From NCBI GenBank assembly GCA_965116925.1, contig OZ220744.1, forward strand, positions 2,144,001 to 2,208,000: a DNA stretch of 64,000 nt. Reading direction: 5' to 3'. The notes under the pieces were generated by a model. It was given only the letters and a program-made list of their open reading frames with translations, was not told the DNA's origin and did no database searches. Within the stretch, counting starts at the first letter, position 1, and each line of letters opens with the position of its first letter. This DNA is from Candidatus Poribacteria bacterium. Lineage in GTDB: Bacteria > Poribacteria > WGA-4E > PCPOR2b. Shown here in pieces: positions 1-64,000 of the stretch. Position numbers and translations under genes: made by a program.

Positions 1-2
1 AT

Positions 3-689
3 GTTCTCCACCGAGATGCCCAGACGCTGTTAGGGACTACGGTTGGGGAAAATCTCGCTGCGGTGCCTCAGCCGGCAGCGTGGCAGGATGTCATCAAGCC
101 CAGAACGGCACCGCTGTTTGAGTCCGGTACGCTTGCCAGCCTCTATGGGAACTTAGCACCTCAAGGAGCGGTGATTAAACGTTCGGCTGCCTCGCCCAAT
201 CTACTGACACATCGGGGTCCGGCGGTCGTCTTTAAGTCGTTGGAAGATCTACACAATCGTATTGATGATCCCAATTTGCCGGTTACTAAAGATCATGTCA
301 TCGTTCTGCAGAACGCGGGCCCGATCGGTGGACCGGGGATGCCGGAGGCAGGCTATCTCCCGATCCCGAAAAAACTCTTGCGGGCTGGCGTTAAAGATAT
401 GGTTCGCATCTCCGACGCTCGGATGAGTGGGACAGCGTTCGGCACGATTGTGCTTCACATCGCTCCTGAAGCGGCTATCGGTGGACCGCTGGCGTTGGTG
501 GAGGATGGCGATCTGATTGAGTTGGATGTCCCAAACAAACGGTTGGAACTGCGCGTTGATGACGCAGTATTGGCAAAGCGGAGGGAGCGGCTCGTCCTTC
601 CTGAACCGTACTTCCAGCGGGGCTATGGGTTGCTATACACCCAGCACATCGAACAGGCACATTTGGGCTGTGATTTTGATTTCCTTTAG
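3..689 (+). CDS. Dihydroxy-acid/sugar-acid dehydratase (IlvD/Edd family), C-terminal part; runs in from the window start
   Basis: GNLAPQGAVIK, GPIGGPGMPE, ISDARMSGT and HIAPEAAIGGPLALV motifs; the frame is open from position 3. Confidence 0.9.
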   Translation, partial: VLHRDAQTLLGTTVGENLAAVPQPAAWQDVIKPRTAPLFESGTLASLYGNLAPQGAVIKRSAASPNLLTHRGPAVVFKSLEDLHNRIDDPNLPVTKDHVIVLQNAGPIGGPGMPEAGYLPIPKKLLRAGVKDMVRISDARMSGTAFGTIVLHIAPEAAIGGPLALVEDGDLIELDVPNKRLELRVDDAVLAKRRERLVLPEPYFQRGYGLLYTQHIEQAHLGCDFDFL

Positions 690-704
690 TCATACCTTTG
701 CTAT

Positions 705-812
705 TATAGTGGATCTTAGAATTGATGAGACACCCAAAATCGGCGCAGTTGCAAACAGCGCCTACCAAACATGGGGAGCGAAAGCGTTCATTTATTTTTT
801 GAATTCACTATA
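705..812 (+). mobile_element. 108-bp MITE (family A, TATAGT...ACTATA ends), copy 1
   Basis: Imperfect TIRs TATAGTGGATCTTAGAA / TTTTTGAATTCACTATA; close copy at 52415-52522. Confidence 0.8.
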
Positions 813-835
813 AATTATTGGAGGAGAAAAGCAAA

Positions 836-1204
836 ATGCTTGAAGAACAGTATCAAAAAGGTGTTGAACAGTTTTCAAAAATGGTTGGCACGAATAAAAT
901 AGACGAATTGAGGGAGAAATTTAGGTCGTTATCTCCGGATTTTGAAAGGTGTGTGATGGGAGTTGTTGGTGGTGAGATTTGGAGCCGTCCCAACTTAGAT
1001 TTAAGAACACGGAGTCTTTGTAGCATTGCGATTTTAGCGGCGTTGGGCCGAGTGAATGCCCTAGAACTGAACGTTCAAATGGCATTGAATAACGGTGCAA
1101 CGAAGGCTGAAATCGTTGAGGTCTTTTTTCAGGTTGCCGCGTATGCTGGTTTTGCGGCGGCATGGGACGGGTTGGAAAAAGTCAATGAGATCTTCAAAGG
1201 ATAG
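836..1204 (+). CDS. Carboxymuconolactone decarboxylase family protein
   Basis: GEIWSRPNLDLRTRSL...ALNNGATKAEIVEV...YAGF; GGAGGAG RBS upstream of ATG 836. Confidence 0.85.
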   Translation: MLEEQYQKGVEQFSKMVGTNKIDELREKFRSLSPDFERCVMGVVGGEIWSRPNLDLRTRSLCSIAILAALGRVNALELNVQMALNNGATKAEIVEVFFQVAAYAGFAAAWDGLEKVNEIFKG

Positions 1205-1234
1205 GTTACCTATTTTTAAGGAAGGGGAATTTTG

Positions 1235-2392
1235 ATGAGCCAACCAATTCGTGTTACGATCCTCGGTCTTGGACAGCGTGGACTTCAGCATTTGAAAGCC
1301 CTTTGGAAACTCCAAGGCGAGGGGCTTGCCAAAATTGCTGCGTTAATTGACGTTTTTGAGGACAACCTTGCGGAGGCGAAGATCCAGAAATATGTAGAGG
1401 GATTTCAGATTGATGGCATCCACACCTCAACAGATTTCGGGGAAACTCTCGCAGAATTATCATTAGATGCGATCTATTTCGCCTTACCGCCGGGGGTACA
1501 CAACGGCGAAATCATTCAAGCCGCGAATGCGGGGGTGCACATTTTCGCTGAAAAGCCGATGAGCCTATATCTGAATGAAGCCATTGAAATGGAGCGTACG
1601 ATACAGGGGAACGGCGTTATTTCCACAGCAGGGTTCCAACAGCGGTACGATGCGCGTTATGAAGCTGTCCACGACTTTCTCGCTGATAAACAGCCTGTAA
1701 TGACCACCATGATAGTCAACGGTGCGCTTGAGGGCCATTCAATCAAGCATACCAAAACTGAAACATTGGGGGGACCCGCCAATCGTGTCTGGACGGCAAA
1801 CTACGAGTGGTCTGGGGCGACCGTTGTGGAAGGGGGTATTCACCAAACAGACCTGATGCGGTATTGGTTTGGCGACATCTCATGGGTTGAGGCGAATTAT
1901 ATCCATCGTGACGCATCGGATATCATTGATGGTGGGAATAATCCGTATGCCTACAGTGTGAGATACGGCTTTGAATGTGGCTGCATTGCCAATCTCATCC
2001 TGTCCCGTCTGCGCCAAACCTACTATAGCGATGGCTACGAGAGTATACTCTGGACGCACGGACATCTGAAGCTTGAGGGGAATGATGTGGTTGCTTACTA
2101 CTACGATGGTCCATATCCACCAGCGCAAACACCGTCTCAGGAAGCGGTTCGACATGTCCTTCCGCTGCCCCACGGTGTCGATTCAACAGAGCAGATCAGC
2201 CGCGCTTTTCTCAGCGCGGTTGGCGCAGGCAATTCGGATCAACTTCGGAGTACCTTTGCGAGCAGCATGAATAGCCTTGCCGCGGTTCTTGGTGCGAACG
2301 TCTCTGATCAACTTGGGGGAGAGCGCGTATATCTGAAGGATTTTCTGGTTGATGCGAAGTATGATCGTTTCCGCCAAAAGCCTGCTGGATGA
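1235..2392 (+). CDS. Gfo/Idh/MocA oxidoreductase
   Basis: ILGLGQRG Rossmann motif, HIFAEKPM, GIHQTD. Confidence 0.85.
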   Translation: MSQPIRVTILGLGQRGLQHLKALWKLQGEGLAKIAALIDVFEDNLAEAKIQKYVEGFQIDGIHTSTDFGETLAELSLDAIYFALPPGVHNGEIIQAANAGVHIFAEKPMSLYLNEAIEMERTIQGNGVISTAGFQQRYDARYEAVHDFLADKQPVMTTMIVNGALEGHSIKHTKTETLGGPANRVWTANYEWSGATVVEGGIHQTDLMRYWFGDISWVEANYIHRDASDIIDGGNNPYAYSVRYGFECGCIANLILSRLRQTYYSDGYESILWTHGHLKLEGNDVVAYYYDGPYPPAQTPSQEAVRHVLPLPHGVDSTEQISRAFLSAVGAGNSDQLRSTFASSMNSLAAVLGANVSDQLGGERVYLKDFLVDAKYDRFRQKPAG

Positions 2393-2551
2393 CAAGAAAA
2401 AAGGCATATACATTTACTCAATCGAATGTCTGTCGATTATCCATGAGAAATATATATGCCTTCTAATTTAGATGTGGATGGCAAAATATGCCAGTGCCAC
2501 TACAATCACTGTTGCAACGCTAATCAGGTCCCCGTTCCGAGGATTCTTGAC

Positions 2552-2752
2552 CTATCGTTGTCTAGAGTGAAAAGTGCGAATTTTATTTTTCCGTTGCCGT
2601 TTTAGTTCTAGGCGGCGTCGTTTTTCGCTCGGCTTCTCGTAGAAGCTGCGTCGTCTAATTTCCGTGACGATACCCGCCTTGCCGCAAATCTTCTTGAAGC
2701 GAGCAAGAGCTCTATCAAGTGTTTCGTCCGGTTCTACTCTAACATGGATCAT
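2552..2752 (-). CDS. rpsU: 30S ribosomal protein S21
   Basis: ETLDRALARFKK...EIRRRSFYEKPSEKRRR. Confidence 0.95.
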   Translation of the reverse strand: MIHVRVEPDETLDRALARFKKICGKAGIVTEIRRRSFYEKPSEKRRRLELKRQRKNKIRTFHSRQR

Positions 2753-2798
2753 TGTATCAAACCTATCCCCCTTTCGACGCTTGGGATTTTAGTAACTG

Positions 2799-2873
2799 CA
2801 AGACTTACACATTTCAGCATAGATGGCGCGGGGAAACCAGATGCCCCGCCTACGGTTGGCTGCGTAAGTCCTA
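2799..2873. repeat. Small element bounded by (T)AGGACTTACGCA-type inverted repeats, enclosing a GTAG-REP-like hairpin
   Basis: CAAGACTTACACA...TGCGTAAGTCCTA; the same end motif recurs near 3043, 7172 and 13427. Confidence 0.55.
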
Positions 2874-3222
2874 ACTAGTAACAGGTTGTGCAGAAAGTGT
2901 AATGCAGATAATCATGAATGCAAAATATTCTGAGTACCTGTCTTACCAAAATCTCAAATACGGTTTCTTAAAGTTCTGTTTCCTATTATACCAACTTATT
3001 TCCTGATTCTCAACAGAAAAATTCGATACAGGCAATATTAATTAGGAGTTACGCCCTTCAGTCCCGATTTTATCGGGATTCTATGAATGAAACGTGAAAC
3101 GTAATAAATGAATCACTGAACGTATGATGGGCATTGGGCTTCGTTTGCTTATCCGTGTTTTCCGCTGAACCCGTGATTTAGACAATAATTATACACACCT
3201 ATCGCGCGCTGTTCTAGGTGGT

Positions 3223-3246
3223 GTCGATTTTGGAAAATCGACCTAC
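3223..3246 (-). repeat. GTAG-REP-like palindrome GTAGGTCGATTTTCCAAAATCGAC
   Basis: Identical copy at 8321-8344. Confidence 0.75.
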
Positions 3247-3260
3247 AGAAGTTTTTATCC

Positions 3261-3363
3261 AGTTGGGTTTCACTGTATTTATTTCTAAGAGACCGTTGTT
3301 GAAAATCAGAATCGCTATTGCGGTTGATAGGGATTTGCATTTAACCGTTCAACCCAACCTACG
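3261..3363 (+). repeat. 103-bp dispersed repeat (family B), copy 1
   Basis: AGTTGGGTTTCACT...TAACCGTTCAACCCAACCTACG ends; further copies at 4551-4653 and 8787-8888. Confidence 0.8.
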
Positions 3364-3407
3364 TGGCCGTCAGATGTCAACAGAACCTTATCACTGAGGA
3401 GTATAAC

Positions 3408-4394
3408 ATGGCACTAAAATGGGGAGTGCTTGGCGCGGGAAGCGTTGCACAACGCCGGGCTATGCCGGCGATAACGAAAGCTGGAGATGCAGAACTCCAT
3501 GCTCTTCTTTCTAGAGATGCAGAACGTGCCCAGCGGCTTGCGATAGAGTATGGTGCAAAGAAATATTACACAACGGTCGATGAACTTTTGTCAGACGAAG
3601 TGTTGGATGCGATTTATGTATCTACGCCTGTGTATCTACATTGTGAGCAGGTCATCGCAGCTGCGGAACGCGGTTTCCATGTCCTCTGTGATAAACCGAT
3701 GGGGATGAATACGGCGGAGTGCCAACGGATGATCGATGCGTGCCAAGCCAACGGTGTACATCTGCAAATTTGCTTCCTGTTTCGTTTCCACTCCTGTTTT
3801 CAGGGGATAAAAAGCTGGGTGGTTGAGGGACGTTTGGGGCAAATTGTTCAAGGACGAGTGCCGTTTCTGAAGCCTTTTCCGGTTCCGCCGGGGGCGTGGC
3901 GTGGTAATCCAGATCAGGGCGGCGGTGGCTCGCTGATGGATCTCGGGTCGCACGGAGTTGATCTCTTACGTTATATCCTCGGCGAAGTGAGTCAGGTAAG
4001 TGCATTCTGTAATAGTGTGGTCCATGGGTACGATGTTGAAGAGACCGGGACGATTATGATGCGTTTTGAGAACGGTGCTCAGGGATTTGTTGACACTAGT
4101 TTCGCTGCTGCGGGGGGCGACCTTGTCATCGAAATATACGGCACCGATGGGTGGGTGTGGGTCTACAATGACGATGGTTGGAAGATTAAACTCTCCGTCA
4201 ACGGTGAATCGCAGATTATTGACTCTCAATTTGAAGATCTCTACCAATTGCAATTTGAGCATTTTGCACGGTGTGTTACGGAGAGAGAACAGCCGATTGT
4301 AACGGGGGTGGATGGGCTGCGGACCAATGAGATTCTCGCAGCTGCCTACGAATCGGATCGAACAGGAAAAGCTATTTCGTGTTCGGTGGACTAG
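3408..4394 (+). CDS. Gfo/Idh/MocA oxidoreductase
   Basis: WGVLGAGSVA, HVLCDKPM, GGGSLMDLGSHGVD; GAGGAG RBS before ATG 3408. Confidence 0.9.
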   Translation: MALKWGVLGAGSVAQRRAMPAITKAGDAELHALLSRDAERAQRLAIEYGAKKYYTTVDELLSDEVLDAIYVSTPVYLHCEQVIAAAERGFHVLCDKPMGMNTAECQRMIDACQANGVHLQICFLFRFHSCFQGIKSWVVEGRLGQIVQGRVPFLKPFPVPPGAWRGNPDQGGGGSLMDLGSHGVDLLRYILGEVSQVSAFCNSVVHGYDVEETGTIMMRFENGAQGFVDTSFAAAGGDLVIEIYGTDGWVWVYNDDGWKIKLSVNGESQIIDSQFEDLYQLQFEHFARCVTEREQPIVTGVDGLRTNEILAAAYESDRTGKAISCSVD

Positions 4395-4550
4395 GGCGTG
4401 TTGACATTCTGATGCTGCTCATTCGGCAAACGCTGTAACCATCGGAGGACTTGGCATAAGTAGATGGGATCACAATCTAACAGATCGTGGTACAAAAGAC
4501 CGCTTTTATGAAATAAGTTTTTGCAAAGGAGCCGTCTTGATAAAAAACGG

Positions 4551-4653
4551 AGTTGGGTTTCACTCTATTTGTCCATAAGGAGGTGTTGTTGGGCAACCGA
4601 GCCTCTATTGGACTTGATAGAGATTGCCGTTTAACCGTTCAACCCAACCTACG
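4551..4653 (+). repeat. 103-bp dispersed repeat (family B), copy 2
   Basis: Same ends and length as 3261-3363. Confidence 0.8.
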
Positions 4654-4806
4654 GACTATCAATCAACAGAATCCAGTCAAATGGTTGAAAGAGCGCAGCG
4701 ACAAAATGACACGCTAATGACAAACATAAAGCCGTGATGACATTTTGTCTCGGTTTTAAGGGTGTCAAATTGTCATTGTAGGGCGAATAACCCAGTAATA
4801 GCGGGG

Positions 4807-4822
4807 TGGCATATCTATTGCA
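4807..4822 (+). promoter_or_regulatory. sigma54 (-24/-12) promoter of groESL
   Basis: TGGCAT-ATCTA-TTGCA matches TGGCAC-N5-TTGCW; about 60 bp upstream of groES. Confidence 0.75.
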
Positions 4823-4882
4823 TATTATCTATGTGTTGTATCAGACTATTGATTCAAACCTTAACGAAAAGGAGACTAAGAT

Positions 4883-5173
4883 ATGGCACTCACGCCGTTA
4901 GGCGATCGGATTTTAATCCGACGCACTGAAGAAGATGAGCAGACAACCAGTGGCGGGATTATTATCCCTGACACTGCGAAAGAGAAACCTCAAGAAGGCG
5001 AAGTTATCGCTGTTGGGCAAGGTCGCTTGCTTGATAATGGCGATCGGCAACCCGTTGACGTTGCAGCTGGAGACAAAATTCTATTTGGGAAATACTCTGG
5101 CACAGAAGTGACGTATGAAAATGAAGAGCTGCTGATTCTACGCGAAGATGATATCTTGGCAAAGATTAGCTAA
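4883..5173 (+). CDS. groES: Co-chaperonin GroES
   Basis: PLGDRILI...[23 protein letters not shown]...GKYSGTEV. Confidence 0.98.
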
Positions 5174-6840
<1,667 letters not shown>

Positions 6841-6841
<1 letters not shown>

Positions 6842-7032
6842 TCAATGGTGCTAGTTTGCCACTGTTGATAGCGTAACACGTGAAACGTGATGCGTGATAC
6901 GTGAAAATCATTTGTTCATCGGTTCATTAGTTCATTCATGAATTTGTGAACCGATGAACGTCCCGATAAATCGGGATCCAAAGCGACTTGAAGGGTGTGG
7001 AAACGGCATTCTCACCAACTCGCATCAAAGGT
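6841..7032 (+). mobile_element. Composite MITE (family G), copy 1, lying between the groEL stop and its terminator
   Basis: Ends ATCAATGGTGCTAGTT / CAACTCGCATCAAAGGT; both ends align with 11039-11292 in inverted orientation. Confidence 0.7.
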
Positions 7033-7060
7033 GATTAAACACTTGAAATTATAGGTAGAT

Positions 7061-7099
7061 ATGGAGGGCAGAGATTTTCTTTGCCCTCCATTTTTTTTT
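7061..7099 (+). terminator. Rho-independent terminator of groESL
   Basis: ATGGAGGGCAGAG-loop-CTTTGCCCTCCAT stem followed by a T run. Confidence 0.85.
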
Positions 7100-7321
7100 A
7101 TGAGACTTGTGCAGCTGATATAATGTTCTATATTTAACGCAAAGACGCTATGACGCAAGGTTTTTACTTTGTTAGGACTTACGTGTGGTTGAGCGTTCAA
7201 AATCTTGTTGCTTCGACGATTTATTGCCAAAAAACACAACTCCCGATTCCGTTGCGTTGGAATGATGTTCCGATGTTGTTGGATCATTCCAATTCCTACA
7301 ACACGATAGATTCACGGTTTC

Positions 7322-7349
7322 GTAGGGAACGCAGATCTGCGTTCCCTAC
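7322..7349. repeat. 28-bp perfect palindrome GTAGGGAACGCAGATCTGCGTTCCCTAC (REP-like)
   Basis: Identical at 13449-13476; variant with compensatory changes at 49485-49512. Confidence 0.85.
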
Positions 7350-7386
7350 AGAATATATTATCTCCTACTAAAAGAGACTCAACGAC

Positions 7387-8181
7387 ATGCGCCTATCATG
7401 GAATGAAATCCGTGCCCGCGCCGCTGCATTCGCTCAGAAATGGGCGGATGCAGGCTACGAAAAAGGGGAGACCCAACTTTTCTACCGCGACTTTTTCGCC
7501 ATCTTTGACGTATCCGTGCGCCGGATTGCCTCGTTTGAAGAACACGTTAAACTACTCGACAATAGGCACGGCTTTATTGACCTGTTTTGGAAAGGGGTGC
7601 TCCTTGTTGAGCAAAAAAGTGCGGGGCTCAATCTAGCAGAAGCCAAAACTCAAGCATTCTCTTACTTTTCCGGTCTCAAGGACGCTGACCTACCCCGCTA
7701 CCTCCTCCTGAGCGATTTCCAGACCTTTGAGTTATACGACCTCGACGAAGACGAAAGCGTTGCTTTTACCCTCCCTGAGCTGCCCCAACACGTCGAAAAG
7801 TTCAGTTTTATCTTGGGCGTACAGAAGCGATCCTTCAGGGATCAGGATCCGGTCAATATCGAAGCCTCCGAGCGTGTTGGGCAACTACCTCCTGTTCCTG
7901 CGGAACGGTTGGAACGCCTTGAACCTTACGCTGACGCTGTCTTCACCGCTCGCGCTGCCTACCCCGACGCAACCTTAGCCGATCTCTACGATCCGGATCT
8001 CATGCCGGTCGATCTCCGCAGGGCACATCGCGCCTTGGACGGTGCCGTTGATAAGCTCTACCGACGCTCTCCATTTTCATCTGACCGTGAGCGGGTTGAA
8101 CACCTGCTCGGTTTGTACGAAAAAATGATGGTGCCGTTAGCGGCAAACAACAAACCAAAAAGGAGACGACGGCGGAGATAG
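7387..8181 (+). CDS. MmeI-like type IIL R-M protein with a large in-frame internal deletion (N-terminal nuclease region fused to the C-terminal domain); possible pseudogene
   Basis: MRLSWNEIRARA..GFIDLFWKGVLLVEQKS..DPVNIEAS (MmeI-family N-terminus) joined to ARAAYPDATLADLYDPDLMP..AHRALD.AVDKLY (C-terminus); no methyltransferase motifs. Confidence 0.85.
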   Translation: MRLSWNEIRARAAAFAQKWADAGYEKGETQLFYRDFFAIFDVSVRRIASFEEHVKLLDNRHGFIDLFWKGVLLVEQKSAGLNLAEAKTQAFSYFSGLKDADLPRYLLLSDFQTFELYDLDEDESVAFTLPELPQHVEKFSFILGVQKRSFRDQDPVNIEASERVGQLPPVPAERLERLEPYADAVFTARAAYPDATLADLYDPDLMPVDLRRAHRALDGAVDKLYRRSPFSSDRERVEHLLGLYEKMMVPLAANNKPKRRRRRR

Positions 8182-8289
8182 TGGGGAAAATTGGGGCACC
8201 GATTGCTAGGAGCATGTGTCGGGCAAGATGCCCGACCTACGGGTGTTGGTCTCAATCCCGATAAATTGGGGTTTCGCTATGCTCAACCT

Positions 8290-8344
8290 GTAGGTCGAGA
8301 TTCATATCTCGACACAGCATGTCGATTTTGGAAAATCGACCTAC
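8290..8344. repeat. REPIN-like doublet of two inverted GTAG-REP hairpins
   Basis: GTAGGTCGAGATTCATATCTCGAC (also at 28502-28525), a 7-bp spacer, then GTCGATTTTGGAAAATCGACCTAC. Confidence 0.7.
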
Positions 8345-8391
8345 TTAAAATGCTCTTTTTAATTTCAACTATTTTTTTAGGAGGTACGAAG

Positions 8392-8754
8392 ATGAGATAT
8401 TTACTGATTCTTGCTCTGCTGTTTCTGTCAGCTTGCGGTGTGGAAAATCCATTCTCTTCACTTGTTGACGAAGAGGAGCATATTGAAATTATCACGATTG
8501 GTCCTTACATCAAGCGGTGTCAGGGATTTATTGAGCAGGATTGCTATCTTGAGTACAATGAGGATTCAGCGCGCTGGGAGTTCTTTTACGAGAGTATTCG
8601 GGGCTTTGATTTTGAGCCGGGATTTATCTACACGCTTGAGGTCAGGTTGGAAGATCGGGGTACGGAGATACAGGATGTGGGACGATATGCCTATCACCTT
8701 GTTAAAGTAGTCGAAAAGAAAAAAGCCCCTGAAGATTTTAGTTACGGTTGGTAG
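8392..8754 (+). CDS. DUF4377-domain lipoprotein
   Basis: Lipobox LSAC; C.G...Q.C...WEFFYESIRGFDFEPGFIYTLEV..DVGRYAYHL; AGGAGGT RBS. Confidence 0.8.
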   Translation: MRYLLILALLFLSACGVENPFSSLVDEEEHIEIITIGPYIKRCQGFIEQDCYLEYNEDSARWEFFYESIRGFDFEPGFIYTLEVRLEDRGTEIQDVGRYAYHLVKVVEKKKAPEDFSYGW

Positions 8755-8786
8755 GGTTTAGCGGAGGATGGTATGTAGTTGGATTA

Positions 8787-8888
8787 AGTTGGGTTTCACT
8801 CCGCCTATATTGAAAAGACTGTTTTTAAGGATCGAACCTTTATTGTCGCTGACGGGAATTCACGTGTAACCGTTCAACCCAACCTACG
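8787..8888 (+). repeat. 102-bp dispersed repeat (family B), copy 3
   Basis: Same conserved ends as 3261-3363. Confidence 0.75.
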
Positions 8889-8911
8889 CGCATTAGTGTA
8901 TGATTTGTGCC

Positions 8912-11020
8912 TTATTCCAATTCATCACGGTGATTCCAAGCGAGAGGTTGTCCTAGAAGATGATGACAGAACCATTTCAGGTTTTGCGACATCACCGCCC
9001 GGGCAGCTCGTGGAGTTTCGTTAGGTACACCGTGCCCCATGTTAGGATAGCGGAAAAGTTCGACGGGAACCCCTTGGGCTTCAAGTTGGCTATACAATTC
9101 TTGTGCGTTTGCAAAATGCACAATTGAATCGGCGTCACCGTGTTGAACTAGGGTTGGTGTCTTTTTAATACTGTCAGCAGTTGCGGGAGATGCCTGTTGA
9201 TAGCTTTCCGGGATTGCATAGGGAAACCCTCCAAGCACCTTTTCTGGAAAACGGTGGAAATCGGACGTCGCGTGATACGTTGTCCAGTTGGTGATGCCCG
9301 CTCCAACACTCACAGCAGCAAAACGATCTGAGTGCATGCCCACAAAAGCAGCCACAAAACCACCGTGGCTCCAGCCTGCACAGCCAACGTGTTCTGGATC
9401 CACATAGCCTTGTTCAATCAGATAATCGACACCACTTTCTACATCCCACAATTCGCCCCTGCCTACGTTACCGTGACTTAATTCAAGAAATGTGTGACCA
9501 CGCCCATCCGACCCCCGATAATTTGGTTTGAGTATCAGAATTCCGCGAGCTAGGAACTGAAGTGTTGGGTAGAACCAACGATCCTCCCAGTCAAGCCGAA
9601 GTTGTAGGGACGCAGTGGCTGGACCGCCGTGCACCACCACGATGAGCGGATATTTTAGAGTTGGATCAAAATCCGTGGGTTTGAATAGAACCCCCTCGAT
9701 TTCTGTGTTGTCGCGGCTTTTCCAGTTAATGACCTCTCTTGTCCCCCAATCCCAGTCCTTGCATAAAGAGTTAAAAGCCGTGATTTGCTGTGTTTCTAGG
9801 GGCGGGGATATTGTCTGTATGGACGAAGATGGAGTAGGAGAACATTCTGTTTTGGGAACAACAACGACTTCCGGAACGTTGTGTGCTCCACCCGCTGCGA
9901 ATGTTAGGGTTCCTACTTTGGAAATATCGAAACAGGTTGGTGGCGTGCAGAGTGGATAAATATCTCCAAAATTAAGGGTTTCCAATTGACTAGACACATC
10001 AAGTCGAGCGAGGCGTGATATGGTTCCGTCGATGTAGTGAAGGTAAATGCCTTGCTCATGCCATCTCGCGGCGAGAATTTGTGATTCAAAATGGGTTGTG
10101 AGACAACGTAGGTCTGATATTGAGGCATCCGGGGATAGCGAATGTGTCCAGAGGGCCCAAGGCTCGTTAGAAAAGAACTCAGAACGTCCCCCGTTCCAGT
10201 TAAGTAGAAGTGTCCGTCCGCCAGGAGCCACATCCATAACGGCTGCGTTTGAAGGTAAATCTAGCTGGTCCCAGGAAAGTTCCGCTTTCTCTTTCGCCTC
10301 AGAGGCTGCGATGAGTGCGAGTTCTCTTGGGCTTACGGAAAGCCTCCAGACACAAATCGCGTCGGGGTCATGTTGAAACTGACAATTCAGATAAAGGGTA
10401 TTGACCGACAGACAGAGATCACGTATCCGCAGAGAAGAATCCAATCCATCTGTTAATCTTAAGGCGTTGGGTGCATTGGTTGAAGGGAGGTTCATGGAGA
10501 CTTTTTCGTATACGCCGACGTTAGGCAAATCTATGTAGAAGAGTTGTGTTGTTCGTGGTTCTTGACCAACATGGACGTAAGACCCGTACCGCTGTTCTCG
10601 TTTAACGGTTTGATTACTTGGATCGCTATCGGCATGATAGATGATACCGTTGCCATAGCACCAAAACTTTTCAATACCGTGCGGCACAAACGTGATTTGC
10701 ATACCAGAAGTATCAGCGGGGTTAAAGAGCCATATCTGTGATTTATTGCCAAGACACTCTGAACCTTTTGAGTCACGATGCAATACCACAAGCGTGTTGT
10801 CATTCAACCAGCGGGGCTGCCATGTATTCTCTGCTATCTTTCGTGTTTCGTTTCGATTAATGTTGTGAAGGAAGCACGTCAGCACGTACCTGTTTTCTGC
10901 CCAATCCGCAGTTCGCACCACATAGGCAACATATTCGCCGCCCGGGGCAATAGTAACCTCAGTGATGAAGGGAAAGGAGATTGTGTCAGTAAGGGTCGGT
11001 GTGTGTCGATGTACTTTCAT
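8912..11020 (-). CDS. S9 family (prolyl oligopeptidase/acylaminoacyl) peptidase
   Basis: VHGGP, PNYRGS.G.G, nucleophile motif GWSHGG, QHGDAD and MGHG triad motifs. Confidence 0.92.
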   Translation of the reverse strand: MKVHRHTPTLTDTISFPFITEVTIAPGGEYVAYVVRTADWAENRYVLTCFLHNINRNETRKIAENTWQPRWLNDNTLVVLHRDSKGSECLGNKSQIWLFNPADTSGMQITFVPHGIEKFWCYGNGIIYHADSDPSNQTVKREQRYGSYVHVGQEPRTTQLFYIDLPNVGVYEKVSMNLPSTNAPNALRLTDGLDSSLRIRDLCLSVNTLYLNCQFQHDPDAICVWRLSVSPRELALIAASEAKEKAELSWDQLDLPSNAAVMDVAPGGRTLLLNWNGGRSEFFSNEPWALWTHSLSPDASISDLRCLTTHFESQILAARWHEQGIYLHYIDGTISRLARLDVSSQLETLNFGDIYPLCTPPTCFDISKVGTLTFAAGGAHNVPEVVVVPKTECSPTPSSSIQTISPPLETQQITAFNSLCKDWDWGTREVINWKSRDNTEIEGVLFKPTDFDPTLKYPLIVVVHGGPATASLQLRLDWEDRWFYPTLQFLARGILILKPNYRGSDGRGHTFLELSHGNVGRGELWDVESGVDYLIEQGYVDPEHVGCAGWSHGGFVAAFVGMHSDRFAAVSVGAGITNWTTYHATSDFHRFPEKVLGGFPYAIPESYQQASPATADSIKKTPTLVQHGDADSIVHFANAQELYSQLEAQGVPVELFRYPNMGHGVPNETPRAARAVMSQNLKWFCHHLLGQPLAWNHRDELE

Positions 11021-11038
11021 ATCAAAAGCCTTTCTCTA

Positions 11039-11292
11039 ACCTTTGGTGCTGGCTAGTGGAAAAGTCGTTTCCATATTATTCAAGAATTTATTGATTCATT
11101 AGTTGGTTGGTTCATCCATTCTTCTTGCGTTCCACCCTTGGGATACACATGTCGCCCCGCTGGGCTTTCGGGTATTTGTTTATCTATGTGCTATAAACAT
11201 GTCGCCCCTCTGGGGCTAAATGAAGCGATGAACCAATGCTTTTCACGTTTCACGCATCACGTTATCAACAGCTGCAAACTAGCACTATTGGT
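11039..11292 (-). mobile_element. Composite MITE (family G), copy 2, with 6-bp TSD TCTCTA
   Basis: TIRs ACCTTTGGTGCTGG / CTAGCACTATTGGT; TCTCTA at 11033-11038 and 11293-11298. Confidence 0.72.
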
Positions 11293-11642
11293 TCTCTAGA
11301 CCATTTAACCTAATGTCAATCAGGGGCAAGATGGAGGCTATTGGTCGTTTTTGTATCTGCCCGAAATCGCGTAGACACGGGTTTCAGCAACCGGGCTTGC
11401 CATAGACTCGGTTGATGTTGCACGATTTTTTAACATAAACGCGAGATGTTTTTATTATCCTCCACGTTTCTGAGACAGGTGTTTACGGCTATACCGAAAT
11501 CGGCGACAATAGACTTGCCGCGTTGGATAATGTTTTCGCGGATACGCCCGTTGTTGGTACAGTTTATTTCAACGCATTCGATTTATTGGGATAATCCTCT
11601 CCTTCCTACCTCGTTCCGCCCACCGAAATCAAGAAAAACAGT

Positions 11643-11691
11643 TGTGCCAAATGGTGCAAGTCCAAACGTTCAATCTACACCATTTGGTGCG
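11643..11691 (+). promoter_or_regulatory. Pair of NtrC-like upstream activator sites
   Basis: TGTGCCAAATGGTGCA (11643-11658) and TACACCATTTGGTGCG (11676-11691), starts 33 bp apart, upstream of a sigma54 promoter. Confidence 0.65.
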
Positions 11692-11755
11692 TTCAGTTGA
11701 TTAACCGATAACAGAAGCCCCTCGTTTTCTGCGGATTTCCCTAATTACAGGACAA

Positions 11756-11771
11756 TGGCACACTAGTTGCT
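11756..11771 (+). promoter_or_regulatory. sigma54 promoter of the DUF4159 gene
   Basis: TGGCAC-ACTAG-TTGCT, exact consensus match. Confidence 0.8.
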
Positions 11772-11867
11772 CTTAGGTAACGCATCACAATGTAGACTCT
11801 TGCATTGCACCTGATGCGTAGGGTTATTCAGATTTTGAGACACAAACCATAACTTTGGAGGACAAAC

Positions 11868-13334
11868 ATGAGTGCCAAGAAGACTTCAGGGGCTGTGATG
11901 ACCTCGTTAATTGTTCACGGGATCGTCTTCGTTATCGCAGGTATCTATCTCGTTACCCAAACCCAGCAGTTCAGAGACCGGTTCGGTGCCGAAGTGCTAC
12001 AAGCCAAAGAGCCCCCCAAACCGCAAGTTCGTAAACCGGTTTTCAAAACAGTTAAGCCAACGGTTCCAACCACAAATACGATGGTTGTTAAACCAATTAA
12101 ACTTAAACACAGGGTTACAAGCGTGCGTACGACCTCCATACAGCCAGAAACGGTCCTGGACTTTTCCAATAAAGTGGTGAAGTTGGAGGATCCCATCAAC
12201 CCCAATATACCTAAAGTGGTCAACGCCAATGCGCCGGTGCCGCAATATATAACACATGCGGACTTACCTGTTTCTGACGCTCCCGGCGCACTCGCATTTT
12301 CCTCACCCGTCGCAACGGCGCCAAGTGCCGCACCCGCTAACATTGGTCGTGGTATTGGCGGTGTCGTGCAGGTGAAGGTCGCTTTTGAACGTCCGGCTGG
12401 ACTTGCTATGGTTGGACACGTTGGTGCAACCCGCGATGCCTTGGGTGATGTCACTGATAGCATTATTTTAGGTGACGCAGAAGTGCCACCACTGCCCCGT
12501 GGCGAACCCGGTGGTCGTGTCATTGGTCGTGGTGCCGATATTCGTGGCGTGTTCCGCTTCACCCGTGTCCGTCACAGTCTCTCTGACTGGTGGGCTGATG
12601 CTTCCTCGCTGAACGCGTGGACGAAGTGGATGAATGAACGGACGAAGATTAAAACAGACATGAATGTCGAGGGTGGCGCGCTCAAGTTCACCGATGCGAA
12701 CTTGCAGAAAGCACCTCTGCTTTTCATGACGGGACATGACCCAGCACTTGTCCGTGGCAAAAATCTGATGGGTCGTCAGTACGGCGGTGGTAAATTGGAC
12801 AATCGTCTGTCTGAAACTGAAGCAGCCTCACTCCGTCGGTATCTCGTTGAAAGAGGCGGCGTCCTTGCCTTTGACGACTGTGGGGTGAACGCCCCAGCAC
12901 AGGCGATGATTCGTCTGTTCCTCGCTCAGATGCGCTTTGTTATGCCTGAATATCAGGTTACACGAATTCCGAATGACCATGAGATGTACAGCAACTTCTA
13001 TGAGATGGGTGGACCGCCAGTTGGATTTGACCTGTGGTGGTGGGGAACGCACCCGCCGAAACGGAACTATCTCGAAGGAGTTATGGTTGGTGACCATATT
13101 TCCGTGTTAGTATTCCGTCGTGATTATATGTGTGCGATGGAGTCGGTGAGTTTGCCAACCCGTAGTGTCCACTATTCACCAGGTGTTTATCGTTTCATGA
13201 CCAATGTTGCAGTTTACGCATTGACACACGGCTCGATTTCTGATTACTCCGGTTATGTGCCAGAAGATACGCTGGCAAAGAAGAAACTGCCGACCAGTGC
13301 GCCAGAGGCTGTAAAGATCGGTGCCGTTGAATAA
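11868..13334 (+). CDS. Membrane-anchored protein: TonB-like N-terminal TM helix, Pro-rich linker, C-terminal DUF4159-like domain
   Basis: SLIVHG..TM helix; P/K/V-rich stalk; PLLFMTGH..LRRYLVERGGVLAFDDC..IPNDHEMY..FMTNVAVYALTH. Confidence 0.75.
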   Translation: MSAKKTSGAVMTSLIVHGIVFVIAGIYLVTQTQQFRDRFGAEVLQAKEPPKPQVRKPVFKTVKPTVPTTNTMVVKPIKLKHRVTSVRTTSIQPETVLDFSNKVVKLEDPINPNIPKVVNANAPVPQYITHADLPVSDAPGALAFSSPVATAPSAAPANIGRGIGGVVQVKVAFERPAGLAMVGHVGATRDALGDVTDSIILGDAEVPPLPRGEPGGRVIGRGADIRGVFRFTRVRHSLSDWWADASSLNAWTKWMNERTKIKTDMNVEGGALKFTDANLQKAPLLFMTGHDPALVRGKNLMGRQYGGGKLDNRLSETEAASLRRYLVERGGVLAFDDCGVNAPAQAMIRLFLAQMRFVMPEYQVTRIPNDHEMYSNFYEMGGPPVGFDLWWWGTHPPKRNYLEGVMVGDHISVLVFRRDYMCAMESVSLPTRSVHYSPGVYRFMTNVAVYALTHGSISDYSGYVPEDTLAKKKLPTSAPEAVKIGAVE

Positions 13335-13374
13335 AGCCTACTGATTTGGACAGACCTTCATATTATGTCGCATC

Positions 13375-13408
13375 AAGCAGCCAAGCCATTCGCTTGGCTG
13401 CTTTTTTT
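13375..13408 (+). terminator. Rho-independent terminator
   Basis: AAGCAGCCAAGC-CATTC-GCTTGGCTGCTT followed by a T run. Confidence 0.85.
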
Positions 13409-13618
13409 GTCTCATTTTAAGGACCTCAGGACTTACGCACTCCAGATTGTAGGGAACGCAGATCTGCGTTCCCTACGAATTACAAGGGGTGAATCGTCAT
13501 TACGAAGCATTAAGGTATTCAACCACAGAGGTCCTAGGGCTTCTAAAATGGTACCGGCTTATGACCTCCGTGAGCGAATGGACACTTTTATCCAGTCTTC
13601 CTATAGTGCCGGTCTCCA

Positions 13619-14701
13619 TTACCCCATCCGGAGGCTTCGGTCCTCCAACGGTAGATCTACCCGGACATTGCCACGGCGATGGGATTCGCGCAGTGCGATA
13701 GCAATCTCCAACGCCTCCCTACCAAATTCACCCGGACAGATTAATTCTTCGCCCGCCTCAAGCGATTTGCAAACGCCTTCGATTGCATCCACCATTGAGC
13801 TCCGTGGATACCAAGGATTGGGAAACTGACATTGGATAGGTCCACCTGTCTCTGGATGGGTACTCCGCAGTTCAAATTGGGCGTGGGCGTTGCGTGAGAC
13901 GATACGCCCCTTATTGCCGATAAATTCGAGCGTCCATGATTCCCCAGTCGTCTCGGATCGGGTATTCATGATAGCACGAACACCGTTCTCGTAGACGATA
14001 TATCCCGATCCCGCGAGGTCACTATCTGCCGCCGCACTTTCTTCATTGTCCATCACGCCGAACACCCACTTTGCTGGAGCATCGGCAAACAGGCGCAAAA
14101 GTGCAAAGGTATGGCTGTGAAGATTGGAGAGGCTGGCTGGACTGTGACAAACCATCGATCTCAATGTACCGATAGCTCCGTCAGCGATTGCTTGGCGTGC
14201 GTTTGTGTACCAGTTGTACCAGTTAAGGTGGCACGCAATAGCGAGGATGGTCCCGTGCTTGTGACAGGCATCAATCATCGCGTCCGCCTCAGCAAGGGTG
14301 CGACACATCGGCTTCGTGGCGTAGATCGCCTTTACACCTGCTTCCGCTAAACCGATAGTGACCTCTGCACGGGGTTCAGGACGGGTTGTTAGACAGACAA
14401 TGTCCGGCTGTTCCTTTTCCACCATCTCTCTATAATCTGTATAAAGGGCATCAACACCCCAGCGCCGCTTGAAATCATCTAGTTTTGCTTGATCTACATC
14501 AGCTGCGGCGATGAGGTCTACCCCTCGCGCCTCGATCATTGCCGGGGCGTGCGCCCAGGGCCAGGGGTAGTGTGGCATTCCGATATGCTCGTCGTCGATC
14601 GTGCTGCCCATCCTGCCACATCCGACAACTGCACCGCGATAGGTGTGTTTGGGTTTAGTTTCGTGGACGACACGAAATGCTTCGCCTTTGGGTTCAGCCA
14701 T
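13619..14701 (-). CDS. Gfo/Idh/MocA oxidoreductase
   Basis: VVGCGRMG, YTDYREMVEKEQPDIV, ATKPM. Confidence 0.85.
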   Translation of the reverse strand: MAEPKGEAFRVVHETKPKHTYRGAVVGCGRMGSTIDDEHIGMPHYPWPWAHAPAMIEARGVDLIAAADVDQAKLDDFKRRWGVDALYTDYREMVEKEQPDIVCLTTRPEPRAEVTIGLAEAGVKAIYATKPMCRTLAEADAMIDACHKHGTILAIACHLNWYNWYTNARQAIADGAIGTLRSMVCHSPASLSNLHSHTFALLRLFADAPAKWVFGVMDNEESAAADSDLAGSGYIVYENGVRAIMNTRSETTGESWTLEFIGNKGRIVSRNAHAQFELRSTHPETGGPIQCQFPNPWYPRSSMVDAIEGVCKSLEAGEELICPGEFGREALEIAIALRESHRRGNVRVDLPLEDRSLRMG

Positions 14702-14776
14702 GAGTTTTTCCTTTCGGTATCAGTTCTTGGAGACCGATGCGTAAAGTGTGAACCCAAAACGCGAAGTACCCATTTC

Positions 14777-15487
14777 CTACGTTTCACGGTTCACACTTGA
14801 TGCCTTCTCTGCCTCGCTTCCGTTTCCGACTTTTGCTTTCAACGCTGCGAGATCATCCTCAACGTTGCCCTTCGTCTCTAACGCTGCAAACTCATCTTCG
14901 AGGGGATCCTTCTCAAAATCAGCCATTTCAGCGGCAGCATCCGCCCTGGCTTCCATATCACCAACCTTCTGCTCCATCCGCTCAAAGGTGTCAAAGGCAC
15001 TGCTATCTTTCATACCCGCCATCGTTTCATGGATCTGTTTTTGCGCTTTAGCTCGTTTCTGGCGCGCAATCAACAGATGCTTCTTACGGTCCGCTTCACC
15101 AATTTTCAGTTCCAGTGCTTTCAGATGTTCCTTGAGTTGATCAACTGCCTGTCGCTGCTTGTCCCACTGGATCTTGTACTCATCTGCGAGTTGCTGCGCC
15201 TCATTTCGTCGTGCCAAAGCTTCTCGCGCCAAGTCGTCGCGCTCTTTCTGAACGGCGGTGGCGGCTTTATCTTCCCAACCCTTGGCTTGTTCGGCAGTTT
15301 CCTGATACTGTCTCTGAAGACGTTTTTCATCGGCAATGGCGGCAGCTACCTTCTGCTTCGTGTCGATAAGCTGCTCTTTCATTTCGATGGTAATTTGATT
15401 GAGAACCTTTTCCGGATCTTCCGCCTTGGTTAACGCTTCGTTCACATTGGCTTTGAAGATTGTGGAGATTCGACTGAAGACACTCAT
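14777..15487 (-). CDS. pspA: PspA/IM30 family protein
   Basis: MSVFSRISTIFKANVNEALTKAEDPEKVL; coiled coil; FERMEQKV; VEDDLAALKAKV. Confidence 0.92.
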   Translation of the reverse strand: MSVFSRISTIFKANVNEALTKAEDPEKVLNQITIEMKEQLIDTKQKVAAAIADEKRLQRQYQETAEQAKGWEDKAATAVQKERDDLAREALARRNEAQQLADEYKIQWDKQRQAVDQLKEHLKALELKIGEADRKKHLLIARQKRAKAQKQIHETMAGMKDSSAFDTFERMEQKVGDMEARADAAAEMADFEKDPLEDEFAALETKGNVEDDLAALKAKVGNGSEAEKASSVNRET

Positions 15488-15565
15488 TTTACTATCCCTC
15501 CGTGTTATAGGCTGCGATGTAAGTGAATTGAACCGCCGAGCGGTTCATGAAATCGCTTTTGATGA

Positions 15566-15581
15566 TGCAAGGGAATTGCCA
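15566..15581 (-). promoter_or_regulatory. sigma54 promoter of pspA
   Basis: Minus strand reads TGGCAA-TTCCC-TTGCA; pspA is classically sigma54-dependent in enterobacteria. Confidence 0.75.
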
Positions 15582-15616
15582 TTCAGTCTTGTTGAATCTA
15601 AACATACCACAGCAGC

Positions 15617-16261
15617 TTACGCTTCGTTGCTTCCAGAGGACTGTAGTTCCAACCGCCCTAGCTCAATCAGACTTTCTAAGTCCTGCATGTCTTCAGGGAC
15701 ATGTTGGGCAAATAGCATACGCACCGCATCCAATGTTGCCTCTCCGGCCTGTCCCAACATTCGGGTCACATCGGCAATATCTTGAACCCGACCCGCCCGA
15801 AGTTTTATGAGAACGAGGTACGGTAAGGGAATAATTGGTAAGCCCTGACCATCCCGGTTCGCTTGTGCATCGGCGATGGCCTCTGTCCACCATATATCGG
15901 CACCTTCTAATATGTCTATCGATTCGCCATTGGGAGTAGTCCATGATGAGCCGCCAATGCTCAACTCCCCTCGGTAGGTGAACCCTGCTTCGGCGAGTTT
16001 TCGGCGTACCTGTGAACCATCAACAGTCCGAATCACGATATCCAGATCCTGAGTCATTCGCTCTGGCATATACAATCGTGTTGCCACTGCACCGACCACT
16101 GCCCATTGAATGGGTGATAGAATTGAAGTGAGATCTGGCCACATCATTTGTGTTGTCCGTCCTCTAAGGAAGTTGAGATGGCTGCCCGTGCCCGGGGCTC
16201 GCTTCCGCTGGGCAATTTTGATCAGAATCTTCCGGGAGTGTTTGCGAATGTCGGTTTTCAT
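15617..16261 (-). CDS. Putative nucleotidyltransferase-fold protein
   Basis: WAVVGAVA...ERMTQDLDIVI (G[AG]..R.T.D.D signature); LVLIKLRAGRVQDIADV. Confidence 0.65.
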   Translation of the reverse strand: MKTDIRKHSRKILIKIAQRKRAPGTGSHLNFLRGRTTQMMWPDLTSILSPIQWAVVGAVATRLYMPERMTQDLDIVIRTVDGSQVRRKLAEAGFTYRGELSIGGSSWTTPNGESIDILEGADIWWTEAIADAQANRDGQGLPIIPLPYLVLIKLRAGRVQDIADVTRMLGQAGEATLDAVRMLFAQHVPEDMQDLESLIELGRLELQSSGSNEA

Positions 16262-16438
16262 AGCAATATCACCAATGGCACTGTTGTTGCCTGAATCTCA
16301 GATGAATGGTATTATACAACCAAATCCCGTACGTGTAAAGGGCATCTTGATTTTGGTCTAGGGTCATTATATCTAAAACCATATCAATGTTAAACGCTTG
16401 CAAAAAGGGGACAAGTGAGTTTTTTCCGAAATTTATCC

Positions 16439-16467
16439 TTGATACTTAACGTGTGTTATGGTAAAAT
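16439..16467 (+). promoter_or_regulatory. sigma70-type promoter of the ankyrin gene
   Basis: TTGATA-17bp-TAAAAT with an extended -10 TG. Confidence 0.55.
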
Positions 16468-16572
16468 AGATTGCCACATGTCGCCCCGCTGGGGCTTTGA
16501 AGGTCGGGCAAGAACACCCGGCTTACTGGAAATAGGTAGTAATTCAATTAATCACACACATGGAGGATAGAT

Positions 16573-17259
16573 ATGGCACTCGGTTCAATTCACGACGCGG
16601 CAGCCAACGGTGACTTGGATTCAGTAAAGAAAATACTTGAGCAAGATCCCGATCGGGTCAACCAAGATGATCAGTATGAATGGCGTCCGATATTTCATGC
16701 CGGATTAAGACGGCACTATGATGTTGTAAAATATCTAATAGACTGCGGTGCGGATTTGGCAGCGCACGATGGGTATGTGATCCACTATGCTGGGGAGGTG
16801 CCGAATAATAAGGAGGTCGTATCGCTGCTCATTGCGTATGGGGGATTGGATGCACATACCAAACCAGCAAGCGAAATGGCGCGCCAGTTCATATACGCTG
16901 TTTTCTTAGCCAACGTGGGGCGGGTGAACGCAATGCTTCGTGATAACTCAGAGTTAGTCGAAGAACGCTACGCCCGCGGCGATACCGCTTTGCACCATGC
17001 TGCTCGAAATGGTGACTTGGAGATTGTAAGGCAGCTAGTCAGCAGCGGTGCAGATGTCAACGCAACAACGGATCATAACCATTTTCCCTTGTACTGTGCA
17101 GCCGGTCATGGACATGTAGAAACGACACGATATCTGGTAGAAAATGGTGCGGACCTACAAGCGAAACTTGCAGATGGCAAAACAGTTACGGAATGGCTAA
17201 AACAGTATGCGGATCACGATCGTCGCTTGAAATCGACTCTCGATGTATTGGAGAAATGA
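16573..17259 (+). CDS. Ankyrin repeat protein
   Basis: GDTALHHAARNGDLEIVRQLVSSGADVNA; PLYCAAGHGHVETTRYLVENGAD. Confidence 0.92.
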   Translation: MALGSIHDAAANGDLDSVKKILEQDPDRVNQDDQYEWRPIFHAGLRRHYDVVKYLIDCGADLAAHDGYVIHYAGEVPNNKEVVSLLIAYGGLDAHTKPASEMARQFIYAVFLANVGRVNAMLRDNSELVEERYARGDTALHHAARNGDLEIVRQLVSSGADVNATTDHNHFPLYCAAGHGHVETTRYLVENGADLQAKLADGKTVTEWLKQYADHDRRLKSTLDVLEK

Positions 17260-17329
17260 TTGCCCTATAAGATCTTGGTGAACTTTGATTTTATAGATTG
17301 TTACCACAAACGCTGATCTGGGGGAAGAT

Positions 17330-18079
17330 ATGCCAGAAGAAATTGATTTACTGCATCATGCGATTGAGGTATTCGCACGCGGATTCTGTTTTACGCGCAG
17401 CTTCACGCATCCCTATCTAGCAGAACGGGTTGGGCAAATTTGGGTGGTGCGCGATGCCCCACGAAAACGTGGGCAGTACCGCAGAGAAGAATGGATAGCA
17501 CACGGGGTAACACCAGAGGAGATTGACGAGACCGCCCGCAAATACACGCGGGGTCGATTCGCTGTATGTGTGATTTACGGCATTGATGAATCCGATCAGC
17601 TGCTGCGGGCAGGTTTCAAAGCACTCAACTATAGACTTGCGGGAACAGAGCCCATCATGGTGCATGGGCTGAAACGAATCCCTCGCTTTGAGGAACCTGT
17701 GGAAATTGTACGCGTCATTACAGCGGATTTAGCAGATCGAGTGAATAAAGCGGCAAGAGCGCGCCAGATTTTACCTGAACATCTGGGGAAAGATTCGCCA
17801 TTGCGCCAATACGCTGCGCTGGTTGAGGATAAACCGGTAGGATGGGTTCGCAGCATTGATGTGGCGCAGGCGACTTGGTGCGCTGATATGTATGTGATGC
17901 CGGAGTTCCGGCGTCGTGGAATCGCTCGTGCGATGATGGCTCAAATGCTCCATGATGATCGCACGCACGGCTCGAAATTGGCAGTACTCACCGCCAGCCA
18001 CACTGGTGCTAAACTGTATCCAATCGTGGGATACAAAGAGATCGGTACGCTCATGCTGTACACCCCAAAGAAGGATTAG
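17330..18079 (+). CDS. GNAT N-acetyltransferase
   Basis: MYVMPEFRRRGIA motif A; LYPIVGY. Confidence 0.85.
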   Translation: MPEEIDLLHHAIEVFARGFCFTRSFTHPYLAERVGQIWVVRDAPRKRGQYRREEWIAHGVTPEEIDETARKYTRGRFAVCVIYGIDESDQLLRAGFKALNYRLAGTEPIMVHGLKRIPRFEEPVEIVRVITADLADRVNKAARARQILPEHLGKDSPLRQYAALVEDKPVGWVRSIDVAQATWCADMYVMPEFRRRGIARAMMAQMLHDDRTHGSKLAVLTASHTGAKLYPIVGYKEIGTLMLYTPKKD

Positions 18080-18396
18080 TGGTCAGTAACTTTGCCCGCC
18101 ATTGTTGGACTGGAACTCCCAAAACTGGTGGTACTATTAGGATCATTTAATTCTCCCATATTATTGTCTGAATCAGGGATAGACGCGGATTAACAGCTTG
18201 CACGGATAAAAGATGCTATCGACAGTTGGCACAAGAACGCGCAATGAATTGCGCTACTACAAACTGTGGGGAGACCGGCTGCGCTGCCTGCGGATTCGTA
18301 TCATCCCGAAATCGCTCAAAAAATGGAAAACTAAATAGCCTTAGTGGTACTATAAAACGAATGAAAACTGACCAACAACGAAAAGCAGGTTAAAAC

Positions 18397-18705
18397 ATGA
18401 CAGACAAGAGAACAGATGCTCAGATATTCTTTGAAGAGCAGTTGCAAGACCCAGAAGTGGCGGAATCATTCTATGAGGGACTTGATGAACTGCGAATTGC
18501 CATCCAAATTGTACAATTGCGAAAACGTCGGGGACTAACACAGACACAGTTAGCCGCAAAGATGAATACCAGCGCGCCTGTGATCAGTCGATTAGAAAAT
18601 CGCGGGAAGTGTACCATTGATACCTTAAAAAAGGTTGCAGAAGCACTGGATGCCGTTGTGCAAATTGATATAATGCCAAAAGAAAAACAAGCGACCAAAG
18701 CGTGA
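18397..18705 (+). CDS. XRE-family HTH regulator (HigA-like antitoxin)
   Basis: LRKRRGLTQTQLAAKMNTSAPVISRLEN..TIDTLKKVAEAL. Confidence 0.85.
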   Translation: MTDKRTDAQIFFEEQLQDPEVAESFYEGLDELRIAIQIVQLRKRRGLTQTQLAAKMNTSAPVISRLENRGKCTIDTLKKVAEALDAVVQIDIMPKEKQATKA

Positions 18706-18803
18706 AACGCAGATTTTTGCCAAGAGCAGCTGCGGTAGCTATTTCTCTGGAAACACCTGAAAAACAATAATGTATTTCGCCCGTTCCCATGCTCAATAGA
18801 ACA

Positions 18804-20153
18804 TTAATAGTGCAGCCACTTCCATAGCTCACCGATTGTCGGGCGTTTACCATACATCAGTATGCCGATTTTGTATATTTTTCCCATGACCAAGATTGCC
18901 CCGAAGATTGTTGCAATCATAACAGCAATATTGAGTGCAATTTCCCATAACGGTGGCGTGAGCACGTTGATTCTCATGAACATAATAAGCGGGGAGAAGA
19001 ATGGGATATGCGAAAGGACTATGGTCAACGTGGCATCTGGCGCGCGAAATAGACCGAACATCAGCATAAAAGGAAGGATCAACATCATTACCAAGGGAGT
19101 TGCAACCTGTTGTGCTTCTTCTTCGCTATTGCATATTGCGCCAGCAGCAGCATAGACGGTGGAAAAGAGAAAGAAACCTGATACAAAATAGATCAGAAAA
19201 TACAAAAATGCTGATACCCCCGCTGATTTGATAATAGCGGTGATTTCGATGAGCTCCGGTGGCAGTCCCTGTATTCCAAATAGCCCCAAAATAGGGCTGA
19301 TATTCATCAGTAACAGAACGGCGGAACCTCCCCATATTAAGAACATGGTGAGGCATACCAAACAGACACCGATGATTTTGCCAAACAGTAATTGATGGGG
19401 CTTAACAGAAGAGATAATCACTTCTACAATGCGGGTTGTTTTCTCTTCAAGCACACTTCGCATTATCATGCTACCGTATAACAGCGTGAAAAGATATAAT
19501 GAAAAAGTCAAAACGTAGGTCAGTCCTAGTTTAACCATAGCGGTCGCTTGACTCTCAACCTCGCTTGTTTCGGCATCTTCGCCCTTGTCTGTTTTGGTAG
19601 TAACAGCGTACTCTTTCAGACTAATCCGTCGCATCAGATCTCTGACTTCGTGTGCAGCATACCCTTTATCCTCAAGCCGCTTATTGGTGACAATTCGCGA
19701 AATGACCCTACTGAAAGCACCTTGTAACTCAAAGTTTGTAATATTTTTCGCGTAATAATTGACTTTGAGACGTTGAAAGACATCTTGTGGAATTTCGATA
19801 TACCCGTGGATTTCCTTTGCTTCAATCTGCTGATTCAGCTGTTTTTTTGTCTCTGCGTTGCCGTTGAAATCTGAAGGTTTTTCAATCAACTGATATACTC
19901 GCTTTCCTTTGTGATGGAAAAACGAATTCTTGTCAAGGGCGTCTTGCATTTTGGGGAAAATCTCGCCTGTTTCATCGAAAACGACAAATGTCTTGATTTC
20001 ATCGGACTTTGGCTCCCACATCACCATCAAACTGGGGAGGAGCATCACAATAAACATCATCACCGGCATCAATAGGACCGATGCCACAAACCCCTTCGTT
20101 TTAACTCGCGTTATGTATTCTCGCTTGATGACCGTAATGACCTTAGGCTGCAT
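18804..20153 (-). CDS. ABC-2 type exporter permease (NatB-like)
   Basis: KREYITRVKTKGF; SVLEEKTTRIVEVIISSV; multiple TM helices; LMYGKRP. Confidence 0.9.
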   Translation of the reverse strand: MQPKVITVIKREYITRVKTKGFVASVLLMPVMMFIVMLLPSLMVMWEPKSDEIKTFVVFDETGEIFPKMQDALDKNSFFHHKGKRVYQLIEKPSDFNGNAETKKQLNQQIEAKEIHGYIEIPQDVFQRLKVNYYAKNITNFELQGAFSRVISRIVTNKRLEDKGYAAHEVRDLMRRISLKEYAVTTKTDKGEDAETSEVESQATAMVKLGLTYVLTFSLYLFTLLYGSMIMRSVLEEKTTRIVEVIISSVKPHQLLFGKIIGVCLVCLTMFLIWGGSAVLLLMNISPILGLFGIQGLPPELIEITAIIKSAGVSAFLYFLIYFVSGFFLFSTVYAAAGAICNSEEEAQQVATPLVMMLILPFMLMFGLFRAPDATLTIVLSHIPFFSPLIMFMRINVLTPPLWEIALNIAVMIATIFGAILVMGKIYKIGILMYGKRPTIGELWKWLHY

Positions 20154-21063
20154 ATGGTTCCTCTTCTTCCCCTTTCACACTTTGGACGAATATTTCGTGA
20201 AGCGTAGGCTCCATCAGTTCAAATCGGGTAATTTCTACCGATGCCTCGACGAGTTCCCGCAAGAGTGCACTATGATATTCTGGAGCGCGTAGTCTGACTT
20301 CTACATATTGACCGAAGTCGTTACATCTGTCGACAAATCGGGAGTTTCTGATTAGATTAATGTCTCCTGAATACTCGATCTCCACGGAGCCTCTGCCGAA
20401 GGATTTTTTGATTTCCCTCAAATCCCCCTCAAGCACAATTGTGCCGGCGTTTATTAGACAGATTTTTTCGCACAATCTCTCAGCCTGCTCCATAATGTGT
20501 GTAGAGAATATGATAGTCGCTCCATCGGTGTTCAGTTCAAGCATCAGATCTTTCAGCAGCGTCATATTGATAGGGTCTAGGCCGGAGAAGGGCTCATCAA
20601 GGATGATTAACTCAGGTTTGTGGATGACCGTGGCGATAAATTGGATCTTCTGCGCCATGCCCTTCGATAGATCTTCGATCTTCTTATTTTCCCACTCGAC
20701 CAGATCCATCTTCTGCAGCCAGCGATCTATTTCAGCGGAAGCGTCTGCACGGCTCATCCCTCTTAATTCTGCCATAAAGAGTATTACATCTTTCACCTTC
20801 ATTTTTCGATAAAGCCCCCGCTCTTCCGGCAGATAGCCAATCTGATCCGCAAAATCCCCACTCTGCTGGTTTCCGCTGAAGGTAATCTTTCCTGCATCCG
20901 GCGCAATGATATCCATAATCATGCGGATGGTGGTCGTTTTACCGGCACCGTTGGGTCCCAGTAAGCCGTACACGTCTCCTTTTTCAATGTTAAAGGAGAC
21001 GTTGTCAACGGCTTTGAATTCCCCAAAGTACTTACTGATGTTTTCAACCTGAACTATATTCAT
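20143..21063 (-). CDS. ABC exporter ATP-binding protein (NatA-like)
   Basis: GPNGAGKTT, LSKGMAQK, ILDEPFSGLD; start may be 21063 or 21105. Confidence 0.92.
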   Translation of the reverse strand: MNIVQVENISKYFGEFKAVDNVSFNIEKGDVYGLLGPNGAGKTTTIRMIMDIIAPDAGKITFSGNQQSGDFADQIGYLPEERGLYRKMKVKDVILFMAELRGMSRADASAEIDRWLQKMDLVEWENKKIEDLSKGMAQKIQFIATVIHKPELIILDEPFSGLDPINMTLLKDLMLELNTDGATIIFSTHIMEQAERLCEKICLINAGTIVLEGDLREIKKSFGRGSVEIEYSGDINLIRNSRFVDRCNDFGQYVEVRLRAPEYHSALLRELVEASVEITRFELMEPTLHEIFVQSVKGEEEEPYAA

Positions 21064-21097
21064 ACTGGAGCTCCCGTTGTTATAAACCAATTTCGAG

Positions 21098-22612
21098 TCA
21101 TCCAAGCATCAGTGCCCCTAGCTCTGCTTCATCTGTCTCCGATGGTTGAAGAATACCGGCAATTCTTCCGTTATACATCACAGCAATCCGGTCGCTCAAA
21201 CTCAAGAGTTCTTCCAAATCGACGGAGATGAGTAGAATTGCCTTGGATCGGTTGCGGGCGTCGATTAATTGTTGATAAACAAACTGGGCGGCGTTAATGT
21301 CCAAACCGCGTGTTGGGTGTGCGGCAATGATAAGTTCGGGATCACTTTCGAGCTCACGCGCCACAACTACTTTTTGCTGATTACCGCCGGAGAGGGTCCG
21401 AATTGGGAGATTGATACCTCCGACCCGGATTTCGTACTTTTTGATCACATCATTTGTGAATTGATGGGCGGTTTTCCGCTGCAACAATCCATGTCGGCAG
21501 AATGGCGGCTGGCTGTGGCTGCCGAGAATTAGGTTTTCATCGACCCGGTCCTCGAGACTGATACCGTGGCGATGTCGGTCAGCGGGTAGATGCGCCACGC
21601 GCTTCCGCCGAATCTCAGCCGGAGATCGATTCACAATAGACTCGCTATTGAGGGTGATGGTGCCACTTTCGCTTTTCCGCAATCCCGTTAGCACCTCAAT
21701 GAGTTCATTTTGTCCGTTCCCCTCCACCCCGGCGATCCCTAAAATTTCCCCCGCGAAAATGTCGAGGTCAATCCCGTCCAACAGGGCCCGTCCGTTCTTG
21801 GCGCGGAGTGTAACATCTTCCAGATGTAGCATGGGTTCGCTAGGTGTATCGGATCTGCTCTGGTGTGTGCTATTGTTGAAAGTTTTTTTGCCGATCATCA
21901 ACTCGGACAGTTCAGTGCTATCTGTCCCCGTTCTGGGAAGTGATGCAACGGATTTGCCACTACGCATCACTGTAACTGTATCAGCAACTGCCATTACTTC
22001 ACTGAGTTTATGCGTAATCAGAACAACGCTTTTTCCCTCTGCTTTCAACCCGTGTAGACAGTCAAACAGTCCAGCGACTTCCTGCGGCGCAAGCACGGCT
22101 GTTGGTTCATCAAGGATCAAGATCTCTGCACCATGATAGAGGGCTTTGAGAATTTCTGCATACTGCTGTGCGCCAATCGGGAGGGATTCCACCTTGGCAT
22201 CCAAATCGAGATGGAAACCGAGTTGCTCAGCGAGCCCTGTGATCGTACGGTGCGCTGTTGCGGTATCCAGAAGGGTTTTGAATCGGCGTGGCTCTTTCGC
22301 TAGGATTATGTTTTCGAGCGCAGTCAGTGCAGGGATAAGGGTGAAGTGCTGCTGCACCATACCAATGCCGAGTTGAATGGCGGTACGAGAGTTGTTGATG
22401 CGAACCGGCGCATCCCAAAAGTAGATCTCCCCCTCGTTCGGCTGGTAAAGTCCGTAAAGGATCTTCATCAATGTCGATTTGCCAGCCCCATTTTCTCCAA
22501 CAATGGCGTGGATCTCGCCCTGTTGCAGCGAGAAGTTTGCCCCGTCATTCGCCAGAACTTTGTCGAACCGTTTGGTGATGCTGTGCATTCTGATGAGCGG
22601 TGGGTTGGTCAT
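21098..22612 (-). CDS. Sugar/nucleoside ABC importer ATP-binding protein (two fused NBDs)
   Basis: GENGAGKST, ILDEPTAVL, LSGGNQQK, PTRGLD. Confidence 0.92.
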   Translation of the reverse strand: MTNPPLIRMHSITKRFDKVLANDGANFSLQQGEIHAIVGENGAGKSTLMKILYGLYQPNEGEIYFWDAPVRINNSRTAIQLGIGMVQQHFTLIPALTALENIILAKEPRRFKTLLDTATAHRTITGLAEQLGFHLDLDAKVESLPIGAQQYAEILKALYHGAEILILDEPTAVLAPQEVAGLFDCLHGLKAEGKSVVLITHKLSEVMAVADTVTVMRSGKSVASLPRTGTDSTELSELMIGKKTFNNSTHQSRSDTPSEPMLHLEDVTLRAKNGRALLDGIDLDIFAGEILGIAGVEGNGQNELIEVLTGLRKSESGTITLNSESIVNRSPAEIRRKRVAHLPADRHRHGISLEDRVDENLILGSHSQPPFCRHGLLQRKTAHQFTNDVIKKYEIRVGGINLPIRTLSGGNQQKVVVARELESDPELIIAAHPTRGLDINAAQFVYQQLIDARNRSKAILLISVDLEELLSLSDRIAVMYNGRIAGILQPSETDEAELGALMLG

Positions 22613-22737
22613 AAAGAGCTTGAAACGTGATGCGTGAAACGTGAAAACTATTGGTTCATTAGCTCATTGGTGCAGTCGGTCTTGGAACATCTGCTTTTCG
22701 GCTTCTGTTGCACAACCACTTAACATGAACCAAGATT

Positions 22738-25700
22738 TTATCGCCTGATTTTCATACGAGGATGCCAATGTTCGATTAGGTTAGATGGGATTTCGCGGAG
22801 GAACATCGATCCTCCCCGCTCATAGCCATCTTGGCGGCGGAGGACAGACGTGAGATAAAGCCGCGCTTGAGCGCGAGTCATACCAACGTAGAACAGGCGT
22901 CGTTCCTCCTCAATTTCCTCTAACGATTCATTGCTACGCCAAATCGGGAATGTTCCCTGCTCCAGCCCCATGATAATCACGACCGGGAATTCTGTTCCCT
23001 TTGCTGTATGCAGCGTCATCAACGTGATTTTGTCCTCTTCAATCTCTACTTCATCGGCACTGTTAATCAACTTCTGATAATCGAGAAAATTGGTGAGGTG
23101 CCTTTCAACACTAGTCGTTTCAAAATGTAAAACGCCGTTCATGAACCTTGCGCGTCTCGCCTCCCAATCCCTGTCTTCTGGTGATTCCTCAAGCTGCGTT
23201 TGCTTGAGTATATTAATCAGGTCTTGAAGCGATTGTTTCTCCGTAGGTTGCAGATCCGTTTCAAGCCAATCTAGATCTGGCGGATGTGTCCGAACATACC
23301 GCGCAGCAGCTTGGTAATAGGTTTTTATTCCGCCTGCCGTCTCTGCATCCATTCCGAGGTCCTGTTGGTCCCGTTGAGCAGCAAGGATCCCAATTCCGAC
23401 CAACGGTAAGAGTTCGGGCAGGGATTTCACTTCACGGCGGCGCAGATCCTCTTTGATCAGTTCATCAAACACCTCGTGATTGACCCGTACGTCCTCAATC
23501 GCTTGGTGCATAGTACCATGCTCGATATTGAATTTGGTCGCAAGGGCTTCTAAACTACAGCTTTCACGTGGATAGAGACGTTGCGCTGTGGCAAGGGTAT
23601 CGTAGTAAGGATTAGAAAGTCCATGCTTCAGATATTTTCCGAGGTCCCGTTCAAGCACAAGATTATCAAAATCGGCGATATTGTGTCCGATGAGGATGCG
23701 ATCTTGGATGAAACTCAGAAACTGTGGTAGCACAATCTCAATGCCCGGCTCATTTGCTACAGTCTCGTTGTCAATACCGTGGATAGTCGTACTCGATTTC
23801 GGGATCCTGCCTGTCGGTTTGACATATTGATGGTAGCTTTGAACCTTACTTCCAATTGCGCTTAAACGATTCGCATAGATCTCAATAATCTCCGCAGTTT
23901 TCGGGTTATTGTCTATCGTTTCGAGGTCGTAGACAATCATGTCCGCAAGGTTTGGCTTTTCAAAGCTGCTCAAGAGTCGTTGACACAGTTTTAATGCGGT
24001 AACGCTGCGAGATTGAGTGAGCTGCGATTTGTTGAGTTGGATGACGTTTGCATCTGCACCGGTCGCAGAGCCGAGCAGGATTGTTGTATCTTTGCGTTCA
24101 GGCAGCTCTCCAAAGTCCCCAATTAGGATGTTGACCCCACTCTCATCCACTGTCGGGGTCAGGGAAAAATCGGGAGGCAGAAGATCTATATAAATTGTGA
24201 GGTTGAGGTATCGCTCCAACGTCAACCGAATAATGTGGGCAGCACAGTAAGAATCAATCCCGTAGTTTGCTGTCAGATGGATGGGATCTCCACGGTCAAT
24301 GGCACTATACAGGGTATCTGTCGCAGCGCGAAGTCCGGGGATTTCCGATTGATTTTCCATCTTGTGCATGTCTTCGGATTGGTACGGACTGCGTCTCTGC
24401 GAAAGGAGATCGAAGAGCCGGATCGCGATGGTATGTATCTGTTCACCTTCAATCCCATTATGAAAATTATCAATCTGTTGGAAGAATTGACGTACATTCC
24501 AACGGGTGAAGGGCCCCACATCGTCTGGATAGTCATCAATTTTTCTGAGCAGTTCAATTAGCGTAACACCTTTCTGTTGTGCTAGCCACTTCAACCGGAC
24601 CAACGTGAGGTCGTCGATTAGCTGCTGTGGAAAATTGACTGCCTTCTCAATATCGCGGGGGAGTTGCCACTGGACGAAGTTCAGATAGGAGAGAATCCCT
24701 TGTGCGTGTTCCTCCTGGAAGGAGTTGATCCGTCCAATACGCTGAAACCCGACGCGCTCTTGGTGCAGCCGATCGACTAACGTATCTGCCAATTGGTGGG
24801 TGCGGTAGAAAACCCCGATGTCACCGTAGGAGTAATGTCGTCCTTCCACCAGTTTCCGAATCAACGTAATAACGTGGTTTGCCTCTGTATCAGGGGTGTC
24901 TAACGTGTAGTGATAGAGAGTGTTTCCAGCGTCCTTGTGCGTTTTCAGAACGCTCTCCTTCTGGCGTGTATTTTTGGCAATCACCGCCCCCGCAGCGCGC
25001 AGGATCCGCTCACTGCACCGATAATGTTCTTCTAACTCAACCACCGTTGGCTTGAAATCTTTCTTGAATTGTTCAATATATTGGGGACTGGAGCCGCGCC
25101 AGCTATAGATAGATTGATCTTCGTCCGCTACGACCATCACGTTATGTTGAGGAGCGTGGGAGAGGAGTTTGAGCAGGGTATACTGTGCAGCGTTAATATC
25201 TTGGTATTCATCAACGAGGATGAAGCGGATGTCATTGTGGTACTTTGCCCGAATGTCAGGCACCTGTTCAAGCACTTCGACAGATTTGGAGATCAGATCA
25301 TCGAAGTCAAGGGCGTTATGAGCGGCGAGTTTTGTCTGATAAGCTTTGAGCAGATCAGTAATGTCTTGCACTTGCACCGGATCGTCAATAACTGTTCCAT
25401 CACCTAGCCAAATTTCATTTTGATTAGCGGTTGGATCTTCCAACTTCACCTTGTACGCACCGATGATGTCGCGCAGCATCCACGGGGGGTAGGTGAGCCG
25501 ATTCTGACGAAGTTCGCGTAGACATTCGATTAGTACCTCTTCCTGTGTCTCCTGACTGAAAATTGCGAAGTTTACCCCCAGCCCAATTTCTTCTGAGTGC
25601 TGACGGAGCAGGCGGACGCAAAAGGCGTGGAATGTATGGATACGAACCTCTAACCCTTGCGTTGTGCCGAGCAGTTCTTTGATCCGATCAAGCATCTCCT

Positions 25701-25893
25701 GTGCGGCTTTGTTCGTGAAGGTAACGGCAAAAATCTGCTGCGGTGCTACCTGATGGTTTCGGATAAGATGTGCAATTCGGTGGGTAATGACATTTGTCTT
25801 GCCCGTGCCCGGTCCTGCTACCACCAGCATCGCACCGTCGGTATGGGCTGCGGCTTGCTGTTGCTTTTCATTGAGTTCCTGTAGGAGTTCCAT
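22738..25893 (-). CDS. UvrD/PcrA-family SF1 helicase with an inserted degenerate RecJ-like DHH segment and a nested DEDDh 3'-5' exonuclease
   Basis: AGPGTGKT, TFTNKAA, VDEYQD, QSIYSWRG, TLHTAKGTEF, EERRLFYVGMTRA; internal YDLET / GHNIADFD / HQAIED; GAGGTG RBS before ATG 25893. Confidence 0.9.
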   Translation of the reverse strand: MELLQELNEKQQQAAAHTDGAMLVVAGPGTGKTNVITHRIAHLIRNHQVAPQQIFAVTFTNKAAQEMLDRIKELLGTTQGLEVRIHTFHAFCVRLLRQHSEEIGLGVNFAIFSQETQEEVLIECLRELRQNRLTYPPWMLRDIIGAYKVKLEDPTANQNEIWLGDGTVIDDPVQVQDITDLLKAYQTKLAAHNALDFDDLISKSVEVLEQVPDIRAKYHNDIRFILVDEYQDINAAQYTLLKLLSHAPQHNVMVVADEDQSIYSWRGSSPQYIEQFKKDFKPTVVELEEHYRCSERILRAAGAVIAKNTRQKESVLKTHKDAGNTLYHYTLDTPDTEANHVITLIRKLVEGRHYSYGDIGVFYRTHQLADTLVDRLHQERVGFQRIGRINSFQEEHAQGILSYLNFVQWQLPRDIEKAVNFPQQLIDDLTLVRLKWLAQQKGVTLIELLRKIDDYPDDVGPFTRWNVRQFFQQIDNFHNGIEGEQIHTIAIRLFDLLSQRRSPYQSEDMHKMENQSEIPGLRAATDTLYSAIDRGDPIHLTANYGIDSYCAAHIIRLTLERYLNLTIYIDLLPPDFSLTPTVDESGVNILIGDFGELPERKDTTILLGSATGADANVIQLNKSQLTQSRSVTALKLCQRLLSSFEKPNLADMIVYDLETIDNNPKTAEIIEIYANRLSAIGSKVQSYHQYVKPTGRIPKSSTTIHGIDNETVANEPGIEIVLPQFLSFIQDRILIGHNIADFDNLVLERDLGKYLKHGLSNPYYDTLATAQRLYPRESCSLEALATKFNIEHGTMHQAIEDVRVNHEVFDELIKEDLRRREVKSLPELLPLVGIGILAAQRDQQDLGMDAETAGGIKTYYQAAARYVRTHPPDLDWLETDLQPTEKQSLQDLINILKQTQLEESPEDRDWEARRARFMNGVLHFETTSVERHLTNFLDYQKLINSADEVEIEEDKITLMTLHTAKGTEFPVVIIMGLEQGTFPIWRSNESLEEIEEERRLFYVGMTRAQARLYLTSVLRRQDGYERGGSMFLREIPSNLIEHWHPRMKIRR

Positions 25894-26005
25894 AATCATC
25901 ACCTCATTCAATATGTTTTGGTTAATTATATTTTAACATATTGATAAAAACAAAGCAAACAAAATATGATGCGTGAAACGTGAGGACACTGGCTCATTAG
26001 TTGAT

Positions 26006-26175
26006 TATAGTGAATTCAAAAAATAAAGGAACACTTGCGCCGCCCGGTAGGTGCGGTTAGAAACCGCACCGCATCGGCGCAGTTAGAAACAGCGCCTACC
26101 AAACAGGAGAACGGTAGTTTCATTTTCCTAACCGCACCGGTTTGGCGTGTCCCATTAATTCTAAAATCTACTATG
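26006..26175 (-). mobile_element. Family A MITE, expanded 170-bp copy in reverse orientation
   Basis: TATAGTGAATTCAAAAAATAAA...CATTAATTCTAAAATCTACTATG; extra GTAGGTGCGGTTAGAAACCGCACC hairpin inside. Confidence 0.75.
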
Positions 26176-26273
26176 AGTTCATTACTCATGCCAAAAGAAA
26201 GTGTAAAGCATGAATGCCTGACAGAGGAAGGTATACGGCAAGCGCGCAGTCATACGCTTGCCGCTGACTTTGA

Positions 26274-28223
26274 TTAATCCTTTGACAATGCCTCAAGGGC
26301 GTTTAGGTGCCAGTCTGGATCTTCCAATGCTTCGTAGACAATGCCGCCTTCGACGTTCCGAGGCATGGGAAGGCCCAGCAGATGGCAGAGCGTCGGTGCT
26401 ACATCAATGACCCGCACCTGTCTTTGGAGGGCTACACCTTGACGGACACCCGCACCGGAGAGAATAAATGTCGAGTGCTGTCCGCCGATCCCAAAGCTGA
26501 CGGACGGAAGTTGTTTGCCGTGTGCGCCATCAAACTCCGGGCGCAAGGCGTAAACCACATCGCCTACAAGGTTGCTGGTGAGATTGACCATCTCAGCGTC
26601 CGCATGTGTCAATGCGAGCGTGAATGGATGCCTACCGGTCTCCGGGTCCTTATAGGCGTGAAGGGCGGCAATAATCTCGCGCTGCGTCGCCTCATAATCG
26701 GCGGGGTCAACAATGCCTTCGGGTTCACGACCCTTGAGGTTGATGAAAACGTGCACCAAGCCAACATCAACAGCACGGGTCTTCGACCAGTCGATCTCAC
26801 GTGTCCCTTCTTTGTAAACGATGAAGCCCGATTCTTCTAGCACTTGGGTAATATTTACCGAACGGAACTGGTTTGGTGTGCCACCGTGATCTGAGCAAAC
26901 AAGGATAACCGTGTCATCGTCCGCGAGTTCCATCACACGCCCGATCATCCGATCGGTCGAAGCGTAAGTCCGAATAACGCCATCTCGACACCGTTGGATT
27001 GTTTCGGGAGGTGCACCACTTATTTCGTCCGCTTGACTCAAGAAGAAGTGGCTCGTGTAATCTGGCGCATGGGTTTCCACCATGAGGACATCCCACTCGT
27101 GTGTTTGTGTCAAATGGGTTGCGACATCGGCCAGACGCTCATGGTGGTATTCTAAGGATTCAAAATAGGTATCATCGTCGATTACACCCAAGGCATCTCG
27201 TCCGGGGTTTTGACGAAAAGGGCTAAGTTCCTTGTCGATCTCCAACGCAATTTCGGCGGGAACGGTGTACCCCTCGCGGGGCCAGATCTGCGGAACGAAT
27301 AGTTCAAAGGCATCCGCAGTCGGGGTCAGCGTAATCAGTTTCATGCGGACATATCCTTCGACATCAGCTCCATCAATCTCGAAGGTATCCAGCCAAAAAT
27401 CGCTCCAATCTCCCACACTAAGTTCTGTAACGATATCGGTTCCCGATCGGCTCCGACATACTCGCACGCGATCGTAGCCGTTTTCCCCGGCAGCGTAAAT
27501 CAGTCCGAAGAAGGGTTTGGGCGTCCCCTGTTTTCCCCGGTTCATATCTGCCCGTCCTCGTGTGAGCGGTTGGATTGTCAATTCAACTTCGCGCGGCGGT
27601 TGTGTCGAAGCCGGTAGATCGGTCCATCCCTTTCCATCAACCGATTCTATCGTGACCGGATCAATAGCACTAACGTCCTGTAATCCGCTTGGATCCAATG
27701 TCTCTGGATCGCGTTCTCCACCGATCGGACGCGGTGTCCATTTTCCACTAACGAAAAGATGGTAACCAGCAACCTGATGGTGGTTTGATACGCCCGGTCC
27801 CGTTCCTTCCACTTGGATGCCGGTGGTCACGGTCGGGGGCCAAGACATCTCCCATTTGACAAGGATCGGTTTTCGTCCAGCGCGCTCCGCCAGATTCCAG
27901 AGATATTCGGATTGACACAGCCCTGTATTGATGCCCCAAACGGTTTTATCCAACCGTTCCCCCAGAGCACGGATATTAAAATCCATCACTCGGTGAGTGC
28001 CGGGCCAGGAGCCGGTACTGAGTGCTGTCCACCCCGGCGGGGTCAAGGTTGGAAAAACACCGATCATGGGCCGAAAAACCCCTTGCTCTCGCAACTTCCC
28101 CATATTCGGGGCGTGTCCCCAATCGATCACATTGTTGACTAGTTCCATGCTCGCGCCGTCCATGCCGATCACAATCGCACGTTTCGCCGGAGACAGGTTT
28201 GATACGTTAGAATTTGTAGGCAT
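26274..28223 (-). CDS. Alkaline phosphatase superfamily protein (nucleotide pyrophosphatase/phosphodiesterase type)
   Basis: VIGMDGA, FPTLTPPGWTALSTG, CSDHGG, DVAPTL. Confidence 0.88.
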   Translation of the reverse strand: MPTNSNVSNLSPAKRAIVIGMDGASMELVNNVIDWGHAPNMGKLREQGVFRPMIGVFPTLTPPGWTALSTGSWPGTHRVMDFNIRALGERLDKTVWGINTGLCQSEYLWNLAERAGRKPILVKWEMSWPPTVTTGIQVEGTGPGVSNHHQVAGYHLFVSGKWTPRPIGGERDPETLDPSGLQDVSAIDPVTIESVDGKGWTDLPASTQPPREVELTIQPLTRGRADMNRGKQGTPKPFFGLIYAAGENGYDRVRVCRSRSGTDIVTELSVGDWSDFWLDTFEIDGADVEGYVRMKLITLTPTADAFELFVPQIWPREGYTVPAEIALEIDKELSPFRQNPGRDALGVIDDDTYFESLEYHHERLADVATHLTQTHEWDVLMVETHAPDYTSHFFLSQADEISGAPPETIQRCRDGVIRTYASTDRMIGRVMELADDDTVILVCSDHGGTPNQFRSVNITQVLEESGFIVYKEGTREIDWSKTRAVDVGLVHVFINLKGREPEGIVDPADYEATQREIIAALHAYKDPETGRHPFTLALTHADAEMVNLTSNLVGDVVYALRPEFDGAHGKQLPSVSFGIGGQHSTFILSGAGVRQGVALQRQVRVIDVAPTLCHLLGLPMPRNVEGGIVYEALEDPDWHLNALEALSKD

Positions 28224-28546
28224 TATAAATTCCTTTCTTTTGAAATTTCCAGATTTCTTGATGATTTAGACTGATTTTATCACAACTCCGTCAATCCGTC
28301 GATCACTAGAGATTGACAATTTAAGATTTACTACTTGTCAAGAATAGGGCAGATCAAGTATATTATCATAATGCAATCTATAATCCGAATGTTGCTGTAA
28401 GCTGCATCTCTAAATTTATGTTTTCACAGCCTTATGGATTGATCCCAAGTCAAGTGTTATAATAACCGAAGTTGCTAGTTATTGGAAATCCATCAGAACC
28501 TGTAGGTCGAGATTCATATCTCGACATCAAACTATGGAGAAAAACT

Positions 28547-29524
28547 ATGAATGTAGTTCCAGACGAATTTATCCGCGTAATGCCAGATGCACTTCGAGCC
28601 TTTATCAGTGAAGCTTTCCAGAAGGCGGGAACCTCGGAAGAGGATGCTGCACACATGGCGCACCTGCTAGTTCTCACGGATCTGCGCGGCGTATTCAGTC
28701 ACGGCACACGCCAGACACCGGGATATGTGGATATGATGCTTGAGGGCAAAGTAAATCCACGACCAACCGTTCGCTGCATTGATGAATCGCCGACAACGGC
28801 AATCTACGATGGTGATGGCGGCATGGGACATTTCGCCTCGTACCATGCCGCGAAGGCAGCGGTAAGAAAAGCCAAAGAGATGGGGCTAGGTGCCGCAACG
28901 AGTCGGAATCACTTCCATTTTGGGAGTGCCGGCAAGTATACACGGCTCGCAGCTGAAGCGGATTGCGCCGGGTTTGCGGTCTCTTGCCACCGTTTTCGCC
29001 ACAGCCCTGACAGTGCAATAGCCACCGCGACGGGGGCTTCCCCAATGAGTTTTGCGATTCCGGCGGGCAAGCAACCGCCGATAGTCGCAGATATGGCAAC
29101 CGGCATTGATGCCAAACTGCCGTTGGAACAGGCGTTTGAACAGAGTCCCGCTGCGTTTTTCAAGATGTTGGGTTTGAGTCATGTGAGTCACGCGCTCGGT
29201 GGGTTTATGGCAGGTATTTGGCTATTTGACAAGCCACCAGATCCGCCGACAATCTGGGAAGGTGCCAATCAAGGCGCTTTCATCGCAGCGATTGACATCT
29301 CCCGATTCCGACCGATTGATGAATTCAAAGCAGAGATTGATCAACATATCCACGATGCACGACAGATGCAACCTGCACCGGGTTATGATCGATCAGATCT
29401 GCCCGGCGGCTTAGAATGGGAACGCGAACGGGAGTGGGCAGAAAGTGGCATCCCGGTCGGCGACATACATCAGGAACAGTTGAAAATAGTTGCTGAACGG
29501 GTCGAGATTCCCCTTCCATTTTAA
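28547..29524 (+). CDS. Ldh_2 family (malate/L-lactate/ureidoglycolate-type) oxidoreductase
   Basis: DLRGVFSHG, DGDGGMGH, RNHFHFGSAG, DMAT. Confidence 0.88.
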   Translation: MNVVPDEFIRVMPDALRAFISEAFQKAGTSEEDAAHMAHLLVLTDLRGVFSHGTRQTPGYVDMMLEGKVNPRPTVRCIDESPTTAIYDGDGGMGHFASYHAAKAAVRKAKEMGLGAATSRNHFHFGSAGKYTRLAAEADCAGFAVSCHRFRHSPDSAIATATGASPMSFAIPAGKQPPIVADMATGIDAKLPLEQAFEQSPAAFFKMLGLSHVSHALGGFMAGIWLFDKPPDPPTIWEGANQGAFIAAIDISRFRPIDEFKAEIDQHIHDARQMQPAPGYDRSDLPGGLEWEREREWAESGIPVGDIHQEQLKIVAERVEIPLPF

Positions 29525-29625
29525 TAACCTTAGTTTTATTATTCTTGCTTAAAATTTAGTGGGGAGCATGCCCGATAAATCGGGGTTTACACACGCTTCC
29601 CCCACATAGCAAAAGGAGCATCCTA

Positions 29626-30357
29626 ATGTCTCAGATTAAATCTGTTCTACTATGGGAAAATCCCCGACGATATATCCGTGAAGCGATTGATGAAGGAACG
29701 CTCAGGGGCGCGATTATCCCAACAGGCAGCACCGAGCAACATAACGAACATCTGGCAATGATCCACGATACCGCAAGTGCAGTGCATGTCTCAAAGCTGG
29801 CTGCACAGAAATTATTCCCGGAAGTTGTTGTGACGACGCCCCTAGCGATTGGCGTGTCAGAGCACTGGATGGATCACAAAGGAACGCTGACACTTCGCGC
29901 TGAAGTATTCGGACAGGTTCTGTATGACGTGGCAGATAGTATGCGTCGTCACGGGATTACAAATATATTGATTATCAATGGACATGCCGGCAATGCAGCT
30001 CCCGTAAATGAACGGTTGGATGGCTACCGCGAAAAACTCGGTATCAATATTGACTTTCACTCATATTGGGAAGCGTATTCCCCAGAGTTTGTCCAAGAGC
30101 AGATGGAGACGGGCAGATGCCCCGGCCATGCTGCAGAGTTTGAAACGGCGTTTGCGTGGGCAGCCTTTCCGGAAAATGTCGATTGGGACGGTGTGGACTA
30201 TGACAGTGCCAAATTGACTATCTCCAATCCGGATCAGGCTGAAGCTGATCGGATGTATCATCATGATGCGAAAGTAGCAACCGCCGAAAAAGGGCAGGCG
30301 ATGATTGATGTCGCTGTCGATTGGGTTGCTGACAGGATGCAGCAGATGATGAGCTAG
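29626..30357 (+). CDS. Creatininase family amidohydrolase
   Basis: PTGSTEQH..HL...D, SEHW, INGHAGN, GHAAEFET. Confidence 0.9.
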   Translation: MSQIKSVLLWENPRRYIREAIDEGTLRGAIIPTGSTEQHNEHLAMIHDTASAVHVSKLAAQKLFPEVVVTTPLAIGVSEHWMDHKGTLTLRAEVFGQVLYDVADSMRRHGITNILIINGHAGNAAPVNERLDGYREKLGINIDFHSYWEAYSPEFVQEQMETGRCPGHAAEFETAFAWAAFPENVDWDGVDYDSAKLTISNPDQAEADRMYHHDAKVATAEKGQAMIDVAVDWVADRMQQMMS

Positions 30358-30415
30358 CCTTCAACCTTGCGTGGGTTTAATACCTTCGCAAGGTGCAGCT
30401 ACTGAGGTGAAAACT

Positions 30416-31417
30416 ATGCAAACCAAAATTCTGGGCAGAACTGGACTGGAAGTGCCGATTGTGGGTTTGGGGGCTGCGTTTATTGGGATTCCGACCCCTA
30501 ATCAGGCCGCTGAAGAATACCCTGAAGATCCCAATAATCTTCGGGGTGATGAATTTCTGACTAGCTACATGGAGGAAGATCTCGGTGTGCGAACCATCCA
30601 TGCTGCGATCGAGGCTGGCAGCACACTCATCGACACCGCTCCCCTTTACGGTGGCACCCGAAGCGAAACAACAATTGGTCGCGCGCTCCAAGCGCGTCCA
30701 GATTTAGCTGCCAAGTGTACCGTTACTACCAAGGTCGGACAAATCACGATGGATGCGAAAGATTATAGTTTCGATGCAATCCTACGTGATGTGGAAGCTA
30801 GCCAAGAGCGTCTAGGCATTGAACAATTTGAGGTTCTCTACATTCACGATCCCATGGATGTGCCTATGAAGCAGGTGATGGGACGAGATGGCGCGTTGGG
30901 AGCGTTGCGAAAACTACAGAAGGAGGGAGTTGTTCAATATGTTGGTGCTGCAGCTAACGAACCCGAAACGAATGCTCCCTACATCGAAACTGGGGAATTT
31001 GATGCTGCTGTAGTGCCAGAGGCTTGGAGCCTTCTGAATCAACTTGCGGCGGAACGCATCTTACCCGCTGCGGAGAAGCATAACGTCGGGCTTGTCGTTG
31101 CGACGCCGCTTGAACGAGGGCTGCTTGCAACAGGACCGGTGTCGGATATCAACTATCTGGCACGCAACTTCAGCCAAGATTGCCTAGACCACGTTTCCAA
31201 AATCCAGACACTCTGCCGTGACTACAATGTTCCGATGGTAGCTGCGTCCCTTCAATGGTGTACCCGTCATCCGCAGGTCGCTGCAACAATACCAGGTGCT
31301 CGTACCCCTGAAGAAGCGATTGAGAACGCGAAGGCAGGAACGGTTGAAATTCCGGATGCTTTCTGGGAAGATTTGGCACCTCTCGTGCGACATTTTGAGA
31401 TTGGGGTTGATCGTTAA
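30416..31417 (+). CDS. Aldo/keto reductase
   Basis: LGRTGLEV, IDTAPLYG, TKVG, LYIHDP, IPGART. Confidence 0.92.
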   Translation: MQTKILGRTGLEVPIVGLGAAFIGIPTPNQAAEEYPEDPNNLRGDEFLTSYMEEDLGVRTIHAAIEAGSTLIDTAPLYGGTRSETTIGRALQARPDLAAKCTVTTKVGQITMDAKDYSFDAILRDVEASQERLGIEQFEVLYIHDPMDVPMKQVMGRDGALGALRKLQKEGVVQYVGAAANEPETNAPYIETGEFDAAVVPEAWSLLNQLAAERILPAAEKHNVGLVVATPLERGLLATGPVSDINYLARNFSQDCLDHVSKIQTLCRDYNVPMVAASLQWCTRHPQVAATIPGARTPEEAIENAKAGTVEIPDAFWEDLAPLVRHFEIGVDR

Positions 31418-31496
31418 GCAAGCTAAAAGAGCGCATCTGATGCTACATAAACGGCGTATGAATTCAAATCTTTTTCTGGTATTGAGGAGCAACTTG

Positions 31497-31922
31497 ATGA
31501 AACAGATATTAATGACGACAGCTGCCAGCTCAATTATTATTCTGATGGGTCTTGGTTGTAGTTCGATAAGTCAGCTTACTACGGAAACTATATACGACGC
31601 AAGAGTGCAAATAGAAGCAGCCAAAGCAGCGAACGCTCAAAACCTCGCGCCTCAAGAGTTAGCGGACGCAGAACAGATGCTTGTTCGATCGGAAGAGATG
31701 TGGAACGCGGGAAAAGAGACAGACGCATATAGATTGGGAATGCGCGCTCAGTTGAAGGCCAGAATGGCGGAAGCCATCGCTGTTGCAAATCAGACAGAGG
31801 TGGAAGCTAGCAGTTCGGAAGGTGCGTTGGAATTGAAATTACAGACTGCAGCAGCCGCACATAGAGACTTGGAACAGGCAAAACAGGAATTAGAAGAGTT
31901 GCAATTAACACCCGAAGAATAG
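31497..31922 (+). CDS. DUF4398-domain lipoprotein
   Basis: Lipobox-like GLGC; A...IEAAKAANAQNLAPQELADAEQML..AYRLGMRAQLKARMAEA; GAGGAG RBS. Confidence 0.75.
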   Translation: MKQILMTTAASSIIILMGLGCSSISQLTTETIYDARVQIEAAKAANAQNLAPQELADAEQMLVRSEEMWNAGKETDAYRLGMRAQLKARMAEAIAVANQTEVEASSSEGALELKLQTAAAAHRDLEQAKQELEELQLTPEE

Positions 31923-32001
31923 TGCTATTCTGAGGTAAGAGGAAGATTAGCTTATTCTTAGAAAGAGAATAATTCTTAGTCGTAGTCATTGGAGGAATGG
32001 A

Positions 32002-33741
32002 TTGAATCAATTCATGCGATGCACAGTACGAAATACGCGATATGCAACTTATTTGGGAGGTATCGCGTTTTACGTTCTCATGGTATTAGGATTTATAAGT
32101 TGTGCCGCAACGGTGGATCCAATTCTGCTTGAATCAAGCCTGAATGACACACAACGGGCTATCTCTGAAGCGCGGCAGTTAGGAGCGGAAGAATATGCTG
32201 CCGAAACATTCAACAAGGCGTCACGGCTATTTGAAGGGGCGCGACAAGCCCAACGTGATGGCGACGGAATTCTGAGCATAGAGTTAGCGTTTTGGGCGGG
32301 GCTGGAGGCTCAGATTGCGGGTGCACAGGCGCGTCAACGAATCGCTCAGAACCGGATTGACGAAGCAGACGCGGAAGCACTGAGAGCTATGATTCAGGAG
32401 ATGGAGTATAAGACCCAATCGGCCCAAGTCCGTCAGTTGATTGCCGAAGAGAAGACGAGGCGGGCTTTGGCTAGGGCACTCCGGGCGGAGCAGCAAGCGA
32501 TAGCTGCTCACGAGGAATCAATTCAAGCGAGGAAAGATGCCCAAAACGCCCTGCTCCGATCACAGATACAGATTGGTATTGATAAGGTAGAGCTTGTACT
32601 TAATGATGCAAAGGGAACAGGTGCGCTCACGTATGCTTCAGATGACTACCAAACAGCGAGGAATCTGATTGCTCAAACGCGCGCTGCGCTCTCACAAGAT
32701 AATTTTGATGAGGCGAAATCGCTCGCAACAGAAGCGGAAAGCTACGCAAACAGGGCGAGAATTGCAGCCGTTGCCGGAAAGAATGCCGCTGTTAGTGAAT
32801 CACAGGCGGCAAAGCTGGAAGCACACACAAATGCAAAGGTAGCAATTGCCCGGGCACAATTTGAAATAGATCGGGCTGAGAAGGTTAGTGCATTTGAGCA
32901 TGCAGCGGAACTCTTTCAACGCTCCATCGCCAGCCTTGAAGGTGCAAATATGGCACTGGTAGGAGAGCAGTACGATCGAGCGTTGCAACTCGCAGCGCAG
33001 GCTGAAAGCAGTGCCCACGATGCCTTCACTACCGCAGAACCGATTGAGCGCGAACGCCTCGCAAAGGAAGCGTTGGAGGAGCAAATCGCTCAAGCCAAAG
33101 ACGCGGTCTTCCGAGCGGAAGAAGCACTGAACCAGAAAGCATCAATAGCAAAAACTCTCCTCCCTTCACTCCACGAACAGGCGAAAACGCTACTCGCAGA
33201 TGCCACGCAGGCGATTGTGGATGAAAATTACGATCACGCGATTGAAAAGGGGCGGCAGAGCTACGACCACCTGATCACTGCGATTGAAAAGGGGAAAGAG
33301 ATTGAAGCGATTGAAACCCAGATTCTAGAGGCAGCGACAGCGGTTCCTGACGCGGAGACAGGACGTAGTGAAAAGGGTGCACTCATTCGATTCAGCGGAG
33401 ACCTTTTCCAACAAGGAAGTTCAGAAATCAACCCGAAATTCCTCCCCAAAATTGGTCAACTTGCTGAGGTGCTCAAAGCATTTGCCGACTACAAAGTGCG
33501 AATTGAAGGACATAGCGACAGCAGTGGGGGAACAGATGTGAATCTAAGATTGACGCAGAGGCGTGCCGATGCGTTCATGAAGTACCTCGCTGAAGAATGC
33601 GGTATTCCCATGGAACGGATGACTGCCCTCGGTTTGGGTGAAGATCATCCCATTGCAGACAACAATTTTCGGGCGGGCAGGGATAGGAATCGACGGATTG
33701 ATACGATCCTTCTGACGAGGGAGATAGAAATCCAAGAATAA
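32002..33741 (+). CDS. OmpA-family lipoprotein with about four DUF4398-like helical repeats
   Basis: FISC lipobox; C-terminal LFQQGSSEI..IEGHSDSSG..NLRLTQRRA..GLGEDHPIADN..GRDRNRRID; start position uncertain. Confidence 0.85.
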   Translation: MNQFMRCTVRNTRYATYLGGIAFYVLMVLGFISCAATVDPILLESSLNDTQRAISEARQLGAEEYAAETFNKASRLFEGARQAQRDGDGILSIELAFWAGLEAQIAGAQARQRIAQNRIDEADAEALRAMIQEMEYKTQSAQVRQLIAEEKTRRALARALRAEQQAIAAHEESIQARKDAQNALLRSQIQIGIDKVELVLNDAKGTGALTYASDDYQTARNLIAQTRAALSQDNFDEAKSLATEAESYANRARIAAVAGKNAAVSESQAAKLEAHTNAKVAIARAQFEIDRAEKVSAFEHAAELFQRSIASLEGANMALVGEQYDRALQLAAQAESSAHDAFTTAEPIERERLAKEALEEQIAQAKDAVFRAEEALNQKASIAKTLLPSLHEQAKTLLADATQAIVDENYDHAIEKGRQSYDHLITAIEKGKEIEAIETQILEAATAVPDAETGRSEKGALIRFSGDLFQQGSSEINPKFLPKIGQLAEVLKAFADYKVRIEGHSDSSGGTDVNLRLTQRRADAFMKYLAEECGIPMERMTALGLGEDHPIADNNFRAGRDRNRRIDTILLTREIEIQE

Positions 33742-33786
33742 GGGTAGCTGCCGAATTTGCACATTTTCACGGAGGCTTGAAAGCAC

Positions 33787-34086
33787 GTGTCAAATCAAGA
33801 TACATTTCAAAAGATTGAACCGTTCATTGTCCACCAAATCGCGCTAAGTCTGTTCGGAGATCGGTATATCATCATTTACGATAACACGATTCAATTTCAT
33901 AGTCATTGCTATCATGTCAAGCAGATCGAGGATACAACACACCTATACACCGGACACTATTATCTGATGGATGCTAACACACGGTTGGCGATGCAGACTG
34001 ATGAGGACTTCGCCACACCGGGCAGTTACGGGGCAATCTTTGACTCGGCTACAGGTGAAATCGTTGGTTATGATGAGGAGGGGTAA
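33787..34086 (+). CDS. Hypothetical protein
   Basis: 99-aa ORF with GGAGG upstream; follows the OmpA gene on the same strand. Confidence 0.6.
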   Translation: MSNQDTFQKIEPFIVHQIALSLFGDRYIIIYDNTIQFHSHCYHVKQIEDTTHLYTGHYYLMDANTRLAMQTDEDFATPGSYGAIFDSATGEIVGYDEEG

Positions 34087-34133
34087 CATAGTAGGCTTGA
34101 CTTCATGAGTCTCGGTAAATTTGCACTTTTTGG

Positions 34134-34162
34134 TTGACAAATGCGAGCGTGTTTGATACACT
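34134..34162 (+). promoter_or_regulatory. sigma70 promoter of the tRNA operon
   Basis: TTGACA-17bp-TACACT, ending 13 bp before tRNA-Gly. Confidence 0.85.
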
Positions 34163-34175
34163 TAGAAACACTCTC

Positions 34176-34251
<76 letters not shown>

Positions 34252-34254
34252 TGT

Positions 34255-34329
34255 GGCGGCGTAGCCAAGTGGTAAGGCCGGAGTCTGCAAAACTCCTATG
34301 CGTCGGTTCAATTCCGACCGCCGCCTCCA
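34255..34329 (+). tRNA. tRNA-Cys(GCA)
   Basis: GGCGGCG..CGCCGCC acceptor stem, loop CTGCAAA, CCA encoded. Confidence 0.97.
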
Positions 34330-34340
34330 TTTCTTCATAC

Positions 34341-34414
34341 GGGCGGTTAGCTCAGGTGGTTAGAGTGCTTGCTTGACATGCAAGAGGTCACTGGTTCAAA
34401 TCCAGTATCGCCCA
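34341..34414 (+). tRNA. tRNA-Val(GAC)
   Basis: GGGCGGT..ATCGCCC acceptor stem, loop TTGACAT; CCA not directly encoded. Confidence 0.96.
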
Positions 34415-34432
34415 TCCATACCATTTCACATT

Positions 34433-34456
34433 AAAGAGCCGAAAGGCTCTTTTTTT
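34433..34456 (+). terminator. Rho-independent terminator of the tRNA operon
   Basis: AAAGAGCC-GAAA-GGCTCTTT followed by a T run. Confidence 0.85.
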
Positions 34457-34544
34457 ATTGAAGAACACTTGAGGAACGGGAGTTTACACAGATTAGGCAG
34501 AAGTTGAAGCGAGTCGTAAGAGACGATAAACACTGGAGAGGATT

Positions 34545-36362
34545 ATGGAAAACTCAGAAAGAGATCTGCTTTATAAGATCAGACACAGCACCGCGCATGT
34601 GATGGCGCAAGCGGTCATGGAGCTTTATCCAGACGCCAAACTCGCTATTGGTCCTCCGATTGAAAACGGGTTCTATTACGATTTTGATCTCGGCAGCGAC
34701 AGCGACGGGAAACCGCAGGCATTTTCGCCGGAAGACCTAGAGCAAATTGAGAAGCGCATGCGACAAATCGTCGCTGGGAAACACGAGTTTAGTTATCGAG
34801 AAATCAATCCCGACGAGGCACGCGAACTATTCAAGGATCAACCCTATAAGTTGGAGTTGATAGATGGACTAATCGAAGGCAATGTCGATGAATATGGTGC
34901 TTCGACCGATGAGACACCGGTTTTGAGTACCTACCGACAGGACACTTTTGAAGATCTCTGCCGCGGTCCTCACGTCGGGGACACAGGCGAGATTCGACCG
35001 GATGCCTTTAAGCTTTTGACGGTTGCCGGTGCATATTGGCGGGGCGATGAAAACAGCGCCATGCTTCAGCGCATCTACGGCACAGCGTGGCACACCAGAG
35101 ACGAACTCAAGCAGCACCTTCAAATGCTTGAGGAGGCGAGAAAGCGAGACCATCGAAAACTAGGCAGGGAGTTAGAAATCTTTATCTTTGACGAAGACGT
35201 TGGGCCGGGGCTTCCCCTATGGCTGCCAAATGGCGGTATCGTTATCGAAGAGCTAGAAACGCTGGCGAAAGAGATGGAGGAGAAGCGAGGATACGATCGG
35301 GTTAGGACGCCTCACCTCGCCAAAGATGCACTGTTTGAGCGGACTGGTCACCTCTCGCACTATGCCGAGAGTATGTACCCACCGATGGAGATGGAGGGCG
35401 TGCGTTACTACATGAAACCGATGAACTGTCCATTCCATCACAAGATTTTTGATAGCAAGCCGCGTAGCTATCGCGATTTGCCGCTTCGCTTAGGCGAATA
35501 CGGCACCTGCTATCGTTTTGAAAAGAGTGGTGAACTCTTTGGGCTCATGCGGGTGCGGTCCATGCAGATGAACGATGCACACATTTACTGCTCTGAAGAT
35601 CAGTTTGAAGAGGAGTTTATGGGGGTCGTTGACTTATACCTCGAATATTTCCGAATCTTCGGCGTCGAGAAATATGTGATGCGCCTGAGTACGCACCACA
35701 AAGCTGGACTCGGTAAAAAGTATATCGACAATGAACCGATGTGGCTCAAAACCGAAGAGATGGTTCGTAATGCGATGAGGAATGGTAATGTGCCCTTTGT
35801 TGAAGTTCCCGATGAAGCGGCTTTCTACGGTCCCAAAATTGACGTGCAGATTTGGAGTGCTATTGGCAGGGAGTTTAGCCTTGCCACAAATCAGGTCGAT
35901 TTTGCTGTACCGGCGCGATGTGATCTGAGTTTTGTTAATAGTGCTGGTGAGTCTGAAATCCCGATATGTCTGCATCGTGCCCCACTGGGTACGCATGAGC
36001 GGATGATCGGTTTCCTGCTTGAGCATTATGCCGGTAAATTTCCCGTCTGGCTCTCACCGGAACATGCGCGTGTAATTCCAATCAACGACAGCCACAATGA
36101 CTATGCCCAGAAAATTGCTGAGAGGTTGAGGGAAGCCAAAATTCGCGCCCAAGCGGATCTGGGACCTGACCGCATGAATGCGAAAATCCGTCAAGCCCAG
36201 TTGATGCAGGTGCCTTATATGCTCGTCGTTGGGGACAGAGAGGTTGAAGGCAGCACGGTTTCCGTCCGGAAACGAGATGGGGCACGTCAGAACGGCTTGC
36301 CTGTGGAAGAATTTGTAGCCGCGGTCCAAGAGCGCATTGCAACCCGGTCGAACGAACTATAG
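34545..36362 (+). CDS. thrS: Threonine--tRNA ligase
   Basis: RHSTAHVMAQA, DLCRGPH, RDHRKLG, KPMNCP, AFYGPKID. Confidence 0.98.
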   Translation: MENSERDLLYKIRHSTAHVMAQAVMELYPDAKLAIGPPIENGFYYDFDLGSDSDGKPQAFSPEDLEQIEKRMRQIVAGKHEFSYREINPDEARELFKDQPYKLELIDGLIEGNVDEYGASTDETPVLSTYRQDTFEDLCRGPHVGDTGEIRPDAFKLLTVAGAYWRGDENSAMLQRIYGTAWHTRDELKQHLQMLEEARKRDHRKLGRELEIFIFDEDVGPGLPLWLPNGGIVIEELETLAKEMEEKRGYDRVRTPHLAKDALFERTGHLSHYAESMYPPMEMEGVRYYMKPMNCPFHHKIFDSKPRSYRDLPLRLGEYGTCYRFEKSGELFGLMRVRSMQMNDAHIYCSEDQFEEEFMGVVDLYLEYFRIFGVEKYVMRLSTHHKAGLGKKYIDNEPMWLKTEEMVRNAMRNGNVPFVEVPDEAAFYGPKIDVQIWSAIGREFSLATNQVDFAVPARCDLSFVNSAGESEIPICLHRAPLGTHERMIGFLLEHYAGKFPVWLSPEHARVIPINDSHNDYAQKIAERLREAKIRAQADLGPDRMNAKIRQAQLMQVPYMLVVGDREVEGSTVSVRKRDGARQNGLPVEEFVAAVQERIATRSNEL

Positions 36363-36390
36363 AGAACACCTGAAGAAGACGGTGAAAACC

Positions 36391-37563
36391 ATGAAACGCA
36401 TATACCTAGACCATAACGCAACAACCCCAGTTCACCCGGAAGTACTTGAGGCGATGCTTCCCTTTATGGTGGGCCAGTTTGGCAACGGTTCGAGCATCCA
36501 CACCTACGGACGTGAGGCGCGTAATGCGATTGATGATGCCCGTGAACAGGTCGCAGCTCTCATCAACGCCAAGAGCCCGAGCGAAATCGTTTTCACAAGC
36601 ACCGGGACGGAAGCTGATAACTACGCCATCAAAGGGATTGCCGAGTTGCAGCAAAGCCGCAACGGCGGCAACCATATCATCACCTCTTCAATCGAGCATC
36701 ACGCTGTTCTGCATACGTGCCAATACCTTGAAAAACGTGGATTTGAGGTAACGTATCTCCCCGTGGATCGGTACGGACAGATTCAACTCGACGACCTGCG
36801 CGATGCAATTCGGAACGAGACAATCCTTATCTCGATTATGCACGCCAATAATGAAACCGGGGCGATTGAACCGATTGCGGAGGTTTGCGAAATCGCTCAA
36901 GAACGTCGTATTCCTGTCCATACGGATGCCGTGCAGTCCGTTGGCAAACTACCTGTTGATGTTCAGGGGTTGGGAGTTAGTATGCTTTCACTTTCGGCGC
37001 ACAAGATTTACGGTCCAAAAGGCATCGGTGCGTTATACCTTCGACGTGGCACACGATTGGAGAACCTGCTTCACGGGGGTTCACATGAACGGAACCGGCG
37101 GGCGGGTTCGGAGAATGTCCCGTCAATTGTTGGGATTGGTGAGGCGGCAGCATTGGCGAAGAAAGATCGGGAAGCGAATGTTGAACATCTGAATCAATTG
37201 ACGGGCAAGTTGCGTCAAGGGTTGCATGAAGGCATCGATTATATCCATGAGAACAGCGACCCCGAAAACAGTTTACCCGGAACGCTGAATATCTCATTTG
37301 AGTATATTGAGGGGGAAAGCCTCATTTTACGGTTGGATATGGAAGGTATCTGCGTCTCAACAGGTTCAGCCTGCACCTCCGGCTCGATGGAGCCGTCTCA
37401 CGTTTTGGCTGCGCTAGGTCTCCCACCGCAGCTGGCGCAAGGCACCGTCCGGTTTTCGCTAGGCAAAGACAACACCGAGATGGAGATTGATGAAGTCGTT
37501 GAGAAAGTTCCTAAAGTTGTTGAGCAGATGCGGGGGATGTCGCCGGCGTACAAGAAATTATAG
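36391..37563 (+). CDS. Cysteine desulfurase (IscS/NifS group I)
   Basis: YLDHNATT, HTDAVQ, SAHKIYGPKG, STGSACTSG. Confidence 0.95.
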   Translation: MKRIYLDHNATTPVHPEVLEAMLPFMVGQFGNGSSIHTYGREARNAIDDAREQVAALINAKSPSEIVFTSTGTEADNYAIKGIAELQQSRNGGNHIITSSIEHHAVLHTCQYLEKRGFEVTYLPVDRYGQIQLDDLRDAIRNETILISIMHANNETGAIEPIAEVCEIAQERRIPVHTDAVQSVGKLPVDVQGLGVSMLSLSAHKIYGPKGIGALYLRRGTRLENLLHGGSHERNRRAGSENVPSIVGIGEAAALAKKDREANVEHLNQLTGKLRQGLHEGIDYIHENSDPENSLPGTLNISFEYIEGESLILRLDMEGICVSTGSACTSGSMEPSHVLAALGLPPQLAQGTVRFSLGKDNTEMEIDEVVEKVPKVVEQMRGMSPAYKKL

Positions 37564-37630
37564 TTTCAAGGGTTGAAGTATACAATAGACAGATACGTTA
37601 TTGAAAAATCAACTAATGGGAGGCAAACTA

Positions 37631-38182
37631 ATGCCAAAGAAACGTGCGAAGAATAAGTATCAGAAGCGGGCGCAGCGGGGCGGCGAAGACCGCTTGCGCG
37701 GCGACAAAATTGACCTTTACCTCTCGATGGCGTATTCGGATGACCCGGAGGACAGGATAGCTGCGATGGACAATCTGTGTCCGTGCCATGTTCGCAGACG
37801 GATTGATGCTGTGTGGGAAGCACTATATCGTGGGCTTCAAGACTCCAATCTCCAAGTTCGCAGAGCAGCATGGCATACGCTCGACGATGGTGGACGACCG
37901 AACGATCCACAGCTGCAGCCAATCCTCGAAAAGATTGCAAAGAAAGAGACTGATCCGAAACTGCGTCAACGCGCAATCGATCTCATCCAGTCTGCCAGAC
38001 GGTTGAGGGATGAACATCAGGAATTGGTGGCACAGAGAGCGGACTATTTTCGTGGGAAATGTGACTGGTGTGGTGAGGCAGACGTGCAGGTAACTTATGA
38101 TTATGAAACAGAGTTTGAGGGGGCAGACGGTCAGAAAAGATTTGCCCTGATGTGCTCTGATTGTGCAGATGTATCACGTTAA
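37631..38182 (+). CDS. HEAT-repeat protein with a CPCH motif and a C-terminal CxxC...CxxC
   Basis: GLQDSNLQVRRAAW, ETDPKLRQRA HEAT-like motifs; CDWC...CSDC. Confidence 0.7.
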   Translation: MPKKRAKNKYQKRAQRGGEDRLRGDKIDLYLSMAYSDDPEDRIAAMDNLCPCHVRRRIDAVWEALYRGLQDSNLQVRRAAWHTLDDGGRPNDPQLQPILEKIAKKETDPKLRQRAIDLIQSARRLRDEHQELVAQRADYFRGKCDWCGEADVQVTYDYETEFEGADGQKRFALMCSDCADVSR

Positions 38183-38266
38183 TGTAGAAACCCAAAATTG
38201 CTAGAATTTCACGTGTTTTTACCATCGTAAAAAGCTTCCGGATTTATGGGGTGTCGAACCAAGCCG

Positions 38267-38446
38267 TCAACGCCTGTTGCGGGTCAGCTTATGCACACAG
38301 ATCCAAAAGACTTCGGCAGCACCAAAATTCAAGCATATCAAACGGTTCAATGGAACATTGGCGAAAAGGAAATCGACTTTGTCACTACCGATTTCCACAG
38401 TATATCGCTTGACGAACGCACTAGCATCAAAGTAAAAATAATACAC
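38267..38446 (-). pseudogene. Truncated VapC/PIN-domain toxin (59 aa, absent from the ORF track)
   Basis: Translated by hand from GTG 38446: YYFYFDASAFVKRYTVEIGSDKVDFLF...AAEVFW; stops well short of a roughly 140-aa PIN domain. Confidence 0.75.
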
Positions 38447-38448
38447 AC

Positions 38449-38775
38449 CTATTTCTCACGTTCTTCAATGATGGCGTGACTGAACTCATTGTCTTCGGCA
38501 CGAATGCCATGGCGCGCCATACTCTTGCGAAGTTCCTCAATGGAGATAGGCTCCACCTCCGCAATTCCCATTTTGTCTAGAAGTTCACGGAAGATTTTAG
38601 CACTCTCTTTTTTATCTGTCCTGTAATGTGCAATTATCTCTGCGCCCGTCTTACAATCCATCGGCGGGTTTGCCACTAATTCATCAACAATCCAAGAGAG
38701 TTGCAGCGTCAATGCTGCAATCGCCTTTTCAGCTCGCTCTAACCGTTCTCCTAGGGTTTCAAGCGTTTCTGCCAT
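38449..38775 (-). CDS. Putative antitoxin partner of the PIN toxin
   Basis: 108 aa, AGGAGG RBS, ends FSHAIIEEREK 2 bp before the PIN start. Confidence 0.6.
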   Translation of the reverse strand: MAETLETLGERLERAEKAIAALTLQLSWIVDELVANPPMDCKTGAEIIAHYRTDKKESAKIFRELLDKMGIAEVEPISIEELRKSMARHGIRAEDNEFSHAIIEEREK

Positions 38776-38816
38776 CGTAAAAAACCTCCTTTCATTTTTA
38801 TCTGCTATACGGCGAA

Positions 38817-39647
38817 CTACCACATCACGCGACCATCACAGTTGATGTCCTGCCCCGTCATGCTCGCTGAATCATCAGAGGCGAGAAAGAGTGCCAAGCC
38901 AGCCATCTCTTCGGATCCGGATCCTTTTTCACTATAGCCTTCATCAGCACACCATCTGCCTGCGAGAACGCCTTTCGGATTTGGCTGTCTGATCCGCTCA
39001 CGAAATGCTTCCTCATCAAAGGGTTGGTTCATATATTCTGCCCGCCCTCTCGCCAATTCGACGCTTCTTTCCTCATGCCCGCCCGGGCAGATCGCATTAA
39101 CATTGATATTGTAACGCCCAACATCGGCGGCGAGTGTGCGCGTGAAACCGATCACCCCCATCTTTGAGGTAGCATACGGCGCTCTGTGGGAAAGTGGCTG
39201 TTTACCCGTGCCCGAACTAAAGTTTATAATTTTTCCATATCGTTTCCTTATCATTTCGGGCAGCACTGCCTTACAGCAGAGGAAGTGCGAATCGAGATTG
39301 ACCGCGAGTGTTCGCTTCCACTCCGCTAAAGTCATGTCCCACACATCTTTGGTCGGTCCGGCAATACCAACAACGTTAGCGAGAATATCGACTGTCCCCA
39401 AAGTTTCAATCGTTTCCGTTGCCATCCTGTTTACCTGCTCCTCATCTGAAACATCGGTCTGGAAGCAGAGAACCTTTCCGCCAGCAGTCCTTATCTTTGA
39501 GCCAACCTTCTCCTCCAACGTTGTTACCGGAATCACATCGCATAAGGAAACTGCCGCACCTTCTTCTGCGAATCGCAGGGCAATTGCCTCAGCGTGGCCT
39601 CTACCAGCACCCGTAATCATTGCAATTTTACCATCCAATTTTCCCAT
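38817..39647 (-). CDS. SDR family oxidoreductase
   Basis: ITGAGRG, YATSK, NAICPG. Confidence 0.92.
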   Translation of the reverse strand: MGKLDGKIAMITGAGRGHAEAIALRFAEEGAAVSLCDVIPVTTLEEKVGSKIRTAGGKVLCFQTDVSDEEQVNRMATETIETLGTVDILANVVGIAGPTKDVWDMTLAEWKRTLAVNLDSHFLCCKAVLPEMIRKRYGKIINFSSGTGKQPLSHRAPYATSKMGVIGFTRTLAADVGRYNINVNAICPGGHEERSVELARGRAEYMNQPFDEEAFRERIRQPNPKGVLAGRWCADEGYSEKGSGSEEMAGLALFLASDDSASMTGQDINCDGRVMW

Positions 39648-39666
39648 CTGAATTGTCCCTCTTTTC

Positions 39667-40698
39667 TTATTGTTCTGGCTGGAGACAAATCTTGCCAAAA
39701 TTTTCCCGCGCTTCTATGATTCGATGTGCTTCTGCTGCTGCTTTTAGCGGCAATACTTGAGCGATAATCGGTGTCAGCTTTCCCTGTTCGGCAAGACGGA
39801 TAATAGTCTGAAGCTCGGAGGTTGTTCCTAGTGCTGATCCCATCAGGGTCAACTGCTTTTGATACATTTTACGGATGTCAATCTCACCGATATTCCCCGT
39901 TGTAACACCGCACGAAACAAGACGCCCTTTTTTTGCGAGGCTTGCGATGCTCTGATCCCATGTTGCTGCCCCAACATGCTCAAAGACAACATCAACCCCT
40001 CGTCCATCTGTCGCATTGTGCACGGCTTCGCTGAAGTCGGTTTGCGTATAGTTGATTGTGAAATCGGCTCCCATCTGACGGGCACGTTCAAGTTTCTCAT
40101 CCGTACTCGCTGTCGCAAAGACTCTTGCGCCGCACAGTTTGGCAATTTGCAAGCCGGCACTCCCAACACCACTACCGGCAGATAAGACCAACACATCATC
40201 GCCGGGACGAACCTGTGCCCGTGCTACAAGCATGTGCCACGCCGTAAGGTAAGCGATAGGAATAGCAGACGCATCAACATATGAGAGGTCAGAGGAAATC
40301 TGAATGGCGTTTTTGGCAGGTGCTTTGACATATTCCGCGTAACCGCCATTGGTTTGAAAGCCCAAAAGCTCCTGAAAATCGCACATATTTTCGTCGCCGT
40401 TGAGGCAATCTGGGCACTGTTCGCAGGGGATACAGGGCGCGAGTACCACTTGATCGCCGACAGCGACGTTGTGAACTTCTGTTCCAACCTCAACCACCTC
40501 CCCGGAGATATCGGATCCGAGGATGTGTGGGAATGGCTGGACTTCCGGGCGATCTCGTCGGGCGCGGATATCGAGGTGGTTTACCGCACACGCCTTGACT
40601 TTGACCAATACTTCTGATGGGGCAATGGCCGGGATAGGGACTTCTTCATAGCGGAGTTTATCAATTCCGCCCTGTTCGTGGAAAATAATCGCTTTCAT
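39667..40698 (-). CDS. Zinc-binding dehydrogenase / quinone oxidoreductase (MDR family)
   Basis: HILGSDISG, CEQCPDCLNGDENMC structural Zn site, AGSGVG. Confidence 0.9.
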   Translation of the reverse strand: MKAIIFHEQGGIDKLRYEEVPIPAIAPSEVLVKVKACAVNHLDIRARRDRPEVQPFPHILGSDISGEVVEVGTEVHNVAVGDQVVLAPCIPCEQCPDCLNGDENMCDFQELLGFQTNGGYAEYVKAPAKNAIQISSDLSYVDASAIPIAYLTAWHMLVARAQVRPGDDVLVLSAGSGVGSAGLQIAKLCGARVFATASTDEKLERARQMGADFTINYTQTDFSEAVHNATDGRGVDVVFEHVGAATWDQSIASLAKKGRLVSCGVTTGNIGEIDIRKMYQKQLTLMGSALGTTSELQTIIRLAEQGKLTPIIAQVLPLKAAAEAHRIIEARENFGKICLQPEQ

Positions 40699-40750
40699 GG
40701 AGTTCCTTCGCTCGGTTTGGAGTCGGGTGGGTTATGTCTTCTTATTACGA

Positions 40751-41566
40751 TTAACCGTACGCCCCATGCTCAAGGAATCCCAGCAATCGCCGTAATCGTG
40801 GATTGGCGTCTTTGTAAATATGTTCTGGCATGGTATAGTTCATGAACGGATAATATTTGTGTCCAATCATGCGGCGGGCATAGGTAATTTGTGTAATATA
40901 GCGTGTTCGGTTGCTGCGATTAAGTCCACCATGGTGCCACACCTGATTGTTGAACATGACAACACTGCCAGCTTTTCCTAAGTTGTACTGAATCTTGTTC
41001 TCCCACTCTGTCCCTTCGATTTCAGGGGGCGGACCCGTGCCGTACAGATGGGAGCCGGGAATCACCTCTGTACCACCGTATTTGGCATCGGTCACATCCG
41101 TCAAATAATAGTTTGCCGTAAAAAACATAACAGACAAACGAATATTCTTCGGTGGTTCACCATCTGTAACGGTAAAATGAGGGGCATCATCCTGATGCCA
41201 GCGGGTTATGCCTCCACCCGGAAAACTCTGGAATGAGTTGTTGTGAATGACGTGACAATTCGGGGCGATAAGGGCTTCGGCAAAGCTGACGATGGGCTCT
41301 AAATCAAATAGTTTGAGGTTGGTTTCGCTGGTCTCAAACATTCGGTGTGCGAGTGCGGTGCGCTCATTTACACCATTGTGACCGTTCGGATTTTCTTTTA
41401 ACGCCCAATCCAGATCTGCGCGCATCTGAGCACACCAATCCGGTGGTAGGACATTCTGTAAAAACAGAAAACCATCTCGGTGGAATTGTTCCACCCATTC
41501 CTGAATCTGTTCTTCACTCACAATTTGATTGGCTAAATAGTCTCCATTTTCTGAAATGTGGCTCAT
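40751..41566 (-). CDS. Phytanoyl-CoA dioxygenase (PhyH) family protein
   Basis: FHRDGFL, WHQD, IPGSH, WHHG (HxD...H triad). Confidence 0.9.
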   Translation of the reverse strand: MSHISENGDYLANQIVSEEQIQEWVEQFHRDGFLFLQNVLPPDWCAQMRADLDWALKENPNGHNGVNERTALAHRMFETSETNLKLFDLEPIVSFAEALIAPNCHVIHNNSFQSFPGGGITRWHQDDAPHFTVTDGEPPKNIRLSVMFFTANYYLTDVTDAKYGGTEVIPGSHLYGTGPPPEIEGTEWENKIQYNLGKAGSVVMFNNQVWHHGGLNRSNRTRYITQITYARRMIGHKYYPFMNYTMPEHIYKDANPRLRRLLGFLEHGAYG

Positions 41567-41706
41567 AAGCGATCTCCTTGTCAAATCCGGAATATGGGGT
41601 ATGAGCGGTTGTGGTATACCGATACTATAGGTTTGTCGATATCGAATTCCGTTAATAGAGATACATCTGATATCCATTTGTGTAGGTTTAGAAGGGTAAT
41701 GCCCAA

Positions 41707-42866
41707 TTATAACTGAACGGAGATAATCTCACTATCTTGCAACGCTTCCGGCAGATCATCTGGAAAGCTCTGAATCTCCCGGAAATCGGGTACGGGCAGC
41801 GGAATCCCACCCTGATTGATTGATGCCTCCGAAACCAATCCCGGCACTGTCATATCGAGAGATTCGTAAACATCGATTGGGGGCTTTGCGTTGTTGATAA
41901 TTGAATCAGCAAACTCTCGGATCTCAAAGTAGTCTCCACCGCCGTGCCCAGCGCGTAAGGCTTCCTCCGGCGGATTGCGCCACATCTCCGGCATAAACTC
42001 CTCCTCGAAATCCCACAACGAACGCCACTCCATTTTCTCGTCATAGTCTGCCAACCAGATCTTCGGCGCATCGCCAAAGCCGCGTGGTGCCTCGTAGCAT
42101 CCCTGTGTCCCTTGCAAACTATAATAGGTGAGGTTGTGCGGACGGTTGGAAAGCATATCAACCCGGATTTCAATCAGTCCGCCGTTTGTCGTCTTGCACA
42201 TCATTGTCGTGCTATCTTCGTTTTCGTAATGTGCGCCGCGCGGATCGCGATAATGGTGCCCTGTGCCGAAACAGGAGACAGTACAGACGCGCTCATCGAA
42301 CCATTGTAACACGGGACCGAGGCTATGTGTCGGATAGGTTGATCCATTACGTCCGGTCTGCCATTTGCGTCGCCACTTTGTTCTTTCGTTACCCCCCTTC
42401 AGTTCATGGATATATGCGCCTTCGCCAAAATAGATCTCACCAAACAAACCACGCCGCGCGAGTTCGCGCACCAACACATTCGGCTTCATATAGGTATAGT
42501 TTTCCGCCATCATATACTTCTTCCCACTCTGTCTGACAGCGTTGACGAGGTGCCAACACTGTTCAAGGTCTGTTGCGGCGGGGACTTCAGAGAGCACATG
42601 CTTACCTTCCGAAAGTGCAATGACGGCTTGGGGAACGTGCAAGGGCATCGGTGTAGAGACGAGAATCACATCGAGGTCCGACTTTGCCATTTTTCAAAGT
42701 CTGTGTATCGCTCTTCTATCCCGTGCTGATCACCTACCTGATTTAGGATTTCAGTGTTGATATCACATATAGCAACGAGAGCAGTTTCATTCACAGTTTG
42801 GAATGCCCGGATAAACCCTGAACCGCGTGGGACTCCTACCAAGCCGACTTTCAGTTCGCTTGTCAT
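41707..42866 (-). pseudogene. Gfo/Idh/MocA oxidoreductase split by a 1-bp frameshift
   Basis: ORF 42666-42866 (Rossmann start ...RYTDFEK) continues in ORF 41707-42690 (MAKSDLDVILVSTP..SEVPA) if one A is added to the A5 run at 42690-42694. Confidence 0.85.
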
Positions 42867-42923
42867 AGACCTACCTCTTAGATGTAGTTGACTAATCTAC
42901 CTTGAGATTTATGTCCTGTTTTT

Positions 42924-43403
42924 TTATTGATTTGATTCATGCGCTTCCTGTTCGTATACCAGCGGTTTTCCAACGATTTGTGCCAATTCCCTCCCCTGTC
43001 CCTCAATCTGATTTATCTGATAGGCGCGGGTAATGGAAAGTTGTGAGCCATCAACGAGGAGAAAGTAAAGATGCAAAATTTTAAGGAACTTCCCACGAGC
43101 TCTAATCCGCACAGAGCGGATGCCTGAAAATGGTATTGGGCGCGCATCGGGAAAAAGGAATAGGATACGCCGTTGCCACAGAATATCGCGTAGCGGGATC
43201 CGGATATCAATCCTCACGGTGTAAGTCAAGAGATGTAGCCCCATGAGCAAGAAGGGAACAGCAATCCATATCCGGTCATCCATCTTCAACTCTAACATGA
43301 GCGACCCAGCTATTCCAAACCAAATCAGACTAGAAAGTCGAGAGGCAAGGCTGCGTCTAAGAATAATTGTGTCTGGATTGGGTTTCTTGAGAATAAGAGC
43401 CAT
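42924..43403 (-). CDS. Hypothetical membrane protein (2 TM helices plus a small soluble domain)
   Basis: Two hydrophobic segments near the N-terminus. Confidence 0.65.
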   Translation of the reverse strand: MALILKKPNPDTIILRRSLASRLSSLIWFGIAGSLMLELKMDDRIWIAVPFLLMGLHLLTYTVRIDIRIPLRDILWQRRILFLFPDARPIPFSGIRSVRIRARGKFLKILHLYFLLVDGSQLSITRAYQINQIEGQGRELAQIVGKPLVYEQEAHESNQ

Positions 43404-43566
43404 GGGTAAAACTTACGCTGAATATTCTGTATTACATCTGCTGATACGCCAACGGGTATTGTAGTACCCAAATCACTAATGTGTCTATGGTCTTGGAAGT
43501 TTCTTCTTTTGTGCAGTAACGGTACTAGAGATTCACAGGGTTATTGGACATCAATTTTCCCATCTA

Positions 43567-43956
43567 TTACACCTCAACCTTGTAGTTCAATTCAATTTCG
43601 TCACCCGGCATACCGCGGAACCCCCAGTTGTGCTTGGGTGTCTCAGTGATTGTAATTTCAAGATCTTGTGGAGTGATATTCAGTTGTTGATACACTCTTT
43701 CAAAAAGCAGACGAATCAGGTGTTTCTTCGTTTCTACAGATCTGCCTTCAAACATACTAATCTCAATAATCGTGTACTTTGTCGTGCGTCCACTGGGATA
43801 ATAGAAATCAGAAGGATCTAGCGGAAAGAAACGATGGGCTCTTTTATCCTCCGGAAAATGCAAGGCATCAACGACACACGAATGAATGACATCGGAGAGT
43901 TCTGCTTTAATAGGGTCAAGGCTCTCCTTTAGTCCATAGATTTTAATCTGCGACAT
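43567..43956 (-). CDS. Tautomerase family protein
   Basis: IEISMFEGRSVETKK..DLEITITETPKHNWGFRG. Confidence 0.88.
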   Translation of the reverse strand: MSQIKIYGLKESLDPIKAELSDVIHSCVVDALHFPEDKRAHRFFPLDPSDFYYPSGRTTKYTIIEISMFEGRSVETKKHLIRLLFERVYQQLNITPQDLEITITETPKHNWGFRGMPGDEIELNYKVEV

Positions 43957-43975
43957 TGCATTTCCTTTTGGCGAA

Positions 43976-44833
43976 TTAGGCTGTCAGAATCTCGACACCG
44001 GTCTCCGTTACGCGCACGGTATGCTCCCATTGCGCTGATAGCGAACCATCAACGGTGACGACTGTCCAGCCATCTGGAAGTGTCGTGCATTCGCAGCGAC
44101 CGGCGTTAATCATAGGTTCAATTGTAAACACCATATTCGGCACCATTGGCGGGCCATCATTTCTTTTGCCGTAGTGGGGAACCTGAGGGGCTTCCCAGAA
44201 CTCTAAACCCGTGCCGTGCCCGCACAATTCACGGACGACGGAATATCCGAGACTCTCGGCATGCTGCTGGATTGTGTAGCCGATGTCACCAATCGTGTTG
44301 CCGGGTTTCACTACATCAATACCAAAGTACATACACGCTTTCGTGTCCTCGATTAATCGTAGAGCTTCCTCTGATGCTTCACCGATTACGAACATACGAC
44401 TGGTATCGCCAAAATATCCATCCAGAATTGGAGTAACATCGACATTAATGATATCCCCGTCCTTCAAGACCGTATCATCGGGAATCCCGTGACAGATAAC
44501 ATTGTTAATCGAAGTACAGCAGCTTTTATTAAATCCCTTTACATCGAGGGTCGCAGGATATCCACCGTGGTCGCAGGTGAATTCGTAGACCCAGTGGTCA
44601 ATATCCTTAGTTTCTACGCCAGCTTCAATTCGTCCTTCCAGCATGTCCAAGGTTTTCCGCGCCAATTGACCGCTTCTACGGATGCCCTCAATCTGCTCCT
44701 CGGTCTTAATGATAATGCCTGACGCCATTCGTGGCTGAGATGTTCCTGATTTTTTATCCTGCTTGAGGTGGCAATTTTTATATCTTCTACCACTCCCACA
44801 CCAGCAAGGTTCATTTCGTGATAGTCTTCTCAT
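43976..44833 (-). CDS. map: Type I methionine aminopeptidase with N-terminal SEC-C motif
   Basis: SRNEPCWCGSGRRYKNCH; CTSINNVICHGIP, DVT..GDTS, FTIEPMIN, SAQWEHT. Confidence 0.95.
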   Translation of the reverse strand: MRRLSRNEPCWCGSGRRYKNCHLKQDKKSGTSQPRMASGIIIKTEEQIEGIRRSGQLARKTLDMLEGRIEAGVETKDIDHWVYEFTCDHGGYPATLDVKGFNKSCCTSINNVICHGIPDDTVLKDGDIINVDVTPILDGYFGDTSRMFVIGEASEEALRLIEDTKACMYFGIDVVKPGNTIGDIGYTIQQHAESLGYSVVRELCGHGTGLEFWEAPQVPHYGKRNDGPPMVPNMVFTIEPMINAGRCECTTLPDGWTVVTVDGSLSAQWEHTVRVTETGVEILTA

Positions 44834-44945
44834 TGTTATTAATCTTGCTAAAACCCTGTTTGGACCGGAACGGTTAATCTTGTATACTGTGAAAGGTTGT
44901 GAATCATAGAAATCGACAATATAAAATCTCTCTTGGATTATCTAC

Positions 44946-45707
44946 CTACCACGTCTCAAAATCCTTGATACAGGCTACGACCTCACTCGTGATGGCGTTA
45001 AGCAATGATTCCCCTTTTTCCGGCGTGGCGTGTTGCGGTTTCCCCATGGCCCCGGTCGGTGCCCACGTGACTAGTCGCTTACCGACATTGATGCGTCCGC
45101 CGTGCTCGCTATGGTAAAATGGTGAATCTATCAGCGGTGGACTGGACGTTACCCGATCCATCCGCATGATCTCGCCGTGCAAAAACAACATCATTGAGGT
45201 TTCGTACTCACAAGCGTGTGTCAGCTGCGGTGTCTCCATCCTATGAAGTTCTGGTGCCATCGCTGGTTCAGCCACGGTCCAATAAGAGGATAACGCAATC
45301 CACATATTGTTATAAATTTCCGATTCGTTCGCTAGCTCCGTGATTGCTTGTGTGCCGGGAACCACATTTCCTCCGTGACCGTTGAGCAAAAACACACGTT
45401 GAAAGCCTGCCTTGGCGATAGATCTGACAACGTTTTTGATCATCAACGTGTAAATGTGATTAGGGACACTCACCGTGCCGGGACGATCTAGATGATGGTC
45501 TGACGCACCAAGCCATAACGTCGGCAACAGATAGATCCCCTCACTGAGCTGTTTTTCGACGCGTTGTGCCACTGCGGTTACAAGATAGGTATCCGTCAGT
45601 AGTGGGGAGTGATGGCCATGCTGCTCCAGTGATCCAAGTGGAAGAACGACGACTTTCTCTTTGTCTGCCTCCTGCATATCAACCCAACAGTTGTCTCCAT
45701 ATTGCAT
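44946..45707 (-). CDS. Creatininase family amidohydrolase
   Basis: PLGSLEQHG, SDHH, LNGHGGN, HACEYETS. Confidence 0.92.
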   Translation of the reverse strand: MQYGDNCWVDMQEADKEKVVVLPLGSLEQHGHHSPLLTDTYLVTAVAQRVEKQLSEGIYLLPTLWLGASDHHLDRPGTVSVPNHIYTLMIKNVVRSIAKAGFQRVFLLNGHGGNVVPGTQAITELANESEIYNNMWIALSSYWTVAEPAMAPELHRMETPQLTHACEYETSMMLFLHGEIMRMDRVTSSPPLIDSPFYHSEHGGRINVGKRLVTWAPTGAMGKPQHATPEKGESLLNAITSEVVACIKDFETW

Positions 45708-45799
45708 ATGAATGTGTCCTCCTGAATATAATAGCTGATCTAAATTTATGTTTCAACCTGATGCTGTATGGCGGTTAAAAAGTTTATAGCAAACTGCTA

Positions 45800-47023
45800 T
45801 CAATCGCTTAACTGATCCAGAGCCTCCGCTAACCGCTCTATCCCCGTGTTGATTGTTTCGAGACTCACCGCATAAGCAAAGCGAAGATGCCCTGGACGCT
45901 GAAACTTGCTCCCCGGCACTGTTACAACATTCGCGCTTTCAATTAAGTAGTGCGCTAACTCTTCGTCCGTATTGAGGAGTTTTCCTTCCGGTGTCCGACG
46001 CCCACAGTAGCGGCGTATATCAGGAAAAAAATAGAACGCCCCCGATGGACGCTCCCAAGGTGCACCCGTCACTAGTTCGCTAAAACGTTCCATCAATGCC
46101 TCTCGTCGCACCAAGAGTGCATCCCGAATTTGGTGTCGTAGGCGCAGATCTGCATCTTTCCGTAAAAAATGTGCGTACCCTTTCTGCGTGGGTAGGTTGA
46201 CGCACGAGGAGGTATTTCCCTCAACATTTGCTATTGTCCCCATCAACGCTTCCGGTCCCGCAATGAATCCTAGGCGAAGCCCTGTGCCCGAAACCTCCTT
46301 GGACATACCTCCAACGAGCAGGGTCTGATTGGGAAGGTATGAGGCAATACTCACATGTTCGATACCATCATAGATGATAGTGCGGTAAACTTCATCTGAT
46401 AAAATGCAGATCTGTTCGTGCTTTCCAATGATTTCGGCAAGTTCGCGTAACAGTGAATCCGGATAGACAGCCCCTGTCGGGTTATTTGGGGAATTTAGCA
46501 CAATCAGTGCAATCGTATCATCTTGGTTTAAAAGGTCAGCTAATTGATTTGGATCCGGTAGGAAATGTGGGTCAGTCTGCAAAATAATAGGTGGTTTACC
46601 CGTCAACAGGATAGGGAGATTCTCGAAAGATTCGTAGGTTGGGGCAAACGTGACCAATCGGTTCCGGCGAGAACTCGGGTTCAGCATCGTCACGCAGATT
46701 TTGAAGACCGCATCTTTGGGTCCAGGACAGACGACAATCTCTGACGGAGAATAGCTTAATCCGAACAGACAAAGGTCAGCATGAATGGCTTCAAGTAGTT
46801 CTGGATCGCCCGCCGCCGGAGAATAGTGCGTTGCATCCTCCATTACGGCTTGGGAGATTGCGGTTTTCAAGGAGTGAGGGACCGGAATCTCTGGGTTCAT
46901 TTCACCAATTCCGAAATCGTAAATCTGCTTTCCTTCCAGTCGCAGTTTGTCCGCTATAGATTTGATTTCCAGAGTCGGTGATAGTTTTATCTGTTGTGCC
47001 CAAGTTGATGGCGTCAGTCCCAT
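45800..47023 (-). CDS. PLP-dependent aminotransferase class I/II
   Basis: NSPNNPTG, SDEVY, GMSK..GLRLG, GAFY. Confidence 0.92.
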   Translation of the reverse strand: MGLTPSTWAQQIKLSPTLEIKSIADKLRLEGKQIYDFGIGEMNPEIPVPHSLKTAISQAVMEDATHYSPAAGDPELLEAIHADLCLFGLSYSPSEIVVCPGPKDAVFKICVTMLNPSSRRNRLVTFAPTYESFENLPILLTGKPPIILQTDPHFLPDPNQLADLLNQDDTIALIVLNSPNNPTGAVYPDSLLRELAEIIGKHEQICILSDEVYRTIIYDGIEHVSIASYLPNQTLLVGGMSKEVSGTGLRLGFIAGPEALMGTIANVEGNTSSCVNLPTQKGYAHFLRKDADLRLRHQIRDALLVRREALMERFSELVTGAPWERPSGAFYFFPDIRRYCGRRTPEGKLLNTDEELAHYLIESANVVTVPGSKFQRPGHLRFAYAVSLETINTGIERLAEALDQLSD

Positions 47024-47220
47024 AGAAAAATTCCCTCGTGATCTGTGAGATGGTGTGTTGATGGGTTTACGGCGTCCCAAACCTGTCGAAATAATAGCAT
47101 GAAGTACGCAACGTCGTCAATCTCAAACTTGTACCGGGTAAGGACATTTAATTCTCCTGTAGGAGGGATCTCCGAATCCCGACACCTCACTAAATAGTCC
47201 TATCACCGACCAAAAAAACA

Positions 47221-47261
47221 TTGACAGTCGAAAGTTAAGAGATTATACTTCATAATATGAA
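47221..47261 (+). promoter_or_regulatory. sigma70 promoter of argC with an adjacent palindrome
   Basis: TTGACA-17bp-TATACT (47244-47249); TTCATA-A-TATGAA at 47249-47261. Confidence 0.75.
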
Positions 47262-47324
47262 CTGCAAGGGTTAATCTCGTTATTCGATCGTTCTTGAATC
47301 CAAGTATAGAAAAGGAGGCAGATC

Positions 47325-48296
47325 ATGTATAGCATCGGCATATACGGCAACACCGGCATGGTGGGCCAAGAGATTGAAAAAGTCTTAGAAAATCACGATC
47401 AGGTTGAAGTCTGCTTCAGGAAAAATTCAAGAAGAGAAGAAGGAGTGCTGAACTCCTGCGAACTGGTCTTTCTGGCGACGAAAGATCCAGAATCAATGAC
47501 GTTTGCACCGCCAATTTTTGAACTTGGCAAGAAAGTGATTGATATGAGCGGTGCCTTCAGATTTCCCAGAGAGGAATTTGAAGAAGAGTACGCACCCCGA
47601 ATTGGATTGAATCCCTACGAATCAACGGATTACGTTCCGGAATTGCTAGCGGAAGCCGTTTATGGGATGCCGGCACTGCTGCAAGATCAGATCGCTCAGG
47701 CACGACTCGTCGGGAATCCGGGTTGCTACCCGACGAGTGTTGTTCTAGCTTTAAGACCCCTTAAAGGGATTGTCCAAGGAGAAGCGACAATTGTAGCAAC
47801 TTCGGGCATTTCCGGCGCACGAAAGGATGTTGAAGAGGTGCCCAATGAAATCACGTACGCTTACGGCAGAAGGCACAAGCACATCCCGGAGATGGAGCTA
47901 TACTCCGGTTTTCGTGTCAACTTTACCCCCATCGTCCTACAGTCTGTTTTTAGGGGGATTAATACGAACATCAGAGTTGAATTGACGGAACCGCTGAAAG
48001 AGCTCTCTGAAGAGGCGGCTGTTGAGCAGTTGAGTCAGACCATCCGTAACGCTTACCAACCGGAGGATTTGGTGTTCATCGTAGAAGATACCGCTGATAA
48101 GCAGTGGGGCACACGCGATATTGCCGACACACATAAGCTCCTCGTCAAAGTAAGAGTCGATGAAGGATACGCCTATATCTGTTCCCTTGAAGACAACCTT
48201 GGCAAAGGTGCTGCTAGCCAAGCAGTCGAGAACATGAATATTATGCTCGGACTACCACGGCTATACGGTATCGAACCTGCGTATAGTACGAGTTGA
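47325..48296 (+). CDS. argC: N-acetyl-gamma-glutamyl-phosphate reductase
   Basis: IDMSGAFR, YGMP, GNPGCYPT, SGISGA, HKHIPE, DNLGKGAASQAVENMN. Confidence 0.9.
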   Translation: MYSIGIYGNTGMVGQEIEKVLENHDQVEVCFRKNSRREEGVLNSCELVFLATKDPESMTFAPPIFELGKKVIDMSGAFRFPREEFEEEYAPRIGLNPYESTDYVPELLAEAVYGMPALLQDQIAQARLVGNPGCYPTSVVLALRPLKGIVQGEATIVATSGISGARKDVEEVPNEITYAYGRRHKHIPEMELYSGFRVNFTPIVLQSVFRGINTNIRVELTEPLKELSEEAAVEQLSQTIRNAYQPEDLVFIVEDTADKQWGTRDIADTHKLLVKVRVDEGYAYICSLEDNLGKGAASQAVENMNIMLGLPRLYGIEPAYSTS

Positions 48297-48548
48297 ATGG
48301 AGGTGTGCAAATAGATTTCCACATGAGTAGAAATAAGCAGATCGCTATAAGAAATGGTTCTGCGGCTCCCAATGTTGCCAATCAGCGGGACGGCTGCTGA
48401 TTGGCAATACCGTTGTTCAGATACTAATCCCACCGAGTCACTGTGTTTCAACCCCCAAAATCACGACAATGACCACCCCCGTCGAACAGGCCTTTCCACA
48501 CCGACAAGAATATTGAATTAATAACGCTAATTTTCAAAGGAGAATTTA

Positions 48549-49454
48549 ATGTCCGCAAACAGTTATCGTGGTGTATTCGTCATTCCATCTACACCGTTCC
48601 AAGAAAACGGAGAAATTGATGTTCCCAGTTTCCAACGCATGATCAATTTCTGCATCGAGTGTGGTTCACACGGCTTGGTTTATCCCGTGAACGCCAGCGA
48701 GTTTACCGCCCTCAGTGATGCGGAACGGTTTCAGATGTCGGAGATACTCGTTAAGCAGAACGCTGGTCGGTTGCCTGCCATTATCGGCGTTGCGGGAGTG
48801 ACACAGGAGATCGCGGAAGTGTTCGCCAAACACGCGCGCGATATTGGCGCGGACGGTGTCATCGCTATGCCGCCGTACATCCATCATATATCTGAAAGCC
48901 TCACCTTTGACTATTACCAAGCAATCTCAGATGCGGCACAAATGCCGGTTTTCATCCAGAACAATATGCCGCCGATTGGGTCAAACCTGTCGGCAGAATG
49001 CTTGCTTAAACTCTGTCGGGAGATTGAGCATGTCGAATACATCAAGGAGGAGACGCTGCCTAGCACGGTAAAATTGACCGCTGTGATGGAAGGAAACGAT
49101 GGCTCGTGCAAGGGGGTATTTGGCGGAGCAGGTGGACGTTATCTGATTGAGGAATATAGGCGTGGGAGTGCGGGACAGATGCCAGCCAGCCATGTCACTG
49201 AGGTCGTCGTCGCTTTATGGGACGCTTTAGAGACAGGCGATGAGGAACGATCAACCTATATTTACAAAGAGATGGCACCGCTTTTCCTCTTTGAACATCA
49301 ACTCCCCGGCTGTTACAAAGAGGTCCTGTATCGGCGTGGGATTATTGATTGTCCGCTCAAGCGTAATGGACAGATGCCGTTAGACGAGATCGCCTCGAAA
49401 TATTTGGATGAAATTCTCGCAAGGTTGGAGCCGTTGATGACTTGGAAAAAGTAA
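48549..49454 (+). CDS. Dihydrodipicolinate synthase family aldolase
   Basis: STPF..GEID, SEFTALSDAER, GADGVIAMPPY, YIKEE. Confidence 0.88.
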   Translation: MSANSYRGVFVIPSTPFQENGEIDVPSFQRMINFCIECGSHGLVYPVNASEFTALSDAERFQMSEILVKQNAGRLPAIIGVAGVTQEIAEVFAKHARDIGADGVIAMPPYIHHISESLTFDYYQAISDAAQMPVFIQNNMPPIGSNLSAECLLKLCREIEHVEYIKEETLPSTVKLTAVMEGNDGSCKGVFGGAGGRYLIEEYRRGSAGQMPASHVTEVVVALWDALETGDEERSTYIYKEMAPLFLFEHQLPGCYKEVLYRRGIIDCPLKRNGQMPLDEIASKYLDEILARLEPLMTWKK

Positions 49455-49528
49455 CTACGGTGGGTTGGCATGGTAGGGAAGGTTGTAGGGAACAACGATC
49501 GTTGTTCCCTACTAAAACACAAATCGGG

Positions 49529-50377
49529 TTAGGGGATAACCGCATCTTCTCCGAGATGTTCCTGGATCCAATCTCTGAGAGGAACATCCTCGTCTTTCGG
49601 GGAGGTGTATCCCAATCCCCCTGTGCTAGCACCCAGCAACTGCCGCCGAATGGGATCGCTGCGCTCCATATAGTGGTCAACGGTCATATTGTCTCTCGGT
49701 CGCAACCACCGATAGCTGTAACCGTAGAACAATACCTTTCGGGTGATATCGGAATGATTCGGACTTGCGGAATGCCAGATTCGTCGATCGAAAAATACCG
49801 CCGTACCGGGCGGCACTTTCACCGCTGTCGTCCCTTCTGGATTTGAGACTCCATCTTCAGGCAGGTCTAACTCGTTCTGCAAATGGCTGCCGGGCAGGAC
49901 ATAGAAATTCCCACTTCCCTCTACCGTTGTGTCAGTCAGAAAGTAACCGATCTTGAGAGAGATTCGCGGACGGGGATTGCTTTCCAAGTCGCTGTTCAGA
50001 CGTCCGCTGTCTTGGTGCCAGCCCAAACGCCCCTCATCCGATCTTTCTTCGGGTGGTAATGGCGGCGTGATCCCCAAGTGTGAGTGGTAAAGCTGGATGT
50101 GCCATCCCAAGATGCCCCACACCTTCGGAAATGTCTTATACCAATCCAGCAACTCTAGGAAGCTATCATCCTTCCCAATGAAGTCGAAGATATTCAGCCG
50201 TTCATGGGGGGACAAGTCTTGCTGGGGTCGAAGTTCTGCCTCAAGCCGATCTAAAACGGCGTTAAGGTCATCGACTATCTTCGGGGGCAACGCATCTTCA
50301 ACGATGAAGAAACCGTTCTTATCAAATTGGAGTCGTTCTTCATGCGTCAGGCAATAATCTAAACATGCAGTATCCAT
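49529..50377 (-). CDS. Phytanoyl-CoA dioxygenase (PhyH) family protein
   Basis: WHQD, LPGSH, FDRRIWHSA. Confidence 0.9.
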   Translation of the reverse strand: MDTACLDYCLTHEERLQFDKNGFFIVEDALPPKIVDDLNAVLDRLEAELRPQQDLSPHERLNIFDFIGKDDSFLELLDWYKTFPKVWGILGWHIQLYHSHLGITPPLPPEERSDEGRLGWHQDSGRLNSDLESNPRPRISLKIGYFLTDTTVEGSGNFYVLPGSHLQNELDLPEDGVSNPEGTTAVKVPPGTAVFFDRRIWHSASPNHSDITRKVLFYGYSYRWLRPRDNMTVDHYMERSDPIRRQLLGASTGGLGYTSPKDEDVPLRDWIQEHLGEDAVIP

Positions 50378-50482
50378 ATATACCTCCTCTACTGTTTCCC
50401 AAATTCTGAGTTCGGCAGATTTTCATTATAGCATATTATATCAGATATTCATGCCTGTGTAAATAAAGAATAACAACCTTAT

Positions 50483-51804
50483 TAGGGTCATTTAGTTTTT
50501 CCCGTTGATTAAGTTAAAAGCGTGTAGTGGGTGTGCGGCGCAATAGCGCATTGTTTGTGTGATACTATTGTATCCAGCAAATCGCAACACCGCTAGTGCG
50601 GTATTGCGCAAAGCACTCATTACCTGCGGAATCACACCGGAGCGCACTTGAGAGGCATCTTCGCCTAAAACCACATCACGCACCCAATGAGACTGATTTT
50701 CAATGGTCCAATGTCCGCGTCGCAAAGTGAGTAAGTCCTTTGCTGATGCCTCGGTTGGAGTTAGACTCGTTATCCCGTATTGGGTCTTTTGCTTCACTTG
50801 ACCGGTTGATATGTCAATCCGTTCGTAACAACACTCAAACACTTGCTCAACTCCAGGCCACTGTATGTAATCGTTCAGTGCGGTACTTGCTGTCAACGTT
50901 CGTGTCTCAATGCGCCCATGGCTTTTTTCAACGGTTTGATAGGTATCAAGCGTTTGGTTCAATTCGGTGTGCATCTGCTGAAGCGCGTTGTCAGTCGGTT
51001 GAGTTGCACTTATATCTGTCGGTGGGTCAAACAAACAGCGAATATCGTGATGTAACTGTTTGTGATTCAATCCCACCGGCACCACATAATCGGCGTCCAA
51101 AGCACATACTTTTTGACAAAAGTCACGCTGTGTCAGCAGCGCATCCGTCGTTACGATTTTGCCTTTGACGTCAAAGGCGGAAAGTATCTCAGTGGAGATA
51201 GGGATTTCATTGGTTTTGGTATCGACTGCCTTTTGGGTAATCGTTACCCCCAGTTGATGACTGACGACCGAGAGCAGATGGCTCACTGAGGCGTTTTGCT
51301 TGGCACTGCCACGAAGCGTTTTGCCATCAATAGCCACAGCCATTGAGCCTGACGCACCGGACACGCTTTGAAGGGTTTGAGTCACCCATTGGCTCAACAC
51401 TGCCTCCAACTTGCCGATGTCCAATCGCTTAAACAGGTTATGTAACGTCGCCGCACAAGGCGTTTGAGCGCGCGTAAAGCCAAGGGCTTGGATTAACGCA
51501 GGTGAATAGGTACGTCCCCATTGGGCTATCGCACTATAACTCCGATACCCACACATGATTGCAATCACCGACAAGGCAAGAATCGCACACAAAGGGTGCC
51601 GCTTCCCTTTGGCGTTGCGGGGATCCGTAACTTCTGCTAAAATATCTATCAAGTGACCAGACTTTGTTTGGGTCATATTTCACCTCAAAGGTTGTGGGAG
51701 ATTTTTAAGGTGAAGTATAGCAAGTGCGGCATCAAATGTCACGCCGCACTTTCACTAAAAACATGGACATACACAAACAAAAGGCCGAAAACTAAATGAC
51801 CCTA
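50483..51804 (-). mobile_element. Complete ISAs1-family insertion sequence (1322 bp)
   Basis: Perfect 17-bp TIRs TAGGGTCATTTAGTTTT (50483-50499, 51788-51804); 10-bp TSD ACAACCTTAT (50473-50482, 51805-51814). Confidence 0.95.
50492..51676 (-). CDS. ISAs1-family DDE transposase
   Basis: DPR..GKRHPL, AIDGKTLRGS, KTNEI, TTDALLTQ, KSHGRIETR, RGHWTIEN..HWVRDV..ED. Confidence 0.96.
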   Translation of the reverse strand: MTQTKSGHLIDILAEVTDPRNAKGKRHPLCAILALSVIAIMCGYRSYSAIAQWGRTYSPALIQALGFTRAQTPCAATLHNLFKRLDIGKLEAVLSQWVTQTLQSVSGASGSMAVAIDGKTLRGSAKQNASVSHLLSVVSHQLGVTITQKAVDTKTNEIPISTEILSAFDVKGKIVTTDALLTQRDFCQKVCALDADYVVPVGLNHKQLHHDIRCLFDPPTDISATQPTDNALQQMHTELNQTLDTYQTVEKSHGRIETRTLTASTALNDYIQWPGVEQVFECCYERIDISTGQVKQKTQYGITSLTPTEASAKDLLTLRRGHWTIENQSHWVRDVVLGEDASQVRSGVIPQVMSALRNTALAVLRFAGYNSITQTMRYCAAHPLHAFNLINGKN

Positions 51805-51863
51805 ACAACCTTATAGCAATATACGGAGCAGCAGTAATACTGCTTTTCAAGAAGTATTTTTAC

Positions 51864-52313
51864 CTACCGAAGGCTTTTACGGAAAAACACCTCACCGACT
51901 CCTTCATTAATACCCGTGATAAACCCACACTCCTCAAACCCCATACGCCGATGCCACGCTTGAGGTTCAGGTTCATCAGCTTGCGATGAGCTATAGAGCG
52001 CCTCGTGCCCTGCGTCGTAGAGAAAGGTTTCAATGAACTGAAGCAAGGCTTTACCAACCCCCTGCCGACGGTATTCCGGCAATACACGGATCAGGGAAAT
52101 ATACGGCATGATTGACCACAAATACTCAAGCCGTACATACCCTACCCTTTCGCCATTCCACTCAGCAATCACAACATCCTCAATGCGATCGGGATTCAAA
52201 GCAGCGTGCGCCTCAATTTTTCGTTTTAACACTTCAGGGGGAATGTACCCATCCTGATACGCGAAATCCAAGTCATCAACTCTTGCAAAGCGTATCACTA
52301 TCTCGTCAGGCAT
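51864..52313 (-). CDS. GNAT N-acetyltransferase
   Basis: VLPEYRRQGVGKALL; WHRRMGFEECG. Confidence 0.88.
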   Translation of the reverse strand: MPDEIVIRFARVDDLDFAYQDGYIPPEVLKRKIEAHAALNPDRIEDVVIAEWNGERVGYVRLEYLWSIMPYISLIRVLPEYRRQGVGKALLQFIETFLYDAGHEALYSSSQADEPEPQAWHRRMGFEECGFITGINEGVGEVFFRKSLR

Positions 52314-52414
52314 TTCTATTCCTCCTCTGTTGATTTTTAGAGTTTATACCACAGGGCGGGGGTATGTCAATCCTGTCGTTGTGAAAAGAGGAATTCATGG
52401 AGGATAGGACTATT

Positions 52415-52522
52415 TATAGTAGATTTTAGAATTAATGAGACACTCCAAATCGGCGCAGTTGGAAACAGCGCCTACCAAACATGGGGAGCGAAAGTGCCTA
52501 TTTATTTTTAGAATTCACTATA
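52415..52522 (+). mobile_element. 108-bp family A MITE, copy 2
   Basis: Same length, ends and core as 705-812. Confidence 0.8.
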
Positions 52523-52639
52523 TGTTGGGATTCGGAGATCCCTCCTACAGATCCAATGAGGCAAACCGGATTGACCGCAGAGACAGTATCGTGTTACAAT
52601 GCTGACACATTGATCATCGATAGGATCGAGGAAGAAACT

Positions 52640-53719
52640 ATGACAACAGAAACAGTACAATTAAAAACTGGTGAGCAACTTGTCATCAAGACACTACACC
52701 CACCGCTCCATGACTACGCTAGCAAAGTCGGCTGTTGGGGCGATATACGCGATGACCTGCTCAACGGAAAATTGACAGAATGGCTTTTCACGCCGTACTT
52801 CGTGGGCGAAATTGACGGCGAGGTTGTCGGCAGTATGAGTTATTATACGCCGACGGACACGCGCGATGTAGGTGTCGTGGAGTTTGTGCGAACAGAGGAG
52901 GAACATCGAAGCAAAGGCATCGCTTCGGCACTGATGGATTGCCTGATCCGGCGGTTTCGCGCCGATGATGGGATAGCACTCTACCTCTGTACCACCAATC
53001 CTATCGCCGGCAGCCTGTACGAAAAACATGGTTTCTGGTATCATGTGGGAGATGGGATGCGCTATCTCGCGCCCGATGCCGGGGACTTCGATCAGACCTA
53101 TCTGGCATTCTATGGACCGGCGCAAATCCGAGATGCCACGTGGGGAGATCTGCCTCGTGCCTCTGCGCTCTACAACCACCGTGAGCCGCGCTGGCTTGTC
53201 AAGGACTATTTCACCCAGACCTTCCGTGAGACCCGCTTTGAAAGCCACTTTGTGAGACTGATGCGACAGATCGAAGATCAGAACGGTGCGTTTGTCGTAT
53301 TAGAAAATCGCGAACAACGAATCGTCGGGACAGCGGTGCTGAAACGGTTTGACACCTTCCACGAACAGCATATCGCTACGCTCAGTTTTCGCGTCTGCCC
53401 GAATTACTTTGAGCAAGGTCCTGAACTTTTAACCGCTGCTGCGGAAAAAGCAAAAACCCTCTCGATTCAGGGGTTACAGATCTATATCGCTGACTGTGAC
53501 GACGACCAAAAAGAGATGGTGAAACAGGCAGGATTTGTCGAAGAAGCGCGTTTGCAGAATCGACTGTATGATGGAGAAAGCTGGATAGATATGTTAGTCT
53601 GCACCTTGTGGATGCCTGATGTTGCTCCATTGAGAAGCGAAGGGGATTATTACGGTAACAGGAAACCGTGGCAGGCAGAACGGGTTAATGCTGATTACAA
53701 CAAGAAGGGAAACAGATAG
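52640..53719 (+). CDS. Tandem GNAT-domain acetyltransferase
   Basis: EEHRSKGIASAL, LYEKHGF; second GNAT-like half ending AGFVEEARL; the upstream ORF extension is MITE/REP sequence. Confidence 0.8.
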   Translation: MTTETVQLKTGEQLVIKTLHPPLHDYASKVGCWGDIRDDLLNGKLTEWLFTPYFVGEIDGEVVGSMSYYTPTDTRDVGVVEFVRTEEEHRSKGIASALMDCLIRRFRADDGIALYLCTTNPIAGSLYEKHGFWYHVGDGMRYLAPDAGDFDQTYLAFYGPAQIRDATWGDLPRASALYNHREPRWLVKDYFTQTFRETRFESHFVRLMRQIEDQNGAFVVLENREQRIVGTAVLKRFDTFHEQHIATLSFRVCPNYFEQGPELLTAAAEKAKTLSIQGLQIYIADCDDDQKEMVKQAGFVEEARLQNRLYDGESWIDMLVCTLWMPDVAPLRSEGDYYGNRKPWQAERVNADYNKKGNR

Positions 53720-53748
53720 GAACATCCAAACTAAGAAGGGATATCACA

Positions 53749-54786
53749 ATGTCAAAATCGAAGATCAGAGTGGGAATCGTTGGTGCTGGCGGTGTTGGTG
53801 GACTTGGCGGAAGAGACAACTCCCATGCCGGCGGCTATCGGCGGTGCGGGGAGGTTGATTTGGCAGCAGTCGCTGATATTAATGACGAACGGCTGCAACA
53901 GTTTGGCAACGAATGGGAAATCGCACCGGAACAGCGTTACAGCACCGCGCAGGAGATGTACGAAAAAGCGGATCTGGACATCGTGAGCGTAACCACCCAT
54001 AACTTCCATCATCATGAGCCGGTGATTGAGGCTGCAGAAGCGGGAATTAAGGTGATTATGGTAGAAAAACCGCTCGCTATTAGTGTCGAATGGGGACGGA
54101 AGATGGTCGAAGCCTGCGAAGCAAATGGGTGTCGGTTGGCTGTGGATCATACCCGTCGTTTCCTACCGCATTACCGCAGGCTGAAAAAAATGGTCGATGA
54201 CGGAGCGGTGGGAGATGTGCGAACCATCACCTACTCCGGGGCCCGTCCTCTGCTGCACAACGGCACACATACGGTGGACTACGCTTTCTACTTCACCTCG
54301 GCGCAACCCAAGTTAGTATCGGGTTTTCTCAGCGATGAACCCGTTGCCGATCCGGGCGGCGGAGGGATGGTTGTCTGCGAGGGTGGTGTGGTCATCTTTA
54401 TAAACTGCATCCCTACGCGCAAAGAATCTCTCAGCGATGTCATTATCGGGGGTACAGCGGGACAGATCCATTTCTGTGAGCGGCGCGGGATTTGGGAATA
54501 CGGGACCCTCGTTGAGGCGAGCGAAGGGTACGGTTCACGCTACGACTTTGAGCCCCTCCCGGATATGCCTGAAAATCTTATCCTTGACGACTATTTCTAC
54601 AGCGCGGCACGGGAAGCAGTGGACTGTCTGTTGGAAGATCGGGAAAGCGTCTCAACCGGGCGTGACGGACTGAAAGCGTTGGAAGTTATCACCGCCATGC
54701 ACATCTCGCATAAAACAGGGACGCAGGTTCCTCTACCCCTGAGAGAAGGGCTTGATAATGTAGAAATCCGATCGACGGGTCAGTAG
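53749..54786 (+). CDS. Gfo/Idh/MocA oxidoreductase
   Basis: VGIVGAGG, VEKPLA, HNGTHTVD. Confidence 0.9.
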   Translation: MSKSKIRVGIVGAGGVGGLGGRDNSHAGGYRRCGEVDLAAVADINDERLQQFGNEWEIAPEQRYSTAQEMYEKADLDIVSVTTHNFHHHEPVIEAAEAGIKVIMVEKPLAISVEWGRKMVEACEANGCRLAVDHTRRFLPHYRRLKKMVDDGAVGDVRTITYSGARPLLHNGTHTVDYAFYFTSAQPKLVSGFLSDEPVADPGGGGMVVCEGGVVIFINCIPTRKESLSDVIIGGTAGQIHFCERRGIWEYGTLVEASEGYGSRYDFEPLPDMPENLILDDYFYSAAREAVDCLLEDRESVSTGRDGLKALEVITAMHISHKTGTQVPLPLREGLDNVEIRSTGQ

Positions 54787-54866
54787 CACCTCAATAGATC
54801 GGGTGCAGACACCGGCAGCACCACTCTACTTTACCCGTCACAAATGCGTGTATTACGTTTCACGTT

Positions 54867-55628
54867 TCACGCCACATACCAATTATGGATGACATAAACC
54901 GGGGCAGATCCTTCCGCGAGGCGGATGGTCGCTTGATCTGCTCTTATCACAAACTCGTTCCGTAGGGTGTTTGTTCTGATCGGATCAACACGCAGCCCGT
55001 CCAAACTCCAGCGAAGGTTTGTACTGCTCTCGACAGTAACATTGGGGACTTCGGAGATGAGCGACACCCGTTGTACACCTTCGTTTTTTCGTTCGAGAGT
55101 CACGTCCGAAACGACGAAGTGAATTGTTTGAAGTGGATCTCGCATCTCTGCCTGCCAGCTATGCTTATCCCCATGTGGGCTCTCCTGAAACAGTTGGAGT
55201 CCGAGGCGCATTAACCGTAGATTGCCCAGAAAGTGATCTATTTCGTAACCGTTGGGGCGAGGGAGTCCACCGTAGAGTAGAATTTGCTGGCAGCTATATT
55301 CCGCGATCGCATAGGCGACCGCCAACTGTCCGTCTGTGTCATCCTTATCCACATGCCCGACCCACTCACGGACGATGTGCGTGCCAGACCGCTCCAACTG
55401 TTCAACGGTATCCGCCGGCATTTCCTCAAGGGAATCCAGATCGCCGATTAGGACGTTAGGGAAAATTGGGATGTCGGTGGTCTGGTTGAGTTCGGTGAAT
55501 AAGCGGATGCCCCCGTCAGCACAGATGAGTGGGTGCCTGTTTTCCGCCGCCCACGTCAGTGCTTCCTTGTAGAATTGAGGGTAGCGGAGGTCATAATGTC
55601 CATTGAGAAAAATTAAAGCAGATTTCAT
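54867..55628 (-). CDS. Thiamine pyrophosphokinase-like protein
   Basis: ALIFLNG, ICADGG, PNVLIGDLDSL, DKDDTDGQLA, DHFLGN. Confidence 0.82.
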   Translation of the reverse strand: MKSALIFLNGHYDLRYPQFYKEALTWAAENRHPLICADGGIRLFTELNQTTDIPIFPNVLIGDLDSLEEMPADTVEQLERSGTHIVREWVGHVDKDDTDGQLAVAYAIAEYSCQQILLYGGLPRPNGYEIDHFLGNLRLMRLGLQLFQESPHGDKHSWQAEMRDPLQTIHFVVSDVTLERKNEGVQRVSLISEVPNVTVESSTNLRWSLDGLRVDPIRTNTLRNEFVIRADQATIRLAEGSAPVYVIHNWYVA

Positions 55629-55649
55629 AACGTCTGAATTAGCAATCAG

Positions 55650-56561
55650 CTACGGGAGAAATAGATTGTAGGAGGCGAGCTGCTTGGCAGGACGATATGA
55701 GAGTTTCACACGTTTGAGGTTATCCAAGCCGGAGTCATCCATTGTGTTAATCCATTGATAGGTCGTTTGTTCTCGGCAGAACTCTCTGAAAAGAAATTGT
55801 GCTAACCCCTTGATTCGGAGATCTGTCACCTCAAAGAGGATACAGAAAATTTCGCTGTTGAGAGGGTATCCAAAGGTGTACCCTTTCAGGAGGCCATCAA
55901 TGAAAACGACTCTGCCGACCAAACCCAATTTTTCGTGGTTCATGAGTCCTGTGCGATGGGAATGCCAAGAATCTTCCAACATCGCTCGGTAAATTTCATC
56001 ATTGGACTGTGCATCTCGTTCCTGTTGCCATGATTCATAAAGCGCGAGGCAATCTGCGAGATGGGCGGGTTGGTACGGCTGCAACTGTGCGTCAGGATAA
56101 TTGCGGATCAGGGCGTTATAAGCAGCCCGTTTACTCTTGTAACGATCCCCCTTGAGTTGGATGAGGGCATCCGTTTGGTAAAGGTATTCGGTTTCTTTCT
56201 GAACGGCATGGAAGCCCATCTCTTGCAAAGAAGGAATCAGATTCGCTGGAACGTTTTCAATCCGTGCAATCTGCTTCGCACGATTGGCTTCAAGGGTGAA
56301 CCCATACGCTCGATGGATCACCCTTTGATTCAGTGACCGCCCCATTGGTAAAATCGGCATGAAGTAATCACCGTCCTGATTGACGAAAAGACAGAGCTGG
56401 TCATCAATTATTGTCCAGTAAAAATCGAAAAAGTTTCGCCATATATAGTGTGGAGCAAAGGCATAGCGCGACAGTTCCGCCGGCATTTGGCGGACGTATT
56501 GATCGAAAAGGGGTTTATCCTTTAACGTAAGTGGCTGTAGGTTCTTTGATAAATCAGGCAA
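55650..56561 (-). CDS. DUF2156 / aminoacyl-phosphatidylglycerol synthase C-terminal-like (Fem-type) protein
   Basis: EYLY....LIQLKGDRYKSKR; GLAQFLFREF; INTMDDSGLDNLKRVKLSYRP. Confidence 0.82.
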   Translation of the reverse strand: MPDLSKNLQPLTLKDKPLFDQYVRQMPAELSRYAFAPHYIWRNFFDFYWTIIDDQLCLFVNQDGDYFMPILPMGRSLNQRVIHRAYGFTLEANRAKQIARIENVPANLIPSLQEMGFHAVQKETEYLYQTDALIQLKGDRYKSKRAAYNALIRNYPDAQLQPYQPAHLADCLALYESWQQERDAQSNDEIYRAMLEDSWHSHRTGLMNHEKLGLVGRVVFIDGLLKGYTFGYPLNSEIFCILFEVTDLRIKGLAQFLFREFCREQTTYQWINTMDDSGLDNLKRVKLSYRPAKQLASYNLFLP

Positions 56562-56564
56562 TTT

Positions 56565-57701
56565 TCAAGCAATGACCTGTTCGGTATGGTGGTCGAAAAG
56601 ATGGACCTGTTTGGCGTCGAAATCAAACCAAACGGACTGACCCGCATCGGGCTTGAATGCGGGATGTGTACGGCCTCTGAGGAGGATCAGATCTCCGGTG
56701 TGTGCATTTTCACCCAGAAATATATCAATAATATTGACCGACCCCAACGCTTCGACGAGATGCACCGATGCTTTGAAGCCCTTTTCAATCGGCTCCTTTG
56801 AGACGACAACATGCTCCGGTCTAATGCCAAAGATGATTTCAGTTGACTGACCGATGTGCGAGATCTGTTCTGCCGATAATTCGACCCAGACATCTGTGTG
56901 GTTCAGATGCAAGGCGGGTTTTCCGCCCCCAGTGGAATCAGGATTCAAAGCAGCATGTGACTGAACCGTGCCACTGATCAGGTTCATTGATGGACTTCCC
57001 ATGAATTGGGCGACGAAAACGGTCTGTGGCTGGTTATATACCTCTTGGGGTGTTCCGATCTGTTGCAAACGTCCTTGGTCCATGATGACGATACGATCTG
57101 CCATCGACATCGCTTCAACTTGGTCATGGGTGACGAAAATGGTGGTTGCTCCTAGTCTGTGCTGCAAGCGTTTCAGTTCCGCCCGCATGTCTACCCGCAA
57201 CTTCGCATCGAGGTTCGACATCGGCTCATCCATCAAGAACGCCTTGGGTTGACGGACCATCGCTCGTCCCAGTGCGACGCGTTGCATTTCGCCACCACTT
57301 AGATGGCTCGGCTTCCGATCCAGCATCGCCTGAATTTGCAGGATTGTTGCAACCGCTTTGACCCGTTCCTGAATTTCGGATTTCGGTGCTTTCACCGCTT
57401 TGAGCGGAAATGCGATGTTATCATAAACGGTCAGGTGGGGATAGAGCGCGTAAAATTGGAAGACAAATGCGATGTCCCGATCCGCGGGGGGTAACGCGTT
57501 TACTCGCTTCCCATCAATAAAGATGTCTCCCTCGTCGGGGTGTTCCAATCCGGCGATGGCTCGAAGCGTGGTTGTTTTTCCACAACCCGAAGGACCGAGG
57601 AAAACAACAAACTCTTGATCGTGGACTTCAAGGTTCATGTCGTCCACAGCAACGACATCCCCAAAACGTTTTGTGATGTGTTCAAGTTTAATCTCTGCCA
57701 T
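56565..57701 (-). CDS. Carbohydrate ABC transporter ATP-binding protein (MalK-like)
   Basis: GPSGCGKTT, LSGGEMQRVALGRA, MDEPMSNLD, GIRPEH. Confidence 0.93.
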   Translation of the reverse strand: MAEIKLEHITKRFGDVVAVDDMNLEVHDQEFVVFLGPSGCGKTTTLRAIAGLEHPDEGDIFIDGKRVNALPPADRDIAFVFQFYALYPHLTVYDNIAFPLKAVKAPKSEIQERVKAVATILQIQAMLDRKPSHLSGGEMQRVALGRAMVRQPKAFLMDEPMSNLDAKLRVDMRAELKRLQHRLGATTIFVTHDQVEAMSMADRIVIMDQGRLQQIGTPQEVYNQPQTVFVAQFMGSPSMNLISGTVQSHAALNPDSTGGGKPALHLNHTDVWVELSAEQISHIGQSTEIIFGIRPEHVVVSKEPIEKGFKASVHLVEALGSVNIIDIFLGENAHTGDLILLRGRTHPAFKPDAGQSVWFDFDAKQVHLFDHHTEQVIA

Positions 57702-57743
57702 TTCTCGTATTTTAGCACACGCAAGAACAAATGAAAACCAAAA

Positions 57744-58877
57744 ATGACAACGACAACATGGGTGGAAGTGGATCTCTCTGCCATTCAATCTAACGCACGG
57801 GCAATCAAAGCGTATGCCCAAGGCAGCTCGCTGATTGCTGTAATCAAAGCTGATGCCTATGGACACGGTGTTATTCCGGTCGCCGAAGCATTACACGAGG
57901 AAGCCGCGATGTCCGCCGTCGCCACTGTGGGGGAAGCCGTTGAATTGCGTACCGCTGGCATTAGAAAGCCGGTACTGGTGCTGTTCAACGTGCTGCCCGC
58001 TCAAGTAGAAGCGATTGCTGATTATCAATTGACACCATCGGTGTATGAACCGACACTCTGCAAGGCGTTGTCCCGCGCAGCACAAGTGAAGGGAACGTTG
58101 GTTAAGGTGCATCTTGATGTGGATACCGGCATGAATCGCGGCGGGATATGGTATACAGAGGCGGTGGATTTCCTGAAATGGCTAACATCGCTGGAGGGGA
58201 TAAAGATTGAGGGCATCTTCACCCACTTCGCTACTGCGGATGAAGCTGATAAAAGCCACCTACATCTTCAGTTAGATCGGTTCAAGTTGGTGCTTTCCAG
58301 TCTTTCCAAATTAAACCTTCGGCCCCCGATTGTCCACGCTGCCAACAGTGCAGCTGCATTAACGCTTCCCGACGCCCATTTTGATGCAGTTCGTGTAGGT
58401 TTGAGTTTATACGGTGTCTATCCATCGCCTGATGTCAGAGAAACGAGTCCTGTATCGTTGCGTCCTGCCTTGAACTGGAAGGCACGTATTATTTCTTTGC
58501 GTCGGTCAATGCCAGGGGAAGGGATTAGCTACGGTCGCACTTACATAGTTGATGAACCGATATGGTTAGTTACATTACCTATTGGCTATGCCGATGGCTA
58601 TCCACGCGCGCTATCGAATCGTGGTGAAGCGTTGATTGGTGGAGTGAGGTGTCAACAGGTGGGATCGGTCTGTATGGATGGGACCGTCTTTCGGATTGAC
58701 ACACCGAAAGAGGATCCTCCCTTACGCATTGGCGATGAAGCCGTACTGATTGGGAAACAGGGAAACTTGGAGATTGCCGTCGATCAGGTTGCAGAAAAGG
58801 CGGGAAGCATCTCGTATGAGATTTTAACAGGAATAGGGAAACGGATCCCTCGGATTTATGTGAATCGGGAATCATAA
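57744..58877 (+). CDS. alr: Alanine racemase
   Basis: AVIKADAYGHG, VDTGMNR, HAANS, ISYG, PIGYADG, VCMD, SYEIL. Confidence 0.96.
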   Translation: MTTTTWVEVDLSAIQSNARAIKAYAQGSSLIAVIKADAYGHGVIPVAEALHEEAAMSAVATVGEAVELRTAGIRKPVLVLFNVLPAQVEAIADYQLTPSVYEPTLCKALSRAAQVKGTLVKVHLDVDTGMNRGGIWYTEAVDFLKWLTSLEGIKIEGIFTHFATADEADKSHLHLQLDRFKLVLSSLSKLNLRPPIVHAANSAAALTLPDAHFDAVRVGLSLYGVYPSPDVRETSPVSLRPALNWKARIISLRRSMPGEGISYGRTYIVDEPIWLVTLPIGYADGYPRALSNRGEALIGGVRCQQVGSVCMDGTVFRIDTPKEDPPLRIGDEAVLIGKQGNLEIAVDQVAEKAGSISYEILTGIGKRIPRIYVNRES

Positions 58878-58881
58878 GGGT

Positions 58882-58910
58882 TTGACATCAGGGCGGAAGG
58901 ATGATAAACT
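58882..58910 (+). promoter_or_regulatory. sigma70 promoter
   Basis: TTGACA-17bp-TAAACT with extended TG. Confidence 0.65.
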
Positions 58911-58960
58911 GAAGCACGGAATTTATTATCTGTCCCGGCCATACATTATAGGAGAATCCC

Positions 58961-59182
58961 ATGACGACGGAACAAGCAACCACCCTAAAAACGACTTTAG
59001 AATCAATGTTTGATCACATCGCCCAAAATGAGAGTATAATCGAAGATCTTGAGCAGATTGAGCGTCTCCAGCAGGAGGTTGGAACAACTGCCCCGCCGCA
59101 ATTACGTCATTATCTAGAACGTCGAAGTTATACCAAAGCACTCGATTTTCTGAGGGACGACTTCGTTCCTGATTCGGATTAA
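58961..59182 (+). CDS. Small hypothetical protein
   Basis: AGGAGA RBS; promoter upstream; PPQLRHYLERRSYTKALDFL C-terminus. Confidence 0.7.
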   Translation: MTTEQATTLKTTLESMFDHIAQNESIIEDLEQIERLQQEVGTTAPPQLRHYLERRSYTKALDFLRDDFVPDSD

Positions 59183-59240
59183 CATCACATAAGGTTTCAT
59201 TGAATGCAAACACGAGAAACCTAACAACCCAAATCCGCAA

Positions 59241-59996
59241 TTGAAATGCCCTGCAAACCGTAAACTGCTCATTCCATACGCCAGAATAATAAAAAAGAAA
59301 AAAGAAAATTATTTTAATTCGGAAGCAGAGAAGATTTACGGTGAAGTAAAGGGACCATATAACCAGAAAAGTATCAAAAAGAGAATTGAAGCCCTTTTTC
59401 TGGATAATCTCGGAAAGATTCTACTGCGAGAACAAATCATCGAAGCCGCTAGAAACCCGATAACCCAAAAGGACCCTGAAAATTGGCACCAGAGAGTATC
59501 GGAGTTACGGACTGATGATGGATACACAATTCTGTCATGGCGCAATCGAGGCGATCTAAAAATTCAAGAATACCTTATGCCTACCTCCGAAAAAAGACAG
59601 CGGATCAACAGGAGAGTCCGTCCACATGACGAAGTATGGCTACAGCTATTGGAAAAGGCGAACTACTCTTGTGAATGGGAGGAGGATGGTATTCGGTGCG
59701 GACTTGAGGACGGGCAAATAGATCCAATCGGGGGCGGCACCGTAAAACTAACGCCAGATCATAAAGCACCACATTCGATCAATGTTGAAACTGATCCGGG
59801 CGATCCCAATCAGTGGAGAGTCTTATGTGGGCGACATCAAGTTATGAAAAAGAATTTCTGGGATGATAGCACAGGCAAAATCAATGTTTATGCGATTGTC
59901 CAAGCTGCAAGTGAACAGGAAAAGCGGATTGTCTTCTCTTTTTTAGTCGATTATTTTGGATATCAAATTAACGACGAGAAATTGGAGAGGGAATAG
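59241..59996 (+). CDS. KpnI-like HNH type II restriction endonuclease
   Basis: RIEALFLDNLGK, PENWHQRVSELRTD.GYTILSWR, ANYSCEW.EDG, DPIGGGTVKLTPDH, LCGRHQVMKKN closely recall R.KpnI (from memory); start uncertain. Confidence 0.85.
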   Translation: MKCPANRKLLIPYARIIKKKKENYFNSEAEKIYGEVKGPYNQKSIKKRIEALFLDNLGKILLREQIIEAARNPITQKDPENWHQRVSELRTDDGYTILSWRNRGDLKIQEYLMPTSEKRQRINRRVRPHDEVWLQLLEKANYSCEWEEDGIRCGLEDGQIDPIGGGTVKLTPDHKAPHSINVETDPGDPNQWRVLCGRHQVMKKNFWDDSTGKINVYAIVQAASEQEKRIVFSFLVDYFGYQINDEKLERE

Positions 59997-59998
59997 AC

Positions 59999-60805
59999 AT
60001 GACTCAAATGACTTTCGCAGAACTCGATGAAGTTACGCGTAATAATGGCAATAGAAAAGGAAATACTGTTATACTACCACCGATGGATGTATTTGAATCT
60101 ATTGAGTTGATTAAATCATCCGGTATTAAGCCGCGTGTCACAATGCTTGATCCGTGGTATAACAAAGGTTTTGGGGAGATAAGAACTGATTATAATGATT
60201 TTGTTATATCTATACTTGAAGCCCTAATTGGTGTCTCCGACCATCTGTTTTTGTGGGGTTTTCCTGAGATTATAGCTCAGTATTTTAATCAAATACCAAC
60301 TGAGTATCAGCTTGTTGCATGGCTCACTTGGTACTATAAGAATAACCCATCTGTTATCCGAGGTTGGCGATCGAGTCAGAACGCTTGCTTACATCTTTCT
60401 CAGGGTGATGCAAAACTATATCCCGAACATTTTTTGAATGACGCGCAAAAAGAAAAGCTAAAAGCAGGAAAACTAAGATATATGCCGGGTCCAACAAGTG
60501 TCATAGAAGCCGCCTTGTTGGTAGGCTTTGTGGGTAAGGATGAGCAAACGGGTCATCCATCTCAGAAACCGTTAAAAGTATATGAGCAGCTTTTTTTTAT
60601 GACGACAAAAGAAGAAGATTTAATTTATGACCCCATGTGTGGATCTGGGACTGCTGGTGCATTTGCATTGGAACATAATCGGAGCGCAATTTTATCAGAT
60701 ATCAACGAGGAATATATCTCTATCGTTGAGTCAAGGCTGTTAGAAAAGAGAATTCAGTCTAACAAAGCATCGCCCTTAATGCTTACAACGACATTACAAG
60801 CATGA
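59999..60805 (+). CDS. Amino (m6A/m4C) DNA methyltransferase, beta class
   Basis: Motif IV variant DPWY near the N-terminus; HPSQKP; motif I YDPMCGSGT near the C-terminus. Confidence 0.85.
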   Translation: MTQMTFAELDEVTRNNGNRKGNTVILPPMDVFESIELIKSSGIKPRVTMLDPWYNKGFGEIRTDYNDFVISILEALIGVSDHLFLWGFPEIIAQYFNQIPTEYQLVAWLTWYYKNNPSVIRGWRSSQNACLHLSQGDAKLYPEHFLNDAQKEKLKAGKLRYMPGPTSVIEAALLVGFVGKDEQTGHPSQKPLKVYEQLFFMTTKEEDLIYDPMCGSGTAGAFALEHNRSAILSDINEEYISIVESRLLEKRIQSNKASPLMLTTTLQA

Positions 60806-60856
60806 GCAAACCTGTGGTATATGATTGAAAGTCAAAAAAGAAAAAGAGGCACTAAA

Positions 60857-61624
60857 ATGGCAAGAGAAGATCGGCGTACGCCGAGTCAGATGCGTCCAAC
60901 CCGTATCGTTCGGAATTACACTAAACACCCGGAGGGATCTGTCCTGATTGCTGTCGGCGATACAAAGGTTGTTTGTACGGCATCGGTGGAGGAGTCGCAG
61001 CCGCGTTTCATGCGTGAGCAAAACCGCCGAAATCGAGGCTGGGTTACTGCGGAGTATTCAATGCTGCCCCGTTCCACCTCCGACCGGATGCGGCGTGAGG
61101 TTACCCGCGGATCGCTTGGCGGGAGAACGCAAGAAATTCAACGACTTATCGGTAGATCTTTGCGGGCGATCGTAGACTTCAAAGCCCTCGGTGAACGCAC
61201 AATCTGGATTGATTGCGACGTCATCCAAGCGGACGGGGGCACACGCACTGCATCAATTACCGGCGCATTTGTCGCGCTTTGGGATGCTTGTCAATGGCTG
61301 ATGGATCAGGAATTGATAAAAACAATTCCAATCATCGAACATGTGGCAGCAACCAGTGTTGGCATTATCAACGGAACACCTATGTTAGACCTCTGTTACA
61401 CGGAGGATTCTAGTGCTGATGTCGATATGAATGTTGTCATGACAGGCGCGGGGAAATTCGTGGAGATTCAAGGCACTGCAGAAGAGACCCCTTTCTCAAA
61501 GGAGGAATCGGATCAGCTGCTCGATCTGGCGGTCAACGGCATTGAACAATTGATCCGCCTTCAAAAACAGATTATCATTGAGAATAGAGATGAAGTTAGT
61601 ATTGGCAACTCGGAATCAGGGTAA
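60857..61624 (+). CDS. rph: Ribonuclease PH
   Basis: [49 protein letters not shown]. Confidence 0.97.
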
Positions 61625-62195
61625 AGTGCGAGAAATCGGCGAAATACTTAGCGATCAAAACGAGATCGAACTGTTGTCGCTTCGCAATTATCCGGAGGCA
61701 CCAGATGTCGTCGAAGATGGCAAAACCTATGAGGAGAACGCCATCAAAAAAGCATCCGCCCTTGCCGAATACACCGGACATCTAACCATCGGGGATGACT
61801 CTGGTCTAGCGGTAGATGCGCTTGATGGAGCACCCGGCGTCCATTCCGCCCGTTATGCCGGCGAGAACGCTTCAGACCAAGATCGTATTGACAAGCTACT
61901 TGACGCGCTTCAGAATGTTCCTGATGACCGGCGATCAGGACGTTTCATCTGTGCTGTAGCTATCGCCGAACCTCTCGCTCAAGTACAGGTTGTCCGGGGT
62001 ATCTGCGAAGGCCGAATTATTCAGGTGCCACGTGGGAAGAGTGGCTTTGGATATGACCCAGTTTTTGTCCCCACAGGCTATAACAAAACCTTTGCGGAGT
62101 TGGGCGACGCCGTTAAGAATCAGATCAGCCACCGTGCGAAGGCGTTGGGCAAAGCGAAAAAATTGTTAAGTGAAATGGACTTTGAGAAGTTCTAA
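61590..62195 (+). CDS. rdgB: XTP/dITP pyrophosphatase (RdgB/HAM1)
   Basis: [37 protein letters not shown]. Confidence 0.96.
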
Positions 62196-62204
62196 GAATC
62201 CCCT

Positions 62205-63470
62205 ATGAAAGCCCCTGCGGCAAATGCCCACTCCCGAAAAGCTCTTATACTGCTCTCCGTTCTAGTTGTCATTTCGCTGATAGGGATTGGGCTCTACTTT
62301 GCTCCCAGTTTGCTAGATACCACGCCACCGGTCCTGACAGTAAACGGGTTGGAAAAGGATCAACATTATCGCGGCTCTCTAACGCTCAAAATTGCTGCTA
62401 TGGACGAAAAGCCCGGCTTGGGGTCGTTGACCGTACAAGTCGATAATGTTCCTGCAAGCACTTTGAGCCTCGTCGAAGAGGAGCCCGCCTTTTGGACGCT
62501 CCAAACCGCCGCGTTTGCCGATGGACTGCACACGGTTTCCGTAACAGCGGTGGATAGGTCGTTGCACAAAAACCGGACGCAGTACACGCGTCCATTTTAC
62601 ATTGACAACACCCCACCAACGCTTCATGCTCCCTCAGAAACGCTCCATGTTGGGCAAGGTAGAACGCTTGCACTTTTTCTTCAAACGGATGAGCCGCTCT
62701 CAAACATGGAGGGACAGCTTTTTAACAGATCGGTCACCTTCTATCCGACTAGCTCAGAGAACTTGTACCGCAGTTTTCTTGGTGTTGGCGTGACAACCAC
62801 TCCCCAAAACTATTCACTCACGGTGAGAGCGACGGATTTGGTCGGCAATGAAGCGGAGAAAACCTTTCAGGTCGAGGTTCATAAAACGGTCTTCGCGCGT
62901 GGGGGGTACATTACCCTCTCTCCTAAAAAGCAGCAGATCATGATGGACAGATCTAAAGGCAGGGAAGACAACGCAAAACGCGGCGCAGCTTACGCACAGG
63001 CAGACCGGGAAACCGAGCAGCTTTGGGAGGGAAAATTCGTCCGTCCCACTGAAGGGCGACTGACATCGCCTTTCGGAAAGTATCGCGAGTATAACACCGG
63101 CGTCCGTCGGCATCACTACGGGACGGACATCGCAAATGTGGTGGGTACGCCTGTCTATGCGTCGAACCGTGGTGTGGTTAGCCTTGCCGACAGATTGCAT
63201 ATCTATGGGAATGCTGTGATTATCAATCATGGGCAGGGGGTTTCGAGCAGTTACAATCATCTCAATGAAATTCATGTGAAAACTGGCGATCATGTTGAGA
63301 AGGGACAACGCATCGGACTGATGGGAGCCACCGGACAAGCCACAGGCTCACACCTCCATTGGGGCATGGTGGTCAGAGGGGTGGCGGTTGCTCCGGAGGA
63401 ATGGACAGAACGAGATTTCTCGTCCCCGGAAATTAAGAATTTATCTCGGCTAGATGGGAAACAAAGATGA
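62205..63470 (+). CDS. Membrane-anchored M23 metallopeptidase with Ig-like domains
   Basis: N-terminal TM helix; DTTPP/DNTPP; HYGTD (HxxxD), YNHL, ATGSHLHW (HxH). Confidence 0.9.
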   Translation: MKAPAANAHSRKALILLSVLVVISLIGIGLYFAPSLLDTTPPVLTVNGLEKDQHYRGSLTLKIAAMDEKPGLGSLTVQVDNVPASTLSLVEEEPAFWTLQTAAFADGLHTVSVTAVDRSLHKNRTQYTRPFYIDNTPPTLHAPSETLHVGQGRTLALFLQTDEPLSNMEGQLFNRSVTFYPTSSENLYRSFLGVGVTTTPQNYSLTVRATDLVGNEAEKTFQVEVHKTVFARGGYITLSPKKQQIMMDRSKGREDNAKRGAAYAQADRETEQLWEGKFVRPTEGRLTSPFGKYREYNTGVRRHHYGTDIANVVGTPVYASNRGVVSLADRLHIYGNAVIINHGQGVSSSYNHLNEIHVKTGDHVEKGQRIGLMGATGQATGSHLHWGMVVRGVAVAPEEWTERDFSSPEIKNLSRLDGKQR

Positions 63471-64000
63471 GTCAATTAATCCCACTTGAACAAATTGTAC
63501 CCAGCAAGGTCTGTTTTTCATGCGATGTTTGCTGCCGATTCCTCGACCAAGACAGCTTCCTCGCCCCTATCTTCACCCAAGCTGAAATGAAAAACGCGAT
63601 CGCGAACGGGGTGAACTCGAATCTCTTTCGTCCTACGGTAGATGGGAAAAGCGTGCAGGTTAAATTGATAGCGGATGGGAATATGTACATCTGTCCCTGC
63701 TTTAATCCTGAAACGAGTGAGTGCACAATCTACCCGATGCGTCCGCTGGACTGCCAGATCTATCCTTTCGCCCTAATGTACAATCAGGACCAAACGCAGG
63801 TTGTCTTGGGCGTTGACATGATCTGTCCTTATGGTGAGTCGGAGATCCAGACGGAACCGTTCCAGTGCTATATCGACTACATGGCGGACTATCTGGAATC
63901 GAATCCAGTTGTTGAAACTGTAGCTGCAAATTGGCAGATCATTGGACCCTATCAGGACACAGTGGTAATTGTCCGCACTTTGGAGAAGTTGACATTAGCC
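63467..64000 (+). CDS. YkgJ/FliB-like cysteine-cluster protein, partial (runs off the window; absent from the ORF track)
   Basis: Translated by hand: MSQLIPLEQIVPSKVCFSCDVCCRF...YICPCFNPETSECTIYPMRPLDCQIYPF; its ATG overlaps the M23 stop (ATGA). Confidence 0.8.
   Translation, partial: MSQLIPLEQIVPSKVCFSCDVCCRFLDQDSFLAPIFTQAEMKNAIANGVNSNLFRPTVDGKSVQVKLIADGNMYICPCFNPETSECTIYPMRPLDCQIYPFALMYNQDQTQVVLGVDMICPYGESEIQTEPFQCYIDYMADYLESNPVVETVAANWQIIGPYQDTVVIVRTLEKLTLA

Follow-up and report, generated by a model that had tools for sequence, protein, structure and literature searches.

In the 3'-directed excision of DNA strands the helicase UvrD and the exonucleases ExoI and ExoX act as separate proteins, and the nuclease of AddA, RecB and AdnAB is a C-terminal PD-(D/E)xK domain within a multi-subunit end-resection machine. 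For the Staphylococcus aureus enzyme ExoDinG one report indicates that crosslink repair requires both the helicase and the exonuclease activities (PMC12345164). The regulation of UvrD-family motors by their 2B subdomain is an active question, and a recent account describes activation via 2B-2B dimerisation (PMC13238157). In the description of RecJ from Deinococcus radiodurans six residues (D79, D81, D83, D135, H159 and D223) serve as metal ligands and DNA is bound in the groove between the DHH and DHHA1 domains (PMC4846377). A literature search, mainly of open-access texts without their supplements, gave no description of a UvrD::RecJ::DEDDh or a RecJ::DEDDh protein.

The window analysed here is a stretch of 64,000 nucleotides from a Candidatus Poribacteria genome, in which ORF analysis showed 22738..25893 (-) to be a single intact gene encoding a protein of 1051 aa (Table 1); the reading frame, all the motifs quoted in a first-pass annotation and their order were found in the sequence. 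A ribosome-binding-like word, GAGGTG, lies 6 nt upstream of the ATG at 25893 and close homologues are likewise 1051 aa long, whilst promoter and terminator scans at the gene stayed at chance level. RNA-library contigs span the gene and equally its neighbours, but this coverage is no evidence of expression, because the neighbours are also covered and DNA carry-over is possible. A Pfam scan of the 1051-aa protein matched UvrD-helicase at aa 7-281, an interrupted UvrD_C at aa 286-1016 and RNase_T at aa 653-809, and gave no DHH, DHHA1 or OB match.

Table 1. Features of the gene and its protein, in window coordinates and in order along the protein
Feature	Window position	Strand	Remarks
Whole gene	22738..25893	(-)	UvrD/PcrA-like SF1A helicase with nested dead-RecJ::DEDDh insert; AF2 pLDDT 91.3, pTM 0.85
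Subdomains 1A/1B, aa 1-285	25039..25893	(-)	Motif III present; PF00580 E 4e-80
Walker A GPGTGKT	25795-25815	(-)	In subdomains 1A/1B
Walker B VDEYQD	25198-25215	(-)	In subdomains 1A/1B
Subdomain 2A, N-terminal part, aa 286-394	24712..25038	(-)	Motif IV HYR; approximate boundaries from PcrA alignment
Subdomain 2B, N-terminal part, aa ~395-502	24388..24711	(-)	Aligns with the genome's own PcrA
Dead RecJ DHH shell, N-terminal part, aa 503-648	23950..24387	(-)	ANYGIDS for GDYDVDG; last element ALKL helix; dN/dS 0.157
DEDDh (DnaQ-type) 3'-5' exonuclease domain, aa 649-812	23458..23949	(-)	D656, E658, D743, H796, D801; PF00929 E 4e-26
Dead RecJ DHH shell, C-terminal part, aa 813-870	23284..23457	(-)	LPLVGIGILAA for LDLVALGTVAD, and next helix; dN/dS 0.21
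Helical linker (to aa ~904) and last long 2B helix (aa ~905-945)	23059..23283	(-)	PcrA alignment, AF2 model
Subdomain 2A, C-terminal part, aa 946-1040	22774..23058	(-)	Motif V TLHTAKGTEF, motif VI EERRLFYVGMTRA; PF13538

The motor has the make-up of a UvrD-like SF1A helicase, with motifs I, II, III, IV, V and VI in two RecA-like domains and, by fold match and PcrA alignment, the 1B and 2B accessory subdomains. The full AF2 model could be superimposed on PcrA (2pjr_F) over 531 residues with an rmsd of 3.1 A, the 1A-1B-2A-2B fold being whole. In those representatives with a residue at the site K32 was present in 59/59, D228 in 61/61 and E229 in 60/61, and in the C-terminal part of subdomain 2A R999 and R1007 were found in 72/72 and 73/74 representatives respectively. 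Both Pfam and this conservation thus bear out the earlier statement that intact SF1 helicase motifs bracket an insert, and the motor would be expected to carry out ATP-dependent 3'-5' translocation and unwinding. Assignment as a PcrA orthologue (TIGR01073) was considered and rejected: the score was 498.9 against a cut-off of 911.2 bits, the protein ends close behind motif VI without PcrA's C-terminal extension, and the genome encodes a separate full-length PcrA. A separate canonical PcrA was in fact found in all six carrier genomes examined (this genome and 5/5 others), and in the motor tree a branch with SH-aLRT 99 separates the 33 rows of the family from the 23 of PcrA.

The insert in 2B comprises ~400 aa (aa ~503-904, window ~23182-24387). 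The first-pass annotation had recognised it but gave its length as about 320 aa, which is too short because the likeness to RecJ runs past LPLVGIG into the next helix; the RecJ alignment stops by aa ~880 and the remainder of the protein is helicase. Profiles and the predicted structure show that this shell has the fold and motif order of a RecJ DHH domain, and it has neither DHHA1 nor OB. Only one of the six metal ligands survives, D547, which is the equivalent of D. radiodurans D83 and is Asp in 49/72 representatives; the motif II Asp, the His-His of DHH and the motif IV Asp are gone, and the DHH tripeptide is absent from 95/95 family shells. It had been claimed that the DxD and DHH metal ligands were lost and DHH catalysis with them; the loss of catalysis stands, as does that of five of the six ligands, but one motif-I Asp has been kept. 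Judged by its residues, the shell is unable to hold RecJ's metals.

The likeness of the shell to RecJ is beyond chance. HH-align of the shell against canonical RecJ gave Prob 95.2 and E 2.5e-8 over 137 colinear columns, compared to Prob <=1.0 for 11 control segments or reversed shells, and the C-terminal part gave Prob 62 against canonical RecJ and 84 against RecJ::DEDDh proteins. When a shell HMM was run against 3,723 ORFs, 32/32 RecJ ORFs scored between 12.8 and 27.3 bits and the best other non-family ORF 8.9, and for both shell halves the best non-self match among this genome's 20,811 ORFs was RecJ. When all PDB sequences were searched with a profile built from the N-terminal shell, RecJ or Cdc45 made up 7/10 matches including the top six, each of them weak (E 0.037-1.3), and a fold search with the AF2 shell model placed RecJ structures in the top three positions (Z 13.1-13.5). 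These approaches thus agree with the RecJ origin originally proposed. A BLASTP comparison of the protein with this genome's RecJ gave nothing significant and phmmer with a single shell sequence against the PDB only a MurC chance match, so that the homology needs profiles to be seen. A search of the ESM Atlas with the shell alone gave no usable match, and fold searches with the full model returned helicases and DEDDh nucleases only, among the matches listed. The view that the shell is a SIS-like or generic alpha/beta domain without RecJ descent draws on phosphoheptose isomerase (a SIS protein), which reached a Z of 12.8, within 1 of the 13.5 of RecJ, and topped the Foldseek list by E-value. However, this view is largely refuted: the RecJ structures superimpose with a lower rmsd (2.8-3.1 versus 3.7 A) and their query TM-scores are higher (0.58-0.65 versus <=0.56), every sequence-profile test gives RecJ and none SIS, and RecJ::DEDDh fits both the spacing at the two junctions and the C-terminal part of the shell.

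The domain enclosed by the shell has the ExoI D-x-E, the ExoII D, the ExoIII H-x4-D and the DnaQ fold of DEDDh exonucleases, and in a fold search with the AF2 model it matched epsilon (1j53) with a Z of 23.2 and an rmsd of 1.5 A. All five DEDDh residues were present in 72/76 representatives; the other four have lost one or more of them with the insert still present. Pfam, the conserved residues and the fold match therefore confirm an intact DEDDh domain inside a RecJ-like shell, and the nested arrangement as a whole, a PcrA-like motor carrying in 2B a RecJ DHH shell that itself carries a DEDDh, stands as first described. Metal-dependent 3'-5' exonuclease activity is predicted for this domain. 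Across 18 same-genus sequences the dN/dS of the exonuclease (0.087) lay within the range of the motor (0.07-0.10), and that of the shell was higher (0.16-0.21). By these measures the motor and DEDDh motifs are intact and under purifying selection, and the shell is constrained yet relaxed, as would be expected of a scaffold. Of the two roles earlier suggested for the shell, scaffold or ssDNA-binding element, the former is also favoured because the DNA groove of RecJ lies between DHH and DHHA1, and DHHA1 is absent here.

Intact two-nuclease RecJ::DEDDh proteins exist in Elusimicrobiota-named records and in Spirochaetota genomes. They have all DHH ligands in 16/17 cases (the remaining one is cut by a contig end), together with DHHA1 and OB and without a helicase, but share with the insert the same DEDDh insertion point in the DHH domain and 364 colinear columns. 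The junction spacings are nearly equal: in the family 21 residues in 70/76 and 34 in 75/76, in the RecJ::DEDDh proteins 21 in 10/17 (range 21-23) and 33 in 13/17 (range 32-37). The earlier idea that the insert was acquired as a ready-made RecJ::DEDDh module gains from both observations; this genome's own recJ, about which the same question had been raised, was found to have no DEDDh insert. Capture of the front part of a RecJ::DEDDh gene is well supported by these comparisons as the source of the insert. It would have entered the last 2B loop of a PcrA paralogue, the DHHA1/OB part and five of the six metal ligands would then have been lost, and the product would have spread as one family. In unconstrained DEDDh-only trees the RecJ::DEDDh sequences were scattered with weak support and no donor was singled out; a tree constrained to join them to the family was not rejected (p-AU 0.82) and had the higher likelihood, which falls short of demonstrating a clade. 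The best 120 of 197 longer relatives contained no UvrD fused to a complete RecJ::DEDDh as an intermediate, which is weak evidence.

The first-pass annotation suggested a lineage-specific enzyme, but the family occurs in five phyla. It is present, mostly as a single copy, in 159/176 Poribacteria genomes, and also in Calditrichota, Gemmatimonadota, Chloroflexota and Acidobacteriota. Among the 17 Poribacteria genomes without a match are the four single-contig genomes that one genus has. A contig scan with the full alignment recovered mostly ordinary PcrA/UvrD, with one family member in 80 loci. The family was not found in the phylum to which an Ignavibacteria genome belongs (101 genomes), where five matches, all frames of ~590 aa, were judged on length only, and a sample of 81 cyanobacterial-phylum genomes gave no shorter UvrD::DEDDh type, the one long frame being a non-helicase. 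The gene is followed immediately by an intact recJ in 15/15 Calditrichota loci. No conserved repair neighbours were found at the Poribacteria, Gemmatimonadota and Chloroflexota loci compared.

On balance we lean towards an accessory 3'-5' helicase/3'-5' exonuclease that serves repair by clearing 3'-ended strands and in which the dead DHH domain is a structural mount. At a nick, gap, flap or tail the motor would load onto the 3'-ended strand and track 3'-5', whilst the DEDDh domain would degrade that same strand from its 3' end; the task would be the one shared by UvrD and ExoI/ExoX in 3'-directed excision, and ExoDinG offers a precedent for repair by a coupled helicase and DEDDh domain. The dead DHH would be a rigid mount placing the exonuclease on the swivelling 2B lobe, and the displaced 5'-ended strand would be left for the separately encoded intact RecJ. 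Such removal of the 3' strand would fit better than end resection in the usual sense, as earlier suggested, because resection yields 3' tails and a 3'-5' exonuclease would remove them. A role in excision would be redundant, since this genome also encodes ExoVII, RecJ, an AddA-sized helicase and MutS, and the repair enzyme is probably non-essential.

An alternative that we consider unlikely is that of a replication-fork helper, which would act at stalled forks, clean nascent 3' ends that are blocked or mismatched, and so unite the roles of Escherichia coli YoaA, HolC (chi) and DnaQ in one chain. YoaA belongs to the 5'-3' DinG/XPD family and SF1A motors go 3'-5', so that the polarity of the two motors is opposite. 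The gene provides the only PF00929 (DnaQ-type) match in this 99%-complete genome, but four Poribacteria without the gene have no PF00929 match at all and the family gene is therefore not an essential proofreader. Likewise, holC lies directly upstream in 6/6 Calditrichota loci, and is the sole holC match in the one Calditrichota carrier genome searched, but HolC had no match in this genome, in one further genome of the Poribacteria or in two carriers from the Gemmatimonadota. The removal of AZT-blocked ends by YoaA-chi-DnaQ, as one study reports (PMC4636137), is the precedent for this role. A rather more doubtful proposal makes the dead RecJ domain a bacterial Cdc45-like pseudo-nuclease regulator, which would hold the autoinhibitory 2B open and let a monomer unwind without a 2B-2B dimer, the 3' strand being passed to the DEDDh and the displaced 5' strand digested by intact RecJ. 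If true, this would be a two-gene both-strand DNA-processing machine, independent of RecBCD/AddAB and descended from an unrecognised bidirectional RecJ::DEDDh nuclease.

Quite improbable, too, is an enzyme that cleans ends for LigD/Ku end joining, or an RNA/R-loop nuclease with the motor as a translocase only. Neither LigD nor Ku was among the 30 neighbour proteins scanned in 20 neighbourhoods, and neither recurred across loci. A further argument against this reading is that the protein is without the C-terminal extension present in the genome's own PcrA, the RNA-polymerase-binding domain. In its favour, S. aureus ExoDinG is described in one source as degrading both ssDNA and ssRNA (PMC11981726). 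Least probable of these functions is an anti-phage defence component, a GajB-like helicase with a built-in nuclease, for which the PADLOC GajB and RT-associated helicase models match the motor. These matches are limited to the generic UvrD core, however, and in Poribacteria nearly every genome has the gene, without a conserved partner beside it, whilst its setting in Calditrichota is one of housekeeping genes. Gabija itself was rejected, as no conserved gajA nuclease partner was seen in the 21 neighbourhoods compared.

The preferred reading, a repair enzyme acting on 3'-ended strands, would make this an apparently unstudied DNA-repair family in several bacterial phyla, an uncharacterised group of SF1A helicase-nucleases. 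Since the dead RecJ shell lies below the reach of Pfam, annotation pipelines label its members simply "UvrD + exonuclease". RecJ with an inserted DEDDh is apparently a second undescribed group and would join 5'-3' and 3'-5' nucleases in one chain. The natural 400-residue graft in 2B, kept in five phyla, makes 2B regulation directly testable, and the protein is a clear case of three-level domain nesting with a living donor type.

Comparison with PcrA, UvrD and Rep (PDB 2pjr, 2is1, 1uaa) reveals intact motifs I-VI and, over the N-terminal 520 aa, 33% identity with the PcrA of the same genome; the family differs in the ~400-aa 2B insert, the missing C-terminal extension, its separate branch in the motor tree and the true PcrA alongside. 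From RecJ, a 5'-3' ssDNA exonuclease (PDB 1ir6, 2zxo, 5f54, 8y30), it has the DHH fold, with the motifs in the same order starting at the first helix and extending through the motif IV helix, but with the metal site and accessory domains lost, split by a DEDDh and placed inside a helicase. Cdc45, entries for which are among the shell matches, is alike in that a RecJ-derived DHH domain serves a helicase without being its nuclease, but it is a separate subunit of a hexameric replicative helicase whereas here a partial domain is fused into a bacterial SF1A enzyme, and the parallel is an analogy only. AddA, RecB and AdnAB also combine an SF1A motor with its own nuclease, whereas here that nuclease is a DEDDh in 2B and there is no conserved partner subunit gene. 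ExoDinG of S. aureus and Bacillus subtilis (DinG plus DEDDh; PDB 9ii8) likewise joins a helicase and a DEDDh 3'-5' exonuclease in a single chain; membership of that group was rejected on the SF1 motor and the internal DEDDh. ExoDinG has an SF2 5'-3' motor and an N-terminal exonuclease, whereas the protein described here is SF1A, with a predicted equal polarity of motor and nuclease and a two-level nesting.

The gene under study (see the table) has the nested organisation put forward in the first-pass annotation, a UvrD helicase whose RecJ-like insert itself holds a DEDDh exonuclease, as borne out by its reading frame, its Pfam matches and the profile and fold tests described below. Pfam places UvrD-helicase at aa 7-281, an interrupted UvrD_C at 286-1016 and RNase_T at 653-809, with no match to the DHH family in the 1051-aa protein, and the TIGR01073 PcrA model scores it at 499 bits against a cut-off of 911. 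The parts alignable to the PcrA of the source genome (G000) are aa 2-518 and about 887-1050, the ~400 extra residues (about 503-904) lying in the loop preceding the last long helix of 2B. An AF2 model of the whole protein, made from a 95-row alignment (pLDDT 91.3, pTM 0.85), superposed 531 residues on PcrA 2pjr_F with an rmsd of 3.1 A, and its match to the Pol III epsilon exonuclease 1j53 had Z 23.2 and rmsd 1.5 A. Subdomain 2B is thus intact, and the exonuclease has a complete DnaQ fold. In a set of 76 representative sequences the Walker A Lys was conserved in 59/59 with residues at that site, the Walker B Asp in 61/61 and Glu in 60/61, and motif VI R999 in 72/72, and all five DEDDh residues were present in 72 of the 76. 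Some Poribacteria members (L057 in G063 and L053 in G017) have lost DEDDh catalytic residues yet retain the whole insert, each thus having two dead nucleases nested inside a helicase. Homologs that bear names are Candidatus Poribacteria. Because the fusion recurs in many genomes and its internal junctions are bridged by contigs from other runs, it is not an assembly artefact.

Features of the fusion gene, its flanks and related loci (G000, source genome; L, loci; P, proteins)
Feature	Location or identifiers	Strand	Details
Helicase::dead RecJ::DEDDh gene	window 22738-25893	minus	single uninterrupted ORF, 1051 aa
Dispersed intergenic repeat	window 22621-22662		165 blastn matches in G000 (113 >=25 nt)
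Dispersed intergenic repeat	window 26040-26175		493 blastn matches in G000 (467 >=25 nt)
Canonical RecJ of G000	G000:C1:1452076-1454688		871-aa frame; GDYDVDG, TVDCG, DHH motifs intact
holC - helicase::dead RecJ::DEDDh - intact recJ	L260-L265 and L239-L253		phylum of a Calditrichia genome
RecJ::DEDDh proteins	P0189, P0206, P0208, P0210, P0216, P0253, P0269; L295-L304		Elusimicrobiota-named records, Spirochaetota genomes

The RecJ origin proposed for the segments flanking the exonuclease (the shell; N-shell aa 503-648, C-shell aa 813-870) was upheld by five tests. When 177,635 PDB sequences were searched with a profile built on aa 505-648 of 31 Poribacteria sequences, ten matches came up at E<=10, of which seven, the top six among them, were RecJ/Cdc45, each individually weak (E 0.037-1.3). 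A shell HMM built from the 95-row alignment gave 32/32 RecJ ORFs, from 30 genomes, scores of 12.8-27.3 bits; outside RecJ and the family, the highest score among 3,723 ORFs was 8.9. The HMM also matched residues 69-223 of a Chloroflexi RecJ at 29.8 bits. Among the 20,811 ORFs of G000 the best non-self match of both shell halves was RecJ (E 0.002 and 0.13). HH-alignment with ten canonical RecJ sequences gave the N-shell Prob 95.2 (E 2.5e-8, 137 colinear columns) and the C-shell Prob 62, as against Prob <=1.0 for all controls (nine segments from outside the shell, and two shells in reverse). When the N-shell modelled alone (pLDDT 86.4) was compared with 48,161 chains, three RecJ structures ranked best (Z 13.1-13.5, rmsd 2.8-3.1 A, 130-134 residues aligned), but the fold by itself is not decisive since a SIS-domain isomerase, with Z 12.8 at an rmsd of 3.7 A, ties on Z and heads the Foldseek list by E-value. 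Profiles and models together point firmly to a RecJ-derived shell, and a shell of other descent is hardly credible.

In D. radiodurans RecJ two metals are held by D79, D81, D83, D135, H159 and D223, and DNA is bound between DHH and DHHA1 (PMC4846377). The HH-alignment equivalents are N543, G545, D547, a gap, a gap and A839 respectively. The suggested loss of metal ligands is thus correct for five of the six and for the DHH tripeptide, which occurs in none of the 95 shells examined, but one motif Asp, D547, is kept (Asp in 49 of 72 representatives). DHHA1 and OB domains are absent from the query, and the protein is RecJ-derived and not an active DHH enzyme. Pooled pairs from 18 same-genus sequences (dS about 0.9, pairs not independent) gave dN/dS of 0.157 and 0.210 for the shell halves, with the motor at 0.07-0.10 and the exonuclease at 0.087, ratios by which the shell is still under constraint. 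The N-shell HMM matched 12/15 Calditrichota loci but only 3/12 Gemmatimonadota loci, and by these counts the shell is more eroded outside Poribacteria.

It had also been supposed that 2B acquired a ready-made RecJ::DEDDh module, and such proteins, an intact RecJ with DEDDh inserted and no helicase, do exist with near-identical junction spacings. The best 150 matches of the insert in a 50%-identity library comprised 84 helicase-linked proteins, eight RecJ with DEDDh, 57 other DEDDh proteins and one unclassified; seven RecJ::DEDDh proteins scanned all had DHH, RNase_T, DHHA1 and RecJ_OB, and two clusters bear Elusimicrobiota names. At E<=1e-150 a RecJ::DEDDh profile matched 25 of 121 genomes sharing a phylum with a Spirochaetota genome, and the insert was confirmed in 10/10 sequences fetched. 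All DHH ligands are present in 16 of 17 such proteins, the remaining one being truncated at a contig end, and DEDDh in all 17; they are probably two nucleases of opposite polarity on one chain. The whole insert aligned with them over 364 colinear columns, the score being dominated by the exonuclease. A spacing of 21 separates the FKL-helix Lys and the first ExoI Asp in 70/76 family members (UvrD::dead RecJ::DEDDh helicases), compared with 21-23 in 17/17 RecJ::DEDDh; at the other junction, the ExoIII Asp and the motif IV Gly are separated by 34 in 75/76 family members and by 33 in 13/17 RecJ::DEDDh. A single capture of a RecJ::DEDDh front half would be the simplest reading. Against it, RecJ::DEDDh rows are scattered in free DEDDh trees with weak support; a tree constrained to unite them with the family is not rejected (p-AU 0.82), a result compatible with that grouping rather than evidence for it. 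The best 120 of 197 longer relatives included no UvrD with a complete RecJ::DEDDh; proteins of ~1850 aa with RecJ domains (P0295-P0297, two with a Toprim match) also turned up in that search.

The helicase had been thought possibly lineage-specific, a view contradicted by the architecture survey, in which it also occurred in Calditrichota, Gemmatimonadota, Chloroflexota and Acidobacteriota. Carriers made up 159/176 Poribacteria genomes (124/133 high-quality; 26/31 genera), and in genus g6 the four single-contig genomes were all non-carriers. The other counts are lower bounds because the search profile was built from Poribacteria: 41/78 in the phylum of a Calditrichia genome (judged by extent and score of the match; 15 verified), 40/120 in that of a Gemmatimonadetes genome by match extent (one unpublished genome and one short DnaQ left out), 3/251 in the Chloroflexota sample, 2/121 in the Acidobacteriota sample and none among 101 genomes sharing a phylum with an Ignavibacteria genome. 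Helicase and exonuclease shared one frame in 11 of 12 Gemmatimonadetes-phylum loci checked, the other being cut by a contig end. A motor-core tree (406 columns; 56 of 126 rows used, with a second, shorter UvrD-like paralog and a duplicate dropped) set 33 family rows apart from 23 PcrA/UvrD rows with SH-aLRT 99. Full-length PcrA was also present in 5/5 non-Poribacteria carriers checked, and the protein is an SF1A UvrD-like helicase, not a PcrA ortholog. Two Poribacteria of genus g9 (loci L071 in G020:C28 and L072 in G027:C1) have the fusion gene duplicated in tandem, 3.4 kb apart, each copy sharing about 50-60% identity with the insert of the query. ESM Atlas rows 4-12 hold UvrD+RNase_T clusters of 825-880 aa, too short for a full DHH shell, commonest in Cyanobacteriota and Bacillota and found also in Bacteroidota and some phage.

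G000 (6.47 Mb, 99% complete) encodes a separate canonical PcrA (753-aa frame), ExoVII and MutS, and its RecJ, which the first-pass annotation had proposed checking for a DEDDh insert, is canonical and has none. RecJ scored above the cut-off in 60 of 61 Poribacteria genomes searched, and none of the match spans listed could accommodate an insert of 170 aa. Poribacteria RecJ frames are of 845-930 aa, with a ~280-aa C-terminal extension past the RecJ model, and in one genome a frame of 1860 aa, matched by RecJ several times in tandem (G025:C1:2707131-2713913), adjoins another recJ. The sole PF00929 match in G000 is the DEDDh of the fusion. Four Poribacteria without the fusion gene (G033, G035, G018 and G058; 91-95% complete) gave no PF00929 match, which suggests that they replicate without a DnaQ-type proofreader.

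SF1A motors travel 3'-5' and DEDDh enzymes require a 3' end. The motor-tracked strand would trail its 3' end, on which a tethered 3'-5' exonuclease would naturally act; the displaced strand would present a 5' end, a RecJ substrate. The reading we favour, put at somewhat better than even, is a repair enzyme that excises 3'-ended strands and unites both activities in one chain; the dead DHH would serve as its mount on 2B, and RecJ would act in trans. In Calditrichota an intact canonical recJ lies directly downstream of the fusion gene on the same strand at 15/15 loci and holC upstream at 6/6, an order that may reflect one event as the genomes are kin; smg-like, topA and xerC-like genes are nearby in five loci. 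Searches of G000 and three other carriers gave no HolC match, and the presence of HolC in the Calditrichia-phylum lineage is of note because a control search matched only E. coli and Caulobacter. An unlikely alternative function is the cleaning of nascent 3' ends at replication forks, in the manner of YoaA-chi-DnaQ (PMC4636137).

No conserved neighbours were found across Poribacteria, Gemmatimonadota or Chloroflexota loci, many with flanks of only 1.5 kb. End-joining or RNA roles are rather doubtful, and a defence role is very improbable. In the window the gene lies between what we take to be an ABC-transporter operon and a phosphodiesterase-like gene. Its two flanking repeat families have very high depth in sequencing runs, and the longer repeat looks palindromic and REP/MITE-like.

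Newly established here are the per-phylum counts of the family, the fusion as the only DnaQ-type domain of G000, the holC-helicase-recJ gene order and an intact RecJ::DEDDh donor type whose junctions match. The literature searched yielded no description of a UvrD::RecJ::DEDDh helicase or of RecJ::DEDDh proteins. Among known systems, the fusion protein would work like ExoDinG or AddA, but is a member of neither.
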